Assembly (NCBI GenBank): GCA_965215275.1
Contig: OZ244044.1
Span: forward strand, 1,408,001-1,472,000
Direction of reading: 5' to 3'
Length of the DNA stretch: 64,000 nt
From: Thermodesulfobacteriota bacterium
GTDB taxonomy: Bacteria; Desulfobacterota_D; UBA1144; Nemesobacterales; JAJCZQ01
Each line of letters starts with the position of its first letter. Positions within the stretch are counted from its first letter, which is position 1. The position numbers were made by a program, and so were the translations under genes. Shown in pieces: positions 1-64,000 of this stretch. The notes under the pieces are model-generated. The model saw only the letters and a program-made list of their open reading frames with translations, was not told where the DNA came from and did not search any database.

Positions 1-765
1 ATCTTCGGAGGAGACCGGGTAACGACAGTTGTGACACAGGTCGTAAGTACCGTTTGCCAGATCGTGGTTCACTGAGGTCCTGTTATCAAAAACAAAACAC
101 TCACCTTCCCACGAACTTTCATCTTTGGGGATTTCTTCAAGGTATTTAAGTATTCCTCCTCTCAGCTGATAAACGTTGGAGAAACCTTCTCGAAGCATAT
201 AGGACGATGCCTTTTCGCATCTGATCCCGCCAGTGCAGAACAGTGCGACTTTGCTGTGTTTTTCTGGATCAAGTCTTTCTTTTGTAAAAGCCGAAAATTC
301 CCTGAAATTCCGTGTTTTGGGATTTAACGCGTTCTTGAACGTTCCTATATCCACTTCGTAATCGTTCCTGACGTCGATCAGTAAAGTATAAGGGTCTTCG
401 ATAAGCCTGTTCCAGTCCGCCGGACTTACGTAAGTTCCCGTTTGATCTTTCAGATCAAGGTTTTCAACCCCAAGTGGCACGAGTTCATCTTTGATCTTTA
501 CCTTCATTCTGTAAAAGGGCATCTTACGGTCGTAGGAATATTTGCATTCAATGCTTCCAAGCTGCATTTCGTTCTTTAGGAAACCGGCTATGGAGTTAAT
601 ACTGCGTTCCTCTCCCGCAACGGTGCCGTTGATACCTTCACTTGCTATGATAAAAGTTCCCTTTATATCAAGCGATACACACCTTGGAAGTAATTTCTCT
701 TTGAACTGTCTCGTATCTTTTATTGTCTCGAACTTATACAGAGACAGAACAGCGACCTGTTTCAT
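1..765 (-). CDS. trhO: Rhodanese-domain tRNA U34 hydroxylase TrhO/YceA family (3' end runs off the window)
   Basis: Manual translation from ATG at 765: MKQVAVLSLYKF...GTFIIASEGINGTVAG...IDVRNDYEVDIGTF...FCTGGIRCEKAS; absent from the ORF track because it is truncated. Confidence 0.85.
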   Translation of the reverse strand, partial: MKQVAVLSLYKFETIKDTRQFKEKLLPRCVSLDIKGTFIIASEGINGTVAGEERSINSIAGFLKNEMQLGSIECKYSYDRKMPFYRMKVKIKDELVPLGVENLDLKDQTGTYVSPADWNRLIEDPYTLLIDVRNDYEVDIGTFKNALNPKTRNFREFSAFTKERLDPEKHSKVALFCTGGIRCEKASSYMLREGFSNVYQLRGGILKYLEEIPKDESSWEGECFVFDNRTSVNHDLANGTYDLCHNCRYPVSSED

Positions 766-772
766 TTTAAAA

Positions 773-1621
773 TCAGTTATAACGGCTTTTCAGCCTTTTC
801 CATTCTTCCAGGAATTTAGACAGGTGCCTTCTTTCTTCTTTTTTAGATTCTGACACGAGCATCTGCTTGACCCGGTCCTGTTCCTCTTTATATTGCTCAC
901 TGCTGAGCAGTCCGGAAAAGTGCACCATCCTCAGCCATACAAGATAGGTCGTTAAAGCGTCAAATTCGTTATACGCAATTATCTCGTTTATCCTTCCTTC
1001 CAGCCACATGGGGGCTACTTCATCTCCTGTAACTCCCAGCTTGCCTGGAATACCTGAAACAGTGGCAATTTCATTTAAGGACGGGGTTGACTTTCCCCAT
1101 CCACTTATGATCCTCATAAGATCAACGTTGTAGTCGTTCCTGTCTGAATAATAATCCGGAGAATCCTCCCAGGGTTTGTCAGGTCTGGTGCAGAATTCCC
1201 CTGCCGAGATCCCATTGGCTATACCTCTTTGGACCAGGATCTTCAGGTCCGCGGATATGGAATTGTACCCTACTATCTGTGGTTTGGCTTTTCCGAGTGC
1301 GTTAAGGAACGTCTGTATTATATATTTCTCTTCAGCCTCTTCGGATTTAACCGGGATCGAAGGCAGAGAATGCAGTCTAACCTGTACGTCGCCATTGTCC
1401 TCATGTCTTGTAACCATTGAAAGGGACAGTATTTTACAGATGGTCGTTTTCAGAAACGGCATAGGGTTATCCTCTGTTGCACCTCCGTTTTTCCACATTT
1501 CCCTGAGGACCTCTTCGTCAGGCGTTTCTTCAGGAAGGTCGTACAGCAGTTTTCCAGCTACGGTATCAGGTACCCATTCTATGTCGAATACCCATACCTT
1601 GTTTTTGATCGTTCTTATCAT
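773..1621 (-). CDS. PolB-like 3'-5' exonuclease family protein
   Basis: DEDDy motifs: VFDIEW, VGYNSISADL, YNEFDALTTY. Confidence 0.8.
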   Translation of the reverse strand: MIRTIKNKVWVFDIEWVPDTVAGKLLYDLPEETPDEEVLREMWKNGGATEDNPMPFLKTTICKILSLSMVTRHEDNGDVQVRLHSLPSIPVKSEEAEEKYIIQTFLNALGKAKPQIVGYNSISADLKILVQRGIANGISAGEFCTRPDKPWEDSPDYYSDRNDYNVDLMRIISGWGKSTPSLNEIATVSGIPGKLGVTGDEVAPMWLEGRINEIIAYNEFDALTTYLVWLRMVHFSGLLSSEQYKEEQDRVKQMLVSESKKEERRHLSKFLEEWKRLKSRYN

Positions 1622-1726
1622 GTCCGAGTTTTCTTAATTATCCTCCACTATATGAAAATCCATACTGATCACTTTTACAGCAGACGTTGTCTGGTAAGAT
1701 CGCTGCTGTGACGGGGGTTATTTACC

Positions 1727-4213
1727 TTACATTTTATACGTCAGTTCCAGACCGTAGACCTTTCCTTTTGCCAGCGGTGAGAAGGTGCCTCCCAGCGGCT
1801 GTTGTATCAGCAGTGTTTCTGTAAGTCGTAACGTTAAATTTTCTGGAAGGAAGCTGTGTCCACCGTACCTGACCTCATCAAGTAGGTTCTTGCCATATAA
1901 ACCTAATGACCAGTTCCCTTCATTGGGAGACAGTTTCAGACCTATGTCAAATATGTTTTGTTCCGATAAAACCCCTGCGTTGTCCTCGGTAAGGAACGAT
2001 TTGCTTCGGTAAGCGTAATTAACATGGGAACCGACCTTACCCCACTGACCAAGTTTTGTATTAAGAAGAAGACCCAGACTGTAAGTCCACTTAGGAGAAC
2101 GAGGCAGGTCAAGGTTTTTGTCTTCATCATTTGCAACCCCGTCACCGTTCAGATCAAATCTGACCTTGGTATATTCCGTGTCTATATAACCCAGCGTTCC
2201 AAGCAGGATAACGTTCCTGCTCAATGCAAGCTGTCCATCCAGTTCGAACCCGAATGCCTCAGCGTCTCCCACGTTCTTTATGGCCTGTACGGTCGATGCA
2301 ACGGGGTCTAAAACGGATATGACCTGCTGTACGTCATTTATGCGGTTGTAAAAGAACGAAGTGGAAAGACGAGCGAACTTCCAGTAAGACTTGTATCCGA
2401 CTTCAAAGCTGTCCACGGTTTCCGTATCGTATGGTCTCAGGACGCTGATATTAGGGTCGGGATTATCGTTGTTAACGTGCCGCACGTTATAACCTCCGGA
2501 GCGAACGCCTCTTGCCCAGTGGCCATAGACGTTAGCAATATCCATAATCCTGTACGTAATACCTGCCTTGGGAGACAGATCGTCCCAGGTCTGCGAATCT
2601 TCAAAATCAACGGGGCAGTCTGGTCCAGTAACGATGTTGCAGGGGCTCAGGGTCTGAGCTATTATATCGACAACGTCGCTCTGACCGGGAACAAAGGTGA
2701 CCCGGGCTTTCTTTTTTTCATTGGTATATCTGGTTCCGGCGATAAAGGTCATCCGATCGGTGATCTTATAATCCAGGGCCATGAACAGTCCCAATGATCT
2801 CAGGTCGTAGTCGCCTCCTCCGTTCAGACCCAGGGAAGTAATAAGGCCGTTATCCAGTGCTGCAATTATAGAAGCAGACGTTACCCCTGGTGGCAGCGGC
2901 AGATCAAGCTGGGGGTTTGACAGGAACCCGCGTATCAGGGCTACTACCTCGGGAGTGGTGAAGAGATCACCAAGAACTGAACGTCGCTCATGATAATAAG
3001 TTCTGTTTTTGTAGTAATATAAACCCGTTGTCAGGTGCAGTTTATCAAAGAACGTACCCGTGTAACGCAGTTCGTTACTGTACTGATAGGCGTCGAACCA
3101 GCCGGTGGCGTGAACTATGTTGTGTGGAGAGGCATCAAGATCGAGCGTTGCTGCTCCTTTAGAATCAAACCAGCCAAAGATATTAGTTATGGTCCCTTCG
3201 CCAAAATTAACGTCCCAATCCGCCCGGGTGCTGAAAAAGTGGGTCTTGGACCGTCTGTATCCCTCTTCATTAATGCTGAAGTCAAAACTGTTAAAATCAT
3301 AGTAAGATAAAGGATTTAACTCTGCGTCTCGTCTGCCTCTTATGTCGTTATCTCTTAAACTGTCCGGACCTACGAGGCTCTGTGCCGCCGGACCATCTCC
3401 ATCTGCGTCCTGGTACTCATAACGCATGACCAGACTTATGTTTTCCGTGGGGTCCCACGCTACCACCGGTCTGATCATAAAGGTATCCTGTTTACCAAAA
3501 GCCTCACCTGTGTTGATATTTTTGAAGTATCCCCCGTCCTGATTGGTATAAACTGAAAATCTGAACCCTAAAGTATCGCTCATTGGTCCCCCAAAACTGG
3601 TAGTCAGGTAGGTGTTTGGCTCCTCACCTCCCCCTTCAACTGAGGAACGGAAGAAAAACTCGACCTGGTCGCTGGGTTTTCTGGTTCTCAGCAGTATGGC
3701 ACCGGCACTTACGTTCCTGCCGAACAGGTTTCCCTGAGGTCCGCGGAGTACCTCTATACTTTCCAGATCGAACGTGTCGAACAGGGATGAAGTGTTCAGT
3801 CCCATGTAAACGCCGTCAATAAATATCCCTACGGTTGGATCAATGGAAGGTATGGAACTGTTTATACCCAGACCACGAATTGAGAAATTGGCAATACCCC
3901 TTACCGTTCCCACGTCGTCAAGTGCAACGTTGGGCATGTTTACCGCCAGACTTGTCAGGTCGCGCACCTGTCGGTCCTCTATCTGATGGGCGTCAATGTG
4001 TGATATTGACAGGGGTACGTCCTGTATTACCTCTACTTTTTTTCTTGCGGTGACCTTTATTTCTTCCAGAGAACCGCTGTAATGATCATCGTCTTCCTGA
4101 ACATCCTGTGCTTTTACAGGTACTGGTGATATCACCCAGCTGCCAGCGATCAGCAGCACCAGGGCGACAATCCACCTGCTCAGCTGGTATTTGAACGTAT
4201 TTTTAATGAACAT
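1727..4213 (-). CDS. TonB-dependent receptor
   Basis: Signal peptide, TonB-box region LEEIKVTARK, plug motif IEVLRGPQGNLFGRN, C-terminal barrel strand YGLELTYKM. Confidence 0.9.
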   Translation of the reverse strand: MFIKNTFKYQLSRWIVALVLLIAGSWVISPVPVKAQDVQEDDDHYSGSLEEIKVTARKKVEVIQDVPLSISHIDAHQIEDRQVRDLTSLAVNMPNVALDDVGTVRGIANFSIRGLGINSSIPSIDPTVGIFIDGVYMGLNTSSLFDTFDLESIEVLRGPQGNLFGRNVSAGAILLRTRKPSDQVEFFFRSSVEGGGEEPNTYLTTSFGGPMSDTLGFRFSVYTNQDGGYFKNINTGEAFGKQDTFMIRPVVAWDPTENISLVMRYEYQDADGDGPAAQSLVGPDSLRDNDIRGRRDAELNPLSYYDFNSFDFSINEEGYRRSKTHFFSTRADWDVNFGEGTITNIFGWFDSKGAATLDLDASPHNIVHATGWFDAYQYSNELRYTGTFFDKLHLTTGLYYYKNRTYYHERRSVLGDLFTTPEVVALIRGFLSNPQLDLPLPPGVTSASIIAALDNGLITSLGLNGGGDYDLRSLGLFMALDYKITDRMTFIAGTRYTNEKKKARVTFVPGQSDVVDIIAQTLSPCNIVTGPDCPVDFEDSQTWDDLSPKAGITYRIMDIANVYGHWARGVRSGGYNVRHVNNDNPDPNISVLRPYDTETVDSFEVGYKSYWKFARLSTSFFYNRINDVQQVISVLDPVASTVQAIKNVGDAEAFGFELDGQLALSRNVILLGTLGYIDTEYTKVRFDLNGDGVANDEDKNLDLPRSPKWTYSLGLLLNTKLGQWGKVGSHVNYAYRSKSFLTEDNAGVLSEQNIFDIGLKLSPNEGNWSLGLYGKNLLDEVRYGGHSFLPENLTLRLTETLLIQQPLGGTFSPLAKGKVYGLELTYKM

Positions 4214-4313
4214 GACTTCCTCCTGACTGAACTGAACCAGATAGTTTATATTGTACTATTTAAATCTTACTATACAACCCTGATAGTTGTTTCATCACCC
4301 GTAATTTCCGCGG

Positions 4314-4838
4314 TCACTTCACTTTTTTAGAGTAGGCGTATAAAAATAAAACTGCAGACAGGAGAACTGGAAAAAGAAGGATCGCCTGAGCGGTTACTAC
4401 CGTGTGAGACCTCCTTTCTGAAAAACCCTTGTCAAAGATCAGCGTTAATTTCTTACTGTGTCTTCCGTTGCTGACTGAAGCTGAAAATCCATAATTACCC
4501 GCTTTTGGTAAATTGACCTGATAGACCGCTTTGCCGGTCCTTCCTCTGTAGCTGTACTGTTTTTTCTCGTTAACTTTACTGATGGGCATGGAAGTCCCGT
4601 TATTATCCTTTACGGTTAAAGTCAAATGGTATCCGTTATAATGAACTTTGTCGTTACCTTCATAGTAGATCTGGTATATGTCTCCCTTTTCCGTGTTTAT
4701 GATGGTTTGTCCGGGTGCGTAAATTGGAACGAGCAGGTCGTTCAGGGACATGTAGCCTCTGTACACGTAACCTGCAAATGCCGCAAAACCGGCAACGGCA
4801 ATAATTATGGATAACAGATAAAAGTGTTTGGCGTTCAT
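4314..4838 (-). CDS. Hypothetical membrane protein with N- and C-terminal TM helices
   Basis: 174-aa ORF with two hydrophobic termini, co-oriented with its neighbours. Confidence 0.7.
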   Translation of the reverse strand: MNAKHFYLLSIIIAVAGFAAFAGYVYRGYMSLNDLLVPIYAPGQTIINTEKGDIYQIYYEGNDKVHYNGYHLTLTVKDNNGTSMPISKVNEKKQYSYRGRTGKAVYQVNLPKAGNYGFSASVSNGRHSKKLTLIFDKGFSERRSHTVVTAQAILLFPVLLSAVLFLYAYSKKVK

Positions 4839-4847
4839 CCAGGATTA

Positions 4848-5978
4848 TCAGATCAGTTTATCTATTTCGGCAAATAACAGGGATATTTCTTCATCAGTAT
4901 TATAAAAATGAGGAGATACCCGCAGTCCGCCGCCCCTTACGTTCACCAGTATGTTCTTGTCTTTCAACTTCAGCTTCAGTCCGTATGGATCAAATGAGCC
5001 GGAGAATGATATAGCTCCTCCTCTTTTGTTCCTGTCCTGCGGAGTTATAAGGTGAAATTTCCTGCTCCTGGCCTCTTCTATTATCAGGTCGCCAAGCCTG
5101 TATATTTCGTTGCTGATATTATTGATCCCTGCTTCCATCAGCAGTTCAAGGGACGCTCCAAGTGCAAGGATACCGACAGCCGGGAGAGAACCCTCCTCGA
5201 ACTTCAGAGCGCTGGGTTTTAACGAAAGGTCTATATTTTCATACTCGTATTCATTTATCACGCTCTTCCACCCGACCAGAGGTGGACCTATCTGGTCAGT
5301 GACCTCCCGGTTACAGTAGAAGATCCCGGTTCCCTCGGGTGACAGCATCCATTTATGTCCATCCGCTGCCAGAAAATCTATATTACACCGTTTTACGTCA
5401 ATCGGGATAATTCCCAGACTTTGTATGCAGTCCACAAAGAAAAGAACGTTATTTTCCCTGCACAGTTTTCCTATCGTTTCGATGTCCGCTCTGAAGCCGG
5501 TCGTGAACTGAACTGAACTTATGGAGACCAGACGGGTGGAAGCGTCCGAAAGTTCCATAACGTCGTCAGGTGTAATTTCTGTACGTTCAGGCTTTATGAA
5601 CTTTACCTTTACTCCTCGTGTTTCAAGATCAAGCCAGGGGTATACGTTTGATGGAAATTCTTTTTCATAGATAATTACCGAATCTCCTTTTTTCCAGTTT
5701 ATTCCAGACGCAGCAAGTGAGATACCATGAGAGGTATTTCTTACAAAAGCTATTTCCTTTGCGTCCGACCCGATCAGTTTTGCAAAGTTCTCCCTGACCT
5801 TTTCTATTTTTTTAACCCATTCTTCGTATGCAGATCCCGCCTTGACGGCAGCTTCGTTCAGGAAATCATTAGATGCTTCAACTGCTCTCAAAGACACGGG
5901 TGCAACGGCTGAATGGTCAAGGTATATATAGTGTTTTGTGATGGGAAATAATTTTCTTATCTCTGATTTGTTGTCCAT
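4848..5978 (-). CDS. PLP-dependent class V aminotransferase / cysteine desulfurase-like
   Basis: IYLDHSAV, VDCIQSLG, DGHKWMLSPEGTG (PLP lysine), RVSPHFYN. Confidence 0.85.
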   Translation of the reverse strand: MDNKSEIRKLFPITKHYIYLDHSAVAPVSLRAVEASNDFLNEAAVKAGSAYEEWVKKIEKVRENFAKLIGSDAKEIAFVRNTSHGISLAASGINWKKGDSVIIYEKEFPSNVYPWLDLETRGVKVKFIKPERTEITPDDVMELSDASTRLVSISSVQFTTGFRADIETIGKLCRENNVLFFVDCIQSLGIIPIDVKRCNIDFLAADGHKWMLSPEGTGIFYCNREVTDQIGPPLVGWKSVINEYEYENIDLSLKPSALKFEEGSLPAVGILALGASLELLMEAGINNISNEIYRLGDLIIEEARSRKFHLITPQDRNKRGGAISFSGSFDPYGLKLKLKDKNILVNVRGGGLRVSPHFYNTDEEISLLFAEIDKLI

Positions 5979-6081
5979 TTTGCTGCTGATATTTCTCTTT
6001 CTGTATTTCCTCTGTATATGTTTTTAATTATAACGGAAAAACCCCCTTATATCATTTAAAAAAGGAATTTTAAATTTGTTA

Positions 6082-6110
6082 TTGACAAAGATTTTTTAGT
6101 ATGGAATAGT
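6082..6110 (+). promoter_or_regulatory. Candidate sigma70 promoter of the cold-shock gene
   Basis: TTGACA (6082-6087), 17-bp spacer, TG-n-AATAGT; GGAGG SD downstream. Confidence 0.45.
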
Positions 6111-6141
6111 TAAGCATTGAATTTTTTGGAGGTATGTATTA

Positions 6142-6345
6142 TTGAAACAAGGTACTGTAAAGTGGTTTAACAGCACGAAGGGTTATGGTTTTATAGTTTC
6201 GGATGAAGATGGGGAAGAGGTTTTTGTTCATTACAGCACGATCGAAGGTGAAGGATATAAGAGCTTGAACGAAGGTGACGTCGTTCAGTTCGAATCTTCC
6301 ACAGGTCCAAAAGGGCCTTCCACGACTAAAGTAGTAAAAGTTTAA
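6142..6345 (+). CDS. csp: Cold-shock protein (CspA family)
   Basis: GTVKWFNSTKGYGFI and VFVHYS RNP motifs; GGAGG SD, TTG start. Confidence 0.95.
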   Translation: MKQGTVKWFNSTKGYGFIVSDEDGEEVFVHYSTIEGEGYKSLNEGDVVQFESSTGPKGPSTTKVVKV

Positions 6346-6515
6346 ATTACCAGTTACGACTTAGTTTTTGCTCACTTTCTGTTCTCATGCCAATTAACGT
6401 TTTATTATTGGTGACGGGTGTTTTGTGTCTTAAATCCAGCATCCTTAAATGAACTTATTGAAAAAGCCGAGATTAATAATTAATCTATAGCTTTATTTTA
6501 TGTTACGTTCGTAAG

Positions 6516-7691
6516 GTGGGTGAGATGGACTTAACTAATCAGGAAATAAGCAGATACAGCAGGCATCTGATCATGCCTGAGGTTGGACTTGAAGGGCAGA
6601 AGAAACTCAAAAGTGCCAGGGTTCTCTGCATTGGTGCAGGAGGACTCGGTTCTCCTCTGTCCCTGTATTTAAGTGCTGCCGGAGTGGGAAAGCTCGGGAT
6701 ACTTGACTTTGACGTTGTTGATTTCAGTAATCTGCAAAGACAGGTTATCCATAGTGAAAAGACCGTTGGAGAACCGAAGGTCGAATCGGCAAAGAACAGA
6801 CTTCTTGAGTTAAATTCCCATATAGAGATCCAGACTTATAAAGAAAGACTGACTTCCGATAACGCGCTTGATATAATCAGGGACTATGACGTGGTCGTTG
6901 ACGGTACTGATAACTTTGCAACCAGGTATCTGACGAATGACGCCTGTGTGATCTTGGGAAAACCGAACGTGTATGGAAGTATCTTCAGGTTTGAAGGGCA
7001 GGTAAGCGTGTTCGATGCCGGGAAAGGTCCGTGCTACAGATGTCTTTATCCTGAACCCCCTCCGCCCGGACTTGTGCCGAGTTGTGCCGAAGGAGGGGTC
7101 CTTGGAATACTTCCCGGAGTGGTAGGGACTTTGCAGGCTTCGGAGGTCGTGAAATTAATTATAGGACAGGGTGAGCTTCTTATAGGAAGACTGCTGTTTA
7201 TGGACGTTCTGAGAATGGAGCCACGGATCCTGAAGCTGAGAAAAAATCCCGACTGTCCGATCTGCGGAGACAGTCCCACTATAACGGAACTGATCGATTA
7301 TGAGGAGTTTTGTGGTATTGGCAGAGGTGAACTGGGCAAGGAAGAAACGAAGGAGAAAGAACCTGTGAAGGTAAAAGAGATATCCGTGGAAGATCTTTAT
7401 AAAAAAAGGCAGGGTAAAGACGGTAAGATCCAGTTGATCGACGTCAGGGAGCCTCATGAATACAACATCTGTAAAATAGATGGTTCCAAACTTATTCCTC
7501 TTGCTGAAATAAAGGACAGGACCGATGAACTGGACCCCGGTGCGGAGATAATAGTTCACTGTCACCACGGCGGAAGGAGCATGAAGGCCTCTAAGATACT
7601 GCAGGAAAAAGGTTTTACGAACGTTGTCAATCTCAAGGGTGGTATTGACGAGTGGGCGGAAAAACTGGACCCGAAAATGGCACGGTACTAA
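6516..7691 (+). CDS. moeB: Molybdopterin-synthase adenylyltransferase MoeB/MoeZ with C-terminal rhodanese (start may be ATG 6525)
   Basis: RYSRHL, GAGGLGS, SNLQRQ, CYRC/CPIC, rhodanese IDVREPHE...CHHGGRS. Confidence 0.9.
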   Translation: MGEMDLTNQEISRYSRHLIMPEVGLEGQKKLKSARVLCIGAGGLGSPLSLYLSAAGVGKLGILDFDVVDFSNLQRQVIHSEKTVGEPKVESAKNRLLELNSHIEIQTYKERLTSDNALDIIRDYDVVVDGTDNFATRYLTNDACVILGKPNVYGSIFRFEGQVSVFDAGKGPCYRCLYPEPPPPGLVPSCAEGGVLGILPGVVGTLQASEVVKLIIGQGELLIGRLLFMDVLRMEPRILKLRKNPDCPICGDSPTITELIDYEEFCGIGRGELGKEETKEKEPVKVKEISVEDLYKKRQGKDGKIQLIDVREPHEYNICKIDGSKLIPLAEIKDRTDELDPGAEIIVHCHHGGRSMKASKILQEKGFTNVVNLKGGIDEWAEKLDPKMARY

Positions 7692-7780
7692 AAGTACTGC
7701 CCAGCTTGCAGACCGGACGGGTAGTGATCACTGATATCGTCTTGATATGCCTCACCGGACCGATCAGGTAAGCAACCTAA

Positions 7781-9052
7781 ATGTGTAACACAATATTATC
7801 AGCAGAAACTGTACTGCCCATAGTATCTGCTCCCCTGTACGACGGTTCCGTGGCGATCTCAGGTAATGAGATCATAGATCTGGGCAATAAGGACCATATA
7901 AGACAGAAGTATAAGGATTTTACTGAGATCCAGCTTGGAAAAGGCGTCCTGCTTCCGGGTTTTATAAATGGTCACGTCCATCTTGAGCTTGGATGGATGC
8001 AGGGCAAAATTGGAGAATTTGAGGATTTTACACAGTGGCTGACCCTCGTGCTTGACTTGAAAGCAGATGATAAAGTAACGGATGAACTGATAAAGCGGTC
8101 TGTCAGGGATGGTTTATTGACCCTGATCAGAACGGGCGTTTCCACCGTCGGCGAAATATCCTCCTACGATGGTTTAGACAGGGATATTATTTACGGTTCA
8201 GGTATCAGAGCGATCATCTTTGAAGAACTGTTCGACAGGCACGTTGATATCGTGGATGACAGAAAGTACGAAAAGGGAGGTCTGGTCGAGACCAGACCGT
8301 TCCCTCATGCACCTTACTCCTGCTCACCCGAGTTGCTGAAAAAAGTATTTACTCTGGCTTATAAGAGCGGGGTATCTGCCGGGATACATCTTGCAGAAAG
8401 TGAAGAAGAGTCCCTTTTTGTAAGAAATGAGGCCAATAAGATAGAAGAACGGGTCTACGCTTTAATTAAAAAGGAAAGATACGAGCATCCCGCTGCTAAA
8501 AGTCCACTGGATTACATTAAAAAATGCAGCGATGAACTGCAGACCGGATTAACCATAGTACATGCAACTCACCTGTCGGACGAGGAAATTGATGAACTCA
8601 AGGGAAAGAGCGTCGGGGTCATCGTCTGTCCTCGCAGCAATCACAACTTAAAGGTTGGCACGCCGCCCCTTGTTAAATTAACGGAGCTGGAAAGGCTGGG
8701 TCTGGCAACTGATGGATTATCAAGCAATCACAGCCTGGATTACTTTGAGGAAATGAGAGCTTTTTATAAGCTGCTGTCACGTCTGAACGGTGATCGTCCT
8801 TCTTTTCAGACCGTCTATTCAGCTACGCTTGGAGGAGCAAGGTCGCTCTTTATTGAAGACAAGGCTGGATCAATAGAGGCAGGCAGGAAAGCTGATCTGA
8901 TATTTATATCGTACAGTGAAAAACCCGATGATCCTTATCTTTATGTAATATATGCAGGTAAGGATGAACTGAAAATGAACATGGTGAACGGCAGGGTGAT
9001 CTATTCTGAAAACGGAGCGGGTGTGCAGAGTACCGAAGCTTTACGGGTATGA
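7781..9052 (+). CDS. Metal-dependent amidohydrolase (deaminase-like)
   Basis: PGFINGHVHLE, PHAPYS, IHLAES, GLATDG, GSIEAGRKADL. Confidence 0.85.
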   Translation: MCNTILSAETVLPIVSAPLYDGSVAISGNEIIDLGNKDHIRQKYKDFTEIQLGKGVLLPGFINGHVHLELGWMQGKIGEFEDFTQWLTLVLDLKADDKVTDELIKRSVRDGLLTLIRTGVSTVGEISSYDGLDRDIIYGSGIRAIIFEELFDRHVDIVDDRKYEKGGLVETRPFPHAPYSCSPELLKKVFTLAYKSGVSAGIHLAESEEESLFVRNEANKIEERVYALIKKERYEHPAAKSPLDYIKKCSDELQTGLTIVHATHLSDEEIDELKGKSVGVIVCPRSNHNLKVGTPPLVKLTELERLGLATDGLSSNHSLDYFEEMRAFYKLLSRLNGDRPSFQTVYSATLGGARSLFIEDKAGSIEAGRKADLIFISYSEKPDDPYLYVIYAGKDELKMNMVNGRVIYSENGAGVQSTEALRV

Positions 9053-9111
9053 GAAAGAATTAATAATAGCTATGATAATTCAGGCGGTATACACTTTTAA
9101 TAACTGTTTAA

Positions 9112-10395
9112 ATGCGAAAGGATCATATTTACCGTTTTCAGATTGATAATATGTGCAGGTTTTTTAACAGATCAGCTTTCCTGACCGCCATGTTCCTGGT
9201 TTTAACCCTTGGCGGGAACTTAAAGGCCCAGGAGCCGTCATCAAAAGTCCTCTCCCTTGATAATGCCATAGGATTTGCCGTCAAGAACAATCACGCTCTG
9301 CAGCTGTCCGAACTTGAAATTGGTATTTCACGGTCACGGGTAAGGGAGGCAAAATCCGGATTTTATCCCCATATAGAAACGAAGGTCATTCTGCCTTTAG
9401 TGGAACGTGAATCAGGTTTTTTTCTGGATCAGTTGATCTGGGATTTTAACAGAACTTCAAATCGTGTAAAATCAAGTAAATTCAGATTGCAGGCAGATAA
9501 GTATTCACACGGTCAGACATTACAGGACACGGTACATAACGTTACGGTCTTGTACTACGCGGCTTTGATCGATAGAAGCCGGTTAGGGTCCGCTGAAAAG
9601 AACCTGAAGAAGAACGAACTGATCCTTGAGAAGATAACTGAGCAGAGAAAGCTGAACAGAAGTTCAAATCTGGACCTGGCAAGGGCAAGATCGGACGCCG
9701 TAAGTTCAAGGCTGGAACTGCTGAAAGAACAGAATGGGTACGAGGAGAGTAAACTTGAGCTGCTGGACGTTATAGGTATGAGGTTTGATTCAGAAGTGGA
9801 ACTGGAAGATCAGGAGCAGGTCGAATTTAAAAGTTACGAGCTTGATGAATCGCTGGAAAGAGCAATGAAGAACAATCTGGAATTAAAAAAGCTAAGTGCT
9901 GACCATTCGGCTCAGTTGTCCGAGATAAGGGTTTCAAAAAGCAAATTCTACCCCCAGATATACGGCAGGGCCGCGTTCAGATTTGAAGGTGAGGGCGGGG
10001 AAGGTGATCCTGATATAATTGCTGGAGTTGGTTTCAAATTTCCCATCTTTAGAGGATTTTCACGATTTGCCGCCCTTGACGTAAGTAAAGCAGAGAGCAC
10101 AAGGGCACTGATAATGATGGAACGAGCAAAAAAGAGAATACAACTGGATATAAAAAAGCTTTTTATGGACCTGAAGTTCAATAAAGAAAAGATCGCACTT
10201 ACCAGGATAAATAATGATGTGGCACTTGAAAACCTCAGTATCGTTAAGGAAAAGTTCAAACTTGGTGAAGTTTCCAGAATAGAGCTTTTAGAGGCTGAGG
10301 CGTTTTCTTCAGGGTCGCGTTCGGATTATCTCAGTGCAATATACGATTATAAGATCACCGAGATCAAGCTTAGACAGATAATTGGAAAAAATTAA
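9112..10395 (+). CDS. TolC-family outer membrane efflux protein
   Basis: LSLDNAI...NN start, two AxSxFYP repeats, long helical segments; upstream of a membrane fusion protein. Confidence 0.85.
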   Translation: MRKDHIYRFQIDNMCRFFNRSAFLTAMFLVLTLGGNLKAQEPSSKVLSLDNAIGFAVKNNHALQLSELEIGISRSRVREAKSGFYPHIETKVILPLVERESGFFLDQLIWDFNRTSNRVKSSKFRLQADKYSHGQTLQDTVHNVTVLYYAALIDRSRLGSAEKNLKKNELILEKITEQRKLNRSSNLDLARARSDAVSSRLELLKEQNGYEESKLELLDVIGMRFDSEVELEDQEQVEFKSYELDESLERAMKNNLELKKLSADHSAQLSEIRVSKSKFYPQIYGRAAFRFEGEGGEGDPDIIAGVGFKFPIFRGFSRFAALDVSKAESTRALIMMERAKKRIQLDIKKLFMDLKFNKEKIALTRINNDVALENLSIVKEKFKLGEVSRIELLEAEAFSSGSRSDYLSAIYDYKITEIKLRQIIGKN

Positions 10396-11542
10396 CCGTA
10401 TGCTGAAAAAGAGGTCGTCATTAACGGTTCTCATCTTGATACTGCTGGCAGGGATATACCTGTTTTTTTACAGCAGCGTTAGTCCCATATCTGAAGTCAG
10501 GGTCGCAACGGCTCTGGTCGACCGGGGGGATATAGTTTCTTCCGTAACTGCTAATGGAACGCTGGAACCTGATATGAGCCTGGAGATATATTCCGATCTG
10601 AACGGAATAATAGAAGGTGTTTTCTTTGATATAAACGGCAGGGTCAAAAAAGGCGACGTGCTTGCCGTAATAGAACCTGATCAGTTTAAAACCCAGCTTA
10701 AAGAAGCACAGGCTAAGTATAACAAGGCGTCTGCCGAGCTGAAGTTAAATAAAGACTCCTTCAATTCCGATAAAGTACTGTACCAGAAGAACCTGATCTC
10801 AAAGCAGGAATATAAAACGTCAAAGACAAGATATCAAAGTGCACTTGCACTCTTTCAGGAAGCCACCACCAATATAGAATCGGCCAGACAGAACCTGGAT
10901 AAAACGAAGATCAGAGCTCCAATCAGTGGAACGGTAATGTCAAAGAACGTCAGTACGGGTCAGATGGTTAAATACCTGACGGACTCCGGACCTTTGTTTA
11001 CCATTGCGAGCGACCTGAAAAAACTGTCCTTGATAGTTCACGTAAGTGAAGCAGATATTGGAAAGACCTCTCTGGATCAGTCCGTTAATTTTAAAGTAAG
11101 TGCATATCCTGAAAAGCCGTTCAATGGTAAAGTGATAAAAATAAGTCATTCACCAAGCAGAGATAAGGATATCGTTACCTATGACGTTACTGCGGAAGTG
11201 GACAATTCAGAGTTAAAACTGAAACCGGGTATGACGGCTGAAGTTAAAATAATCGTCTCTGATAAAAAAGACGTTCTGAGGGTTCCCACTTCTGCGTTGA
11301 GGTTTATACCAGACAACGTTAACCCTCATGAAGGCCGGTTTGATGATACACAGTCGGTATGGATAAGGGGATCAAATGGTAAGATCACAAAAACGCCGGT
11401 AGATATAGGTATAAGTAACAATGAGTTTAGTGAAATTCTGAATGATTCGCTCAGAGAAGGGCAGGAGGTCGTGGTTGAAAGTTACTCTGACAGTAAAAAT
11501 ACCAAATCCATTCTTACCCTTCCTCAGCCTAAAAGGTTTTAA
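10382..11542 (+). CDS. Efflux periplasmic adaptor (MacA-like)
   Basis: VKKGDVLA, IRAPISGTV, LKPGMTAEV motifs. Confidence 0.9.
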   Translation: MEKINRMLKKRSSLTVLILILLAGIYLFFYSSVSPISEVRVATALVDRGDIVSSVTANGTLEPDMSLEIYSDLNGIIEGVFFDINGRVKKGDVLAVIEPDQFKTQLKEAQAKYNKASAELKLNKDSFNSDKVLYQKNLISKQEYKTSKTRYQSALALFQEATTNIESARQNLDKTKIRAPISGTVMSKNVSTGQMVKYLTDSGPLFTIASDLKKLSLIVHVSEADIGKTSLDQSVNFKVSAYPEKPFNGKVIKISHSPSRDKDIVTYDVTAEVDNSELKLKPGMTAEVKIIVSDKKDVLRVPTSALRFIPDNVNPHEGRFDDTQSVWIRGSNGKITKTPVDIGISNNEFSEILNDSLREGQEVVVESYSDSKNTKSILTLPQPKRF

Positions 11543-12226
11543 ATGAGCGAATTGATACGTACTGATGATCTTACCAAGACCTATTTTATGGGCAGCGTTA
11601 AGATCGAGGCACTTAAAAATATCAATATAAGGGTAGATTCCGGAGATTTTGTTTCTATTATGGGTTCTTCAGGATCTGGGAAGAGCACTTTGATGAACGT
11701 GCTTGGGTGTCTGGACGTACCAACTTCAGGAAATTATTTTTTCAAGGGAAAAAACATATCCAACTTGAAAAAAGACGACCTGTCCTTTATCAGGAACAGG
11801 GAAATAGGCTTTGTTTTTCAGAACTTTAATCTGCTGAGTAAAACCTCTTCGTTAGAGAACGTGGAAATGCCGCTCATTTATAAAGGCGTGGAGACTGGCA
11901 AGAGAAAGGAACTGTCCGCAAGGGCATTGAAATTGGTTGGTTTGCAGGACAGGGAAGATCATATTCCAAGTCAGTTATCAGGTGGACAGCAGCAGAGGGT
12001 GGCGATCGCAAGAGCGATCGTTAATGATCCGGGACTGATACTGGCGGATGAGCCGACGGGTAATTTAGATACTAAAACCAGCTACGAGATCATGAAAATA
12101 TTCAAGAAGCTCAACCAGAATGGAAGAACCATAATAATGATAACGCACGAGAACGATATAGCATCTTTTGCCAGTAGTAAATTAGTTATCCGTGACGGTT
12201 TATTAACGGAAAAAGAAAGCAGTTAG
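11543..12226 (+). CDS. ABC transporter ATP-binding protein (MacB/LolD-type)
   Basis: [34 protein letters not shown]. Confidence 0.9.
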
Positions 12227-14058
12227 TATGCCAGAATTAAACTGTTGTTCCCGCTGATGGTGATATCTGAAAAGTTATCGCCGTTGGTGTCCAGAACGTT
12301 GTTTATATTACTGCCGAACGAGGAAATATTATCAGAAGAAGGTGATATCACATGATCAGCTATACCTGAAACTGTGTGTTCTGTACCGTCTGTATGATCG
12401 TACCCGCCAAAGATCAAGTACACCTTTCCTTTATCATTATCAGATCCCGGAGCACCTATTGCAATGTCCGCGTTACGCTGGGTCTGCGTAAGTACATTGG
12501 CCGTTCTCCTCCGGTCAATTCCAGTTGCCGGGTTCAGGTCAGGAATAACGACCAGTCCCGTGCCCAGCTTGTCTCCGTCTTCCTCTCCATTTATTTTTAA
12601 AGTGAACTCCGTGTGATCGATCTCCCGGTCGTTGTCAGCAACTGCTTCATTTAAAACTTCGTCTGAGTATATAAATACCGAACCCCTGTCGCTTATAGAG
12701 GATGGGGCCGATACGACCACGTCGGTGTTTTGCCTGATACCATCAATGTCGAAACCCCCTCCGACCACTTCGCCAAAACCGTCCGTCGAATTACCTGATA
12801 TTGTCAGCACGTCGTTCATATTTTCCTCTGCAAGGCTGGCAAGGTTAAACGTTCCCGTGTTGAAAAATATGTATACCCGTCCTTTGCCGGGAGCACCGAC
12901 TATGAGTTCATTCGGGACCGAAGAATTGATCCTTCCGCCGTCAGCGATGGAGTAACCGAATTTCTCTCCTGCTTCTTTCCCGGTCATGATCTCCTCGGCC
13001 GTCTCAGCATCTGTTTGCTCCAGTAAACCGTTACCGAGGAACCTGTAAACTTTGCCAGTTTCACTTAAAGCACCTGGAGCACTTACAAAAAAGTTGTTAA
13101 ATCCTTGCTGTACGATCTTGGATCCGAACTGATCACCGGCGGATTCTCCCGTTATGATAAACCTTGCGGACTCACCAGGGTCGGACCTCATGTCGATCGT
13201 GGAAGGTAAATTTCCACTGCCTTCAAGTATAAATACCTGCCCTTTGCCGTTCAGGGCTCCCGGAGCACCTATTGCAAATTCCTCATAACGAAAAGCTCCG
13301 CTTATATTACCGATTCCGCTGACCGAAGAACCAAATTCGTCCTGTCGTCTTCCAGTGATCGTAACGTCGGCGTTATCCACGTCAATGTTTTCCATGTTCC
13401 TTGCGATATCTGCCCCGCCTATAAATATATATACCTTTCCCAGGCAAGGGTCACCGATGATAATATCCCTGTTTATATCACCCTGATCTTCCCCAGTCCC
13501 AACTGTAAACTCCCCGTAAGATGCCGCGTTACCCAGACAGCCACTGCTTTCGCCTGTAAAATTGGCGGTGACCAGCTGGGAAGTTACCTCAAGGACGTTT
13601 GATGGCGGAGAGCTGTTCCCGGTTTCATCATTTGCAACGATAGAGTAGAAATATTTATTATCAGGTCCTGAAATGTTAAATCTCGGTACGGCGATCAGTT
13701 CCGGCAGTCCTGCGTTTTTTGGCAGCAGGAACCTGGGCAGCTGAGTGGCAAGATCAAAATTGTTCTCAACGGCCTGCTGTATCCGGGTATCAGCTATTCC
13801 GTTCAGTGATCCCGTTTCTAATATTTCCTCTACCTGCTCTTCAGTGAAAAACCTGAGCAGGTACAGGCTTGCCTTTCCTGAATTACCATCATCACCTGGG
13901 GACGTCCATCTGAAGAGTTTATCGTTTGAAGAGATACTGAAGTCATCTATCTGAGCAGGAGGAGAATCATCCCCCACGGCACATGCCATGACGAAAATAA
14001 CCGAGAGATTTAAAGCCATTCTGTAATATTTATTAAAAAGCCGTTTTAACTTGTTCAT
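12223..14058 (-). CDS. FG-GAP (integrin-alpha beta-propeller) repeat lipoprotein with FN3-like N-terminal domain
   Basis: Repeated FG...IGAPG...GKVY units; lipobox-like VMAC; WTSPGDDG...ANDETGNSS FN3-like segment. Confidence 0.75.
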   Translation of the reverse strand: MNKLKRLFNKYYRMALNLSVIFVMACAVGDDSPPAQIDDFSISSNDKLFRWTSPGDDGNSGKASLYLLRFFTEEQVEEILETGSLNGIADTRIQQAVENNFDLATQLPRFLLPKNAGLPELIAVPRFNISGPDNKYFYSIVANDETGNSSPPSNVLEVTSQLVTANFTGESSGCLGNAASYGEFTVGTGEDQGDINRDIIIGDPCLGKVYIFIGGADIARNMENIDVDNADVTITGRRQDEFGSSVSGIGNISGAFRYEEFAIGAPGALNGKGQVFILEGSGNLPSTIDMRSDPGESARFIITGESAGDQFGSKIVQQGFNNFFVSAPGALSETGKVYRFLGNGLLEQTDAETAEEIMTGKEAGEKFGYSIADGGRINSSVPNELIVGAPGKGRVYIFFNTGTFNLASLAEENMNDVLTISGNSTDGFGEVVGGGFDIDGIRQNTDVVVSAPSSISDRGSVFIYSDEVLNEAVADNDREIDHTEFTLKINGEEDGDKLGTGLVVIPDLNPATGIDRRRTANVLTQTQRNADIAIGAPGSDNDKGKVYLIFGGYDHTDGTEHTVSGIADHVISPSSDNISSFGSNINNVLDTNGDNFSDITISGNNSLILAY

Positions 14059-14210
14059 TAATTCTCCTTAAAAAATAAGTAGGGAGTGAGTTTACCGATA
14101 ATGTGGGATTTTTCTATTATTGTGTGTCGTTTCAGTTCAGCGGTAAGGTCCAGGATATGTTTTCCCTTAAAGGTCCGGTACGGTTAAGAAAGATAAAATC
14201 AAGTGCAGTG

Positions 14211-14780
14211 CTACTTTTTAACCCTTTCCAGGTAATTGCCGTTTCTCGTGTCGACCTTTATTACGTCTCCGATGTTTATAAAAAGAGGAACGTTCACGAC
14301 AAATCCGGTCTCAATAGTGGCTGGCTTGGTCGTACTTGAAACTGTATCACCTTTTACTCCCGGTTCTGCGTAACTTACTTTAAATTCGTCAGAGATAGGC
14401 AGTTCAATACCAACGGGTTTATCGTTGTAAAACTGCACCTGGACTTCCTGTTGCTCTTTCAGGAAATTCGCCGCCTCTCCCACCTGTTCCTCACTGAAGT
14501 TTATCTGCTCATAGCTTTGGGTATCCATAAAGTTAAAACCCATATCATCTTTATACAGGAACTGCATTTTTCTACGCTCAATGTCTGGAACGTTAAAAGT
14601 GTCCCCCGACCTGAATTTTTTTTCCTGTACGGCACCCGTGGATATGTTCTTTATCTTTGTTGTTACGATCGCTCCCATCCTTCCCATTTTTGAACTTGTG
14701 TGTTCAACGATTTCCCAGATGCTCCCATCCAGTTCGATCTTCATCCCTTTGTAGAACCTGCTTGTGTCAACTACGGCCAT
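14211..14780 (-). CDS. efp: Elongation factor P
   Basis: KFRSGD, EPGVKGDT, KPATIETG, VPLFI...VDTR. Confidence 0.95.
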   Translation of the reverse strand: MAVVDTSRFYKGMKIELDGSIWEIVEHTSSKMGRMGAIVTTKIKNISTGAVQEKKFRSGDTFNVPDIERRKMQFLYKDDMGFNFMDTQSYEQINFSEEQVGEAANFLKEQQEVQVQFYNDKPVGIELPISDEFKVSYAEPGVKGDTVSSTTKPATIETGFVVNVPLFINIGDVIKVDTRNGNYLERVKK

Positions 14781-15373
14781 CAGTGTTCAGCCTCCTCTTT
14801 AACTGACTTCTGGAACCCGCTTTCCACCAGTTCGCATATTATATGGGCAACCGTTATATGTACTTCCTGGATCCTTGCTGCCGATTCAGAAGGTACAGGG
14901 ATGATACAGTCTGATATTGCTTTCAGTTCTGCGGTATACCGTCCGGTAAAAGCTATTGTTTTCAGCTCCAGTTCCATGGACCTTGTAAGTCCGTTCAGTA
15001 CGTTCTGGGATCTTCCGCTGGTAGTGATACCGATTGCGACGTCATTTTCTTTGCCAATGGCCTCGACCTGCCGGGAAAAGATATTTTCAAGACCGCTGTC
15101 ATTAGCTATGGAAGTGATAATGGACGAGTCGGTCGTCAGTGCAATGGCAGGTAGGGGATCTCTGTCTGCTTGGAACCGGTTTACGAACTCCGCCGCTATA
15201 TGCTGGGAATCCGCTGCGCTTCCGCCGTTTCCGAATATCAGTATTTTTCCTCCTGATCTCAGGCATTTATCCACGATGTTTACCGCATGCTCCACGTTCA
15301 CTATGGACTCTCTGGCAAATTCTGACTTCAGGTCGGCACTTTCCTGAAGTATTGAATTAATTCTTTCTTTCAA
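14780..15373 (-). CDS. gmhA: D-sedoheptulose 7-phosphate isomerase
   Basis: FGNGGSAADSQHIAAE, IANDSG, ARIQEVHI; likely TTG start at 15373 after GGAGG. Confidence 0.9.
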   Translation of the reverse strand: MKERINSILQESADLKSEFARESIVNVEHAVNIVDKCLRSGGKILIFGNGGSAADSQHIAAEFVNRFQADRDPLPAIALTTDSSIITSIANDSGLENIFSRQVEAIGKENDVAIGITTSGRSQNVLNGLTRSMELELKTIAFTGRYTAELKAISDCIIPVPSESAARIQEVHITVAHIICELVESGFQKSVKEEAEH

Positions 15374-15374
15374 C

Positions 15375-17189
15375 TCAGGTCCTCCCGAACATCTTTTCAA
15401 GTTCTTTGTGTGTAATTATCCTGGCCACTGGTCTTCCGTGCGGACATGAAGATGAAAATTCCGCTTTATCCAGACTGATCAGAAGTGCTTTGATCTTATC
15501 TTTATCTAAAACCTCGTTTGCTCTGATCGAACCGTGACATGATATAGTGGCAAAAACAAGATCGAGCATGTTATTAAAACTCTTGCTTTCCTTGAGTTCA
15601 TCAAGTTCTAAAAGTATATCTGTAAAAACGTCTTTGACGTTTACTGATCTGAGGAGCGCCGGGACGCTGTTTATTCTGATAGTGGAACTGCCGAACGGTT
15701 CTGCTTCAAAACCGAGCTGGGTCAGATCGGTTTTATGTTTTTGAAAGAGTTCCATCTCCTTGGGTGACAGGTCGAGAATATCGGGCATTAAAAGTTCCTG
15801 GCTTTGGAGCTTTCCGGATCTCAGATAGTTTTTTCTTTGTATTTCATAATTTACTCTCTCATGTGCTGCATGTTGATCAATGAGTACGAGACCTTTTTGT
15901 GTTTCACAGACGATATAGAGTGTTCCGACCTGACCTATGATCTTCATACTTGAGAAATATCCCTCATTTTCAAAAAACCGTTTATCTTCGGTCTGAGTAT
16001 CGACCTGGATAACTTCCGGGTCATGCGTCTGCACGTGCTGACCGGTAAAGTATTTGAGGTTTTTGCTTTCTGATGTTCGTTCTCTCTCGTGTTTAAAAGG
16101 TGGTCTGTTCTCTGAATACCCCTTATTATAGGAGCGGTCTTTATAACTTTCGTAGAGCTTTTCACGTATGGATGGTCTGATGTGTCCGTCCTTTGTGTTC
16201 AGTATCCAGGGTGCGGTGCTTAACATTTCCGTAAGGGAACTTTTGATGACACTGCCCACCAGGCCTTGTTCCCTGAACTTTATTTCATGCTTGGTTGGAT
16301 GAACGTTAACGTCCACGTCATTTTTTGGTACGTTAATAAAGAGCGCTCCCTGCGGGAACTTACCTCTGGGAAGCATCTTTTCATATGCGGCCATTATCAT
16401 TCTTGTAACAAAACGGTCTTTAACGGGTCTGGAATTTACGTAAGTGTAAAGCTTCTGGGTATTTGACCTGCCTTCAAGCGGGCTGCTCATACAGCCACTG
16501 ACCTCCATATTACCAGCAATATAGTTTACTTCATAGAGCTCGCAGTTCTTTACTATCTCCTTAACCCTGCTTATAACGTTGTCTTTTGAAGCGAACCTGA
16601 AAACGGACCTGTTATTGTGGTAGACCTCAAATGTCACGTCGGGATTTGCAATGGCTTCCCTCTGGATGGTTTCGACAATATTGATGAACTCGGTCTCGTT
16701 GCTTTTTAAGAACTTCAGTCTTGGAGGTGTGTTAAAAAAAAGATTTTTTACCTCTACCGTGGTTCCTGCCGGACATCCTGAATCTTCCACTCGCCTGATC
16801 TTACCTCCCTCCACGAAGATAGATACGCCTGAGTCGTTCTCATAATATCGTGTCAGCAGCCTAAAACGCGATACACTTGCGATACTTGAAAGTGCTTCCC
16901 CTCGAAATCCCAGCGTTCTCAATGAAAAAAGGTCATCAACGCAGTTGATCTTACTCGTGGCGTGACGTTCTAAGCTCATTAAAGCGTCGTCCTTTGACAT
17001 ACCGGTGCCGTCATCGGTTACTGAAATGAGTTTCTTACCCCCGGACTCGATCACCACTTTTATTTTTTCTGCCTCAGCGTCTAAGGAGTTTTCGATCAGT
17101 TCCTTCACGACCGACGAAGGCCTTTCCACTACCTCTCCTGCAGCAATCTTGGATACTAAAACGTCGGGAAGAATCTTTATTTCGGACAT
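15375..17189 (-). CDS. mutL: DNA mismatch repair endonuclease MutL
   Basis: IAAGEVVERP, TLGFRGEAL, DVNVHPTK, DQHAAHER, CPHGRP. Confidence 0.97.
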   Translation of the reverse strand: MSEIKILPDVLVSKIAAGEVVERPSSVVKELIENSLDAEAEKIKVVIESGGKKLISVTDDGTGMSKDDALMSLERHATSKINCVDDLFSLRTLGFRGEALSSIASVSRFRLLTRYYENDSGVSIFVEGGKIRRVEDSGCPAGTTVEVKNLFFNTPPRLKFLKSNETEFINIVETIQREAIANPDVTFEVYHNNRSVFRFASKDNVISRVKEIVKNCELYEVNYIAGNMEVSGCMSSPLEGRSNTQKLYTYVNSRPVKDRFVTRMIMAAYEKMLPRGKFPQGALFINVPKNDVDVNVHPTKHEIKFREQGLVGSVIKSSLTEMLSTAPWILNTKDGHIRPSIREKLYESYKDRSYNKGYSENRPPFKHERERTSESKNLKYFTGQHVQTHDPEVIQVDTQTEDKRFFENEGYFSSMKIIGQVGTLYIVCETQKGLVLIDQHAAHERVNYEIQRKNYLRSGKLQSQELLMPDILDLSPKEMELFQKHKTDLTQLGFEAEPFGSSTIRINSVPALLRSVNVKDVFTDILLELDELKESKSFNNMLDLVFATISCHGSIRANEVLDKDKIKALLISLDKAEFSSSCPHGRPVARIITHKELEKMFGRT

Positions 17190-17395
17190 GATCTGTAAGT
17201 TCAATTGTACAAAACCGATCTTCCTTAGTCAAAGAATGAATTAAGCTCGGTGAAAACAGTTTTATAACCGTGTATTATCCTGCCGATCTTTTTCGGGTTT
17301 AAGGAAAACCAAGTAATGAAATCGTAATTAAATCTCCTTTTTATTATTTTTTAAGTATACTTCACCTTCTGGAATTCGGATTCGGATAAAGTGTT

Positions 17396-18553
17396 ATGTT
17401 AACGAGGACTTTTCAATTTTTCGGCTTATTACTTTTATTTCTGACGATCTTTTTTATATGCTCGTATAAAAATTCATACGGAGAGACCGTCAGTGCAGAT
17501 AAGATAGTTGTTAAGGACTACACGTGGTATTCCTCAAGCGTTGGTTCGCGGGGAATTCTGAGAGATATAACGCTTATAAATAAAAGTAACAAGACCTTTA
17601 AGAATATTGACATAGTGATCGATCTGTATTCCAGAAATGACGTCCCGCTCGGTTCTGTAACGAGCACGGTCGAAGGCACGCTCTCACCTGGGGAAGAGAA
17701 AACTTTTAAAAGGATTAAATTCGGGCTGATGCACGCAGATGTTCAGAAGTCTGTAGCCAGGGTGGCAAGGGCTGAGATAGTTAAGACCACGTCTGACATT
17801 TTGCCGGAAGAACTGATCCTGGTAAAGGGCTGGAAATGGCTAGGTAATCAGTTTGGAACTGAAGGGATACTTAAAGAGATAACGATCGAGAATACCAGCA
17901 ATAAAGACTATAAGAACATCAAGCTCAGTATCGTCAATAATCTTGGCAGAAAAACGGACACGAGCGGCAGAGAGCGGCATGTTACCAGTGTTGTTATCCG
18001 TGACGCTCTGCTGGCAAATTCAACTTCAACTTATACGAACGTCAACGTGGGGTTTATACATCCCGACTCTAAAAGTTTTAATATCTATGTTTCCGATGCC
18101 GAGAAAATAACTGAGAAAGAAGTCAGATATATGGTGCAGGAAAAACGGAAAAAGGATAAATATGAGATAACGGCAAGGGAACAGAGCGGAGATACTTATA
18201 AAGATGAGGATTACGTTGCAGGTGATGATGAGATAGCAATTCCCAAATATGATATTCAGGTAAAGGATTTTAAATGGGGAAGCGGTATCCTTGGTTCACA
18301 AGGGATTATCAGAGAGTTAACGCTCAGGAATACAAGTGGATTTGCTTACTCACCAATTGACTTTGAGGTTGAATTCCTCTCTTCCACGGGAATAATCCTT
18401 GCGTCAAACAGTTTCACGCTTACGCAGGTTCTCCCACCTCGTTCAACAAAAACCTACAGGAACATAAAGTTAGGCGTGATCGTGGTTTTTCCCAGCGAAA
18501 AGAACATGAGAATCACGGTTAAGAATGCAGCACCAAAGGAACGTGCTGAATAG
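17396..18553 (+). CDS. Secreted or membrane-anchored protein with three internal ~95-aa beta-rich repeats
   Basis: N-terminal hydrophobic segment; IxVKxxxW...GIxxxxTxxNxS unit occurs three times. Confidence 0.7.
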   Translation: MLTRTFQFFGLLLLFLTIFFICSYKNSYGETVSADKIVVKDYTWYSSSVGSRGILRDITLINKSNKTFKNIDIVIDLYSRNDVPLGSVTSTVEGTLSPGEEKTFKRIKFGLMHADVQKSVARVARAEIVKTTSDILPEELILVKGWKWLGNQFGTEGILKEITIENTSNKDYKNIKLSIVNNLGRKTDTSGRERHVTSVVIRDALLANSTSTYTNVNVGFIHPDSKSFNIYVSDAEKITEKEVRYMVQEKRKKDKYEITAREQSGDTYKDEDYVAGDDEIAIPKYDIQVKDFKWGSGILGSQGIIRELTLRNTSGFAYSPIDFEVEFLSSTGIILASNSFTLTQVLPPRSTKTYRNIKLGVIVVFPSEKNMRITVKNAAPKERAE

Positions 18554-18591
18554 TTTCTACTCTGGTCTGAACTGTGTTGTTGCTTTTGTGA

Positions 18592-18816
18592 TCAGTTAAG
18601 TCCGTTAATTAAAGAAGAAGCATCTTCTATTATTCCGCCAAGTTCTTCTTTGAAAGCGTTTACTCCGTCCAAAGGTACCACTATTGAGGAGCGGCCCCCG
18701 CTTCGCTCGGTTATTCTTAAATATTTGCCCTTTTGATTTTCTTTTATATCAAAAAAGAATCTCTTTTGTTCAATATCGACCTGCCTGCTTGCAAGTGTTT
18801 TTTCATTTCTTTCCAT
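18592..18816 (-). CDS. PUR (Pur-alpha-like) single-stranded nucleic-acid binding protein
   Basis: SRQVDIEQKRFFFDIKENQKGKYLRITERSGGRSSIVVP matches the PUR repeat pattern. Confidence 0.8.
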   Translation of the reverse strand: MERNEKTLASRQVDIEQKRFFFDIKENQKGKYLRITERSGGRSSIVVPLDGVNAFKEELGGIIEDASSLINGLN

Positions 18817-19341
18817 TACTGTGTTTTCACCTCACTCCATTTTTCCAACTACGGATTTTAAAATGGTAACCTTATAAGGTAAAAAATCAAGAGATGTAAG
18901 GAGAGCAGTGAAAATAATAAGTGCAGGTAAACCTGGTTTGTGCACAGTGCAGTATAAAGGAACCGTTAACTTAAACTGATTTTATTTCTCATATTCTGTT
19001 TTGAAGGTTAGTTGATGAAGTGGTAATTCCTTCTGGACCTCGTTCGCAGGTCAGATATGATCTGTCATTAATGAACGAACCCACATGCAGTGATCATACG
19101 GTTCTGAATAAGTTAAGTCTCAAACCGTGTCTCCAGGAATACGTAGAGGAGAGAAGTTAAGTTCAATGAAACTTAGTGAATTTATTGAAATAATAAAGAA
19201 AGAGAACTAAATAACTTTATCGTGAGGTGAATAACAGTTATATAGTATATAGATGGTAGTAGTGTTTTTATATAATATAATATTTGACAAGAGATAGTAT
19301 AATGTGATATACAATAATATTAAGAATAAGTTGGAGGAGAA

Positions 19342-20565
19342 ATGATGAAAAAGATTTTCGTTTTACTGTTAATGTTTACTTTGTTTGTTGCCGTTTCGTG
19401 TGATGACGACGAAGGCGTGCAAGGTGTAATAAGTTTACAGGATTTAAACAGTTATCAGATCCATCCTCTTGATGCAGATGGGAATGAGGTGGATGTAACG
19501 GATTTGAGTGAGTACAACAAAGGTGATGATGCACTTATCTTTGGGAAATTTGCAACTGTTCTGGACGACAGCAATTCAGGTTGGGCTGCCTATAGATATA
19601 CGTCTGATCCTACCGCTACTGGTGGTGTAACTGATGATGCTACTGATGCTACTGATTGTGATGCTGCCTATAAGGTTTCGTACTTCGAAAGGGCGGCACA
19701 AACAGAAAATATTAATCGTTTCGTAGGTGGAGGAATGTGTCTTGATTCTGGTAGTAACAGTAACACAGACGCTAGAGTTGAAAACCTGCGAGATTTGGTT
19801 GATGGTTATGTGGATGAGATAAGCACAGGAGGAACTGAAGCTATTGCTGATGGTGATGATGATACAATGGTAGATAATCATATTACGGCGGCCTGTACAA
19901 CTTATACGGATATACCAAATATACCAAGCTTAGGTTTGAATGACGAAATGGATGAGTTATACCTGTTTGTAGCGGAGTTAGTAGAAGGAGATGGTACAGC
20001 AGAAGCAGCAGCATTTTCAGTAAACATTGAATGTCATCCTAATGCAGATCTAGTTGATACAGATGCCTATGGACTTACAGATGATTATGGAAGGGCATTT
20101 ATAAAAGAAGTGGTAGATGAGTTAAGTAGTTTAGAACCCAATGATGGTACAAATTCTAATGATCAAGCGTTGATAGATGAAGGTGTCTGGAATGTATATG
20201 CATTTCCAAAACTTAATCAACCTGACACTTTATCTGATCCACCTAAACTCAGTTATTTCAGGATAGTTAATGATGTTGGTGCAAACGATAGAGACTTTAT
20301 AGTAGGGGCGGGGATCTATCTGGATAAAGATAACCCCAATGTCGACCCCAATAGCCTCACTAGGCTTGAAGTGATTAGAAACAGGGTTATCAATGCTGCT
20401 GGGCTCTTATTAGACGGAGAGGGCGAAAATGGTGCATTACCCGATATGTTTTTTGAGGACGAACCTGATACCGAGCCCGACGACCCCGACGATTTCTATT
20501 CGACGGTTGTAGATGCCACTACCGCAGTTCCTCAGGAATTCATTTTTGTCTGGGAAAGTCAGTAG
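19342..20565 (+). CDS. Acidic lipoprotein with two Cache-like domains
   Basis: Lipobox VAVSC; HP...GRAFIKE...W.VYAFP...KLSYF...FIVGAGIY plus a degenerate first copy; GGAGG SD. Confidence 0.65.
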   Translation: MMKKIFVLLLMFTLFVAVSCDDDEGVQGVISLQDLNSYQIHPLDADGNEVDVTDLSEYNKGDDALIFGKFATVLDDSNSGWAAYRYTSDPTATGGVTDDATDATDCDAAYKVSYFERAAQTENINRFVGGGMCLDSGSNSNTDARVENLRDLVDGYVDEISTGGTEAIADGDDDTMVDNHITAACTTYTDIPNIPSLGLNDEMDELYLFVAELVEGDGTAEAAAFSVNIECHPNADLVDTDAYGLTDDYGRAFIKEVVDELSSLEPNDGTNSNDQALIDEGVWNVYAFPKLNQPDTLSDPPKLSYFRIVNDVGANDRDFIVGAGIYLDKDNPNVDPNSLTRLEVIRNRVINAAGLLLDGEGENGALPDMFFEDEPDTEPDDPDDFYSTVVDATTAVPQEFIFVWESQ

Positions 20566-20632
20566 TTCTTGGTAGTTTTTCATTCTCGAGCGATCAGCAA
20601 GAGATGATGTGACGGATGTATTATAAGAATGT

Positions 20633-20683
20633 AAACAGGGTTGATTGAGCGTCATACTGATGGTCGGTTAACCCTGTTTTTTT
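20633..20683 (+). terminator. Intrinsic terminator-like hairpin after the Cache lipoprotein gene
   Basis: AAACAGGGTTGATTGA pairs with TCGGTTAACCCTGTTT (including G-U pairs), followed by a T run. Confidence 0.55.
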
Positions 20684-21145
20684 GTTTCGTGTGTGAATAT
20701 GTTTAATATCTATGAACTTATGGACGGTTCTGGCAAAAAGAGCACATACAATGTTTGTATTATGTATCAGAAGCAGTAAAGGAATTGAAGAGAGGTGCTG
20801 ATACTCTTGAAGTGCATACGGAGTTAAGAAAGGTTCTGGATAATAAGAATTAACGTGGCCGTCAGACATTTTGTTGTCTCTTACAGCAGGTTCATTAATG
20901 CTTTAAAGCGGATTAAAGGTAGACTTGGACAGAAAATCATTATCTGAAAAGGCCACCATAAAAGACCCTAGGCATTAAGAGCAGACATCCGCTAAATAAT
21001 TTCATCACTGAAGTCGTGCAGGTCTTTATTTAGGTGACATTACCACGGTGACCCTTCCCGACCTTTATGATAAGCGTGTGGTATTCATTAAGAACAGTGC
21101 AGTCTTCATATAATTCCATAATTTGTGAGGCGATATATTTGCACA

Positions 21146-21589
21146 ATGGCCAGAATTAAAGTCAAGTTACCTGATAGTTTTATCTTCACTACTGAAGTTC
21201 CGATCAGAATAGGGGACATTAATTATGGAGGGCATCTAGGTCATGACGTTTTTCTACCCATAGCACATGAATCCAGGATCAGATTTTTTGCTGAAATGTG
21301 TTATGATGAAATGAACCTGGGAGGTTATGGCATTATCCTTGCCGGAGCCACGATAGAATATATAAAAGAGTCGTTCTATGGAGACAGCATTGTTGTTAAC
21401 TTAGGAGTGAATAATTTTCACAAATGTGGGTTTGATATTGTTTATCAGTTATTAAGTAAGAAAAACAAAGCAGAAATAGGCAGAGTAATAACGGCACTGG
21501 TCCTCTACGACTATAGAGTTAGAAAAGTGGTTAGACTGCCAGGCCAGGTCATTCAGAGTATCAATAATTTCAAACCAAACCAAGTTTGA
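21146..21589 (+). CDS. Acyl-CoA thioesterase (hotdog fold, 4HBT-like)
   Basis: RIGDINYGGHLGHD...HESRIRF. Confidence 0.8.
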   Translation: MARIKVKLPDSFIFTTEVPIRIGDINYGGHLGHDVFLPIAHESRIRFFAEMCYDEMNLGGYGIILAGATIEYIKESFYGDSIVVNLGVNNFHKCGFDIVYQLLSKKNKAEIGRVITALVLYDYRVRKVVRLPGQVIQSINNFKPNQV

Positions 21590-21594
21590 CCATC

Positions 21595-23280
21595 CTACTC
21601 TTTGTCTTCAGATAGTTTGATCGCTATGTATAAAGTGTTCTTTCCTCGTTTTATCAGGAAAAGGGACGGTTTATCTTTTGTTTTTATGACATGGCCTATA
21701 ATATCATTGTAGTCTTTTATGTTTGATACGTTCTTTTTATCTATGCTGATTATGATATCTCCTCTCTTGAATCCGGCATCATGAGCTCTGCTTCCTCTTT
21801 CCACGCTTGTAACTATGATCCCGCTTTTATGTTCCAGATTGAACCTTCTTGTAATGTTAGGAGTGATCTCCATGACTTTCATTCCCAGTTCGGTGTTTGC
21901 TTTCTCTTTATCCGTGGACCGGCCACCATCTTCCAGTTTTCCCAGTTTTACTTTTACGTTTATTTCCTTACCATCCCTTATGATAGTTAAAGTAACGTCA
22001 CTGTCCGGTTTTGCAGCACCGACCAATCTTGTCAGATCGGAAAAATCTTCTATATTTTTACCGTTGAACTTTGTAACGACGTCCTTTCCCTTCAGTCCTG
22101 CTTTTGAAGCAGGGCTGGGAGAACTCACTTCTGATATCAAAGCTCCTTTACTGTTTTTTATTCCAAGACTTTCTGCAATTTCCGGGGTTATTTCCTGAAT
22201 TACTACACCCAACCAGCCCCTTATGACCTCACCACTGTTCTTTAGCTGATCAATGATCCCGGACGCCAGGTCTATCGGGATAGAAAAGCCTATACCCTGG
22301 CCCCTGGCCGCAATTGCAGTATTAACCCCTATGACCTCTCCATTCAGGTTAAAGAGCGGACCTCCGCTGTTCCCGGGATTCAAGGATGCGTCTGTTTGTA
22401 TAAAATCATCGTAAGCCCCAAGTCCCAAAGACCTGCCAGTGGCACTGACTATGCCTGCGGTTACCGTGTAGCCTAATCCAAACGGATTTCCTATGGCAAT
22501 TACCCAGTCGCCAATCCTAACGTCCTCCGAGGTACCGAATTTGACCGTTTCAAGCTTCTGATCGGGATCTATCTTCAGTACGGCCAGGTCAGTTTTTGGA
22601 TCCTTCCCTACAATCTCGGCGTTGTATTTCGTACCGTCTTCAAGGATCACGTCGATATCTTCCGCTTGGGCCACAACGTGGTTGTTAGTTACAACGTAAC
22701 CATCTTCAGTTACGATAAATCCTGATCCTAACCCCTGTCTTTTAAATTCTCTTTTTTGTGGTACGTTGTCAAAAAAATGCTTGAAGAAATCTTCCAGCGT
22801 ATCTCCTCTGTATTGAAGGTTTGGCCTCTGGAAGTATCCCTTCTGCTTTATAACGTTTGTCGTGCTTATGTTAACAACGCTTGGTTTAAGCACTTCAACA
22901 AGGTCCCCAAAAGATGGGAGTTCATTGTTTCTGGTTACAGGTAGTGGCTGGCTTATATATTGCTTTTGCTGTTCGTTTACTGTTTTGGGTTCGGGAGTTC
23001 CGGTATCTTTTACCTCCAAAGCCCGCTGGTTTATATTTTGCTGCTTGTTTACTGTTTTAGGCTGCTTGCTTACTTCTTTGGGTTTTTCACTTACTGTTTT
23101 GGGCTGTTCGCTTACTGCTTTTTGAGGCTTGTTTTCTAAGTCTTTTTCCTTACTTGTTTGATGCGTTTGAGATGTTTTTTCCTTTTCTTCAGTATGTTGT
23201 AGATCTTCGGCTTTTTTGCATGATGTTCCAAAAGACAGGAACAAAACTCCCACTATAAAAAAAACAAACAATCTATTCAT
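21595..23280 (-). CDS. degP: DegP/HtrA Do-family serine protease with two PDZ domains (lipoprotein)
   Basis: GSGFIV, TNNHVV, TDLAVL, NPGNSGGPL; ATG at 23280 with GGAGG SD. Confidence 0.92.
   Translation of the reverse strand: MNRLFVFFIVGVLFLSFGTSCKKAEDLQHTEEKEKTSQTHQTSKEKDLENKPQKAVSEQPKTVSEKPKEVSKQPKTVNKQQNINQRALEVKDTGTPEPKTVNEQQKQYISQPLPVTRNNELPSFGDLVEVLKPSVVNISTTNVIKQKGYFQRPNLQYRGDTLEDFFKHFFDNVPQKREFKRQGLGSGFIVTEDGYVVTNNHVVAQAEDIDVILEDGTKYNAEIVGKDPKTDLAVLKIDPDQKLETVKFGTSEDVRIGDWVIAIGNPFGLGYTVTAGIVSATGRSLGLGAYDDFIQTDASLNPGNSGGPLFNLNGEVIGVNTAIAARGQGIGFSIPIDLASGIIDQLKNSGEVIRGWLGVVIQEITPEIAESLGIKNSKGALISEVSSPSPASKAGLKGKDVVTKFNGKNIEDFSDLTRLVGAAKPDSDVTLTIIRDGKEINVKVKLGKLEDGGRSTDKEKANTELGMKVMEITPNITRRFNLEHKSGIIVTSVERGSRAHDAGFKRGDIIISIDKKNVSNIKDYNDIIGHVIKTKDKPSLFLIKRGKNTLYIAIKLSEDKE
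23043..23130 (-). repeat. Imperfect 21-bp tandem repeat in the DegP N-terminal linker
   Basis: Encodes KAVSEQP/KTVSEKP/KEVSKQP/KTVNKQQ. Confidence 0.6.
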
Positions 23281-23400
23281 TAAATAACCTCCTGCTGTTT
23301 GAACGGTCTGAAAGCAGTTCAACCTGTACGTTATCATATCAGATAACGTATTATGTCTTCTGCTATAATGTATCAAATTTTAATCAGAAATCTGCACTCT

Positions 23401-23940
23401 TCAAGTATGACTTTTTATTGTACTGACTATTTCATCTGCTGCTTTCTGTGATGTTAACTTACTTGATCTAACTGTAAAATCTGCTTTTTCGTACAGCTCT
23501 TTTCTCTCGGCAAACAGTCTTTTGACCTCACCCAGAGGGTTCTTTACGTTAAGCAAAGGTCTTTTCTTGTTATGTCTTATTCTTTTCCAGATAATGTCCA
23601 GTTCCATTTGCAGATAAATCGTTGTTCCATTAGCGTTCATCAGTTCCCAGTTTAATTGAGAAAGAACAACGCCCCCGCCGGTTGAAACTACGTATTGGCC
23701 TTTTGTATTAGATACTTCGTTCAGACACTCCGATTCTATATCTCTGAACAGTCCTTCACCACTTTCTGAAAATATCTGTTTAATGGTTTTTTTAGACCTG
23801 TTTTCTATAAAAGCATCCAGGTCGACGAAATGGCAAGCCAGCTTCTTTGCCAGAATTTTTCCAACTGTGGTTTTACCTGACCCCATAAAGCCTATAAGGT
23901 ATATTTTGTTAAAGTTATTCAACTTGCGAGTATACTTCAA
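23401..23940 (-). CDS. aroK: Shikimate kinase
   Basis: GFMGSGKTTVG, STGGG, RPLL. Confidence 0.95.
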   Translation of the reverse strand: MKYTRKLNNFNKIYLIGFMGSGKTTVGKILAKKLACHFVDLDAFIENRSKKTIKQIFSESGEGLFRDIESECLNEVSNTKGQYVVSTGGGVVLSQLNWELMNANGTTIYLQMELDIIWKRIRHNKKRPLLNVKNPLGEVKRLFAERKELYEKADFTVRSSKLTSQKAADEIVSTIKSHT

Positions 23941-24536
23941 TCCGGATCGGCTTTAAGCAGTTTTTCAATGTATTTTCCCAGTATATCGCATTCTATATTG
24001 GCCTTACTTCCGACCTCAAGCTGGTTTATAGTGGTTTCCGCCTGAGTATGCGGGATTATGTTGACCGAAAATCTGCTGCCGGATACTTTATTTATGGTGA
24101 GACTGATCCCATCTACTGCAACGGAACCTTTTTCAACCAGGTATCTTCCGAGCTTATCGGCTGCTTTAAACCAGAACTCAACCGATTCTCCTACAGGTTC
24201 TATCTCCAGAACTTCAGCCATCCCGTCGACGTGACCGTTTACAATATGTCCCCCTAATCTGCTTTCCATTTTCAGTGCTCTTTCCAGGTTAACCCTGCTG
24301 CCGGGTTCCAGGTTTGACAGATTTGTTCTGCTCAGGGTCTCATGTGAAGCATCCACCGTAAAACTTATTTCATCAAACGACACCACCGTAAGGCAGACTC
24401 CGTTAACTGCGATGCTCTCTCCGATGACGATGGTATCTGTATCGATCTTGTTTACCGCAATGGTGTAGGTATTTTCCTTTACACCTTTGTGTATATGATT
24501 AATCTTTCCTATATCTTCAATTATTCCTGTAAACAT
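23937..24536 (-). CDS. ribE: Riboflavin synthase (alpha chain)
   Basis: MFTGIIE, GVCLTV, GGHIVNGHVD. Confidence 0.95.
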   Translation of the reverse strand: MFTGIIEDIGKINHIHKGVKENTYTIAVNKIDTDTIVIGESIAVNGVCLTVVSFDEISFTVDASHETLSRTNLSNLEPGSRVNLERALKMESRLGGHIVNGHVDGMAEVLEIEPVGESVEFWFKAADKLGRYLVEKGSVAVDGISLTINKVSGSRFSVNIIPHTQAETTINQLEVGSKANIECDILGKYIEKLLKADPD

Positions 24537-25023
24537 CGGTATGCTGGTCGTTAAAAAATATACCTATAACTATCACTATGATCGCCCCAATGGTTATTGC
24601 ACTGTCTGAAACGTTAAACGGAGGCCACTGAAGAGATGGGTTATTAAACCAGTGAATATCTATAAAGTCGGTCACGTAGCCCTGGCGAAATCTGTCAATG
24701 GAATTTCCAACGGCACCGGATAATATCAACGAAAGTCCCACTAAAAAGGTTTTATTACCGCTGCTGGTGCCTTTGATCAATATAGTTATTCCGACCACTG
24801 CTGCAATGAAGACGGAGATAAAGAACGGTAGCTTGAATGCCGGCGGAATGTTTTGCAGCATTCCGAACGCAACGCCGCTGTTCCTTATATGAGTCAGGCT
24901 CAGTATCGGTAAAACGTCAAAGCCTCCATAAAGAGGTATATAGACCGTTACCAGGTACTTTGATACCTGATCCATTATAACAATGGCCGTACAGATAAGG
25001 AATGTCAGTAAATACTTGTTCAT
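24517..25023 (-). CDS. lspA: Lipoprotein signal peptidase II
   Basis: DQVSK, NSGVAFG, GNSIDR, VTDFI, FNVSD. Confidence 0.95.
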   Translation of the reverse strand: MNKYLLTFLICTAIVIMDQVSKYLVTVYIPLYGGFDVLPILSLTHIRNSGVAFGMLQNIPPAFKLPFFISVFIAAVVGITILIKGTSSGNKTFLVGLSLILSGAVGNSIDRFRQGYVTDFIDIHWFNNPSLQWPPFNVSDSAITIGAIIVIVIGIFFNDQHTDVYRNN

Positions 25024-27263
25024 TTAAGCTCCTGCTCTGGCTGATCGTTAATTTTCCACCGTGCTCTTTCTATAAAATCCCTGGCATACTGCTCGTAACG
25101 CTGATCTGGGGAAATGTCTATAATACTTTCAAACGTCCTGACCGTTCCCTGATAATCTCCCAAGGAATAATAGGATATACCAAGCATCTTGAGATTATCA
25201 AGCTGAACTCTCAGTGAGGGCAACTTGCCACCGCTGCTGTTTGCTACTTTAAGATTATCAAGTGCTCTTTTGTAATCTCCTCGCTCGAAATACATTCTGC
25301 CAAGAAGGTAGTAGGCAGGATAGTAAGAGCTGTGGTTTTTGTTTATTTCCTTCATGATCACAAACCTGTCAAAGCTGTTCTTTGTGGTCAGGTAGTTAAT
25401 GAACGATCTTCTGATATCTTTGTTAAATCGGACCAGGTCCAGTTTCAGGTCGATCTCCCTTCTAACGTTATCAGGCAGAGGGAGGTTTACCAGTTTTTTA
25501 AAATGTGAATACGTAAGACGGTCGAGATCTTTTTCCGTCCACAGGGTATTGAGCTTTAAGTTGAGAATGATATTGGCATCTACCTCGGTCAGTCCTTTTT
25601 TTGTATCAAGGTCTAAAAGGTTCTTATAGTCTTTATTATAGTAATAAGAGTATGCCAGAAACACTAAAGCGTTTGAGTCTCCGCTCATATCGTGAACCTG
25701 TTTAAACCTGATCGACGCACCGTGGAAATCTCCATTTTTATATTCCTTGATCCCCTTAGCAAAAAGCTCATCTGTTTTTCGCAAGCAAACGTTTTGAGAT
25801 ACAGTTTTTCCGGAAAATCTGTCCTCTAACAGTTTCCTTTCGCTTTCAGTGAACTTTATATCGTTGTGAAGGAATTTCACCCATGAAGCGATCAGCTGAT
25901 CGGTACTTTTACCATATACTTCGGGATCGCCCGTCCGATAGTATTTTTTAAAATTTTCAATACCGGAAAGATCTATCAGGTATCTGCAGTAAGATCCCAT
26001 CAGGGCATAACTTACCGATTGAGGATAGTACCAGAACCTGATATCAAGGAAGCTTTTCAGCTTTTTGGACAGCTTTTTATCTGAAATCAGGAATTTTGCA
26101 GACCTATGCATATCTAATCCGTTTACCGGCCAGTCGGCGGCAACTGCTATTCCTTCTGTCAGACCCATTTTGGGGCTGATCTTCGTCAGGTCCGACCCAA
26201 GTTCTGAGGATATTACGTGAACGAGTTCATGTCTTAAGCTCTTTATCGGGAACGACGTGTAAACCTGATGTATCTCTTTATGAATGGGGTTGGCAAAAGC
26301 TGCTCCGAAGGACCCGATGTATTTCTTTCTTGATCCCTTGTCAGGATATAAATATGACCTGACCTTGTAGTTCAGGTCCACTTCCAGGTAGCTGCTTACC
26401 TCCTTGTATCTCCATTCATGATCGTCGGCTATTAGTTTGATATGTTTTGCCGCTTTTGACCCAGGTGCATAGTGAATTAAGAAATGGTCCGTCTCATAAG
26501 TTTCCGAAAGAAGGTTTTGTTTTATATACTCTCTTGAATATTTAAGTCCGAAATCCTCCTGCTTGAAGTAAGTAAAGGTAAGCAGACCCATTATAGATAT
26601 GGAAGTAAGCGTGAGGAAAAGGTTCAACTTCCTTTTATTTAGTTCGTTGATCATTAAAACCAGGGTAAAAACAAAAAAAGCCCACAGCAGAACGGCAGCC
26701 CTGTAAATTACTAACGATGATGTTATTGGAATGCTTTTATCATAAAGGGAACCGGGAAAATAACCGATCACCGCGTTGTAAAAGAATATATGTACCTGTC
26801 CGTAAAACGTCCACAGTGAATATATTATTACTGAGATCAGGATCAAAGACCCTGCTATGAACCCTCTTCGTTTAAAAAGCCTGCCGGACAGTACTCCGAT
26901 GGAAGTTGAAAATATACAGGTGACCAGTGGGATCAGGAGATAGAATGCAATTCCTACTCCGATGTCACAGTCTTTTTTATAAAAAGAACTTATCAGTCCG
27001 ATCAGGAAATTGATCAGCAAAAGTGGAAAATTGACCAGGATCGGTTTTGTTAAAAGTTCGTTCTGGTTTGCAGAAGGGCTGAGCCCGTAACAGGTGGAAT
27101 TAGTTATCTCCACGCTTATAAACATACATATGAACGACAGCAGGAAAGCGGAAACGGCTGCATATTCATATCCCAGAACTCCAGTTAACGGAAAAAACGT
27201 CAAAGCTATGGAAAAAAGAACGACGGTTATAAGTAAGGCTGTGTATTTTTTCCTGTTGGTCAT
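25020..27263 (-). CDS. Multi-TM protein with HExxH zinc-peptidase-like domain and C-terminal TPRs
   Basis: Several N-terminal TM helices; LRHELVH...TEGIAVA; TPR-like AYYLLGRMYFERGDYKRAL. Confidence 0.65.
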   Translation of the reverse strand: MTNRKKYTALLITVVLFSIALTFFPLTGVLGYEYAAVSAFLLSFICMFISVEITNSTCYGLSPSANQNELLTKPILVNFPLLLINFLIGLISSFYKKDCDIGVGIAFYLLIPLVTCIFSTSIGVLSGRLFKRRGFIAGSLILISVIIYSLWTFYGQVHIFFYNAVIGYFPGSLYDKSIPITSSLVIYRAAVLLWAFFVFTLVLMINELNKRKLNLFLTLTSISIMGLLTFTYFKQEDFGLKYSREYIKQNLLSETYETDHFLIHYAPGSKAAKHIKLIADDHEWRYKEVSSYLEVDLNYKVRSYLYPDKGSRKKYIGSFGAAFANPIHKEIHQVYTSFPIKSLRHELVHVISSELGSDLTKISPKMGLTEGIAVAADWPVNGLDMHRSAKFLISDKKLSKKLKSFLDIRFWYYPQSVSYALMGSYCRYLIDLSGIENFKKYYRTGDPEVYGKSTDQLIASWVKFLHNDIKFTESERKLLEDRFSGKTVSQNVCLRKTDELFAKGIKEYKNGDFHGASIRFKQVHDMSGDSNALVFLAYSYYYNKDYKNLLDLDTKKGLTEVDANIILNLKLNTLWTEKDLDRLTYSHFKKLVNLPLPDNVRREIDLKLDLVRFNKDIRRSFINYLTTKNSFDRFVIMKEINKNHSSYYPAYYLLGRMYFERGDYKRALDNLKVANSSGGKLPSLRVQLDNLKMLGISYYSLGDYQGTVRTFESIIDISPDQRYEQYARDFIERARWKINDQPEQELK

Positions 27264-27319
27264 TGGATAAGCGGTCAGAATACGTGTAAGACAGGTATCA
27301 TTACTGATAATATTTTCAT

Positions 27320-28069
27320 CTAATTATAAAGCGTCGTTTTATCATATAAAAGCGGAAGGACCTCACCAGCCTTGGCCTGGATCGATATATCGCAAATGCC
27401 GGTGTTAAAGGTCTTTTCCAGGTTTATCTCTATGACTTTTTTGCCGGATTGCTTGGCCATTAATCCCATTGATGCCGCTGGTTCCACGATCCCTGACGTT
27501 CCGATAATGATAATGAGAGCAGATTCCTCGATCGCAAAAAGCGCAGAGTCGATCACCTCCATGGGTATGATCTCTCCAAACCATACTACGTTTGGCCGCA
27601 TTATCACTTCGCATTTTCTGCATCTTGGAGGCAGCTCGGTCAAAGGGGTCTCATAGTTCTTGATCACCAAGCCACATTTTTCACACTTGATCTCCCAGAT
27701 GTTTCCGTGAATCTCAATTATATTCTGGCTTCCCGCCACCTGGTGTAAACCATCGATGTTCTGAGTTATCAAGGTGAATCTTTCTTTTGTTCTTTCAATT
27801 TCAGAAAGTGCGAAATGACCTTGATTTGGTTTGGCTTTGTCAATGATCTCTCGTCTTTGATCGTACCATTTCCAGACGTGCACGGGATCATTTTTGAACG
27901 CCTGCGGAGTTGCAACGGTCTCAGGGTTGACCTCGTTCCATGTTCCATCCGTACCTCTGAAGGTCGGTATGCCGCTTTCAGCAGATATTCCAGCTCCTGT
28001 AAGTACGGTTATCCTGTCAGAACCGTCTATTATTTCCCTGGCTCTGAGAAGTAATTCATTATCGATCAT
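27320..28069 (-). CDS. cobB: NAD-dependent deacylase (sirtuin)
   Basis: TGAGISAESGIPTFRG, TQNIDGLHQ, HGN, two CxxC, VVWFGE. Confidence 0.93.
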   Translation of the reverse strand: MIDNELLLRAREIIDGSDRITVLTGAGISAESGIPTFRGTDGTWNEVNPETVATPQAFKNDPVHVWKWYDQRREIIDKAKPNQGHFALSEIERTKERFTLITQNIDGLHQVAGSQNIIEIHGNIWEIKCEKCGLVIKNYETPLTELPPRCRKCEVIMRPNVVWFGEIIPMEVIDSALFAIEESALIIIIGTSGIVEPAASMGLMAKQSGKKVIEINLEKTFNTGICDISIQAKAGEVLPLLYDKTTLYN

Positions 28070-28190
28070 ATCCTAATTCTAATTGAAGTTTCCATTTGTG
28101 AAAACAGATAATTAACTATACGGGTTTTAAGGTCGTTCGTCAGGGTTAGTTTTCTTGACAATTGACAGTACGTATTTAACCTTATGTGTC

Positions 28191-28547
28191 ATGCCGGCAG
28201 ACTATATTCCCGTGTTGCTCGTTATTATATTTGCTGTTTTTCTGGCCTCGTTGTTCGTTACTGTATCTTACTTTCTGGGTCCCAGGCGGCACAGGGACAG
28301 GAAACTGACCCCTTATGAATCCGGTATAGATCCCGTAGGGGATGCGAGAGAGAGATTTTCACTGAAATACTATCTGATAGGTGCTCTTTTTATTTTATTT
28401 GACGTGGAGGCGGTTTTTCTGTTCGTGTGGGCAGTGGTTTTCAGAGACCTTGGAATGCTTGCATTTATTGAGATAGTGGTATTTTTGATCATTATACTTA
28501 CTGGATACTATTACGTGTTAAGGAAAGGAGTTTTAGAATGGGATTGA
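28191..28547 (+). CDS. nuoA: NADH-quinone oxidoreductase subunit A
   Basis: [20 protein letters not shown]; likely ATG at 28191. Confidence 0.95.
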
Positions 28548-29023
28548 ACGCTGAATCACTTCTTGGTGGAGAGGGATTTCTTACAACAAAGGTCTCCGCC
28601 ATTGCAAACTGGGGAAGAAAGAACAGTTTATGGCCTATGCCGTTCGGAACCGCGTGTTGTGCGATCGAGATGATGGGAGTTTTTTCCTCAAGGTTCGATC
28701 TTTCCAGATTTGGTGCCGAAGTGGCAAGGTTTTCGCCAAGACAGGCAGATCTTATGATCGTTTCAGGAACTATTACCTATAAGATGGCGTCCGTGTGCAG
28801 GAAGATATATGATCAGATGCCGGAACCCAAGTGGGTAATTGCAATGGGTTCGTGCACCTGCGGAGGCGGTCCTTTTGACAGCTATGCAGTTGTTCAGGGT
28901 ATTGATGAGTTCCTGCCGGTCGATGTGTACGTAGGTGGGTGTCCTCCAAGGCCTGAAGCATTGATCGATGCCGTAATGAAAATGCAGAAAAAGATCGATA
29001 TTGAAGGGGCGCCAGTAGTATGA
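28538..29023 (+). CDS. nuoB: NADH-quinone oxidoreductase subunit B
   Basis: [22 protein letters not shown]. Confidence 0.97.
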
Positions 29024-29541
29024 CCGACGTTTCATCTGCTATAAAACATGAAATAAACGACAGGCTTGGTTCTTATTTTTTATCATCGCTGGAGTTCAGA
29101 AAGGAATCAACGTTCTATATCGACCCCTCAAACGTGTTAGAAGTACTTAGTGTTTTAAAAAACGAGCTGGGATTTATTTACCTTGCTGACCTGACGGCGG
29201 TGGATTATCTTGAGATCAAATCCTCGAGATTTGAAGTTGTGTACCATCTCTACAGATTTGGAAAGGAACATGAGGACAACTTCAGGATCAGGATCAAAAC
29301 CCCGCTTGCTGACGATAACCTCGTTGTAGATTCTGTAACCTCTGTATGGAGCGGTGCCAACTGGCTGGAAAGAGAGGTTTACGATATGTTCGGGATCGTT
29401 TTTAAAGGTCATCCTAATCTGCAGAGGATACTGATGCCGGAAGACTACGATGAATTTCCTCTGAGAAAGGATTTCGACGTAAGGAACAGAGAGCCGTCCA
29501 AGAGATCTTTTAAAAAAGCTCTGAAAGAAGGGAATTTTTAG
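29020..29541 (+). CDS. nuoC: NADH-quinone oxidoreductase subunit C
   Basis: [21 protein letters not shown]. Confidence 0.95.
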
Positions 29542-30771
29542 ATGGAAAGAGTGGAGTTTATCACAGAACAGCGGGATCGGGATATGGATTCGGGATTAAG
29601 GCAGGAAACCATGATATTGAACATGGGTCCTCAGCATCCCGCCACCCATGGCGTTCTAAGGGTAGTTCTTTATCTTGACGGTGAAGTGGTTCAGGAAGCC
29701 GTTCCGTACGTGGGATATCTGCACAGAGGGATAGAGAAGCTGTGCGAACATATAACCTATCAGCAATGCCTTCCCTATACCGACCGTATGGACTATATTG
29801 CCTCAATATGTAATAACATAGGCTTTATTCTGTCCGTTGAAAAGCTCCTGGGTATCGAAGATGAGATCCCTGCCAGGGCAAAGGTTACCGAAGTCATACT
29901 GTCCGAACTGGGGAGAATAGAGTCCCATCTCATCGGTATTGGTACAAATGCAATGGATATGGGTGCGATGAGCGCTTTTCTTTTCTGCTTCAAGGAACGG
30001 GAAAGGATCTACGATATTCTGGAGATGGTATGCGGTGCCAGATTGACGACTTCATATCCAAGGGTAGGAGGCTTACCTTCCGACCTTCCGGATGGTTTTA
30101 AGTCAGCAATTGAAAATTTCCTTAAGATCTTTCCAAAAACGTTGAACGAAGTTGATAAGCTCCTGACGAGAAACAGGATATGGATAGAAAGAACAAAAGG
30201 CGTTGCGTGTATAAGTGCCGAAGATGCCATTGATCTGGGTCTGACGGGTCCGGCTCTGAGGGGAAGCGGGGTTCCTTTTGATCTCAGAAAGTCCGCCCCT
30301 TATCTGGATTATCAGAATTACGATTTTGAAGTGCCGGTTGCAACTGACGGTGACGCGTATTCAAGATATCTGTGCCGTATGGAAGAAATGAGACAGAGTC
30401 TCATGATAATCGAGCAGGCCGTAAACAACCTGCCGGATGGTCCCTACATTGCTGATCTTCCCGATATAGTGCTTCCGGAAAAGCAGAAGGTATACACTCA
30501 GATGGAATCGCTGATAAGACATTTTGTTATCGTCTATAACGGTTTTAAAGCTCCCAGTGGCGAGATATATCATGCAGTTGAGAACCCGAAAGGGGAACTT
30601 GGCTACTACATTGTAGGTGATGGTTCAGGAAAACCTTACAGAATTCACGTAAGAGGTCCGTCTTTCGTTAATTTACAGGCGCTTCCTCTGATGGTGAAGG
30701 GAAGATTATTAGCAGACGTAATTGCGGCGATCGGAAGTATAGATATAGTACTGGGAGAGGTTGACAGGTAG
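29542..30771 (+). CDS. nuoD: NADH-quinone oxidoreductase subunit D
   Basis: NMGPQHPATHGVLR, GYLHRGIEK, DIVLGEVDR. Confidence 0.97.
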   Translation: MERVEFITEQRDRDMDSGLRQETMILNMGPQHPATHGVLRVVLYLDGEVVQEAVPYVGYLHRGIEKLCEHITYQQCLPYTDRMDYIASICNNIGFILSVEKLLGIEDEIPARAKVTEVILSELGRIESHLIGIGTNAMDMGAMSAFLFCFKERERIYDILEMVCGARLTTSYPRVGGLPSDLPDGFKSAIENFLKIFPKTLNEVDKLLTRNRIWIERTKGVACISAEDAIDLGLTGPALRGSGVPFDLRKSAPYLDYQNYDFEVPVATDGDAYSRYLCRMEEMRQSLMIIEQAVNNLPDGPYIADLPDIVLPEKQKVYTQMESLIRHFVIVYNGFKAPSGEIYHAVENPKGELGYYIVGDGSGKPYRIHVRGPSFVNLQALPLMVKGRLLADVIAAIGSIDIVLGEVDR

Positions 30772-30814
30772 TTGATCCTTTCAGATGACAAAATAAAACA
30801 GGTCCTTACCGTTC

Positions 30815-31600
30815 ATGTATAACAATATATTAAGCCGTTTACGATTTTTACCTTTCATAATGGTGATGCTTGCGTCTTGTTTATGGCTGCGGACGTCAGA
30901 TGCGGTCGAGATGAAAGGTCTTTACCTGGGAGGAGCGGTCGGCAGTCAGTATACGGACGTAAGTTATGAGAAATCCGTAGGGGTAGACGTGCCGTCACCT
31001 TCTTTTGCTGCGGCAGAGGACGACTCTCAGACTGGCGTTAATTTTCTTAAGGTTTTGATCGGACACCGCTGGAACCTGACCAAAAAGGCGTATTTATCAG
31101 GTGAGATCGACGCTGCGATAGGTTTGGGTAACCGTATAAAGGGGTTTCTTGAAGAAGGCACTGGGTTTGATAGCCGCGACGTCTGGCCTGGAGCCTGGTA
31201 TCTTGAAGAGAACTTCAGTCTGGGGTTTAATGCTAAACTGGGATACTTACCTGGCGAGGTCGATATTCTGGGAAGAGGGGGTTCGCTTTATCTGCTTGCC
31301 GGAATACGGTGGTTAGACCTGACGGTGGAGGACGCTTATCAAAATTCCGTGTCCAACATCTCGGGCAGATTAAACGAAGACCTGTCCGCAGTTCCATGGC
31401 TTGTCGGTGCTGGCGTGGAATTTGGAACTGAGAAAAATCGGATCGATCTGCAGGTAAGCTACGTCTCATATGAGGTCGATTTTGGTTCTGGAGACGGTGT
31501 GCTAGATACTTCTCCGAGGCTCAACCACGAGTTTGCCGTTCAGAAATGGAGTATATCTCTGGGGTACAACTGGTATTTTAGAGTTGATCAGGACCTTTAA
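30815..31600 (+). CDS. Outer-membrane beta-barrel protein (Omp25/31-like)
   Basis: Signal peptide, GLYLGGAVG, VGAGVEFG, C-terminal SLGYNWYF. Confidence 0.65.
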   Translation: MYNNILSRLRFLPFIMVMLASCLWLRTSDAVEMKGLYLGGAVGSQYTDVSYEKSVGVDVPSPSFAAAEDDSQTGVNFLKVLIGHRWNLTKKAYLSGEIDAAIGLGNRIKGFLEEGTGFDSRDVWPGAWYLEENFSLGFNAKLGYLPGEVDILGRGGSLYLLAGIRWLDLTVEDAYQNSVSNISGRLNEDLSAVPWLVGAGVEFGTEKNRIDLQVSYVSYEVDFGSGDGVLDTSPRLNHEFAVQKWSISLGYNWYFRVDQDL

Positions 31601-31681
31601 AAGGTGCCTTTAAAAAAAGGATTAATCAGTCAGAGCTTTTAATAGTGGTCAACTCAGCGATTTTTATGTATTTATTAGTCT

Positions 31682-33463
31682 ATGGGTAATGACCTCCCTT
31701 TTTTCTCTCAGCTTGATAAGATCGATTGGTTTATAATCCTTGCTTATATTCTGATCACTCTTCTGGTGGGGGTCTATTTTAGAAAAAAAGCCGGCAGTGA
31801 CGTTTCTTCTTACTTCGTATCAGGAAGGAACTTGCCATGGTGGCTGCTCGGTACGTCAATGGTCGCAACGACATTCGCAGCTGATACTCCACTTGCCGTA
31901 AGTGGCTGGATAAGGACCGAAGGGATCTGGAAAAACTGGTTCTGGTGGAATTACGTTTTCAGTCACGTGTTCATTATTTTTGTATTTTCAAGATTGTGGA
32001 GAAGGTCAGAGGTACTGACGGACAACGAACTCATTGAGTTCAGGTACAGCGGGAGGCCGGCTGCTTTTTTAAGAGGTTTCAAGGCTTTTTATTTTTCCAC
32101 TATATTTAACTTTATCGTTATAGGGTGGGTAGTATCAGCAATGTCAAAAGTTCTTGGAGTGTTCTTTGGTATTGACAAGGTTTATGCTGTAACGGTATGT
32201 CTGGGTATTGCCTTTTTCTACACAATGCTCTCGGGGCTCTGGGGTGTTGTCGTAACCGATTTTATCCAGTACTTTCTGGCACTTGTCGGGACCGTTCTTC
32301 TTGCCGTTATTGTGGTGAACTCTCCGGAAATAGGTGGTTATTCTTCATTTATTGAAAAGCTAAATGATATTGACGGTAAACATTTGAAGATGTTTATATC
32401 TTCATGCGACACCTGTAATGAGACAGGTTTTATATCGTCTGATCTGTTTACTTTTCTGATATTTGTCACGGTTGTTTGGTGGTCTTCTCATAATGCTGAT
32501 GGAGGTGGATATTTTATTCAGAGGTTTTTATCTGCAAAGAATGAAAAACATGCTGTTTTGGGAATGATCTGGTTTGTATTTAATCACTACATAGTGAGGT
32601 TCTGGCCATGGGTTGTTGTGGCAGTTGCATCGCTGATCGTATATCCAGTCCCTGAAGTTACCTCGGGAGATCAGGAGACCATTTACGTCTTGATGATAAG
32701 AGAGTTTTTAGGTCCTGGATTAAAAGGACTGTTACTCGTGACGTTCATTGCGGCGTTTATGTCCACCATCTCGACGCAGCTCAACCTGGGTGCATCCTAT
32801 TTGCTGAACGATGTTTACAGGAGGTTTATTAATAAAAACGGTTCTGATGCCCACTACGTTTCAGCATCCAGACTCCTTACCTTTTTGCTAACAGTTGTAT
32901 CGGGGATCATAGCTTTTCAGATCAAGAATATCGGAGACGCATGGATATTTGTCTGGGCAATGAGTTCCGGTATAGGGTTAGTTCTGATATTGAGATGGTT
33001 TTGGTGGAGAATAAACGCATGGTCGGAAATAGCTGCACTTTCATCGTCTCTGTTCTCAATTCTGCTCATTATAGTTTTTACCAGATACATGGGATATGAT
33101 CTGGAGTTTAAATATCAGGTGCTTGTGATCCCTATATCTATAACGTGCTGGGTTATTGCCACGTTTGTAACGGCTCCCGAACCGAAAGAGAAGCTCGGAG
33201 AGTTCTATCAGAAGGTCAGACCTTGGGGGTTCTGGTCGCCGATTTCAAGTATAAGGCCTGAGGTCAGGGTGTCTTCTTTCTTCCCGGTATTGATCAATTG
33301 GCTTCTGGGAAACTGTGCAGTGATCGCCGCATTAACTGGAACTGGTAAGGTAATCTTTGGAAAATTTAATGAAGGTGTTCTTTTGATAGCTTTATCTTTG
33401 TTTGTATCATCGGTACTTTTCTTTCGCTTAAAGAAAGATTTTTCTGGTTCTGATGTTAAATAA
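31682..33463 (+). CDS. Sodium:solute symporter family protein
   Basis: YFVSGRNLPWW, ATTFAADTP, AAFMSTIS; many TM helices. Confidence 0.9.
   Translation: MGNDLPFFSQLDKIDWFIILAYILITLLVGVYFRKKAGSDVSSYFVSGRNLPWWLLGTSMVATTFAADTPLAVSGWIRTEGIWKNWFWWNYVFSHVFIIFVFSRLWRRSEVLTDNELIEFRYSGRPAAFLRGFKAFYFSTIFNFIVIGWVVSAMSKVLGVFFGIDKVYAVTVCLGIAFFYTMLSGLWGVVVTDFIQYFLALVGTVLLAVIVVNSPEIGGYSSFIEKLNDIDGKHLKMFISSCDTCNETGFISSDLFTFLIFVTVVWWSSHNADGGGYFIQRFLSAKNEKHAVLGMIWFVFNHYIVRFWPWVVVAVASLIVYPVPEVTSGDQETIYVLMIREFLGPGLKGLLLVTFIAAFMSTISTQLNLGASYLLNDVYRRFINKNGSDAHYVSASRLLTFLLTVVSGIIAFQIKNIGDAWIFVWAMSSGIGLVLILRWFWWRINAWSEIAALSSSLFSILLIIVFTRYMGYDLEFKYQVLVIPISITCWVIATFVTAPEPKEKLGEFYQKVRPWGFWSPISSIRPEVRVSSFFPVLINWLLGNCAVIAALTGTGKVIFGKFNEGVLLIALSLFVSSVLFFRLKKDFSGSDVK
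33456..33463 (+). repeat. Left copy of 8-bp target-site duplication TTAAATAA
   Basis: Identical copy at 34783-34790, directly outside the right TIR. Confidence 0.85.
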
Positions 33464-33496
33464 TGGAATTATATAGTTAAGTTGACAAGAAAGAAC

Positions 33497-33525
33497 TTGT
33501 AAAATTGGTCAGAAAATGGTAGTAT
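33497..33525 (+). promoter_or_regulatory. Candidate sigma70 promoter giving a leaderless tnpB transcript
   Basis: TTGTAA (33497-33502), 17-bp spacer, TG-g-TAGTAT (33517-33525); ATG begins 7 nt later; no SD. Confidence 0.5.
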
Positions 33526-33531
33526 TATAGC

Positions 33532-34755
33532 ATGGTTAGAACGATTACAAGAACTGTAAAGGCAGATAGTGGTTTTCATAAAAGGCTGGATGAATTCTTA
33601 AATCAGCTTACCGATCTGTATAACAGTGCCTTGTACCATAGGTTAAAATCCTGGGATTGGTATGGAAGAACTATCTCTAAATACGAACAGTTTAACGAAC
33701 TAACTGAGGTCCGAGAGCAAGACAAGGGATTTGAAAAGTTTAATGCGGTAGCTCAAAGAAGCGTTCTGGAAAGACTGGATAATGCATATAGTCCTTATTT
33801 GAGCTATTTAAGGAATAAAAAAGCAGGTAAGAAGGTAAGGAAGGTTGGCAGACCTAAATATAAAAGTTCAAACAGACCAGTTCGTTCATTTGAAACAAAC
33901 AATTATAAAAACATAAAGAAGACAGGCAGAAGAACATATTTAACGATAAAGGGACTTGGCAGATTATCTTTCAAAGGTAGTATGCCAGAGTGTGTTTGTT
34001 TGAAAGCACCTAAAACAATAATAAGAGTAATTCAAAGTTCGTTAAGAATTAAGCTCCAGTTTCTGTGTGAGTTTACAGATGAGAAGAAGAGACCTTTGGA
34101 TAAATCCATAGGGATAGATCTTGGAATAACAAACAGATTAGCTTTTTCAGATGGAACTAAAGTTCCCGGTATCAGGATAGACAGGAAGGAACTGAAAAGA
34201 AAGCAAAGAATTGTTTCAAGAGCGGTAAAAGGTTCTGACAGCAGAAAGAAGAAAGTTTTATCGTTAGCGAAGGAATGGGAACGAACTACCGATCGTGAAA
34301 ATAATGCTATACACAGATTAACAACAGAGACCGTAAAGAAGAGTAATCATATAAAATTAGAGGATTTGAATATACAAGGAATGGTAAAGAACCATCATCT
34401 TGCTAAATCCATAACGGAACAGCAATGGGGTAAGATCAAACATCAACTTGCTTACAAAGCCGAGATAGCTGGAGGCAAGCTGGTTTTAGTTAAAGCTCAT
34501 TATACAACAAGAGCCTGTTCTGAATGTGGAAAGATAAATCCAAAACTGCCTTTGTATCAAAGAGTATTTAACTGTATATATTGCGGTTATTCAGAAGACA
34601 GGGATATAAATGCAGGTAAAAATATCAATACTCTTAATGAAGGAGACTTCATGTCGGGCGGGAATAAGGTAGCAATACTCCCGATGAGTGCTAAGAGTAT
34701 CAGATCAAAAGAGAACAGGGATAGAGGAACTCTGCACTCAGAACAGTATAGGTAA
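33532..34755 (+). CDS. tnpB: RNA-guided endonuclease TnpB family protein
   Basis: LYNSAL helix, GRPKYK, RuvC-I GIDLG, RuvC-II LEDLNI, Zn finger CSECG/CIYCG, RuvC-III DRDINAGKNI. Confidence 0.93.
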   Translation: MVRTITRTVKADSGFHKRLDEFLNQLTDLYNSALYHRLKSWDWYGRTISKYEQFNELTEVREQDKGFEKFNAVAQRSVLERLDNAYSPYLSYLRNKKAGKKVRKVGRPKYKSSNRPVRSFETNNYKNIKKTGRRTYLTIKGLGRLSFKGSMPECVCLKAPKTIIRVIQSSLRIKLQFLCEFTDEKKRPLDKSIGIDLGITNRLAFSDGTKVPGIRIDRKELKRKQRIVSRAVKGSDSRKKKVLSLAKEWERTTDRENNAIHRLTTETVKKSNHIKLEDLNIQGMVKNHHLAKSITEQQWGKIKHQLAYKAEIAGGKLVLVKAHYTTRACSECGKINPKLPLYQRVFNCIYCGYSEDRDINAGKNINTLNEGDFMSGGNKVAILPMSAKSIRSKENRDRGTLHSEQYR

Positions 34756-34765
34756 GTTTGTCTAC
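34625..34765 (+). ncRNA. Putative omegaRNA (TnpB guide scaffold) overlapping the tnpB 3' end
   Basis: Stems ATACTCTTA/TAAGAGTAT, ATGAAG-GAGA-CTTCAT, TCGGG/CCCGA, GTA-GCAA-TAC, and crossing pair TGAGTGC/GCACTCA; boundaries approximate. Confidence 0.55.
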
Positions 34766-34782
34766 TTAACTATATAATTCCC

Positions 34783-34790
34783 TTAAATAA
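34783..34790 (+). repeat. Right copy of 8-bp target-site duplication TTAAATAA
   Basis: Identical to 33456-33463. Confidence 0.85.
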
Positions 34791-34822
34791 GTTCATCTTA
34801 TGTGTTAAATTAAATACTGATC

Positions 34823-35416
34823 ATGGCTATAAAAGTAAAAGAAGTTCAACCGCCAAAACTCAGTTTTTTTGAGAAGTTGTATTTTCCACAGATATTTGGG
34901 GGTTTATGGATTACTTTGAAGCACCTTTTGGGATTTAACCCTATCACGGTTCAGTATCCGGAAGAGGTGAAAGAGCTTCCTCCAAATTATAGAGGTCTTC
35001 ACATTATGCCTGGTGATGATAATGGAGAGATCAGGTGTGTAGCATGTAAGTTGTGTGAAGTAGCTTGTCCGACGCAGGCAATATCGATCGTTGCTGAAGC
35101 TGCCGATGATTACGGGATTGAAAGACGACCTAAGGTATATAACATAGATTTTATGCGCTGCGTCTTTTGTGGTTTTTGCGTTGAGGCATGTCCGTGCGAT
35201 GCTTTAAGAATGGGTATGAAATATGAACTTGCGGCTTACAGCAGGGCAGGTCTTGTTCATACTAAAGAAGTTTTCTTTACCCCTAATGTCAAAAGTGATG
35301 CTCCTAGAGATAACGCAAACTACTTGTACGAGATGCAAAAAGGGGATATTTTGGATAATTTTGACATTGTTGAAAAAGTTAAGGAACTAGATGGGAAATA
35401 TCTACGCAAGTTGTGA
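34823..35416 (+). CDS. nuoI: NADH-quinone oxidoreductase subunit I
   Basis: TVQYPEE, CVACKLCEVACP, CVFCGFCVEACP (two 4Fe-4S clusters). Confidence 0.93.
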   Translation: MAIKVKEVQPPKLSFFEKLYFPQIFGGLWITLKHLLGFNPITVQYPEEVKELPPNYRGLHIMPGDDNGEIRCVACKLCEVACPTQAISIVAEAADDYGIERRPKVYNIDFMRCVFCGFCVEACPCDALRMGMKYELAAYSRAGLVHTKEVFFTPNVKSDAPRDNANYLYEMQKGDILDNFDIVEKVKELDGKYLRKL

Positions 35417-35417
35417 A

Positions 35418-36774
35418 GTTGTGAATAGCGGGCAGGTTTCAGTCAGTTACAATGGAGGAACAAAATGAGTATAGCAAACAACGGTTGTGAATAGCGGGCA
35501 GGTTTCAGTCAGTTACAATTAATTCCAGTAATAGAACTATCAGATACTTGTTGTGAATAGCGGGCAGGTTTCAGTCAGTTACAATGGTCCGCAGACGAGA
35601 TGCTAAAGGGGATCGAGTTGTGAATAGCGGGCAGGTTTCAGTCAGTTACAATACGAGCTGCAATGATGACTACGGCAATGAAGTTGTGAATAGCGGGCAG
35701 GTTTCAGTCAGTTACAATAAATGGAAAGAGAGTCACCGGCAATAACCGGTTGTGAATAGCGGGCAGGTTTCAGTCAGTTACAATTTTGGATGAACGGAGA
35801 GGAAGTCCCGAACGTTGTGAATAGCGGGCAGGTTTCAGTCAGTTACAATTTATCCGGATGCGTTTAACAATGGAGCGCCGTTGTGAATAGCGGGCAGGTT
35901 TCAGTCAGTTACAATTCTCTGCGGTAAGGTCAAACACATCATACTGTTGTGAATAGCGGGCAGGTTTCAGTCAGTTACAATAAATAACCGCGACTGTCTT
36001 TTCTTTCTTTAGTTGTGAATAGCGGGCAGGTTTCAGTCAGTTACAATCATCTTTTTTGATTATATCATACTCCTTTAGTTGTGAATAGCGGGCAGGTTTC
36101 AGTCAGTTACAATGTTTTAATCGTGGACGCATCATGCGCAGGTGTTGTGAATAGCGGGCAGGTTTCAGTCAGTTACAATAGTTATCCGTTTCGTCTATGT
36201 AGAGCGTGTGGTTGTGAATAGCGGGCAGGTTTCAGTCAGTTACAATTCGTCGTGCTCGCTGTGTCCTGGCTCTTCGTTGTGAATAGCGGGCAGGTTTCAG
36301 TCAGTTACAATGGCACTATTCAACCCCGCTTTCAACAATAGGTTGTGAATAGCGGGCAGGTTTCAGTCAGTTACAATTGGCGAGTTATTTATCTCCATGG
36401 CGGGAGTTGTTGTGAATAGCGGGCAGGTTTCAGTCAGTTACAATGCGTCCCGGCTCCAATGGAATAACTATAAAGTTGTGAATAGCGGGCAGGTTTCAGT
36501 CAGTTACAATAAAGGATGCTTTACAAACTTGGGACTTAAAGTTGTGAATAGCGGGCAGGTTTCAGTCAGTTACAATATAATCCTTGTCTGTTACGTTGTA
36601 ACTCTGGTTGTGAATAGCGGGCAGGTTTCAGTCAGTTACAATACGTTCTTCCATTCTAATACCCTCCCGGTTGTTGTGAATAGCGGGCAGGTTTCAGTCA
36701 GTTACAATAGCGACTCAATGTTCATGGGTCGGCCGGAAGTTGTGAATAGCGGGCAGGTTTCAGTCAGTTACAAT
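35418..36774 (+). CRISPR. Type II-C CRISPR array: 21 identical 36-bp repeats, 20 spacers of 29-31 bp
   Basis: Repeat GTTGTGAATAGCGGGCAGGTTTCAGTCAGTTACAAT with ~66-bp period; + orientation inferred from tracrRNA complementarity. Confidence 0.98.
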
Positions 36775-36824
36775 ACTTTGCCCGCAACTGCCCTGCCAGC
36801 AAGGGGTTGAGCTTCCCCAACAAA

Positions 36825-37154
36825 TTAAAAAAGAGATATTTGTTGGGGAGTTCTCTCTGGTTTTCTGTGTTTTTTTCCATAAAAAACTTGCATTCGTCCA
36901 AATTGTTTATCCGTTATAGTAATAACTCTAACTTCTCCACGAGGGGGTAAGGCATCTCTGATACGTCCTGAATGAACATAGGCGTTTTCCTCGCTTGCAC
37001 AATGTCTAGCATATACGGAAAACTGCATCATTATAAATCCATCTTGCATTAATGACTTTCTGAATTTTCCATAAGACCGTCTTGCCTGTTTTGTATCGGT
37101 TGGCAGGTCAAACATTACTATTACCCACAAAGTCCTATATCCTCCGAAAGCCAA
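36825..37154 (-). CDS. cas2: CRISPR-associated endoribonuclease Cas2
   Basis: VMFDLPT, FRKSLMQDGFIMMQFSVYAR, ITDKQF. Confidence 0.95.
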   Translation of the reverse strand: MAFGGYRTLWVIVMFDLPTDTKQARRSYGKFRKSLMQDGFIMMQFSVYARHCASEENAYVHSGRIRDALPPRGEVRVITITDKQFGRMQVFYGKKHRKPERTPQQISLF

Positions 37155-37157
37155 TTC

Positions 37158-38066
37158 TTACACCTCAATTCTCATCTGTTTGTTATCTATCAGTTCCGGA
37201 ATTTTCAATGCACTGGGTCCCTCCGAAAATGCTTTCTTCAAACTGACTGCCATGTGCTGGTTCGCGACTATCATGGGGAATTTGGCTGTTTCAAGCCGGA
37301 CATTTTCTGATAAAATGGACAGAAGTGATAATTTTGTCTTTTTGTCAAGTTCAGATATTCCAGATTCTTTCAATTCATAGACTTTTCTATCAACAAGAGG
37401 CCTTAATGGTTCCATTAGATCATCAGCGAGGCACATAGGGTTATATTGATTATGGTGATGAATGCCAAGTGCGGGATGAAGTCCAGTTCCACACAAAGAT
37501 CGGGCAACTGATGCCCTGACCAAGCTGTATCCATAGTTTAGTAAGGAGTTTATTCCGCCTTCTTTGTAATTTCTTGTAAAACCTTTGCCAAACAGTTTTA
37601 ACCAATATATTCTTGCCGCTTGTGCCTCTATATTTTCAGTGTCGCCACTTTTTATTCTTTTCTTCATTTTGGATAGAGGAGAAGGGTCTTTTTTTAAAAA
37701 AGATAAAGTTCGGGCTTGAGCTTCAGTTTTGGCAATTATTATTTTCTGCCAGAGTCGTTTTTTCAGTGGTTTTTTAACACTGGTTTGCATATTAAGAACT
37801 TTGCTGTGGGTGGAATTGCTGGCAATGGGCAATAAGATGGAAACCGGTAAATGTTTCTGGTCGCAGAAGACTATTGTGCAGTTGTTTTCCTGACACGATG
37901 CTATAAGACTTTGAGAAATTGTAATTGAAGGGTTAGCAAGTACCAATATACCCATGTCTTCTACGGGAACACTGCTATCATCCTCTCCTTCTTTTTTGAT
38001 GATCATCTGATAATTTCTCAGATGCAGGTGAGCGGGATTGCTAACCTCAATAATTCTTTTGATCAT
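37158..38066 (-). CDS. cas1: CRISPR-associated endonuclease Cas1 (type II)
   Basis: EAQAARIYW, NSLLNYGY, GIHHHN, LADDLMEPLRP. Confidence 0.97.
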   Translation of the reverse strand: MIKRIIEVSNPAHLHLRNYQMIIKKEGEDDSSVPVEDMGILVLANPSITISQSLIASCQENNCTIVFCDQKHLPVSILLPIASNSTHSKVLNMQTSVKKPLKKRLWQKIIIAKTEAQARTLSFLKKDPSPLSKMKKRIKSGDTENIEAQAARIYWLKLFGKGFTRNYKEGGINSLLNYGYSLVRASVARSLCGTGLHPALGIHHHNQYNPMCLADDLMEPLRPLVDRKVYELKESGISELDKKTKLSLLSILSENVRLETAKFPMIVANQHMAVSLKKAFSEGPSALKIPELIDNKQMRIEV

Positions 38067-41000
38067 TGGGGTGTTAAATTTTTGGAGATTAGGTGACCAA
38101 TAGCATTTAAGGATTCTTTTTTTACTTTATACTCTGCCATTAATGTGGAAGGTGATTTTGCCAGTTCCAGCCTCTTTTTTTCATCAAGAGGGAGTTTTTT
38201 GAAATCTTTGTCACTTCTTCCGTCTGTATGTATTCGTAATAACAGCTTAATACATTCTCCATTCTTTCCTCTATCAATTTTTCTTACTCTGTAGAAAAAT
38301 TTTTGTCCATCTTTTTGCACACTTACCATGTCGTTTATACATAAGGACATAATCAACTTCCAATCTTCTCCATGATCATTTTTTACGATTGGAGTTTTAT
38401 GAATTCTTATCCGCTTTGCAACTTCCATCGTAGTTACAACTTCACCTTTGAATTTCCCGGTTTTTTTGTTTTTTATAATTTCCACATGGTGATTGTTTCC
38501 ATAGATCATTACACCCAATATTTTTGCATTGTTTTCAATTTTTCTTTGACAATAAGATTGTTCATAAAATTCTTTTGTTCTCCAAACTCTTGCCCGCCGG
38601 ACAATATCTCCTGTTTTAGGATGTTTAAAAGGGTCTTCTTCTAATTTTTTTTGAGCAGTATTTAATCCACCTCTCATATTAACATAGGTTTCAAAACCTT
38701 CCTTGATTACCGGACATAGTATGTTTTTAAGGTCTTTATCCGTCATGTCAGTCAGATTTTTACGGACAACAATACCTGTCTTACCATTCTCTTTTCTTAT
38801 TCCATAAACCGTTTCTTCATGAAGTGCCCCCGTCAGTTTTCTGTTTGTCGAATGTGAAACGATCATTTGCTTTACAGCGTCTCCCAAACCCTCTCTAATA
38901 TCGTCAAGAGGTGGAGGGACTTCTATACCGTGTTCTGAAGGTATAGAAGCATCATCTGCCTTTGATGCAAGATGAACTATTTGTTTGTATAAACTGCGAT
39001 TTGTAAGTGCAATTACGGTTGCGTCAATTGCATGGTGTCTGTGATCCGTGCGTTCCTTTTTTTCAGTATCACCGAGAATACTGTTTAATCCCCACTGATG
39101 CCGAAGCCAGCCTGTTGCCCCACCTTTTGTGAACGTTACATCACAGCCAAGGGTTCTCATATATTTGCCAGTTTCTTTTGCAATGTAGCGTGCGTCGCTC
39201 AGTTGATTGTTGATAAAATCATCATCAATTTCTTCTGCCTGAATGTTTTTACGTTTTTTAGCAGGATAATTGTCGTTTGTTATTATGCCTTCAATAGTGT
39301 CCCACTGTGGCGTTTCTCCAAATGCTTCCCAAGGCGTTCTGTTGCCCTTCTTTTGGTTTTCTTCGGCTAAACACAAGACTTTGTTCATGTAAGAATTGTC
39401 AAGGGTTCTGCTGTATGGAAGTATATGATCTACTTCGGTCTCATGTGTCCATAAGGTTGTTAATTTGATTATTTTTCCGCTGTAGGAGCATTTCAACTCA
39501 CTTTCTTTCCACAACCTGTATTTTAATTTATCCTCATAATTTATATTTTCTCTGAGAGATAGATGAGGATTTTGTTCACGGATTTCTTTGTATCGTTCCT
39601 CTGCTTCCTCATTTGCCTTTGTGTTATCCTTTTGTGTTTGCAAATATCTTTTATACCTTTCGGTGTTCATTTCCAGGTCTCGTGCCATTTCTATACGTAT
39701 CGCGTTTGGTTTTCCATATTCCTTGATAATTGCATTTACAACGCGGCGAACTTCAAAAAGAGCTTTGGTAACTATAGGATTTGGGATAAAGGGTATTTCC
39801 CTAAGGATGTCTTTGTTGGCAGTTATAGGTTTCGTGATACCTTCGTATCCAGCGAGTTGAACGGCACCTTTTTCTTCAGTAAGTTCGCTTTCCTTATGAT
39901 AAACTCTGCCTTCTTTGAGATAAGGGAGGATTTTGTTAACTGCTTTCAACGATAGATTCCCATGCCCATTCTCCAGTTCCAGAACTGCAAGTTTTACTGC
40001 TTTTTCCAAGTCAAAATTCCAGTGATTTTTGAGTCGTTCTTTCAGTCCTTTTTTGGATTTGTAAGAAATCAGGTCTTCAACGAGCTGTTTCTGTTTTTCT
40101 TCGTTCCAAGAATCCCATTCATCTCCGATAATTTTCCTTATTTTACAAGCCGTTGTGTTTCCCTTGATACCTTTCCTGTTTTTTCCTTCGACTTTTTCCA
40201 GATTGAATTTCGTTTTCTTTTTCAGATCAAGCAGGTCCTTCTTTTTCAGAGCTGCCCATGTAAGACTTTCGTTCTTTTCCAGAGCTGCAGCTATCAGTTT
40301 TTTCTTCTCTAAAGTTGGCTTCACGTCTGTTTCCCCTGTCTCAAAGTCAAACCAGCTCAAATTGTTTATATCCTGCCAGTAGCGAAACTGTTGAAACTCC
40401 AGCCGTCCGAGATGAACTCTTTTTCTGCTTGGTTCAAGTGAACATTTCCCTATTGTTTTTCTGTCCCATTTTATTGGTCTTTGAAAAAATATAATTTTTT
40501 CAATAGCTTCTTTTATCTCTTTTGTGTAAAGGTTTGGATTGAGAGATGATTGTTTCGCAAAGATTTTGTCAAGCTCATCCTGATACATTTTTCTTTCTGT
40601 TCTTCGGTCGTGAAATTTTCCTCTGTTGCGTTTGCGGGACAACGTTGCAAGGTATTCCCCGACGGTTCTCATTCCTGCTTCTTCCATTTTTTCATAGAGT
40701 TCTGTAATATCTTTTTTGAAATCACTTTCTTCTTTATCGGATGGTTTTGCAGCATCAACTTCATCTTCCCTATCAAGAAATTCCTGCACTTCAGTATCTT
40801 CTCGCAGATCTCCAAATCCTGTCTTGCGACTGCTGAGAAATCCACGGCGTGTTCCCATGTGCAGTATCGCACGGCCAAATTCATAGGGTGACAGTTCTTC
40901 GTCCAGTGCTTTTGCCCTTATACGGTAAGGGTCTCCAAGTTCGTTAAGTTCAACTTCAGGACTGGGTTTTCCTTTAAGGGTATCAGGTAAAAATCCTTTG

Positions 41001-41254
41001 CTTATGAGATAGTTTCTCAAACGCGTCTTGCGTCTGTGGCGTCTTTCTATAACCCTTCTCATAAGACGCATATTGCGCCGCTTCTGATTTTTCGGAGTGG
41101 GTGTTTTATCTTCTACCGAACGGATAAATATGCGGCTTCCACAGTCAATTAGTTTTTCAGGTTTTCCATCTTGTTCCTCAACGACGCTCCAGCCGATGGA
41201 GTTCGTTCCCATGTCAATGCCCACCGAATACTCTTTCAGTTTGTTTTTTCCCAA
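38063..41254 (-). CDS. cas9: Type II-C Cas9 (1063 aa)
   Basis: RuvC-I GIDMGTNSIGW, Arg-rich bridge helix, IEMARD, HNH EVDHILPYSRTLDNSYMNKVL, RuvC-III HRHHAIDA; no csn2 or cas4 in the locus. Confidence 0.97.
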   Translation of the reverse strand: MGKNKLKEYSVGIDMGTNSIGWSVVEEQDGKPEKLIDCGSRIFIRSVEDKTPTPKNQKRRNMRLMRRVIERRHRRKTRLRNYLISKGFLPDTLKGKPSPEVELNELGDPYRIRAKALDEELSPYEFGRAILHMGTRRGFLSSRKTGFGDLREDTEVQEFLDREDEVDAAKPSDKEESDFKKDITELYEKMEEAGMRTVGEYLATLSRKRNRGKFHDRRTERKMYQDELDKIFAKQSSLNPNLYTKEIKEAIEKIIFFQRPIKWDRKTIGKCSLEPSRKRVHLGRLEFQQFRYWQDINNLSWFDFETGETDVKPTLEKKKLIAAALEKNESLTWAALKKKDLLDLKKKTKFNLEKVEGKNRKGIKGNTTACKIRKIIGDEWDSWNEEKQKQLVEDLISYKSKKGLKERLKNHWNFDLEKAVKLAVLELENGHGNLSLKAVNKILPYLKEGRVYHKESELTEEKGAVQLAGYEGITKPITANKDILREIPFIPNPIVTKALFEVRRVVNAIIKEYGKPNAIRIEMARDLEMNTERYKRYLQTQKDNTKANEEAEERYKEIREQNPHLSLRENINYEDKLKYRLWKESELKCSYSGKIIKLTTLWTHETEVDHILPYSRTLDNSYMNKVLCLAEENQKKGNRTPWEAFGETPQWDTIEGIITNDNYPAKKRKNIQAEEIDDDFINNQLSDARYIAKETGKYMRTLGCDVTFTKGGATGWLRHQWGLNSILGDTEKKERTDHRHHAIDATVIALTNRSLYKQIVHLASKADDASIPSEHGIEVPPPLDDIREGLGDAVKQMIVSHSTNRKLTGALHEETVYGIRKENGKTGIVVRKNLTDMTDKDLKNILCPVIKEGFETYVNMRGGLNTAQKKLEEDPFKHPKTGDIVRRARVWRTKEFYEQSYCQRKIENNAKILGVMIYGNNHHVEIIKNKKTGKFKGEVVTTMEVAKRIRIHKTPIVKNDHGEDWKLIMSLCINDMVSVQKDGQKFFYRVRKIDRGKNGECIKLLLRIHTDGRSDKDFKKLPLDEKKRLELAKSPSTLMAEYKVKKESLNAIGHLISKNLTPQ

Positions 41255-41315
41255 TTTCTCATTCCTGTAAAAAAGATTTGACTATATGTTTCAGTTCACA
41301 TAATATTATAACATT

Positions 41316-41433
41316 ATTGTGACTGACTGAAACCTGCACAGACATTTTGCTATTCATAACAAGAAGCAAATGTTTCGCAGGAAAGCCTTTCAAGGTACCT
41401 AATAGCCCTCACGCGTAGCTGGGGGCTTTTTTT
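41316..41433 (+). ncRNA. tracrRNA
   Basis: ATTGTGACTGACTGAAACCTGC...GCTATTCATAAC is complementary to the repeat; nexus-like GAAGCAAATGTTTC; terminator AGCCCTCA...TGGGGGCT followed by a T run; TTGACT upstream at 41278. Confidence 0.9.
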
Positions 41434-41502
41434 ATGTGCTTTTATAACGAACGAAAGTCCATACCAAACTGCCTTTTTTCCGTAGATCAAATATTTTAAG
41501 AT

Positions 41503-42330
41503 CTATACTCTGACCTTGTTCGTGTCTATCAGATCCCTTAACCCTTCTCCCAGAAGGTTGAATGAAAAAGTGGTTATAAAGATCGCCAGACTTGGAAACA
41601 GTATCAGATGTGGGAACGTTCTTATTCCTTGCCATCCCGTACTTGCCAGGGTTCCCCAGCTTGAATCCGGTGGTGCAATGCCAAGTCCGAGAAAACTGAG
41701 AGTCGATTCTGCAAGTATAGCGTAAGGTATGGAGAACGTTATTGTGACTATTATCGACCCGAGTATATTTGGCAGTATATGTCTGAAGAATATCTTCAGC
41801 GGTCTTGCTCCTAGTGCACGTGCTGATTCAACGTATTCATATGACTTGACCTGAATGACCCCGCCCCTTACTATCCTTGCCACTCTCATCCAGGAAGTGA
41901 AGCCAAGCGCAATAACGATCCCCAATGTACCCCTGCCTATCATTAAGGTTAGAAGGACTATTACCAGAATGTCCGGTAATGAATAAAATACCTCAACTAT
42001 TCTCATTAAAAGCTCGTCCGTTTTTCCTCCTATGTATCCTGATACGGCACCGTAAGCGGTTCCGACTATCAAGGCTATAAGAGCGGTTGCAAGAGCAACG
42101 ACCATTGACACTCGTGACCCATGGATTATACGGCTCAACATATCCCTTCCCTCTTGGTCGGTTCCCATTATATAATCCCAGCTAGGAGACTGCAGCATGA
42201 CGGAAAAGTTTGTTTCATCCTGTTCGTAGGGGGCGATATAGGGAGCGGCAACGGCAATAAGTAATATGATTAGAATAACGGCTGAAGAAATGGTGATCTG
42301 GACTTTTAATGAAGTTTTTTTACCTTTCAT
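41503..42330 (-). CDS. Peptide ABC transporter permease (OppC/DppC family)
   Basis: [30 protein letters not shown]. Confidence 0.9.
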
Positions 42331-42676
42331 ATTTTGTTCTGACTACAGTCTTGATCCCACCTCGGACGTTAAAATCTCCTGTCACTTCAGCTCTTAAAGG
42401 ATCAGCTGCCTTTACTATATCGTCCAGGACCTTGTTTGTTACGTGTTCGTGAAACTCTCCGGTGTCCCTGTATGAAAACATATAAAGCTTGAGGGATTTA
42501 AGTTCTATGCAGAGCCTGTCCGGGACGTACTTAATGTTTATTGTTGCAAAATCAGGCTGTCCCGTCTTTGGACAGATACAGGAAAATTCCGGACAGCTTA
42601 TATCAATTTCGTATTCTCTGCCCTGGTTTTTGTTCAGGAAAGTTTCAAGGATGTAAAACGGGTCTTTGTCGGTCAT
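42320..42676 (-). CDS. queF: PreQ1 synthase (7-cyano-7-deazaguanine reductase)
   Basis: [30 protein letters not shown]. Confidence 0.95.
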
Positions 42677-42678
42677 GA

Positions 42679-42858
42679 TCACGAATGAACTGATAGCTCA
42701 ATCTCGTAGCCACGTTTTACTTTCTTTACACGACCGGGAGAGTAGTTCCTGGTTACATATCTCATTCCTTGGCTGGCAAACTCTTTTAGCTTTTTGTCTG
42801 CCGTTTTTTTCAAGCCATCTTTTGACTTTGACGAAACGGTTATGGTTTTAGCTGGCAT
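42679..42858 (-). CDS. Small basic hypothetical protein (59 aa)
   Basis: Manual translation [65 protein letters not shown]; stop abuts the queF start. Confidence 0.6.
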
Positions 42859-43038
42859 GGTCTTACCTCGTTAATAAAAGATTTTTTAAGATTTTATCAG
42901 AATTCTTACATCAATCAAAGAGATCAAGTAAAATCCGTATGTGAATGACAAGTTAGGCAGGTAGATTTATGTAACGTCAATTTGACTCAAAGATCATCAT
43001 TGTAATAATTAAGGCTAATAAAAACCCATATATTGGAA

Positions 43039-43112
43039 TGGGGCATCGTATAATGGCAGTACAGCGGACTCTGGATCCGCAAGTCTAGGTTCAAATCCTA
43101 GTGCCCCAGCCA
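43039..43112 (+). tRNA. tRNA-Gln (CTG)
   Basis: Cloverleaf; anticodon arm GCGGA-CTCTGGA-TCCGC, GGTTCAAATCC T arm, 3' CCA. Confidence 0.95.
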
Positions 43113-43151
43113 CCATTGAAAGTTAAGTTCTGTCTCTATAACGATCGTTTT

Positions 43152-43803
43152 ATGAATAAATACGTTGCTGAATTTATAGGTACGTTCTTTTTAGTTCTGA
43201 CCATTGGGCTGACCGTAATTGAACCGGGTGTTGGTCCTCTTTTCGCACCGCTGGCTATTGTGTCAGTGCTTATTGCCATGATCTATGCGGGCTTTCACGT
43301 TTCTGGAGCTCATTATAATCCAGCCGTTACACTTGCGGTATGGCTGAGGGGTAAGATCCCAGCTTCGCATGTTCCGGGATATATATTTGCGCATCTTTCC
43401 GCGTCGGCGGCTGCGGCCCATACTGACCATCTACTTCAAAGGCAGCGGGACAGCCACAGTATCAACTCCGGCAGCTCTACATGTTCTTATCGCGGAGTTT
43501 GTTTTTACGTTTGCTCTTTGTTACGTTGTGCTACATGTTGCAACGTCAAGGAGTGCAGCGGGTAATTCATATTATGGTGTTGCCATCGGACTTACCGTTT
43601 TGGCTGGTATATACGCAGTTGGAGAAATATCAGGAGGTGTATTCAATCCGGCCGTGGCATTAGGAATGTCCATATTGAACGTTTTGGACTTTAGCGACAT
43701 CTGGGTATTCCTTGTCGCTAATTTTGCAGGAGGTGCTGCCGCGGAACTTGTATTTACTTTACTCAATCCAGAAGATAGAATTAGTATAAAGGAGGGAAGA
43801 TAA
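43152..43803 (+). pseudogene. Aquaporin/MIP family gene, frameshifted near 43417-43419
   Basis: SGAHYNPAVT in one frame and GGVFNPAVA in another; one extra C in GCGGCCCATACTG. Confidence 0.8.
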
Positions 43804-44094
43804 ATGAGCATTGGAATAGCTGTAAAGGCAAAATTAAAACCTGAAATGGTTGAAGAGACAAAACAGTTCTTTATTGATAATATTGCAGATACCAGAAATT
43901 TTGAGGGATGTGAATGGGTTAATATGTTTTTGGATGAAGACGACCCGACCGTCATGTTCATAGTTGAAAGCTGGCAATCAAAGGAACATTATGAAAAGTA
44001 CCATCACTGGCGAGCAGAGAACGGTAGTTTAGATAAAATACGCAGCTTTCTGGCAGGTGGGGTTGAAAGGACCTTCGGGACTATAGTGGCATAA
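43804..44094 (+). CDS. Antibiotic-biosynthesis monooxygenase (ABM) family protein
   Basis: AKLKPE...TRNFEGC...FIVESWQSKEHYEKY; SD present. Confidence 0.8.
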   Translation: MSIGIAVKAKLKPEMVEETKQFFIDNIADTRNFEGCEWVNMFLDEDDPTVMFIVESWQSKEHYEKYHHWRAENGSLDKIRSFLAGGVERTFGTIVA

Positions 44095-44130
44095 GAACGG
44101 ACTGATATGTCTTTTGACAGTTTTTAGGGA

Positions 44131-44388
44131 CTATTTTTCATTGTTTTCATTGATTATATCAAATCCATCTCTGGATATTTGATAAATATCGCTGTCATCA
44201 GCAAATCTCGGGTCGCCTTCGATAAGTTCAATTAGGTTTTTCTTCACCAAGAGTTTAAACATGTCCCTGCCACTAAAATCTTTTGCAAGAAATAAAACGT
44301 TCTTCAGTTCCCCACGGTTTATTCTGTTACCGTAGGCGTAGCCTTTGATCAGTTCAAGTGCAGGTTTTATAAAGTTTTCAATACCCAT
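44131..44388 (-). CDS. Hypothetical protein (possible winged-helix)
   Basis: 85-aa ORF; LVKKNLIE...YQISRDG pattern. Confidence 0.5.
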   Translation of the reverse strand: MGIENFIKPALELIKGYAYGNRINRGELKNVLFLAKDFSGRDMFKLLVKKNLIELIEGDPRFADDSDIYQISRDGFDIINENNEK

Positions 44389-44520
44389 ATAGATCGAAAG
44401 TCGGAAGATAATTACTGGATTTTCCCTGTTTCCCCTATCTCCTAGATATTCCAGTGTTGGTCGTTCTGTTTATACGTCGTTTAAAGTGAAACTGTTAATA
44501 TCAACGAAGGAGTAACGGTC

Positions 44521-44934
44521 CTATTTTCGCGCTTTAAAATTGATCTTTGTCACTTCCGGACTTGACTCTGCTTTATTCTTTCCCACAGTGAATTTACATT
44601 CGTCAAGAATGGCACCATCTTCCACGCTGGCTGACTCAGCCTCGACCACGGAATTTCCTTTAATATTGGCAGTTTTGTGAACCTTTAAGACCTGGGTTTT
44701 GATCAGTCCTTCAACCGTTCCGAAGATTATTAACTTTGATGAACTTATATTTCCAATTATTTTGCCTGTTTCCCCAATTATAACGTTTTGTTCAACTTTT
44801 ATATTACCTTTTAAGAAACCCTCTATCCTGATCGACGACGATGAATTTATACTTCCTTCAAAAGAAGCCCCTTCGCTTAAAAGGGTTGTTACTTTGTCCT
44901 TGTTGTGCATTATTGTTTTACCTATATTAAACAT
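44521..44934 (-). CDS. Bactofilin (polymer-forming cytoskeletal protein)
   Basis: TLLSEGASFEGSI...IRIEG.LKGNI...VIIGETG; adjacent to an M23 peptidase. Confidence 0.85.
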   Translation of the reverse strand: MFNIGKTIMHNKDKVTTLLSEGASFEGSINSSSSIRIEGFLKGNIKVEQNVIIGETGKIIGNISSSKLIIFGTVEGLIKTQVLKVHKTANIKGNSVVEAESASVEDGAILDECKFTVGKNKAESSPEVTKINFKARK

Positions 44935-44955
44935 CTTATCTGTCCGTAAAATATA

Positions 44956-45846
44956 TTACCCCATGTCTATATATTTTTTAGGGTTGACCCTTTTACCGTT
45001 TTTTATGATCTCATAATGTAAATGGGGTCCGGTTGATCTGCCGGTTGATCCCACCTTACCGACCTCATCTCCGGATGAGACCTTTTGTCCTTTAACGACT
45101 TTTATTCTGGAAAGATGTGCGTACAGGGTTTTAAACCCATTTTTATGTTTTATAATAACGCACTTGCCGTAGCCTCCATATCGTCCTGCGACTTCAACAA
45201 TGCCGTCTGCAGTTGTTTTAACGGGAGTTCCCGTAGATGCGGAGAAATCTATGCCTGAATGGAAAGCCCTTTTTTTCTTGAAAGGGTCTATTCTGTATCC
45301 ATATAGGGATGTGACCGAACTGTCAACAGGGGCCCCTATCGGGTAGGAGCGAAGGGCTCTGATCGTATCTTCAGTACGCTTGCTTATCAGGTCCAGGTAT
45401 TTGTCATTTAGCCTGTCTGGATTATCCGGTTCAAGATAAAGTCCTCCGATAGAAAGTTCTTTACTTATTCCTTTTTTCTCCAATACTTTTTCCATATACA
45501 TTAATTTTTCTTCTATCTCTTGAAGTTTTTTAACCTTTTCCTTTAGTTCTATTACTTCTTTCTTTGCCAGATTTTCCTTACTGTTGGGATCGTTATCATC
45601 CTCACTGCTGCATGCATGGGCAGAACCTTTATACTTTTCGGGTTTTAAAATGTTAGTTATCAGAAAAGAAGAGTTGTTACTTGCAACGGAATTGTCCTGT
45701 GAAACATAGGAGTACAACCATATAGTGGAGAAAAATGTAATTACACTGAAACACACAAAAGAAAACAGGAGCGAGTTAAGATTAAAATGCCTGGAAGAAC
45801 CCTTTCCTTCGGAAATCAAGACAATTTTCATATTGTTTTTTAACAT
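44956..45846 (-). CDS. M23 family metallopeptidase
   Basis: HSGIDF, YAHLS, GSTGRSTGPHLHYE. Confidence 0.93.
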   Translation of the reverse strand: MLKNNMKIVLISEGKGSSRHFNLNSLLFSFVCFSVITFFSTIWLYSYVSQDNSVASNNSSFLITNILKPEKYKGSAHACSSEDDNDPNSKENLAKKEVIELKEKVKKLQEIEEKLMYMEKVLEKKGISKELSIGGLYLEPDNPDRLNDKYLDLISKRTEDTIRALRSYPIGAPVDSSVTSLYGYRIDPFKKKRAFHSGIDFSASTGTPVKTTADGIVEVAGRYGGYGKCVIIKHKNGFKTLYAHLSRIKVVKGQKVSSGDEVGKVGSTGRSTGPHLHYEIIKNGKRVNPKKYIDMG

Positions 45847-45939
45847 CTTTTACCCCTCTTTTTTATTCCAGATCTCGTGATTTCATAAAAACACTTGAAG
45901 TATGTTGAAATTATTTCATTTATAACTGTAAAATGCAAG

Positions 45940-46947
45940 TCAAATAAAGCTGTTAATCACTTTATTGAAAAAATTTCTTTCAAGCATAAATACCGAATTG
46001 GCGGTCCGGGAAGTTGATAAGAATTGATCTTTAGGGGATCCCATCTCACTTATATTTTTCAGTTTTTCAGCAATTACGCCCCACTCCCTCCCAATCCTGT
46101 CCATATGAGAAGCCAGTTTCAATTCTGAGATCAAAGGACATACGTCTTTCATTTCATCCAGGAAATCTCTGTACATCCACCTGAACCCCGCACCGTCGAC
46201 GCCGCGTTTACTGATGACCTGATAAGCAAACCTTGAGGCCCATTGCCAGTCGTCAAGGTCTTTCCAGTCTGGCAGGTCATCGGCCCATGACTTGATGACC
46301 GTTAAGCCGCTTTTACCACGTGAATTTTCAAAGCCATTGATCATAAGTTCGGCATTTTTCCTTATAGCCTCGGGTACGGTTTTTTTCAGATCTATGCTTT
46401 TACGGTCCAGGGTCACCTTTATGTTATTGTTATTGAGTGGATATGGCTGAATTTTTGAACTCCTTGCCATGGACAGCTTTTTAAATGAGACCTCTTTAAT
46501 ATCGCCGAACGAAGTATCTGAAAGGTAAAAGATATTTTTTTTATCGTCATATCCACAGACAACTACAATATGACCCGGAAAATGCGTACTTGAACCATAG
46601 TAATCAAGATAAAAGATATCGGTCTGTATCAATACGGGAACACCGTTGTTTATGCTTTCAATAAGTTCTTCCATTGCCTTGTCCGGATTTTCTTCATAAC
46701 TCCAGTCGCTGATCTCCATACCAAAATGATTAAGGAAATTTACCTCCATACCAGGACCTCTCAGATGTATCGATCTTGTGGGGCTGGAGTCTTCGTTGAC
46801 GTAGTAATAAAATCCAAGACCGCTTCCCAGTCCAAAGCACGTCTCTTCAGAGTATTGCGACCCGTAGAAATCCATTACGTCTCTGATCGCAACGGAACCG
46901 CAGTGTATTCCAGGCAGATGGTTCCAGTCTTTCAGTATTTTTTTCAT
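45940..46947 (-). CDS. BtrH N-terminal / DUF4872-like papain-fold protein
   Basis: GIHCGS, FGLGSGLGF, HFPGHIVVVCGYD, GAGFRWMY. Confidence 0.7.
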   Translation of the reverse strand: MKKILKDWNHLPGIHCGSVAIRDVMDFYGSQYSEETCFGLGSGLGFYYYVNEDSSPTRSIHLRGPGMEVNFLNHFGMEISDWSYEENPDKAMEELIESINNGVPVLIQTDIFYLDYYGSSTHFPGHIVVVCGYDDKKNIFYLSDTSFGDIKEVSFKKLSMARSSKIQPYPLNNNNIKVTLDRKSIDLKKTVPEAIRKNAELMINGFENSRGKSGLTVIKSWADDLPDWKDLDDWQWASRFAYQVISKRGVDGAGFRWMYRDFLDEMKDVCPLISELKLASHMDRIGREWGVIAEKLKNISEMGSPKDQFLSTSRTANSVFMLERNFFNKVINSFI

Positions 46948-47032
46948 AGGATTGCAGGACCTGCGGAGCAGTTCAGATCCGTAGTTTAAACAAGGAAGTA
47001 ATATACTTCAGTACCGAGAGCAATCAAAAAGC

Positions 47033-47623
47033 TTATTTTCTTTCAGGTTTATAAAACGCTGAGATTAAAGCTGTAAGAACGTTCAGAAATGCCCATAAAG
47101 ACAGTATTACGGCCGTTGTGGTCTTAAAATACACCCTTGGCATAATATAAAATAACGTATCCTGCCTTGTCAGTTTCCATAGATCGTTATCGAACAGAAC
47201 AGGATGAAAAATATCTCTCCAGAAGGTCTTGAAATTCGGCAGAACGATAAAAAAACAAAGGGCTATGATAAGGTTAACGACCGCGAATTTATAAAGTCCT
47301 GATATTTTTCTTCGGAGCATTGTCAGTACAGTGACCGCCAAAAAAGCAGCTATGAACATTATGTCTAAAATAGTCCTGACTTCGTTTAAATGTATTTTTT
47401 CATTTACTCTCCACTGATCGTTCAGTTCTTTCTTGTGCAGGAGAAAAGAGACAAGGTTATCTGCTGCATTTTCGACGTTATCAGACCCTAGGACTTCACA
47501 CCTGTTGTGAAAGCTGCATCCATATTGTATCCAGTGGGAACTGTAGGAAGTTAATGCAAACGGCACATAGAAGGTTAAGTAAAATAACGATATGAAAATA
47601 ATAAGGTTACTGACCGCTCTCAT
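47033..47623 (-). CDS. Integral membrane protein (DUF1461/TIGR01906-like)
   Basis: EKIHLNEVR, FHPVLFDNDLW. Confidence 0.7.
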   Translation of the reverse strand: MRAVSNLIIFISLFYLTFYVPFALTSYSSHWIQYGCSFHNRCEVLGSDNVENAADNLVSFLLHKKELNDQWRVNEKIHLNEVRTILDIMFIAAFLAVTVLTMLRRKISGLYKFAVVNLIIALCFFIVLPNFKTFWRDIFHPVLFDNDLWKLTRQDTLFYIMPRVYFKTTTAVILSLWAFLNVLTALISAFYKPERK

Positions 47624-47709
47624 TGTAACTGTCCTGGTAAAGAGATAAAGATCTGATTAACTTGAATTTTAGATAAAATACAAAAATGTAATATACTCGT
47701 CAGTATAAG

Positions 47710-48657
47710 ATGAGCAATGATAATATTTCGTTAGAGAAAATACTGAAGAGCAGCAAAAAGGCAATGTTAATAGGTATTGGCGGTGGGGGTGATATAGTGG
47801 GTACGATCCCCACGGCTGGTCTGTTGAGTATGTTTGGTGCTGATCACCTGCTAGGGGGACTTTCTTGGGAAAGACCATCGATCGACCCCGTACCTGGACC
47901 CAGAACGTTCGAAGAGACGATAAATGCAGATAAGCTGAACGATACGGTCTGGTATTGTAATAAGGATACAGGAACTTCCACGGGAGTTGCTTTTGCAGAA
48001 GCACTGGTATCGAAGGTACTTGGAGTTAAAACGCTTTTGATCGATATAAATTACGGACCTATGGCAACTGCTAAGGGAATAACTGATGCTGCAGAAAAGC
48101 TCGGTGTGGACTTGATCATAGGGATCGACGTTGGTGGTGATGCAATTGCAACGGGAAAAGAAAAAGGGATATTAAGTCCGTTGGCGGATTCAGTAATGAT
48201 CGCCTCGCTTTATGAGGTCAGTAAAAAGATAAGAACGATTATAGGTGTTTTCGGGTTTGGCAGTGACGGGGAACTGACGATCTCCGAACTTGAAAGTTCT
48301 GTTGGGCAAATTGCTGAACACGGCGGGATACTGGGCAGCTGGGGAATGACCTTGGATGTTGTGAGACTGATGGAAAAAGTGATAAAGGTAGTTCCGACTG
48401 AGGCAAGCAGGTCTCCCGTTCAGTATGCCAGGGGTGAATTTAAAAAAAACCGTATAAGAAGGGGTACACGGTCCGTTACGCTGAACTTTTCGTCAACGGT
48501 AACGATCTATATCGACCCGGTTGTATTGTTTGAAAAAATATCGGTGCTTGCAAGGCTGATAGCGAAATGCACAGGTATTGAAGAGGCAAACAGGTCCCTG
48601 CACGAATTTGGAATAAAATCCGAACTTGATCTGGAGAGGGAAAGGACCGTTATTTAG
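47710..48657 (+). CDS. DUF1152-family protein
   Basis: GIGGGGD, IDVGGD, SPLAD, GSDGEL. Confidence 0.7.
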   Translation: MSNDNISLEKILKSSKKAMLIGIGGGGDIVGTIPTAGLLSMFGADHLLGGLSWERPSIDPVPGPRTFEETINADKLNDTVWYCNKDTGTSTGVAFAEALVSKVLGVKTLLIDINYGPMATAKGITDAAEKLGVDLIIGIDVGGDAIATGKEKGILSPLADSVMIASLYEVSKKIRTIIGVFGFGSDGELTISELESSVGQIAEHGGILGSWGMTLDVVRLMEKVIKVVPTEASRSPVQYARGEFKKNRIRRGTRSVTLNFSSTVTIYIDPVVLFEKISVLARLIAKCTGIEEANRSLHEFGIKSELDLERERTVI

Positions 48658-48771
48658 AAAAAGCGTATCTGCGTTTTTAATTTTCTCTGACGTTCGGACC
48701 ATAGATGTTGATGTAGTTAAGACTTATTAGACCAGCTTTGGCACGCGAAAAAGCTGACATGATTTTCGTTA

Positions 48772-49167
48772 TTATTGATATAAATATTGCCTGATGGTGT
48801 TAAGTATTTCCTGAGAACGTGCCTTGTTCCCAAGCTTTCCTACCTTAACTCTCATTTCTGTATGATTTTCAGCTTTCCATTTTATAACTATTTTTACCGT
48901 TTTGCCTTTGGCATTCCGTGCTTTTACCGTTTCCTGAAAATACCATAGTGTCGATTGCTTGACAGATGTCACCGTGTAGCCAAGTTCATCCATACTTTTC
49001 AGCACTGCCTCCATGCATTGTTTATATGGTGCACCTTCATTGGAGATCAGGTCCCCATGTTTGTAAAGAACTACACCTGCAACCGTTCCACCAATAATTC
49101 CAGCGGCCAGACAGGATGACATCAGTACAGTGAGTGCTAATATCGGTAATATACTCAGTTTTTTCAT
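48772..49167 (-). CDS. Lipoprotein (DUF3568-like)
   Basis: Lipobox LMSSC then AAGIIGGTVAG; C-terminal RVKVG..G...S..IL. Confidence 0.65.
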   Translation of the reverse strand: MKKLSILPILALTVLMSSCLAAGIIGGTVAGVVLYKHGDLISNEGAPYKQCMEAVLKSMDELGYTVTSVKQSTLWYFQETVKARNAKGKTVKIVIKWKAENHTEMRVKVGKLGNKARSQEILNTIRQYLYQ

Positions 49168-49375
49168 GTAAATTACTTTATCAGACAGTTATTCTATATG
49201 AATGTTATTAAAATTTCATATAGAATAATCCTTGGCTGTTCGATTTAAGAAGCAAGCATAAAAACATACATAAAATGTCAGAAATAAAAAAGACGATATC
49301 TGATCGTCTGATGATCATCAGAACAATAAAACGGTCGTTCTTGCCGGAGCGATTAAGCTGCAGGATGGAAATTTT

Positions 49376-50482
49376 ATGAACTATAAAGACATATTTCAGG
49401 AGACCTATCTTAACAACAGCGTTGAACAGTGGCTTATTGCACTTGGAGTTTTGGTTGGTTTAAGCCTTGCACTGTTCACCCTTAACAGGCTGTTTATCAA
49501 ACGCTTTGAAAAAATTTCACGGAAGACCAATAACCAGCTTGATGATCTGGTCGTAAAACTTTTATCTAAAACCAACACTTTGATGCTTATAGTTGCTTCT
49601 CTTTACGTTGGTTCTCTTTTCTTAAATATCAATGAAAGCATGACGTCTGCAAGAAAGAGCATGGTGGTGATAGCCTTGCTCTTCCAGGTTGCATTTTGGT
49701 GTTCGGGCATAATTTCTTACTATACGAACAGACTGCTTAAAGAAGATGAGGGCAAGACTGGGAAAAAGATCACACATATAAAAGCAGTCAGCTTTGTTAT
49801 AGAGGTGTTGTTATGGGTGACCATTATACTTCTCATTGCAAACAATCTGGGGTTCAATATCACTACTTTGATAGCAGGTCTTGGAATTGGAGGTATAGCG
49901 ATAGCCCTGGCACTTCAGAGCATTCTTGGTGATATAATTGCGTCACTCTCAATAATTTTAGATAAACCATTTGAGATCGGTGATTACATAGTAATTGGCG
50001 ACTTGCAAGGGGACGTTGAGAACATAGGTTTAAAAACCACCAGGGTGAAGAGTCTCTCGGGTGAACAGCTGGTTTTTTCCAACAACGACTTGCTTCAAAG
50101 CAGGATAAAGAACTATAAAAAGATGACAGCACGCAGAGTAGTATTCACGCTTGGAGTCGTATATGACACTTCGTATGAAAAGCTGAAGCAGATCCCTCAA
50201 ATATTAAAAGATATTATTACTTCAGTGGATAAAGCGACATTTCTGCGTGCTCACTTCTTCTCCTATGGAGATTTTTCCCTGAACTTTGAAGTAGTTTACA
50301 ACGTTGACGACAATGAATATGGCCAGTATATGGAAGCACAGCAAAACATCAATCTTGCAATACTGAAAAAATTCAGAGAGGAAGGTATAGAGTTTGCCTA
50401 TCCAACTCAAAAGCTTCTTGTTGACAGGGCTGATAATAACGCAGAAATAAAAACCGAATTAAGGGAAAACAGCAGTGGCTAA
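49376..50482 (+). CDS. mscS: Small-conductance mechanosensitive channel
   Basis: AGLGIGGIAIALALQ, KPFEIGD, GDVENIGLKTT, GIEFAYPT. Confidence 0.9.
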   Translation: MNYKDIFQETYLNNSVEQWLIALGVLVGLSLALFTLNRLFIKRFEKISRKTNNQLDDLVVKLLSKTNTLMLIVASLYVGSLFLNINESMTSARKSMVVIALLFQVAFWCSGIISYYTNRLLKEDEGKTGKKITHIKAVSFVIEVLLWVTIILLIANNLGFNITTLIAGLGIGGIAIALALQSILGDIIASLSIILDKPFEIGDYIVIGDLQGDVENIGLKTTRVKSLSGEQLVFSNNDLLQSRIKNYKKMTARRVVFTLGVVYDTSYEKLKQIPQILKDIITSVDKATFLRAHFFSYGDFSLNFEVVYNVDDNEYGQYMEAQQNINLAILKKFREEGIEFAYPTQKLLVDRADNNAEIKTELRENSSG

Positions 50483-51857
50483 AAAAGCATGGGGAGGAAG
50501 GTTTACAAGATCTACCAGCAAGGTGGCAGAAAAGTTCTCCGAGTCGGTAAGTTTTGACAGGCGGCTCTATGAAGAGGATATAAGGGCAAGCATTGCACAT
50601 GTTCGTATGCTTGCAAAGCAGAGTATCATTCCAAAGACTGACGCTGATAAGATCATCAAGGGGCTGGGCTCTGTAAAAAAGGAAATAATGTCGGGGAACT
50701 TTCCTTTCAGGGAAGAGTACGAGGATATTCATCTCAATATAGAAAAGCGTTTAATTGAAAAAATTGGGAAAGTCGGTGGAAAGATCCATACCGCCAGAAG
50801 TAGAAATGATCAGGTTTTAGTGGATATTCGTCTTTATATACTGAAAGAAGGCGATAATGTTCTGAAACTGCTGAAAAAGCTGTCAGGTAATTTTATCAAG
50901 TTGGCGGAAAAAAATATGGATGTCGTGATGCCGCTGTATACCCACCTGCAAAGGGCACAGCCCGTGCTTCTTGCTCATCATATGCTGGCGTTCTTTGAAA
51001 TGTTCAGACGCGACGCTGGCAGGTTGAGAGACTGTTTAGAGAGGACCGACGTAAATCCCTTGGGAACTGGAGCAGGGGCGGGGACCTCTTTTCCCGTTAA
51101 CAGGAACTACACGGCTTCCCTGCTCGGATTTAACGCGGTATCCTGCAACAGTATTGACACTGTAAGCGATAGAGACTTTATAGCTGAGTTCATATTCTGC
51201 TGTTCTCTGCTTATGATGCATCTGTCGCGACTGTCTGAAGAACTTGTACTCTGGTCCTCAAAGGAGTTTGACTTTATTGATCTTGGGGATGATTTTACAA
51301 CGGGTTCGAGCATAATGCCTCAGAAAAGAAATCCTGACATGGCAGAATTAACTCGTGGTAAAATAGCAAGGGTATATGGAAATCTGAATGCCATCCTTAC
51401 CCTCCTTAAAGGTCTTCCTCTTTCCTATAATCGTGATATGCAGGAAGATAAGGAACCTCTTTTTGATACGATCGACACCGTCAAATTGTGTCTTGAACTT
51501 AATAGTGAGATGCTGAAGAAAATAAAGTTTAAAAGAGAAAACTTACGCAAGTCCCTTACCGATGGATTTGTAACTGCAACTGATATTGCAGATTATCTGA
51601 CCAGAAAGGGTATGCCTTTCAGAAATGCGCATGAGACCGCTGGGGCGATAGTCAGTTATGCGGAAAAACAGGGCAAGCAACTGGAAGAGCTGTCATTGGA
51701 AGAAATGACAGGTTTTTCAAAATTAATAGAAGTTGATGTCTTTAACTGTATATCAATTCAGGGGTCCGTGGAGAGTAAAACCTCCTACGGAGGCACATCC
51801 CCTAAAAACGTTAAGGCCATGTTGCTTGATGCTAAAAAAGAAATTTCTGATTTTTAA
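50475..51857 (+). CDS. argH: Argininosuccinate lyase
   Basis: WGGRF, HTARSRNDQ, THLQRAQP, GSSIMPQKRNPD. Confidence 0.97.
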   Translation: MAKKAWGGRFTRSTSKVAEKFSESVSFDRRLYEEDIRASIAHVRMLAKQSIIPKTDADKIIKGLGSVKKEIMSGNFPFREEYEDIHLNIEKRLIEKIGKVGGKIHTARSRNDQVLVDIRLYILKEGDNVLKLLKKLSGNFIKLAEKNMDVVMPLYTHLQRAQPVLLAHHMLAFFEMFRRDAGRLRDCLERTDVNPLGTGAGAGTSFPVNRNYTASLLGFNAVSCNSIDTVSDRDFIAEFIFCCSLLMMHLSRLSEELVLWSSKEFDFIDLGDDFTTGSSIMPQKRNPDMAELTRGKIARVYGNLNAILTLLKGLPLSYNRDMQEDKEPLFDTIDTVKLCLELNSEMLKKIKFKRENLRKSLTDGFVTATDIADYLTRKGMPFRNAHETAGAIVSYAEKQGKQLEELSLEEMTGFSKLIEVDVFNCISIQGSVESKTSYGGTSPKNVKAMLLDAKKEISDF

Positions 51858-51886
51858 AGTTTATGATACAGTCTATTTTTATAAAA

Positions 51887-51964
51887 GGCCCTATCGTCTA
51901 GCTTGGTTCAGGACGCAGCCCTCTCAAGGCTGAAACACGGGTTCAAATCCCGTTGGGGCTGCCA
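51887..51964 (+). tRNA. tRNA-Glu (CTC)
   Basis: Anticodon arm CAGCC-CTCTCAA-GGCTG, GGTTCAAATCCC T arm, 3' CCA. Confidence 0.93.
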
Positions 51965-52068
51965 GAAGATTATTAAATGGTTTTTAATTTCCAGTCCGTA
52001 CCGTTTGTTTAAGTTGACTCTATTTGGATGTGGCTGGCGAATACTGAAAGACTTGAGCACGATAATGT

Positions 52069-52844
52069 TTAGAAATCATAATTAAAAATTTCCAGGTCCT
52101 GTGCGTATTTTTTAGCAACCATTTTGCGCAGCTCGTCATCGTAATAGTTCTGGTAGGGACCGTGTTTGGTTGAATTTAGTTTTTCTGGCTTAATATCATC
52201 AGATAGTGAAATCTGTTCTTTTACATAGGAAAAGTCCTGTTCGAAGTTCTCAAGACGTCCGATGAAATCTAATGTCTCCAGGTCCAGCAAATAATGCTGG
52301 GGTACAAAGTGGCCCTCACAATGCTTATCGGGTATTTGGGTTACGAAGTGTACAAAATCACTGAAAGACATTTTTTTGAAGCCCACCAAATTCCCATATC
52401 CTTCTACAAACCCTCTATGTTCTCCATTTATAGCCCAACGATTGGTAGGGTTACGCAATTCTGGGTTATCAACTTTATCTTTATAACAGGAAAGCAGTCT
52501 ATCATATGGGTTTCTGACAAATGTGAAGTGGAAATAATCTTTATATATTGTGGACCTGTTTTCAGGGAAAACTACTCTGGGAATAGGTGTTGTGTGAAGT
52601 TCCGTCCCTTGCTCAATTTCGTCTATTGTAATCATAAAGGATATGATAGTTGTAAATGCAGCTTTAGGAACTGGATAATAGATGAATTTGTGTTTGTGAG
52701 AAACGCGGCCGTCGTGTACTGGCTTTAGAGGAGGATACTTTGTTATTGTAAAAGACCTTTTTTCATTCTTCTTTGGCTTAAGAAAATCCCCCCCCCCCTT
52801 TTTTTTCCCCGTAATGTTTTGTACAATGCTTTAATTATTTTCAT
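52069..52844 (-). pseudogene. Sulfotransferase family 2 copy 1, out of frame at an A8-G11 tract
   Basis: ATG at 52844 is homologous to the copy 2 start; the 776-nt span is not a multiple of 3; PKAA and FVRNPYDRLLSCY motifs lie downstream. Confidence 0.8.
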
Positions 52845-53013
52845 TTTGTATTTTCAAGTTATCTGAGAGTTTTTGTGTGCGAATCGAGTTGGATTGTTAC
52901 CTTGCTTCTACTTGAAATTATAAGAGATTCATAAAGTTGTATCAAGCAATCTTTATAATTTCATTTATTTGAATGTGTCTGGCGAATACTGAAAGACTTG
53001 AACATAATAATAG

Positions 53014-53742
53014 TTAGAAGTCATAATTGAAGATTTCCAGGTCCCGTGCGTATTTTTTAGCAACTATTTTGCGCAGTTCGTCATCGTAATAGTTCTGGTA
53101 GGGAAAGTGTTTACTTGCCATCAGTCTTTTTGGCCTGATATAACCAGATAGTGGAATCTGTTCTTTTACATAGGAAAAATCCTGTTCGAAGTTCTCAAGG
53201 CGTCCGATGAAATCTAACTTCTCCAGGTCCAGCAAACGATGCTGGGGTGACCAGTGAGGGTCACAATGCTTATCGGGTATTTGGTTTACGAAGTGTACAA
53301 AATCACTGAAAGACATTTTTTTAAATTCTACATTCCCATATCCTTTTATAAACTCTCTATTTTCTCCATTAATAAACGCATGATCGTTACGGTTAACCGA
53401 TTTTGGATGATATATCTTTTCTATGTAACAGGAAAGCAGTCTGTCATATGGATTTCTAACAAATGCGAAGTGGAAATAATCTTTATATCTAGCGGACCTG
53501 TTATCAGGGAAATATAACGTGGGCATAACTGTTGTGTGAAGGGTAGGACCTTGCTCAATTTCATCTATTGTAATCATAAAGGATTTGATAGTTGAACATG
53601 CAGCTTTAGGAACTGGATAATAGATGAACTTATGCTTGTGAGAAACGAAGCCGTGTACTGGAGGCATATGAGGATATTTTAAAGGGATTTGTCTAATTTT
53701 TGGTTTAAGAATCTCTTTGTATAATTCTTTAATTGTTTTCAT
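53014..53742 (-). CDS. Sulfotransferase family 2 protein, copy 2 (intact)
   Basis: PAPS-binding VPKAACST and FVRNPYDRLLSCY; DFIGRLE; YARDLEIFNY. Confidence 0.9.
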   Translation of the reverse strand: MKTIKELYKEILKPKIRQIPLKYPHMPPVHGFVSHKHKFIYYPVPKAACSTIKSFMITIDEIEQGPTLHTTVMPTLYFPDNRSARYKDYFHFAFVRNPYDRLLSCYIEKIYHPKSVNRNDHAFINGENREFIKGYGNVEFKKMSFSDFVHFVNQIPDKHCDPHWSPQHRLLDLEKLDFIGRLENFEQDFSYVKEQIPLSGYIRPKRLMASKHFPYQNYYDDELRKIVAKKYARDLEIFNYDF

Positions 53743-53911
53743 TCTGTATTTTTAAATTATTTGAAAGTTTTTATGTGCGACCCGAATTGTATTGTTACCG
53801 TGCTGCTACATGAAACTATAAGGGATTCATAAAGTTGTATCAAGCAATCTTTATAGTTCCCTTTATTTGAATGTGGCTGATGGATGCTGAGAGGCCTGAA
53901 CACGATAACAG

Positions 53912-54672
53912 TTAGAAATCATAATTAAAGATTTCCAGGTCACGTGCGTATTTTTTAGCAACCATTTTGCGCAGTTCGTCATCGTAGTAGCTCTGGTAAG
54001 GACCGTGCTTGGTTGTCATTCTTTTTTCTGGCTTAATATCATCAGATAGCGAAATCTGTTCTTTTATATAGGAAAAATCCTGTTCGAAGTTCTCAAGGCG
54101 TCCGATGAAATCTAACGTCTCCAGGTCCAGCAAACGATGCTGAGGCGAAAAGTGAGGGTCACAATGCTCGTCTGGTATTTTGGTTACGAAGTGTACAAAA
54201 TCACTGAAAGACATTTTTTTAAAGCCCATCAAATTCCCGTATCCTTTTACAAACTGTCTATCTTCTCCATTAATAAAATAACGATTGGTAAGGTTAGATA
54301 ATGCTGGGTTATAAACTTTTTGTATGTAACAGGAAAGTAATCGATCATATGGGTTTCTAACAAATGTGAAGTGGAAATAATCTTTATATCTAGCGGACCT
54401 GTGTTCAGGTCGAAATATTCTGGGCATAATCGTTTCGTGAATGCTTTTTGGATCTCGCTTAATTTCGTCTATTGTAATAATAAAGGATATGATAGTTGTA
54501 GATGCAGCTTTAGGAATTGTATAATAGATGAATTTATGTTTGTGAGAAATGTATATGAGTGTTGGACGAGAAGCGTATTTTGTTATTGTAAAAGACTTTT
54601 TCTCACTCTTTTTGGCTTGAGAATACCCCCCCCCATCCGTAATGTTTTGTATAATGCTTTAATTGCTTTCAT
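53912..54672 (-). pseudogene. Sulfotransferase family 2 copy 3, out of frame near G9/A5 tracts
   Basis: ATG at 54672; the 761-nt span is not a multiple of 3; one added base restores IPKAASTT...FVRNPYDRLLSCY. Confidence 0.8.
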
Positions 54673-54732
54673 TCTGTATATTCAAATTATCTGAAAGTTT
54701 TTGCGTGCGACCCGAGTTGGATTATGACCTTG

Positions 54733-56085
54733 CTACTGTATAAGATCATAGTAATCCAAACCCAGATGCGTGATCAGGTCTTCCCCCATAATATACCTCA
54801 GAGTATTTTTAAGTTTCATAAGTTGAATAAAAAGGTCATGTTCAGGATATAGAACTTTGCTGACCATAGGGCTTTTAAAGTAGAACGAGAGCCATTCCTG
54901 AATACCGTACATACCTGCTCTATGTGCAAGGTCCAGAAATAGTACCAGATCCAAAACGATAGGAGCTGCAAGGATGCTGTCTCTGCACAGGAAGTTTAAC
55001 TTGATCTGCATAGGATAATTAAGCCAGCCGAAAATATCTATGTTGTCCCAGGCTTCTTTTTCGTCGCCCCTTGGGGGATAGTAATTGATCCGCACCTTAT
55101 GATAGAGGTTGGAATAAAGTTCGGGGTATAAATGGGGCTGAAATATAGTTCCAAGAACACTGAGCTTGCTTTCCTCTTTGGTTTTAAACGACCATGGATC
55201 ATCTAATACCTCACCGTCCCTGTTGCCAAGTATATTAGTTGAAAACCATCCGTTAACTCCAAGCATTCTGCTTTTAAATCCGGGTGCCAAGATAGTTTTC
55301 ATCAACGTCTGTCCCGTTTTGAAATCCTTTCCGGCTATGGGAACTTTATTTTCTTCTGCAAGACGTTCCAGTGCGGGTACGTCGGCGGACAGATTCGGAG
55401 CACCGTTAGCGTAAGGAACCCCACATTTTATTGCAGCATAGGCATAGATCATGCTCGGGGGTATATCTTTGCTGTTCTTTTTTAAGCCTTCTTCAAAACT
55501 TTTTAAGGTTTTGTGAACTTTTTTGGGCTTAATAAAGACTTCAGTGCTGCCACACCAGATCATAACCAGTCTGTCAGCTTTATTCTGTTCTTTAAACCCG
55601 TTTATATCGTCAATAAGCTGCTGGGCAAGGTCCATATTTGTCTTGCCTTTTTTGACGTGTCTGCCTGAAAGGTTCTTAACGTATTGCTGATCGAATACTG
55701 CCTTCATAGGCGATAGTTTTTTTAGCCTGCTTTTTAGGTCGTCAAGCAGTTCTTTCTGTAACACGCCAGCTTTCAGAGCAGCTTCATAACAGTTGTCCGG
55801 AAATATGTCCCACCCACCAAATATAAGGTTTTTGCAGTTTGCAAGAGGTACAAGGTCTTTAATTAACGGGGTTTTCTCCTGAGTTCTTTTCCCAAGCCTA
55901 ATAGTGCTCATCTGGGTTAACGAACCTATAGGTTTGCCGATCCCCTTGTTGATCGCTTCCACGCCGGCAGTAAAGGTGGTGCTGACCGCCCCGCTCATAC
56001 CTGGAAGTAAAACGCCGAGTTTGCCCTTGGGCGGCTTTATATTGATCTTACTACCGTTTTCTGACTTTCTGGAGAGTTTAGACAA
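54733..56085 (-). CDS. ino1: Myo-inositol-1-phosphate synthase
   Basis: FGGWDI, GKDFKTGQT, NILGNRDG, GDEKEAWD, RDSILAAP. Confidence 0.92.
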   Translation of the reverse strand: MSKLSRKSENGSKINIKPPKGKLGVLLPGMSGAVSTTFTAGVEAINKGIGKPIGSLTQMSTIRLGKRTQEKTPLIKDLVPLANCKNLIFGGWDIFPDNCYEAALKAGVLQKELLDDLKSRLKKLSPMKAVFDQQYVKNLSGRHVKKGKTNMDLAQQLIDDINGFKEQNKADRLVMIWCGSTEVFIKPKKVHKTLKSFEEGLKKNSKDIPPSMIYAYAAIKCGVPYANGAPNLSADVPALERLAEENKVPIAGKDFKTGQTLMKTILAPGFKSRMLGVNGWFSTNILGNRDGEVLDDPWSFKTKEESKLSVLGTIFQPHLYPELYSNLYHKVRINYYPPRGDEKEAWDNIDIFGWLNYPMQIKLNFLCRDSILAAPIVLDLVLFLDLAHRAGMYGIQEWLSFYFKSPMVSKVLYPEHDLFIQLMKLKNTLRYIMGEDLITHLGLDYYDLIQ

Positions 56086-56091
56086 GAAAAA

Positions 56092-56484
56092 CTACCTTTT
56101 TGAGAACTGCTGACCCCTTCTTGCTTTTCTTCTGCCGTATTTCTTACTTTCCACCATTCTCGGGTCGCGTTTGAGAAATCCCGCTGTTTTGAGTGTTTTG
56201 CGGAGTTTTTCATCTGATTTCAGTAAAGCACGTGAAATACCATGCCTTATGGCCTCTGCCTGACCCGTAAGGCCACCGCCATTTACATTTACAGCCACAG
56301 AGTATTTTCCCTTGGTACCAGTAAGTTCAAGTGGATCATTTACTTTAGTCTGCCAAATATGACGTGGAAAATATTCACTTACTTTCCTGTTGTTAATTAA
56401 GATCTCACCGCTGCCGGATTTAAGCCAGACCCTGGCAACTGACGTTTTTCTTCTACCTACTCCTCCAAATAATGTTTCTGCCAC
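56092..56484 (-). CDS. rpsI: 30S ribosomal protein S9
   Basis: [37 protein letters not shown] start at 56484 after GGAGG. Confidence 0.97.
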
Positions 56485-56489
56485 TTGAA

Positions 56490-56924
56490 CTAAACCTCCA
56501 ATTTTGTTGGTCGTTGTGCCGAATGCGGGTGTGAACTTCCCGAGTAAACTTTCAGCCTGCCTATCAGCCTTTTCTGCCATTTGTTCTTCGGCAGCATTCC
56601 CCATACGGCTTTCTTAACGACTTCCCCTGGATCTTTTTCCTTTAACTTTGCTGCAGTAATTGATTTTAATCCACCTATGTAAGGCGTATGCCAGTAGTAA
56701 GTTTTCTGTGTCCACTTCTTACCGGTCAGATTGACTTTGTCTGCGTTAACCACCACAACGAAATCGCCGTTGTCACAGTGAGGGGTAAATACTGGTTTTC
56801 CTTTGCCTCTAAGCAGATTTGCAACCTGTGTCGCAAGGCGGCCGACCGTCTTTCCTTCAGCATCTATAACAAACCATTTTTGTTCAATTTCGCTGTCTTT
56901 TGCAACGTAAGACTTCATACCCAT
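56490..56924 (-). CDS. rplM: 50S ribosomal protein L13
   Basis: [33 protein letters not shown]. Confidence 0.97.
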
Positions 56925-57041
56925 AACTCCTTATAAAATAAAAAGTTAAATTTACTGAAACAGGAAATTAAAGTCAATACAGCAAAAAGTATTGGTATTT
57001 GTAAGACCTTGCCGAAGTAGGTCGTATTTGCCGAGGTCTTT

Positions 57042-57827
57042 TTAAAGATATACCAGCCATACGAATAATTTTGATAAAATAAAATCACAGATAATGATCA
57101 GCAGAAGTGATACGACCACTGTTTTAGTGGTTGCGTTCCCTACTCCTCTCGTTCCTCCATCAGCTTTCATCCCTAAAAAACAGCCCGTTATGGAAACTAT
57201 GAGACCGAAAAAGAACGTTTTTGAAATTCCCGTGATAAAATCGCTTATGCCGATCCACTCCATTGTGGAAGTTAAAAAAAGCCTTGGCTCTATACCAAGA
57301 TCGATTTGCGACATTATCACGGCTCCCGTTATACCTGACAGATTTGCTATTATTGCAAGCAGTGGGAACGATATAACGGCGGCAAGTATTCTCGGAGCTA
57401 TGAGCTTTTTAAAAGGATCTGCTCCAAGTGATTTAATTGCATCGATTTGCTCTGTAACGTTCATCGCTCCGATCTCGGCGGTAATGCCAGAACCGACCCT
57501 TCCTCCTACCAGCAGGGAAGTAACGACCGGTCCCAGTTCTCTTACAAAGGAGAGCGTAACAACTGGTCCAACGAGACTTTTTGCCCCAAACCACAAAAAG
57601 CCCCATGACAGCTGGACGACCATGACCATCCCGATCGCCATGGCAGAAACGATGACGATCAAAATTGATTTTACGCCTATTTCAGAGATCTGCTCCAGTA
57701 CGTCCTTAGAGCTGTAATCAGGTTTTATAGTTGCACCTATACACCTTATGGAAAAAATGGAAACTACTCCCATGGTGTGCAAAAAGGTCAGACAGTTAGA
57801 GCCAATTCTGTAAAATAAACTGGTCAT
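57042..57827 (-). CDS. mlaE: MlaE-family ABC permease
   Basis: RELGPV, GRVGSGITAEIGAM..TEQIDA, GVGNATT. Confidence 0.9.
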   Translation of the reverse strand: MTSLFYRIGSNCLTFLHTMGVVSIFSIRCIGATIKPDYSSKDVLEQISEIGVKSILIVIVSAMAIGMVMVVQLSWGFLWFGAKSLVGPVVTLSFVRELGPVVTSLLVGGRVGSGITAEIGAMNVTEQIDAIKSLGADPFKKLIAPRILAAVISFPLLAIIANLSGITGAVIMSQIDLGIEPRLFLTSTMEWIGISDFITGISKTFFFGLIVSITGCFLGMKADGGTRGVGNATTKTVVVSLLLIIICDFILSKLFVWLVYL

Positions 57828-58375
57828 TATTTTGCTATAACGCTGAAATTCCCAATAAATCCCATGAAATCTTTAAAGTACAGATCAAAGCTGTTACCTA
57901 TGTTTGAGTAAATTACGTCATAAACACAATCACCTTTCATCAGTACCACCGTTGCAATTTTTAATTCTGTCTCATCAAGCTGTGCACTGTGTATCAATAA
58001 AAGGGACTGTTCGTTATCAATATGAACGGACTTTTTGCTCAGCAGCTTTTTTTGCTTAAGACCTATGAGCAGAGATCTCGACAGAGAGTCCAGACTGCTG
58101 TTGATATTGGTCGACGAGCACGTGGAGTTAACTTTTATAGAAGCGTCATTGTCCTTTGATACGAACAAAAGATCACCTTGGTCTGTGCTCACTTTATTCC
58201 AGCTGTCATTTAGCCTGCCTATCTTATAGCTCGTTGATTTCTTATTATACACGTGGTTCAGCAGCTTACCTTTTTCTTTACCGGAGGACCTGTATATCTG
58301 GGTAAATTTTACAACCGAGCAGGAACTGAGTGTGATAAGGAAAAATATCAAGGCGATAGAGATTTTATTGCTCAT
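57827..58375 (-). CDS. Hypothetical lipoprotein
   Basis: Lipobox LSSC; KGDCVYD motif. Confidence 0.65.
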   Translation of the reverse strand: MSNKISIALIFFLITLSSCSVVKFTQIYRSSGKEKGKLLNHVYNKKSTSYKIGRLNDSWNKVSTDQGDLLFVSKDNDASIKVNSTCSSTNINSSLDSLSRSLLIGLKQKKLLSKKSVHIDNEQSLLLIHSAQLDETELKIATVVLMKGDCVYDVIYSNIGNSFDLYFKDFMGFIGNFSVIAK

Positions 58376-58477
58376 TGTGGGGTTTTTAGAGTGAGATGGG
58401 AATAAAGCTAAATATTACTTGAATATTCTGTAAAAACCAACACACTAATAAACGGCGTAAAATTACGGTGCATCACA

Positions 58478-58729
58478 TTGAATAAAATTCAGGTCTATAC
58501 TTCAAGTTCGTGTCCGTTTTGTGCAAGGACAAAATTGCTGCTGGACAACAAAGGCGTTGAATATCAGGAGATCCCCCTGGACGACAATCCTGAAAAAAAG
58601 CTTGAGGTCATGAAAGAACTGAACTGGAAAACCGTTCCCATAATCATTATAAACGACAAACTTATCGGAGGTTATCAGCAACTGGCGTCGCTTGAGAGCA
58701 CCGGTGAACTGGATAAACTCCTAAGCTGA
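58478..58729 (+). CDS. grxC: Dithiol glutaredoxin
   Basis: CPFC, TVP, IGG. Confidence 0.85.
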   Translation: MNKIQVYTSSSCPFCARTKLLLDNKGVEYQEIPLDDNPEKKLEVMKELNWKTVPIIIINDKLIGGYQQLASLESTGELDKLLS

Positions 58730-58760
58730 TCATATAAACGCTTTATTTATCTTACTTCCG

Positions 58761-60155
58761 ATGCTAATAAAAACCAGATTTGCTCCAAGTCCTACTGGTT
58801 CACTTCATCTTGGTGGAGCAAGAACTGCAATATTTAACTGGTTGTTCGCACGTCACCACGGTGGAGAATTTGCCCTCAGGATCGAAGATACCGATCGGGC
58901 AAGGTCAACGCATAAGTCCGTTAATGAGATCCTGGATCTTTTAAAATGGCTGGGGATAGACTGGGATGGAGACATCGTAAAACAGTCCGAAAGGCTTGAT
59001 ATATATAAAGGATACGCTTATGCACTTCTGGAGTCCGGCAAAGCTTATAAGTGTTACCTGACCCAGGAAGAACTTGAGGCAAAGAGAGAAGAAGCACGTG
59101 AAAAAGGTGAATTTTTTCGTTACAAACGGGAATGGTCAAATGAAAACGCATCCCCGGATAAACCATATTCATTGAGACTGCTCACACCTGATACAGGTAA
59201 GATCGTGGTCAGTGACGTTATAAGGGGCAAAGTGAGCTTTAAAGCGGAAGAGATAGATGATTTCATAATTTTGCGAGTGGACGGGTATCCGACCTACAAC
59301 TTTGCGGTCGTAGTTGATGATGCTCTTATGAAAGCCTCTCATGTAATTCGTGGAGATGATCATTTGATAAATACTCCAAAACAGCTGCTTATATACAAAG
59401 CCCTTGATTTTGACGTTCCGTGTTTTGCGCACGTGTCGATGATACATGGTGCCGACGGGGTAAAACTGAGTAAAAGACATGGAGCTGCTTCGGTCGAGGC
59501 TTACAGGGACCTCGGTTACCTGCCCGAGTCAATAATCAACTACCTTGCACGGCTTGGATGGTCATATGGTGATGAGGAAATATTTTCTAGGGAGGACTTG
59601 GTAGAAAAATTTTCACTGGACGGTTTGGGAAAATCTCCCGCGGTGTTTGATCCTGAAAAACTCAACTGGCTTAATGCTTATTATATAAGGGAGAAAACAA
59701 CCGAAGAGCTCGCTGATCTGATCCTGCCCCTTATGAAAAAAAAAGGTTACGACGTCAAAGCTGATAATAAACTGATGATGATAATAGAACAGCTGAGAGA
59801 AAGGTCCAGGACCTTGAACGATTTTGTTACGCAGTCCTTCTATTTTTACATTGATGATCTTGAGTATGAAAGCAAGGCAAAGGATAAATTTTTAACTAAA
59901 GATAACGCTACGTTGTTTAAGTCCATTATTGAAAAATTGAGGTCCCTTAAAGGATTTGATCATGACTCGATTCACAAGGCACTTACTGAAATGGTAACTG
60001 AAACGGGTCTTAAATTCGGCAAGATCGCCCAGCCGATGCGCGTGGCACTGACCGGTGGCACGGTAAGTCCGGGAATTATTGAAGTCGTTGAAATACTTGG
60101 AAAAGATAAGGTGATTGAAAGATTAGAGCGTGCTGCCGGTAGTATTGATGAATGA
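58761..60155 (+). CDS. gltX: Glutamate--tRNA ligase
   Basis: RFAPSPTGSLHLGG, RIEDTD, KLSKR. Confidence 0.96.
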   Translation: MLIKTRFAPSPTGSLHLGGARTAIFNWLFARHHGGEFALRIEDTDRARSTHKSVNEILDLLKWLGIDWDGDIVKQSERLDIYKGYAYALLESGKAYKCYLTQEELEAKREEAREKGEFFRYKREWSNENASPDKPYSLRLLTPDTGKIVVSDVIRGKVSFKAEEIDDFIILRVDGYPTYNFAVVVDDALMKASHVIRGDDHLINTPKQLLIYKALDFDVPCFAHVSMIHGADGVKLSKRHGAASVEAYRDLGYLPESIINYLARLGWSYGDEEIFSREDLVEKFSLDGLGKSPAVFDPEKLNWLNAYYIREKTTEELADLILPLMKKKGYDVKADNKLMMIIEQLRERSRTLNDFVTQSFYFYIDDLEYESKAKDKFLTKDNATLFKSIIEKLRSLKGFDHDSIHKALTEMVTETGLKFGKIAQPMRVALTGGTVSPGIIEVVEILGKDKVIERLERAAGSIDE

Positions 60156-60249
60156 GGAACGCTCTTTCTACATTGGTATGGATAAAAATCTGCTTTCAGG
60201 CAGCGGTCCGTGTTTGAAAGTAATACCAAATTAAACTATAATATTACAG

Positions 60250-60504
60250 ATGGGTATGGAGATAGAAAGAATTAAATCTTTAATTGAGTCCGGTATTTCT
60301 ACGTTCCATGTGGAGGTAGTCGGTGATGGTACACATTTTAAAGCGGTCGTGGTATCGCCTGATTTTGAAAACAAAATGGTGATAGACAGGCATAAGCTTG
60401 TTTATGAGGCACTTGGCGGTGCCATGGACGAAGATATACACGCGATCTCACTAAGAACGTATACTCCGGATCAATGGCAAAACATGAGCAAGAAAGGAGA
60501 TTAA
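60250..60504 (+). CDS. BolA family protein
   Basis: GDGTHF, RHKLVY, IHAISLRT. Confidence 0.9.
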   Translation: MGMEIERIKSLIESGISTFHVEVVGDGTHFKAVVVSPDFENKMVIDRHKLVYEALGGAMDEDIHAISLRTYTPDQWQNMSKKGD

Positions 60505-60505
60505 A

Positions 60506-60823
60506 ATGTCAGACGTTATACAGGATAAGATCAGGGATCAGATCACAAGCAATAAGGTAATCCTATATATGAAAGGGTCAAGAGATACGCCGATGTGCGG
60601 TTTTTCAAGCAAAGTCGTGAAGATACTGGACTCCTATGGGGTGGATTACAAGACCGTTGACGTTCTTTTGGATCAGGATATCAGAAAGGGTATTAAAGAG
60701 TTTACGAATTGGCCCACCATACCTCAGCTGTACGTGAACGGTCAGTTTATTGGCGGATGCGACATCTGTGAAGAGATGCACTTCAACGGTGAACTGGAAA
60801 AGGTCGTTAAAACTGATCAGTAA
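60506..60823 (+). CDS. grxD: Monothiol glutaredoxin (Grx4)
   Basis: MKG...PMCGFS, WPTIPQLY, GGCD. Confidence 0.95.
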   Translation: MSDVIQDKIRDQITSNKVILYMKGSRDTPMCGFSSKVVKILDSYGVDYKTVDVLLDQDIRKGIKEFTNWPTIPQLYVNGQFIGGCDICEEMHFNGELEKVVKTDQ

Positions 60824-60934
60824 GCGTCAGAATTAAAATACACCGGGTACTTTCCTCCTCAGTACTTTAATGCTGACAACAGCATACGGAGAGATCTGTC
60901 TTATTAAATGATCCTGCAGTTTATACAAGGATTA

Positions 60935-61063
60935 TCACTTAACACATTTACAAGAGCAGTCAGAATCAGGACACTCACATTTGTCATTTTTGCAGTTGCA
61001 TGTTTCACAGTGACAATTTTCACACCCACATGATGGTTCTGATTCTATGAATATTCTTTTCAT
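60935..61063 (-). CDS. Cys-rich metallothionein-like peptide (42 aa, 11 Cys)
   Basis: Manual translation MKRIFIESEPSCGCENCHCETCNCKNDKCECPDSDCSCKCVK; AGGAGG 10 nt upstream. Confidence 0.7.
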   Translation of the reverse strand: MKRIFIESEPSCGCENCHCETCNCKNDKCECPDSDCSCKCVK

Positions 61064-61157
61064 TGTTCATTTACCTCCTGAAGTAACGATATCAATAAAA
61101 GTTGACTTTAGCAAGGAAAATATGAACAAGTGTAAAACGGACGGAATTTAGCTGTCG

Positions 61158-62279
61158 TTATGGATTATTCAGGAAGCTTTCCAGGTGGTTCTTCATGCTT
61201 GAGTCGGCTAATTTTTTCAGTGCGGCTTTTTCTATCTGCCTGATCCTTTCCCTTGTAAGATTAAACTGCTTACCGATCTCGTCCAGCGTGTACGTGTTTC
61301 TCTCTTCAATACCAAATCGCAGCCTTATTATCTGCTGCTCTCGTTGGTTCAGCAGTTCCAGTGCTTCTTTCAGTTTTTTGGCAAGGGACGCCCTTGCCAA
61401 AACGGAATCAGGTATAACGGCTTCCTTATCTGACACGGAGTCCAGCAAAGTTGTCTTCTCTCCATCGAGCACGGGCGTGTCAAGACTTATAGCGTCATTT
61501 GTGGAATGGAGTATTCTTTTTACCACTTCCACGGAAATACCGGATTCATCTGCGATCTCCTGAGGAGTGGGCTTTCTTTCAGTGGTTTTTGCTATCTTGG
61601 CACTTGTTTTATAAACGCGGTTGGCTTGCTCAAGCAGATACACCGGCACTTTAATGGTTCTTGTCTGTCCTTGAAGTGCCCTTAGGATTGCCTGATGTAT
61701 CCACCATGAGGCGTAGGTGGAAAACTTATAACCTTTAGTATGGTCAAATCTCTCAACTGCTCTCATCAAGCCTAGATTTCCTTCCTGAATAAGGTCTGGC
61801 AGCGGAAGTCCTCTGCTCATGTACCTTCTTGATATCGTTATTACAAGTCTCAGATTAGCTTTAACAAACCTTTGCTTCAAATTTTTAGCCAATTCGTAAA
61901 AGACAAAGGACAGTGCCAAAAGGCTGGTAATTCTTTTATTTAAGACCTTCGTTCTTGCAGTATTTTTTCTGCTCTTGGCTTTTAAAGCCGTTAGCTTGGT
62001 AGAAGCTGTTTTAAGTTCCTGGGCCCTTCGTTCACATTTTTTTATTTTTGCGGAGATGTGGACCTCCTGCTTTGCCGTGAAAAGAGGTTCAACGGACATA
62101 TCTTTAAAGTAAACGTATAGAAGCCTCAGCTGTTCATCGGGATTCCATTCTTCTTTATCTACAAGTTTTGACTTGTCAATACTGCTTTCATCCAGGTTCA
62201 TATCGATTTCACTATCGTTAGTGAAAGATTCGAAATCATTTATTGTTGTAGTATTTTCTTTCATATTACTTGCCTTCAC
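61158..62279 (-). CDS. RNA polymerase sigma70-family factor (RpoD/RpoS-like; start may be ATG 62264)
   Basis: ANLRLV, DLIQEGNLGL, YKFSTYASWWI, TLDEIG..LTRERIRQIE. Confidence 0.92.
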   Translation of the reverse strand: MKASNMKENTTTINDFESFTNDSEIDMNLDESSIDKSKLVDKEEWNPDEQLRLLYVYFKDMSVEPLFTAKQEVHISAKIKKCERRAQELKTASTKLTALKAKSRKNTARTKVLNKRITSLLALSFVFYELAKNLKQRFVKANLRLVITISRRYMSRGLPLPDLIQEGNLGLMRAVERFDHTKGYKFSTYASWWIHQAILRALQGQTRTIKVPVYLLEQANRVYKTSAKIAKTTERKPTPQEIADESGISVEVVKRILHSTNDAISLDTPVLDGEKTTLLDSVSDKEAVIPDSVLARASLAKKLKEALELLNQREQQIIRLRFGIEERNTYTLDEIGKQFNLTRERIRQIEKAALKKLADSSMKNHLESFLNNP

Positions 62280-62425
62280 TTTTATTTTTTTAACTTAATC
62301 AGGACAAACAAAGTCAGCATAAGGGGTCAGTGCACGATAACAACGGCTTCTGACAGAAATAACTTTCTCTGTAAACTGCTTAAGCAGGGATGATCTGGTC
62401 TTGATACAACCTTTATAAGCTCAGT

Positions 62426-63037
62426 TTATTTCGCAGCTTTATAGTTGTTCGCAACCCTGCTCCAGTTTACTACGTTCCACCATGCCTTAATGTAGTCAGG
62501 TCTTCTGTTCTGATAATTAAGGTAGTAGGCGTGCTCCCATACGTCTAGTCCCAGTATCGGTTTTAATCCTTCCGATAAAGGATTGTCCTGATTAGGAGTT
62601 GACGTAATAATCAGATCGTTATTGCTGTTAACACAAAGCCAGGCCCACCCACTGCCAAAACGAGTTGCCGCGGCTTTAGAGAACTCCTCCTTAAAATTAT
62701 CAAAATTTCCAAACGCACCGGTTATTTCATCAGACAGCTCTCCCTGTGGTTCACTGTCGCCTCCTGGCTCCATACACGGCCAAAAAAGACTGTGATTTGC
62801 ATGTCCTCCTCCGTTGTTCCTTACAGCGGTTCTGATGTCCTCGGGAACGGAGTTCAGGTCTGAGATCAAACTTTCCAGTGGTCTTTCCTGAACCTCTGAA
62901 TAGTTTTCCAATGCTTTGTTCAGATTATTAACGTATCCCTGATGATGCTTAGAGTAATGAATTTCCATAGTCCGGGCATCAATGTACGGTTCCAGTGCAT
63001 TATAGTCATAAGGTAAATCAGGCAGCTTGTGTGGCAT
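62426..63037 (-). CDS. sodA: Mn/Fe superoxide dismutase
   Basis: [35 protein letters not shown] residues suggest the Mn type. Confidence 0.9.
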
Positions 63038-63195
63038 AAATTTACTCCTCCAGTTAAATATTCCTATTTCTCTAACATACAGGTTTTAACAAATTATATT
63101 TCATTGTTCAAGCTATTATTAAATTAGTGCAGATACTGTATGTTGTAGTCAAGGGTCTGTTATTCGTCTGTTTACTTCTATTCACATCCATTTCC

Positions 63196-63209
63196 ACTAT
63201 ATAATTCCC
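63196..63209 (+). mobile_element. Solo 14-bp match to the terminus of the TIR element
   Basis: ACTATATAATTCCC is identical to 34769-34782; lies in an AT-rich intergenic region. Confidence 0.4.
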
Positions 63210-63427
63210 TAATTCTTTATTTGTTTATTCTCTTTAATTTGTAGTATGTTCCATTTCTGCCCATATTTCCTGTTTAACCTGTTTTAATAGAACTAATCCC
63301 TTCTGATATTGTAATCTATTATTGAATTATGTAAAGAGTGAATATGGAATAAAGCCCAAATAATCTTTGCTCTTCAAGTTATTTGATAAGTCAAGTAGAT
63401 TAAAAAGGTGATTTTTAAAAGGAACTT

Positions 63428-64000
63428 ATGAACAAGATAATAGAATTAAAGGACGTTCACAAATCCTTTGGTGAAAAGGTGGTACATCGGGGAATTGACC
63501 TTGATATATACGAAGGGGAAAAAATAACCGTTCTAGGTGGCAGCGGAACGGGCAAAAGCGTGCTTTTAAAATTAATAATAGGTTTTCTCAAGCCGGACCA
63601 TGGCACGGTCACCGTCATGGGAAAAGATGTAACTGCCATTACATATGACGAACTGCTGTCGATAAGAAAAGGCATAGGTATGCTCTTTCAAAGTTCTGCA
63701 CTCTTTGATTCACTAACGGTATGGGAGAACGTTGCATATGCTTTATCCAATGGTTCTGATCTTTCCACTGACGAGATGGATAAGGTGGTAAAGGAAAAAC
63801 TTTCACTGGTCGGACTATCGAAAGTGGAGAGTAAAATGCCAGCGGATCTGAGTGGTGGGATGAAAAAAAGAGTTGCACTGGCAAGAGCTCTTGCAACCAC
63901 TCCCAGGATACTTCTTTATGATGAACCTACGACTGGATTAGACCCTCCCAATATAAACCGGATCAATGGTCTTATAAGGCACATGAACGAACAGTTCAAA
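63428..64000 (+). CDS. mlaF: MlaF-like ABC ATP-binding protein (runs off the window)
   Basis: Manual translation MNKIIELKDVHKSFG...GGSGTGKSVLLK...LFQSSALFDSLTV...LSGGMKKRVALARA...YDEPTTGLDP. Confidence 0.85.
   Translation, partial: MNKIIELKDVHKSFGEKVVHRGIDLDIYEGEKITVLGGSGTGKSVLLKLIIGFLKPDHGTVTVMGKDVTAITYDELLSIRKGIGMLFQSSALFDSLTVWENVAYALSNGSDLSTDEMDKVVKEKLSLVGLSKVESKMPADLSGGMKKRVALARALATTPRILLYDEPTTGLDPPNINRINGLIRHMNEQFK

Follow-up and report, generated by a model that had tools for sequence, protein, structure and literature searches.

A TnpB-only element with IS1595-like ends and a one-sided insertion-site motif in a Thermodesulfobacteriota bacterium

Described TnpB systems and the place of this locus

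A 2023 report (Altae-Tran, PMC10691335) described TnpB nucleases bounded by terminal inverted repeats (TIRs) and associated with DDE transposases, among them solo copies that are mobilised in trans. In the text of that report IS630 (DDE-6) is the only partner named and IS1595 occurs in the profile list only; section 6.2 of a 2026 review gives ISL2, IS630 and IS1031 as partners (PMC13565253). The locus described here shares with DDE-1 to DDE-6 the inverted terminal repeats around tnpB and solo tnpB genes that would be moved in trans. In DDE-5 systems TA lies 8 bp before the predicted end (PMC10691335, SI), and these systems are among the plasmid-enriched branches with rearranged catalytic sites (PMC10691335). 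The geometry is the same here, with a motif 8 bp upstream, and one tnpB family of the same genome (family C) also has TA (3/3). The clade of our element is, however, chromosomal, with canonical D/E/D residues and a G or TG motif; TA was found in 0/8 copies of its own family (family A), and the ten best-listed plasmid matches of the clade were 26-32% identical.

IS200/IS605 (IS1341-type solo tnpB) and IS607 elements, which have no TIRs or target-site duplications (TSDs) (PMC13565253), resemble the locus in the canonical TnpB fold with its RuvC triad and in an RNA, predicted here, that would cover the 3' end of the gene, close with a pseudoknot and take its guide from the flank. Their TAM is the target motif of the transposase, whereas transposase-only elements do not share the TAM-like motif found here. 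Fanzors are likewise TnpB-family nucleases inside TIR- and TSD-bounded DDE elements, with the 5' TSD contributing to the TAM and the 3' TSD located in the scaffold (PMC10711439; PMC13565253, section 6.2). Here, in contrast, the motif is found outside the TSD, which consists of eight variable bases and would form most of the guide seed. With passenger-carrying and non-autonomous IS1595 (ISNwi1-like) elements the locus has in common TIRs of about 25 bp starting with GGGA and an AT-rich 8-bp TSD; AT-rich 8-bp DRs are also found in ISApl4, and circle formation by an IS1595-family element was detected by inverse PCR (PMC12561309). It differs from them in having no transposase, in a predicted cargo RNA that uses the right TIR as structure and in a one-sided site motif which is absent from the transposase-bearing members.

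The first-pass annotation had called this TnpB-transposon pairing atypical, which is an overstatement because TIR-bounded, trans-mobilised TnpBs had already been reported in 2023 (PMC10691335). The partnership has thus been known in outline since then, which limits the surprise, and the clade described here is a variant of it. A TnpB-IS1595 pairing was not found in the literature by title and start of abstract, nor was a pairing of TnpB with ISXO2, most subscription journals lying outside the search.

The element, its nuclease and its copies

All positions refer to the window, the whole stretch of 64,000 nucleotides that was analysed, and all features lie on the + strand. The element of about 1.3 kb is delimited by a left TIR of IS1595 type (33464-33488) and a right TIR (34758-34782), each of 25 bp and 23/25 identical, and flanked by exact 8-bp copies of the TSD TTAAATAA (33456-33463 and 34783-34790). 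The left TIR starts with T, whereas G, the usual base, stands there in the seven other full copies. The tnpB gene (33532-34755, 407 aa) is the only ORF of at least 60 aa between the TIRs, so that a transposase gene, as expected of an autonomous IS, is missing. Coordinates and ORF content agree with the annotation on these points and also on its remark that the left TSD holds a host stop codon: an intact sodium:solute symporter gene (31682-33463) ends within the TSD, at 33461-33463. The right flank carries a host 4Fe-4S gene (34823-35416), presumably nuoI-like.

The protein matches PF07282 and PF01385, and scored 192 bits with the NCBIfam model guided_TnpB (cut-off 100). The RuvC triad that had been read as intact is present (D196, 34117-34119; E277, 34360-34362; D358, 34603-34605), together with the C4 zinc finger (C329/C332/C348/C351); no match to the HTH_OrfB Pfam model was obtained at the N-terminus. 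The structure model (pLDDT 82.7) gave ISFba1 TnpB (8iaz) as the best fold match (E 2.8e-22, TM 0.73). The dN/dS ratio of tnpB was 0.18-0.33 in 5/5 pairs (codons 1-320), and the gene is under purifying selection, as judged from these comparisons, with its RuvC residues intact.

The genome contains eight full copies, seven of them at other loci, with 86-99% identity. Their TSDs have 0, 0, 0, 0, 1, 1, 2 and 4 mismatches, the last case fitting a one-base shift. A 326-bp derivative (G000:C1:1742862-1743187), which retains only the predicted guide-RNA part, occupies its own locus with the same end motif and an exact TSD. Two further TIR-bounded tnpB families (B and C) occur in the genome. Other genomes show the TIR and TSD arrangement at 48 distinct sites and this one in 20 elements; 52 of 182 homologous loci have it with at most one TSD mismatch. 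Among 49 close homologues from other genomes, 47 share the right-end motif and 27 have both ends and a TSD, which upholds the expectation that related TnpBs carry such ends at different loci. Near-identical, young copies exist as well (a 99.4% pair in this genome; L173-L175 in genome G041). The 60 more distant metagenome homologues (L069-L128), many on short contigs, gave one weak TIR and TSD call (L076), and viral contigs gave no match to the right-end pattern. Clade A/B and clade C were apart in fast trees, but two separate captures found no support, the joined tree having the higher likelihood (AU p 0.72).

The repeats around tnpB are not due to chance, as multiple copies with the same ends are found at unrelated loci. 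An ordinary IS605 or IS607 tnpB beside chance repeats, to which the canonical TnpB protein could point, is refuted by these multi-copy TIR and TSD data and retains practically no probability. The bit scores with NF038281 (IS200/IS605; 181, cut-off 425) and NF038280 (IS607; 106, cut-off 350) are below the cut-offs, the TIRs and TSDs are foreign to IS200/IS605, and the TSD and the lack of any PF00239 (serine recombinase) match in this genome set the element apart from IS607. The sole Y1 match in the genome is a lone gene of 271 aa, and its 3.3-kb locus holds no ORF for tnpB.

Twenty-eight matches to PF12762 (IS1595 transposase) were found in the genome, and 8/26 IS1595 loci examined have similar ends and an 8-bp TSD with at most one mismatch. 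In this genome, transposase-bearing IS1595 elements have ends of the GGGA.TTATA type and are flanked by 8-bp TSDs, and the NF033547 cut-off was passed by all three transposases scanned, two of which are from this genome. The ISNwi1 subgroup is defined in ISfinder by ggnnatTAT ends and a DDE motif with a downstream E/R; the right end here is GGGAATTAT, and D/D/E and E..R motifs were seen, which would fit a tentative placing in this subgroup. The element has TIRs shared with IS1595 transposase elements, the AT-rich 8-bp TSD and, elsewhere in its genome, IS1595 DDE transposases. Since tnpB stands alone between IS1595-type ends, the element is likely moved by an IS1595 transposase, and a non-autonomous IS1595-type element mobilised in trans, as the annotation had proposed, is the likely assignment in view of the ends of same-genome IS1595 elements and of the homologues and the missing serine recombinase. 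A complete transposase beside tnpB was found in none of the 182 loci (two contain fragments only), nor was an autonomous element with both genes found among them.

The TIR differs from those of 13 transposase elements of this genome at 3-8 of 25 positions. The closest of these (3/25 mismatches) has a frameshifted transposase and the full-length elements differ at 4-8 of 25, both of which count against the explanation we favour below. An identical end was found in G041, where the 25-bp TIR of the IS1595 transposase element L264 is the same as the left TIR of the tnpB elements L173-L175; the L264 transposase stops early, at 277 aa, which also counts against that explanation.

The insertion-site motif and the predicted omega-RNA

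Directly 5' of the left TSD lies TG (33454-33455), the predicted TAM or its core, and TG is found at this place in 7/8 copies of this genome. G occupies position -1 of the left TSD at 38/39 clade-A sites, in comparison with 8/39 at the mirror position (Fisher 6e-13) and 4/40 control ends (9e-17), the control set being small (20 elements; 11/35 of the relatives' hits with TIR and TSD; one composite without a transposase match). A TAM located outside the TSD is the best reading of this pattern. Among other TIR-like ends of this genome G was found at -1 in 10/116, and in 3/21 of the same TIR subtype. Position -1 is A in 8/8 copies of family B and the motif is TA in 3/3 of family C, although A at -1 is also frequent in the controls (56/116).

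A particular IS1595 transposase that works on asymmetric ends could itself prefer such sites, and TnpB would then have adapted to the motif or be ordinary cargo. The TAMs of IS605 and IS607 match the target motif of their transposases (PMC10711439), G was found at left -1 in 3/11 IS1595 elements of relatives, and the cognate transposase is represented by candidates only. Nevertheless, we regard this as improbable, given the rarity of G at the control and same-subtype ends and the different motifs of three tnpB families in one genome despite similar TIRs. That the motif tracks the TnpB family and not the TIR would also agree with a TnpB-RNA complex that, bound at TAMs, directs the IS1595 transposase to adjacent positions and always in the same orientation. 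The motif is present at 38/39 sites, the young near-identical copies included, and tnpB-free elements persist at non-G sites, so that retention alone would need a very large lifetime advantage to yield 38/39, a point against the explanation favoured below. On the other hand, RuvC has kept its catalytic residues and evolves under purifying selection, the guide of a donor cannot match a new site, and the 182 loci hold no transposase in cis apart from the two fragments. Steering by TnpB is therefore unlikely in our judgement. The effectors of RNA-guided transposons are inactive, in contrast to the intact RuvC here; it is similarly doubtful that TnpB-directed insertion exactly one TSD-length from a TAM makes this element a minimal, nuclease-active forerunner of such transposons.

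The predicted omega-RNA scaffold (34498-34782; fold z-score -2.7) overlaps the 3' end of tnpB, its 5' limit being taken from the 326-bp derivative. It contains a conserved stem (34653-34658 with 34680-34685). GGGAAT (34660-34665), at the start of the loop, is the predicted arm of a pseudoknot and is complementary to the six final bases of the element (34777-34782). The 4-bp core of the pseudoknot is nearly invariant and a fifth pair, formed in 52/75, covaries in part and weakly, which counts against the favoured explanation; an extension to the first TSD base was rejected, as that base and its supposed partner do not pair. In the predicted terminal hairpin (34747-34774), the internal arm is 34747-34757 and its partner, 34764-34774, falls within the right TIR. 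Cognate arm and TIR fold better than swapped pairs in 52/58 types and the hairpin is better on the sense strand in 58/60, counts that draw on related sequences and are hence not independent. Its mean energy is -6.7 kcal/mol versus -1.9 for left ends and -2.7 for IS1595 ends. By these folds a predicted RNA hairpin has the right TIR as one of its arms, and its other arm co-varies with the TIR. Rfam yielded no family and two chance matches, and a promoter scan gave 7 sites (4.6 +/- 2.4 expected), with no + strand site at the left end.

The predicted guide segment (34783-34800) comprises the right TSD and host flank, a role assigned because of the reRNA architecture in PMC10711439. The guide might instead lie inside the element, after a conserved GAACAG, and TnpB would then bind the TIRs of its own or sister elements as a regulator. 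The 11 bases past GAACAG do resemble the TIR interior and change together with the TIR; the same complementarity, however, makes a sense-strand hairpin using G-U pairs, the terminal bases have their pseudoknot partner in the conserved loop, and such a guide gives no account of the motif beyond the TSD. We give an internal guide very little credence. The predicted 16-nt guide of each of 20 copies had no TAM-flanked match elsewhere in the genome.

Empty insertion sites and the probable role of TnpB

In the explanation that we consider the most probable, and hold with reasonable though incomplete confidence, a transposase-free element with IS1595-type ends and an intact tnpB would be moved in trans, and its TnpB would cut the element's own insertion site where this is empty. 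An IS1595 DDE transposase without a G preference of its own would bind the TIRs and insert the element with an 8-bp duplication. The omega-RNA would be read across the right end, and as the TIR would be folded into the last hairpin and the pseudoknot, the guide would start at base 1 or 2 of the right TSD and run into the flank. An empty allele, be it on a sister chromosome, on incoming DNA or arising by precise loss through the TSDs, would set the TAM beside the full target, be cut, and be repaired from the filled copy or lost. The filled allele would escape since its left junction has the TAM with only eight matching bases and its right junction the target without a TAM; for TnpB a seed of about 12 bp is given in PMC13639567. 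Copies landing by chance beside a TAM would be kept or spread, hence the one-sided motif.

The exact empty site, which the annotation had suggested seeking in related genomes, was found in none of 40 relatives, 119 phylum genomes and 8 sequencing runs, and this counts against the favoured explanation. Only a colinear insertion-free junction with 63-66% identity was seen in two genomes of the same family. The left flank had no close match among the 119 phylum genomes, and no joint across the element was present in the 8 runs. In one run (X8), from a strain with flanks that diverge by about 3-4%, the contigs of both flanks continue into the TIRs, so that this strain also carries the insertion.

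According to the 2026 review, the benefit of TnpB to a TSD-leaving DDE transposon seems small and its target recognition rigid (PMC13565253, section 6.2). The clade offers a testable case for such a benefit, with all parts in one genome: the predicted TAM is apparently not supplied by the transposase, and the guide seed would be the TSD. Self-protection would rest on a match of eight bases only, and the RNA hairpin must change together with the binding site of the transposase. For genome editing, the very short predicted TAM (NG, TG or TGT) on a nuclease of about 400 aa may be of interest as well.

The tnpB element and its insertion site

The element occupies window positions 33464-34782. Inspection of the sequence showed terminal inverted repeats (TIRs) identical at 23/25 positions and an exact 8-bp target site duplication (TSD; 33456-33463 and 34783-34790), and the sole ORF inside encodes a 407-aa TnpB with the catalytic residues D196, E277 and D358. 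The TIR- and TSD-bounded tnpB element is real, and the first-pass annotation, which described tnpB with intact RuvC D/E/D residues as the only gene between the repeats, was correct in these points. The AlphaFold model of the protein (pLDDT 82.7) had ISFba1 TnpB as its best fold match, and dN/dS of tnpB against five sister copies was 0.18-0.33.

No gene was broken by the insertion, since the stop codon of the sodium:solute symporter gene sits within the left TSD and the downstream gene begins 40 bases past the element. The exact empty allele, which the annotation proposed to look for, was not found in relatives, phylum genomes or sequencing runs, but the symporter and the next gene adjoin without an insertion in two same-family genomes; a third lacks the symporter at the corresponding locus. 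Within window positions 28155-35416, three features lie between the nuoABCD-like genes and the right-flank gene, presumably nuoI-like: a 261-aa gene that matches no Pfam family, the symporter gene and the tnpB element. In one same-family genome nuoD adjoins nuoI. Right after the right-flank gene (35418-41254), 21 repeats of 36 bp are followed on the minus strand by genes that, judged by sequence, are cas2, cas1 and a cas9 of 1063 aa; we take this to be a type II CRISPR-Cas locus. The longest match of its spacers elsewhere in the genome was 15-16 bases.

IS1595-type ends and distribution of the copies

The genome (G000; 1.99 Mb, single contig) contains 28 PF12762 matches. TIRs starting GGG(A/G) together with TSDs with at most one mismatch were present at 8/26 examined IS1595 loci, and the two proteins scanned passed the NCBIfam IS1595 cut-off. 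The annotation proposed a search for an IS1595 transposase with the same ends. The closest TIR in G000 (3/25 mismatches) belongs to an element with a frameshifted transposase. In another genome (G041), three tnpB elements have a left end identical to the 25-bp TIR of one transposase element, the transposase of which stops at 277 aa. The elements with a full-length IS1595 transposase have TIRs differing at 4-8 positions from that of the tnpB element. Judged by sequence, the tnpB element ends are IS1595 ends, and an IS1595 transposase very probably moves the element. No resolvase was found in G000, and the single Y1 transposase match is a lone gene, presumably for a REP-associated transposase. 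Five IS1595 elements (G000:C1:1002026-1005187, 1304051-1307389, 1516018-1519071, 675417-678070 and 1812584-1815955) have exact TSDs and, at 2.6-3.4 kb, would have room for passenger genes.

The element belongs to family A, which has 8 full copies in G000 (86-100% identity) and a 326-bp derivative (G000:C1:1742862-1743187) with both ends, reduced otherwise to the final ~290 bases. This derivative has an exact TSD, TG upstream and the predicted omega-RNA only, with a promoter-like TTGACA ahead, and would need TnpB and transposase supplied in trans. Family B (8 copies, ~1.55 kb, ~40% protein identity) has at most two TSD mismatches in 4/8 copies, and family C (3 copies, ~28% protein identity) exact TSDs in 3/3. 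Two family-B elements lie back to back, 16 bases apart (G000:C1:1616480-1619604), the family-A copy at C1:1624687 has a further TIR-like end ~200 bases away, and a decayed tnpB with stops and no clear ends is interrupted by ~3.7 kb of other DNA (G000:C1:800771-805203).

TnpB matches were obtained in 8/40 relatives and in 0/4 same-family genomes, one of these 80% complete. TIRs and a TSD were present at 52 of the 182 tnpB loci examined in other genomes (48 once duplicates were removed). Most of the 49 close homologues in the genome collection (L129-L175, L180 and L201; L177 excluded as a split match) belong to records whose titles name Ca. Dadabacteria or Thermodesulfobacteriota. Both ends together with a TSD were found for 27 of them and the right-end motif only for 20; 2 showed neither. 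Many homologous TnpBs at other loci do share TIRs and 8-bp TSDs, which the annotation had proposed to test. More distant, family-C-like TnpBs with the same ends occur in Paracoccaceae. For the L179 TnpB, from a Silicimonas record, the 8-bp TSD is exact and the TIRs are of another type, starting GGTAATG; this protein falls into a separate small clade. The 17 protein clusters P0005-P0021 belong to one and the same well-supported clade; 16 are without an N-terminal HTH Pfam match and one is labelled Gammaproteobacteria.

A motif on one side of the insertions

At 38/39 clade-A sites (8/8 in G000, 30/31 in relatives) a G immediately precedes the left TSD; the copy at C1:328826 was excluded for its shifted TSD (the plain register gives T). 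At the mirror position G occurs at 8/39 sites. It was found at 4/40 ends of 20 control elements without tnpB (of these, 11 derive from the 35 transposase hits of relatives and 8 from G000, and one is a composite lacking any transposase match) and at 10/116 other TIR-like ends in G000 (3/21 among the same TIR subtype). Family B has A at 8/8 sites (background 56/116), family C has TA at 3/3 (background 27/116), and Paracoccaceae elements have G in 10/10 versus 2/10. A symmetric transposase preference should leave its mark on either end and also on elements lacking tnpB, and neither was seen. Since the motif tracks the TnpB family, it points to a TnpB target motif (TAM). The first TSD base is skewed as well, being T in 8/8 family-A copies of G000 and variable in relatives, and may form part of the TAM.

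Predicted RNA and proposed retention beside a putative TAM

The 5' limit of the predicted RNA, ~34498, was set by the part kept in the 326-bp derivative. The region has a fold z-score of -2.7 and no Rfam match. The loop of a conserved stem starts with GGGA, complementary to the terminal UCCC, which fits the pseudoknot described in TnpB reRNAs (PMC10711439); the pair next to this core is standard in 52/75 cases; two lineages show compensatory changes, to C-G and G-C, and the pair is broken in many cases. The ~11 bases just ahead of the right TIR are predicted to pair with the interior of this repeat. Cognate combinations folded better than swapped ones in 52/58 types and the sense strand was better in 58/60, counts which overstate independence because the rows are related; no such hairpin was found at left ends or transposase-element ends. 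The predicted pairing would put the end of the scaffold where the element ends, with the TSD plus flank as the guide. Terminal GGG at left ends is intact less often than CCC at right ends (37 versus 46 of 48 in relatives, 18 versus 20 of 20 in G000). This may be a bias, as the loci were located by their right ends; if not, it would agree with a right end constrained by the RNA and with copies that have lost mobility.

With an IS1595 transposase as the probable mover in trans, the proposed role of TnpB is to cleave the empty allele, in which the TAM lies directly beside the complete target. In the filled allele the match at the left junction is 8 contiguous bases long, shorter than the ~12-bp seed cited for TnpB (PMC13639567), and the right junction has the target without the TAM. 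Copies that sit next to a TAM would therefore be kept or could spread. Precise emptying of the donor site is plausible given the circles reported for an IS1595-family element (PMC12561309). The weak point of the retention mechanism is the strength of the effect: tnpB-free elements persist without a TAM, and 38/39 thus demands a large advantage for TAM-adjacent copies. This keeps alive both insertion directed by TnpB beside the TAM, which we consider improbable, and an equally improbable unseen transposase bias yielding a one-sided motif, the symmetric form of which is opposed by the lack of the motif on the mirror side and in tnpB-free elements.

The outline of TIR-bounded solo tnpB moved in trans by DDE transposases was already known: Altae-Tran 2023 (PMC10691335) described six TnpB branches associated with DDE transposases, with inverted ends and solo copies moved in trans, and for DDE-5 a TA motif that precedes the end by 8 bp. 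In the available text of that paper IS1595 appears in the profile list only, and a 2026 review (PMC13565253), as far as available, lists ISL2, IS630 and IS1031. Literature searches, judged from their listings, returned no paper on an IS1595-TnpB pair. Added here are the IS1595 assignment with partner ends, a test of the one-sided motif against controls, and the predicted TIR-coupled RNA hairpin.

Follow-up and report, generated by a model that had tools for sequence, protein, structure and literature searches.

The window, by which we mean the whole stretch of 64,000 nucleotides analysed, contains an unannotated gene for a 42-residue peptide with 11 cysteines, and this is a real coding gene whose cysteines are under purifying selection in two relatives. 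Most peptides of the same family are encoded beside a gene for the sigma factor SigZ; this lineage has lost sigZ and kept the peptide gene. We think it likely, judging from the sequence, that the product is an almost histidine-free, eukaryote-style bacterial metallothionein which is now probably made constitutively. The features of the locus are listed below in window positions. G000 is the present genome, G001 is from the same genus, G002 is from the same family, and G003 has both the peptide gene and sigZ.

60824-60934, no strand: intergenic gap to the convergent grxD, the position of sigZ in G003 by comparison of gene order
60935-61063, reverse strand: peptide gene, CxC-repeat metallothionein-like, 42 residues, 11 cysteines (from the ORF, the cysteine count and orthologues in G001 and G002)
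61074-61079, reverse strand: Shine-Dalgarno sequence AGGAGG, 10 nt 5' of the ATG at 61063
61086-61091, reverse strand: predicted sigma70-type -10 element TATCGT, with TG one base upstream (at the same place TATTAT in G001 and TATGTT in G002)
61109-61114, reverse strand: predicted sigma70-type -35 element TTGCTA, with a 17 nt spacer (at the same place TTGTCA in G001 and TTGTTA in G002)
61110-61137, reverse strand: possible decayed remnant of a SigZ-type promoter, weak (equalled by 147 of 2000 shuffles)
61158-62279, reverse strand: RpoD-like sigma factor gene, below the RpoD cut-offs, upstream of the peptide gene and not a conserved partner

Coding evidence for the peptide gene

The peptide begins MKRIF and ends CKCVK. 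It is 26% cysteine, with 1,2,1,2,1,4,1,4,1,1 residues between successive cysteines (CGC, CHC, CNC, CEC and CSCKC), and has one histidine and one phenylalanine; the latter precedes the cysteine domain, which itself holds no aromatic residue. The original prediction had described the same ORF and cysteine motifs together with an AGGAGG Shine-Dalgarno sequence, and ORF and composition analysis bear this out, the Shine-Dalgarno sequence being at 61079-61074; its GGAGG is retained in G001 and G002. An ATG at 61070 had been named as the start that might be used instead. It lies only 3 nt from the Shine-Dalgarno sequence, opens 16 codons and is absent from G002, whereas the ATG at 61063 is conserved in all three genomes.

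Among 8,478 ATG ORFs of 25-90 residues in this 1.99-Mb genome, the peptide gene is the only one with at least 8 cysteines and at least 20% cysteine, and no such ORF occurs in any of six second-order Markov genomes. Hence the cysteine-rich ORF is not a product of chance. The region 60400-61400 has an identical copy in contigs from four runs of one study, from which this assembly may derive.

G001 and G002 have orthologues in the corresponding position, again convergent with grxD. In the three pairwise comparisons the shared cysteines are retained at 11/11, 11/11 and 12/12 positions, while 7, 5 and 4 of their codons have changed synonymously; non-cysteine residues are retained at only 14/29, 11/29 and 9/28 positions. 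Variation is greatest at third codon positions. The cysteine spacing, whose conservation in relatives had been proposed as a check, is likewise retained.

A simple hydropathy scan, which is not a signal-peptide predictor, gave a maximum 9-residue hydropathy of 0.46 and a net charge of -2, and by this measure the peptide is predicted to be cytoplasmic and without an export signal. None of the three peptides from G000, G001 and G002 contains a hydrophobic stretch. Pfam and NCBIfam gave no match for the 42-residue peptide and none above cut-off for its relatives. The metal-free structure model, which is uninformative (pLDDT 65, pTM 0.29), found no match with Foldseek, and the best match of PDB sequences to the peptide profile had an E-value of 9.2.

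The peptide family and its SigZ partner

The peptide belongs to a family of unannotated CxC-repeat peptides in Dadabacteria, Bacteroidota and Balneolota. The 39 that we collected have 30-52 residues and a median cysteine content of 30%, with histidine in 3/39 and an aromatic residue inside the cysteine domain in 2/39; 36 of them adjoin sigZ. A profile built from the three orphan peptides, those of G000, G001 and G002, which lack a sigZ neighbour, retrieves the G003 peptide at E 1.2e-4, and the G003 gene is syntenic, lying behind sod and an rpoD-like gene. By this profile match and this synteny the 42-residue peptide is homologous to the peptides of the sigZ cassettes. An uncharacterised bacterial family had been predicted, and what we find, conserved, coding and metallothionein-like peptides outside Pfam and NCBIfam, agrees with that.

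Most surveys have probably missed the family. An exact look-up in a collection of 15 billion proteins found none of 10 peptides, a result that alternative starts or a small number of short proteins in the collection could also explain, and a profile search of 1.84 billion representatives gave one match, a 62-residue protein whose residues 1-32 are the G090 peptide. A homologue search from the three-sequence alignment returned one candidate, and none was scored. With a cysteine-codon pattern, 44 of 101 genomes matched against a similar background in a reversed control, and among 30 of the loci inspected only two genes, both already known, encode peptides of this kind. Weak first-round matches at the G004, G012, G014, G032, G040, G044, G055, G086 and G099 loci proved to be unrelated proteins or frames open by chance, and that in G088 was false; G049 and G087 were rejected as further orphans, being contig-end cassettes with a SigZ-type motif. 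G085 has a degenerate 6-cysteine copy before sigZ (L047:275-388) and a second profile match on another contig (G085:C382). The portions of the literature available to us hold no description of a peptide-SigZ cassette, although published metagenomic metallothionein lists, including DeepMetagenome (PMC11705764), may already contain members.

Matches to sigZ were found in 30 of the 101 genomes of the order, 21 of them above the TIGR02959 cut-off. Of 31 places, 30 were examined, and at 26 of these 30 loci a peptide of 30-44 residues with 6-13 cysteines is encoded directly upstream on the same strand, 49-301 nt from the sigZ match. The partners of the first further family members all exceed the TIGR02959 SigZ cut-off (4/4). 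A set of 80 sigZ-like loci drawn from GTDB includes 10 of Bacteroidota or Balneolota with the same peptide-sigZ arrangement and 7 that repeat Dadabacteria cases.

Other cysteine-rich ORFs were seen near sigZ in the same set. Five loci (L074, L083, L102, L127 and L137), which form a separate flavobacterial clade, encode peptides of 26-37 residues with 8-10 cysteines just downstream of sigZ and have the promoter-like motif described below directly before sigZ. Eight Marinifilaceae loci (L062, L064, L065, L068-L071 and L073) have a longer ORF of 83-85 residues, with 12 cysteines in three clusters, about 430-550 nt upstream of a different SigZ clade and behind the same promoter-like motif. A 68-residue ORF with 11 cysteines lies about 2 kb downstream of sigZ at the Flavobacterium loci L125, L126, L128, L130, L131, L136, L138 and L140, and at L125 an ArsR-family gene stands between the two.

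In a midpoint-rooted tree of 100 sigma factors, a sample that leans towards the query and from which 10 duplicate or near-identical rows were left out, all 35 sigma factors with an upstream peptide fall on one side of a branch (support 100/97; 200/200 bootstrap trees), and the four sigZ loci of the order that lack the peptide fall on the other. A control in Hymenobacteraceae, with 30 loci taken from 63 genomes with a match, placed the peptide beside 4/4 sigZ genes encoding a C-terminal CxxC (two of them already known) as against 0/26 other SigZ-like paralogues. The SigZ partners have a cysteine tail (CC...CxxC) and a linker cysteine.

The upstream regions of the linked Dadabacteria peptide genes all contain TGCRTC-N15-17-CGTCT (26/26), 30-76 nt upstream and with a spacer of 16 in 23 of them; with a pattern relaxed after inspection, 8 of the 10 Bacteroidota and Balneolota cases also show a variant. 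The shape of TGCRTC-N16-CGTCT fits the -35/-10 pair of an ECF sigma factor, and we infer that SigZ reads this motif.

The peptide might mainly sequester arsenite or antimonite through three-thiol sites, with its SigZ clade sensing metalloids. Consistent with this, 16 of 43 loci from the other sigZ clades have an ArsP, ArsA/ArsD or ArsR-family gene or an SBF-family carrier, presumably Acr3-like, within two genes, and the 150 neighbours scanned at those 43 loci include no copper gene. In genus g16 a two-domain AhpD-like gene is convergent on sigZ (L015:2448-3062, reverse strand; also L076, L097, L106 and L117), and the L015 copy, at 101.7, falls below the cut-off of 120 set for an arsenosugar-associated peroxidase-like family. 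A tblastn search of G000 with ArsP, Acr3-like, ArsD and ArsR queries also gave no match. However, the peptide-linked sigma factors form a branch separate from those linked to ars genes, and the translated neighbours of 20 peptide-type loci show no common gene by eye. We consider a mainly metalloid-binding role unlikely and a metallothionein for soft metal ions the better account of the family.

Locus, loss of sigZ and predicted promoter

The neighbours of the peptide gene are a grxC-like gene, bolA, grxD (Grx4), an Fe/Mn sod and the RpoD-like sigma factor gene, with grxD convergent on the opposite strand. Two elements of this setting had been taken as meaningful context, and comparison with relatives upheld neither. 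The redox genes are not a constant surrounding, as grxD and bolA do not adjoin the peptide genes of G003 and G054, which lie elsewhere. The position downstream of a sigma factor is not constant either: an ABC permease replaces the RpoD-like gene in G002, and the conserved partner is SigZ, which is absent here. A role as a thiol or redox buffer, a cysteine store or an Fe-S carrier working with the glutaredoxins and BolA, rather than as a metal sink, would suit the adjacency to bolA-grxD that the three orphan genomes share and the glutathione synthetase found in G000 and G002, but the convergence of grxD, its separate location in the peptide-bearing G003 and G054, and the fact that 36 of the 39 peptides adjoin sigZ instead make such a role very improbable.

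The gene order in G003 is sod, rpoD-like, peptide, sigZ, and that in G000 is the same minus sigZ. Searches for sigZ were negative in G000 (a single contig, 99.87% complete), G001 and G002; none of the three has a TIGR02937 match in a frame shorter than 250 residues or a same-strand gene after the peptide gene. The block at 54733-60155 of the window, which runs to gltX from a gene that we take to be inositol-phosphate-synthase-like, is inverted in G003 (L173) with respect to sod, the peptide gene and the rpoD-like gene; a rearrangement breakpoint therefore falls at the site of the sigZ loss.

These genomes also bear on the alternative that SigZ is the sole target of the peptide, which would act on it as a soluble anti-sigma factor or metal donor. 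The strict pairing with one SigZ clade would fit such a function, as would the lack of a known anti-sigma factor for SigZ in the portion of the PMC7826278 supplement available, yet the peptide and every shared cysteine have been kept in three genomes from two genera without sigZ or any TIGR02937 frame under 250 residues, and we give the proposal little credence. Less credible still is a leader peptide that senses cysteine and acts on sigZ by way of a downstream hairpin, or a RiPP precursor: a conserved hairpin does separate the peptide stop from the sigZ start in family f2 (L028:2030-2100 and 11 other loci; z -5.7; compensatory change in 4 of 8 consensus pairs), but no same-strand gene follows the peptide gene in the orphan genomes, the spacing of the cysteines and not their number alone is conserved, and no modifying enzyme recurs as a neighbour. 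In f2 the hairpin may make the peptide message more stable or limit read-through into sigZ. Because the peptide has been kept without SigZ and without a downstream gene, we regard it as an effector, not an anti-sigma factor or leader peptide, and return to the metallothionein reading.

No SigZ-type motif precedes the peptide gene in G000, G001 or G002 (PWM scores of -2.7, -17.8 and -7.7 against 23-37 in intact sites), and G000 has no convincing site elsewhere, the best scoring 21.5, below all training sites. The possible remnant at 61110-61137 has a counterpart in G001 that 11 of 2000 shuffles equal, and G002 gives no signal. The predicted sigma70-type promoter, TTGnnA-17-TATnnT, is placed at -51, -50 and -49 in G000, G001 and G002 and is found in 0/26 sigZ-linked regions, in 1.9% of the 258 upstream regions taken from this genome and in 0.4% of shuffled sequences. 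A looser form, TTGnnA-16/18-TAnnnT, occurs in 7.8% of the 258 regions and in 1/26 sigZ-linked regions. The three orphan sequences are kin and were in view when the motif was defined, so this promoter is a prediction only; a stock scan did not list the site. The spacer of the predicted promoter in G001 (L002) contains a perfect 7-bp inverted repeat, with a 5-bp repeat in G000 at 61096-61107 and none in G002, possibly by chance.

Neither side of the peptide gene yielded a terminator: upstream, towards the RpoD-like gene, z is -0.34, so that read-through from that gene is possible, and downstream z is -1.6 and -1.4. In G003 the peptide-sigZ cassette is set off from the gene upstream by a strong hairpin (z -8.2). 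We propose that the peptide is expressed constitutively in this lineage from the predicted promoter.

Metal handling and comparison with known systems

The 42-residue peptide has several of the properties by which metallothioneins are operationally defined: it is small and cysteine-rich, has CxC and CxxC motifs and few aromatic residues, and comes from a coding gene with selection on its cysteines. From these features we infer that it binds metal. It would bind soft metal ions in a cytoplasmic thiolate cluster, and by the standard of animal and fungal metallothioneins its 11 cysteines could accommodate three or four divalent ions or between six and eight Cu(I). In the proposed ancestral circuit a cysteine-tailed SigZ/ECF238 sigma factor would sense excess metal and read the TGCRTC-N16-CGTCT promoter, giving peptide and more sigma factor; the peptide would then remove the metal and so end the signal, and the f2 hairpin after the peptide gene could bias output towards the peptide. 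In this lineage the sensor would have gone and the peptide stayed, likely at a steady level from a housekeeping promoter.

P1B-ATPase (TIGR01525), CDF (PF01545), ArsR (PF01022) and CsoR (PF02583) gave no match in G000, G001 (80% complete) or G002, and CsoR gave none in 5/5 genomes. Heavy-metal RND matches in the three orphan genomes were below cut-off only. All three have COX1, the heme-copper oxidase subunit, and one Fur, and G003 has P1B-ATPase, CDF and ArsR genes. The P1B-ATPase is also absent from 6/6 f6 genomes and 36/37 f8 genomes, in which the peptide profile found no match except in G054; this profile recovered only 3/6 known positives, so that its blanks are weak. As these genomes lack the P1B-ATPase and, G054 apart, a peptide match, loss of efflux does not require the peptide.

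Copper thioneins are short, cysteine-only and CxC-rich. Within the metallothionein reading we place Cu(I) slightly ahead of Zn or Cd, on nearly even terms, because the peptide has this same character and because the genomes contain a heme-copper oxidase subunit and no match to a P1B-ATPase.

Few bacterial metallothioneins have been characterised, namely cyanobacterial SmtA/BmtA, MymT and those of Pseudomonas, in the available text of PMC13578184 and PMC7387436. The peptide resembles SmtA/BmtA in being small, cysteine-rich, bacterial and, as predicted, cytoplasmic. It had been expected to depart from the SmtA/BmtA pattern, and it does: PF02069 has no match in G000-G002 or in 16 peptides of the family, and whereas SmtA/BmtA are described as having about 60 residues, about 16% cysteine (PMC13578184) and Cys9His clusters with a histidine ligand, these peptides have 30-52 residues, about 30% cysteine and histidine in only 3/39. 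Cyanobacterial SmtA has a divergently encoded SmtB/ArsR repressor, in contrast to the lack of a PF01022 match in G000-G002. MymT of Mycobacterium tuberculosis is likewise a small, copper-protective bacterial metallothionein outside the BmtA family; compared by description only, it differs in being controlled by the CsoR-family repressor RicR (PMC10141476), and we found no CsoR match here. The Pseudomonas metallothioneins are also without a metal-responsive regulator, and one was dispensable for metal resistance, according to the portion of PMC7387436 available.

The closest likeness in composition is to eukaryotic metallothioneins with cysteine as the only ligand, in the CxC/CxxC arrays, the cysteine content of about 30% and the near absence of histidine and aromatic residues. 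Fungal and ciliate copper thioneins and the domains of animal metallothioneins are cysteine-only, with CxC/CxxC arrays. No eukaryotic metallothionein family in Pfam reached its gathering cut-off with the 16 peptides (best 10.9 bits against 22); PF12749 gave sub-threshold E-values of 0.48-5.9 in 3/16, the best (0.48) in a relative, and the Atlas row for a metallothionein family reached only 0.78. The likeness may be convergent, and we do not claim a transfer.

For the sigma factor, SigZ (formerly ECF24) is grouped with CorE and CorE2 (formerly ECF44) in ECF238 (PMC7826278, in part), although a review questions this lumping (PMC8999054, in the text available). The cysteine tail of ECF238 is held to sense metal and mediates activation by Cu or by Cd/Zn in CorE and CorE2 (PMC7826278, PMC4937300), and by this analogy SigZ may sense metal. 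CorE and CorE2 control oxidase, ATPase and efflux genes (PMC4937300), and in the relatives the SigZ gene is paired with that of a metallothionein-like peptide; a metallothionein target is mentioned neither in the portion of the PMC7826278 supplement available (0 occurrences) nor in the CorE and CorE2 text available. The linker CxC, essential in CorE and CorE2 (PMC4937300), is not conserved between the sigma2 and sigma4 domains of 16 peptide-linked sigma factors, which have one invariant linker cysteine. According to the same portion of the supplement SigZ is poorly understood and predicted promoters are not conserved in ECF238 as a group, and this, with the missing linker CxC, counts against a simple transfer of CorE biology.

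A wider reading, which we offer tentatively as a possibility somewhat short of even, is that these peptides are a third class of bacterial metallothionein, almost histidine-free and eukaryote-like, missed by gene callers in at least three phyla and the dedicated target of one SigZ clade, and that in this streamlined Dadabacteria lineage a housekeeping promoter has taken over the peptide gene, whose product would be the chief metal buffer of a cytoplasm in which P1B-ATPase, CDF and ArsR/CsoR sensors are all lacking. If this is true, SigZ would gain its first regulon, promoter and signal. A peptide that survives the loss of its sigma factor is a natural experiment separating effector from regulator, and the family offers a testable set of peptides, a candidate promoter and, in the cultured strains of Pontibacter and Flavobacterium anseongense, a proposed two-gene circuit for sensing and sequestering metal.
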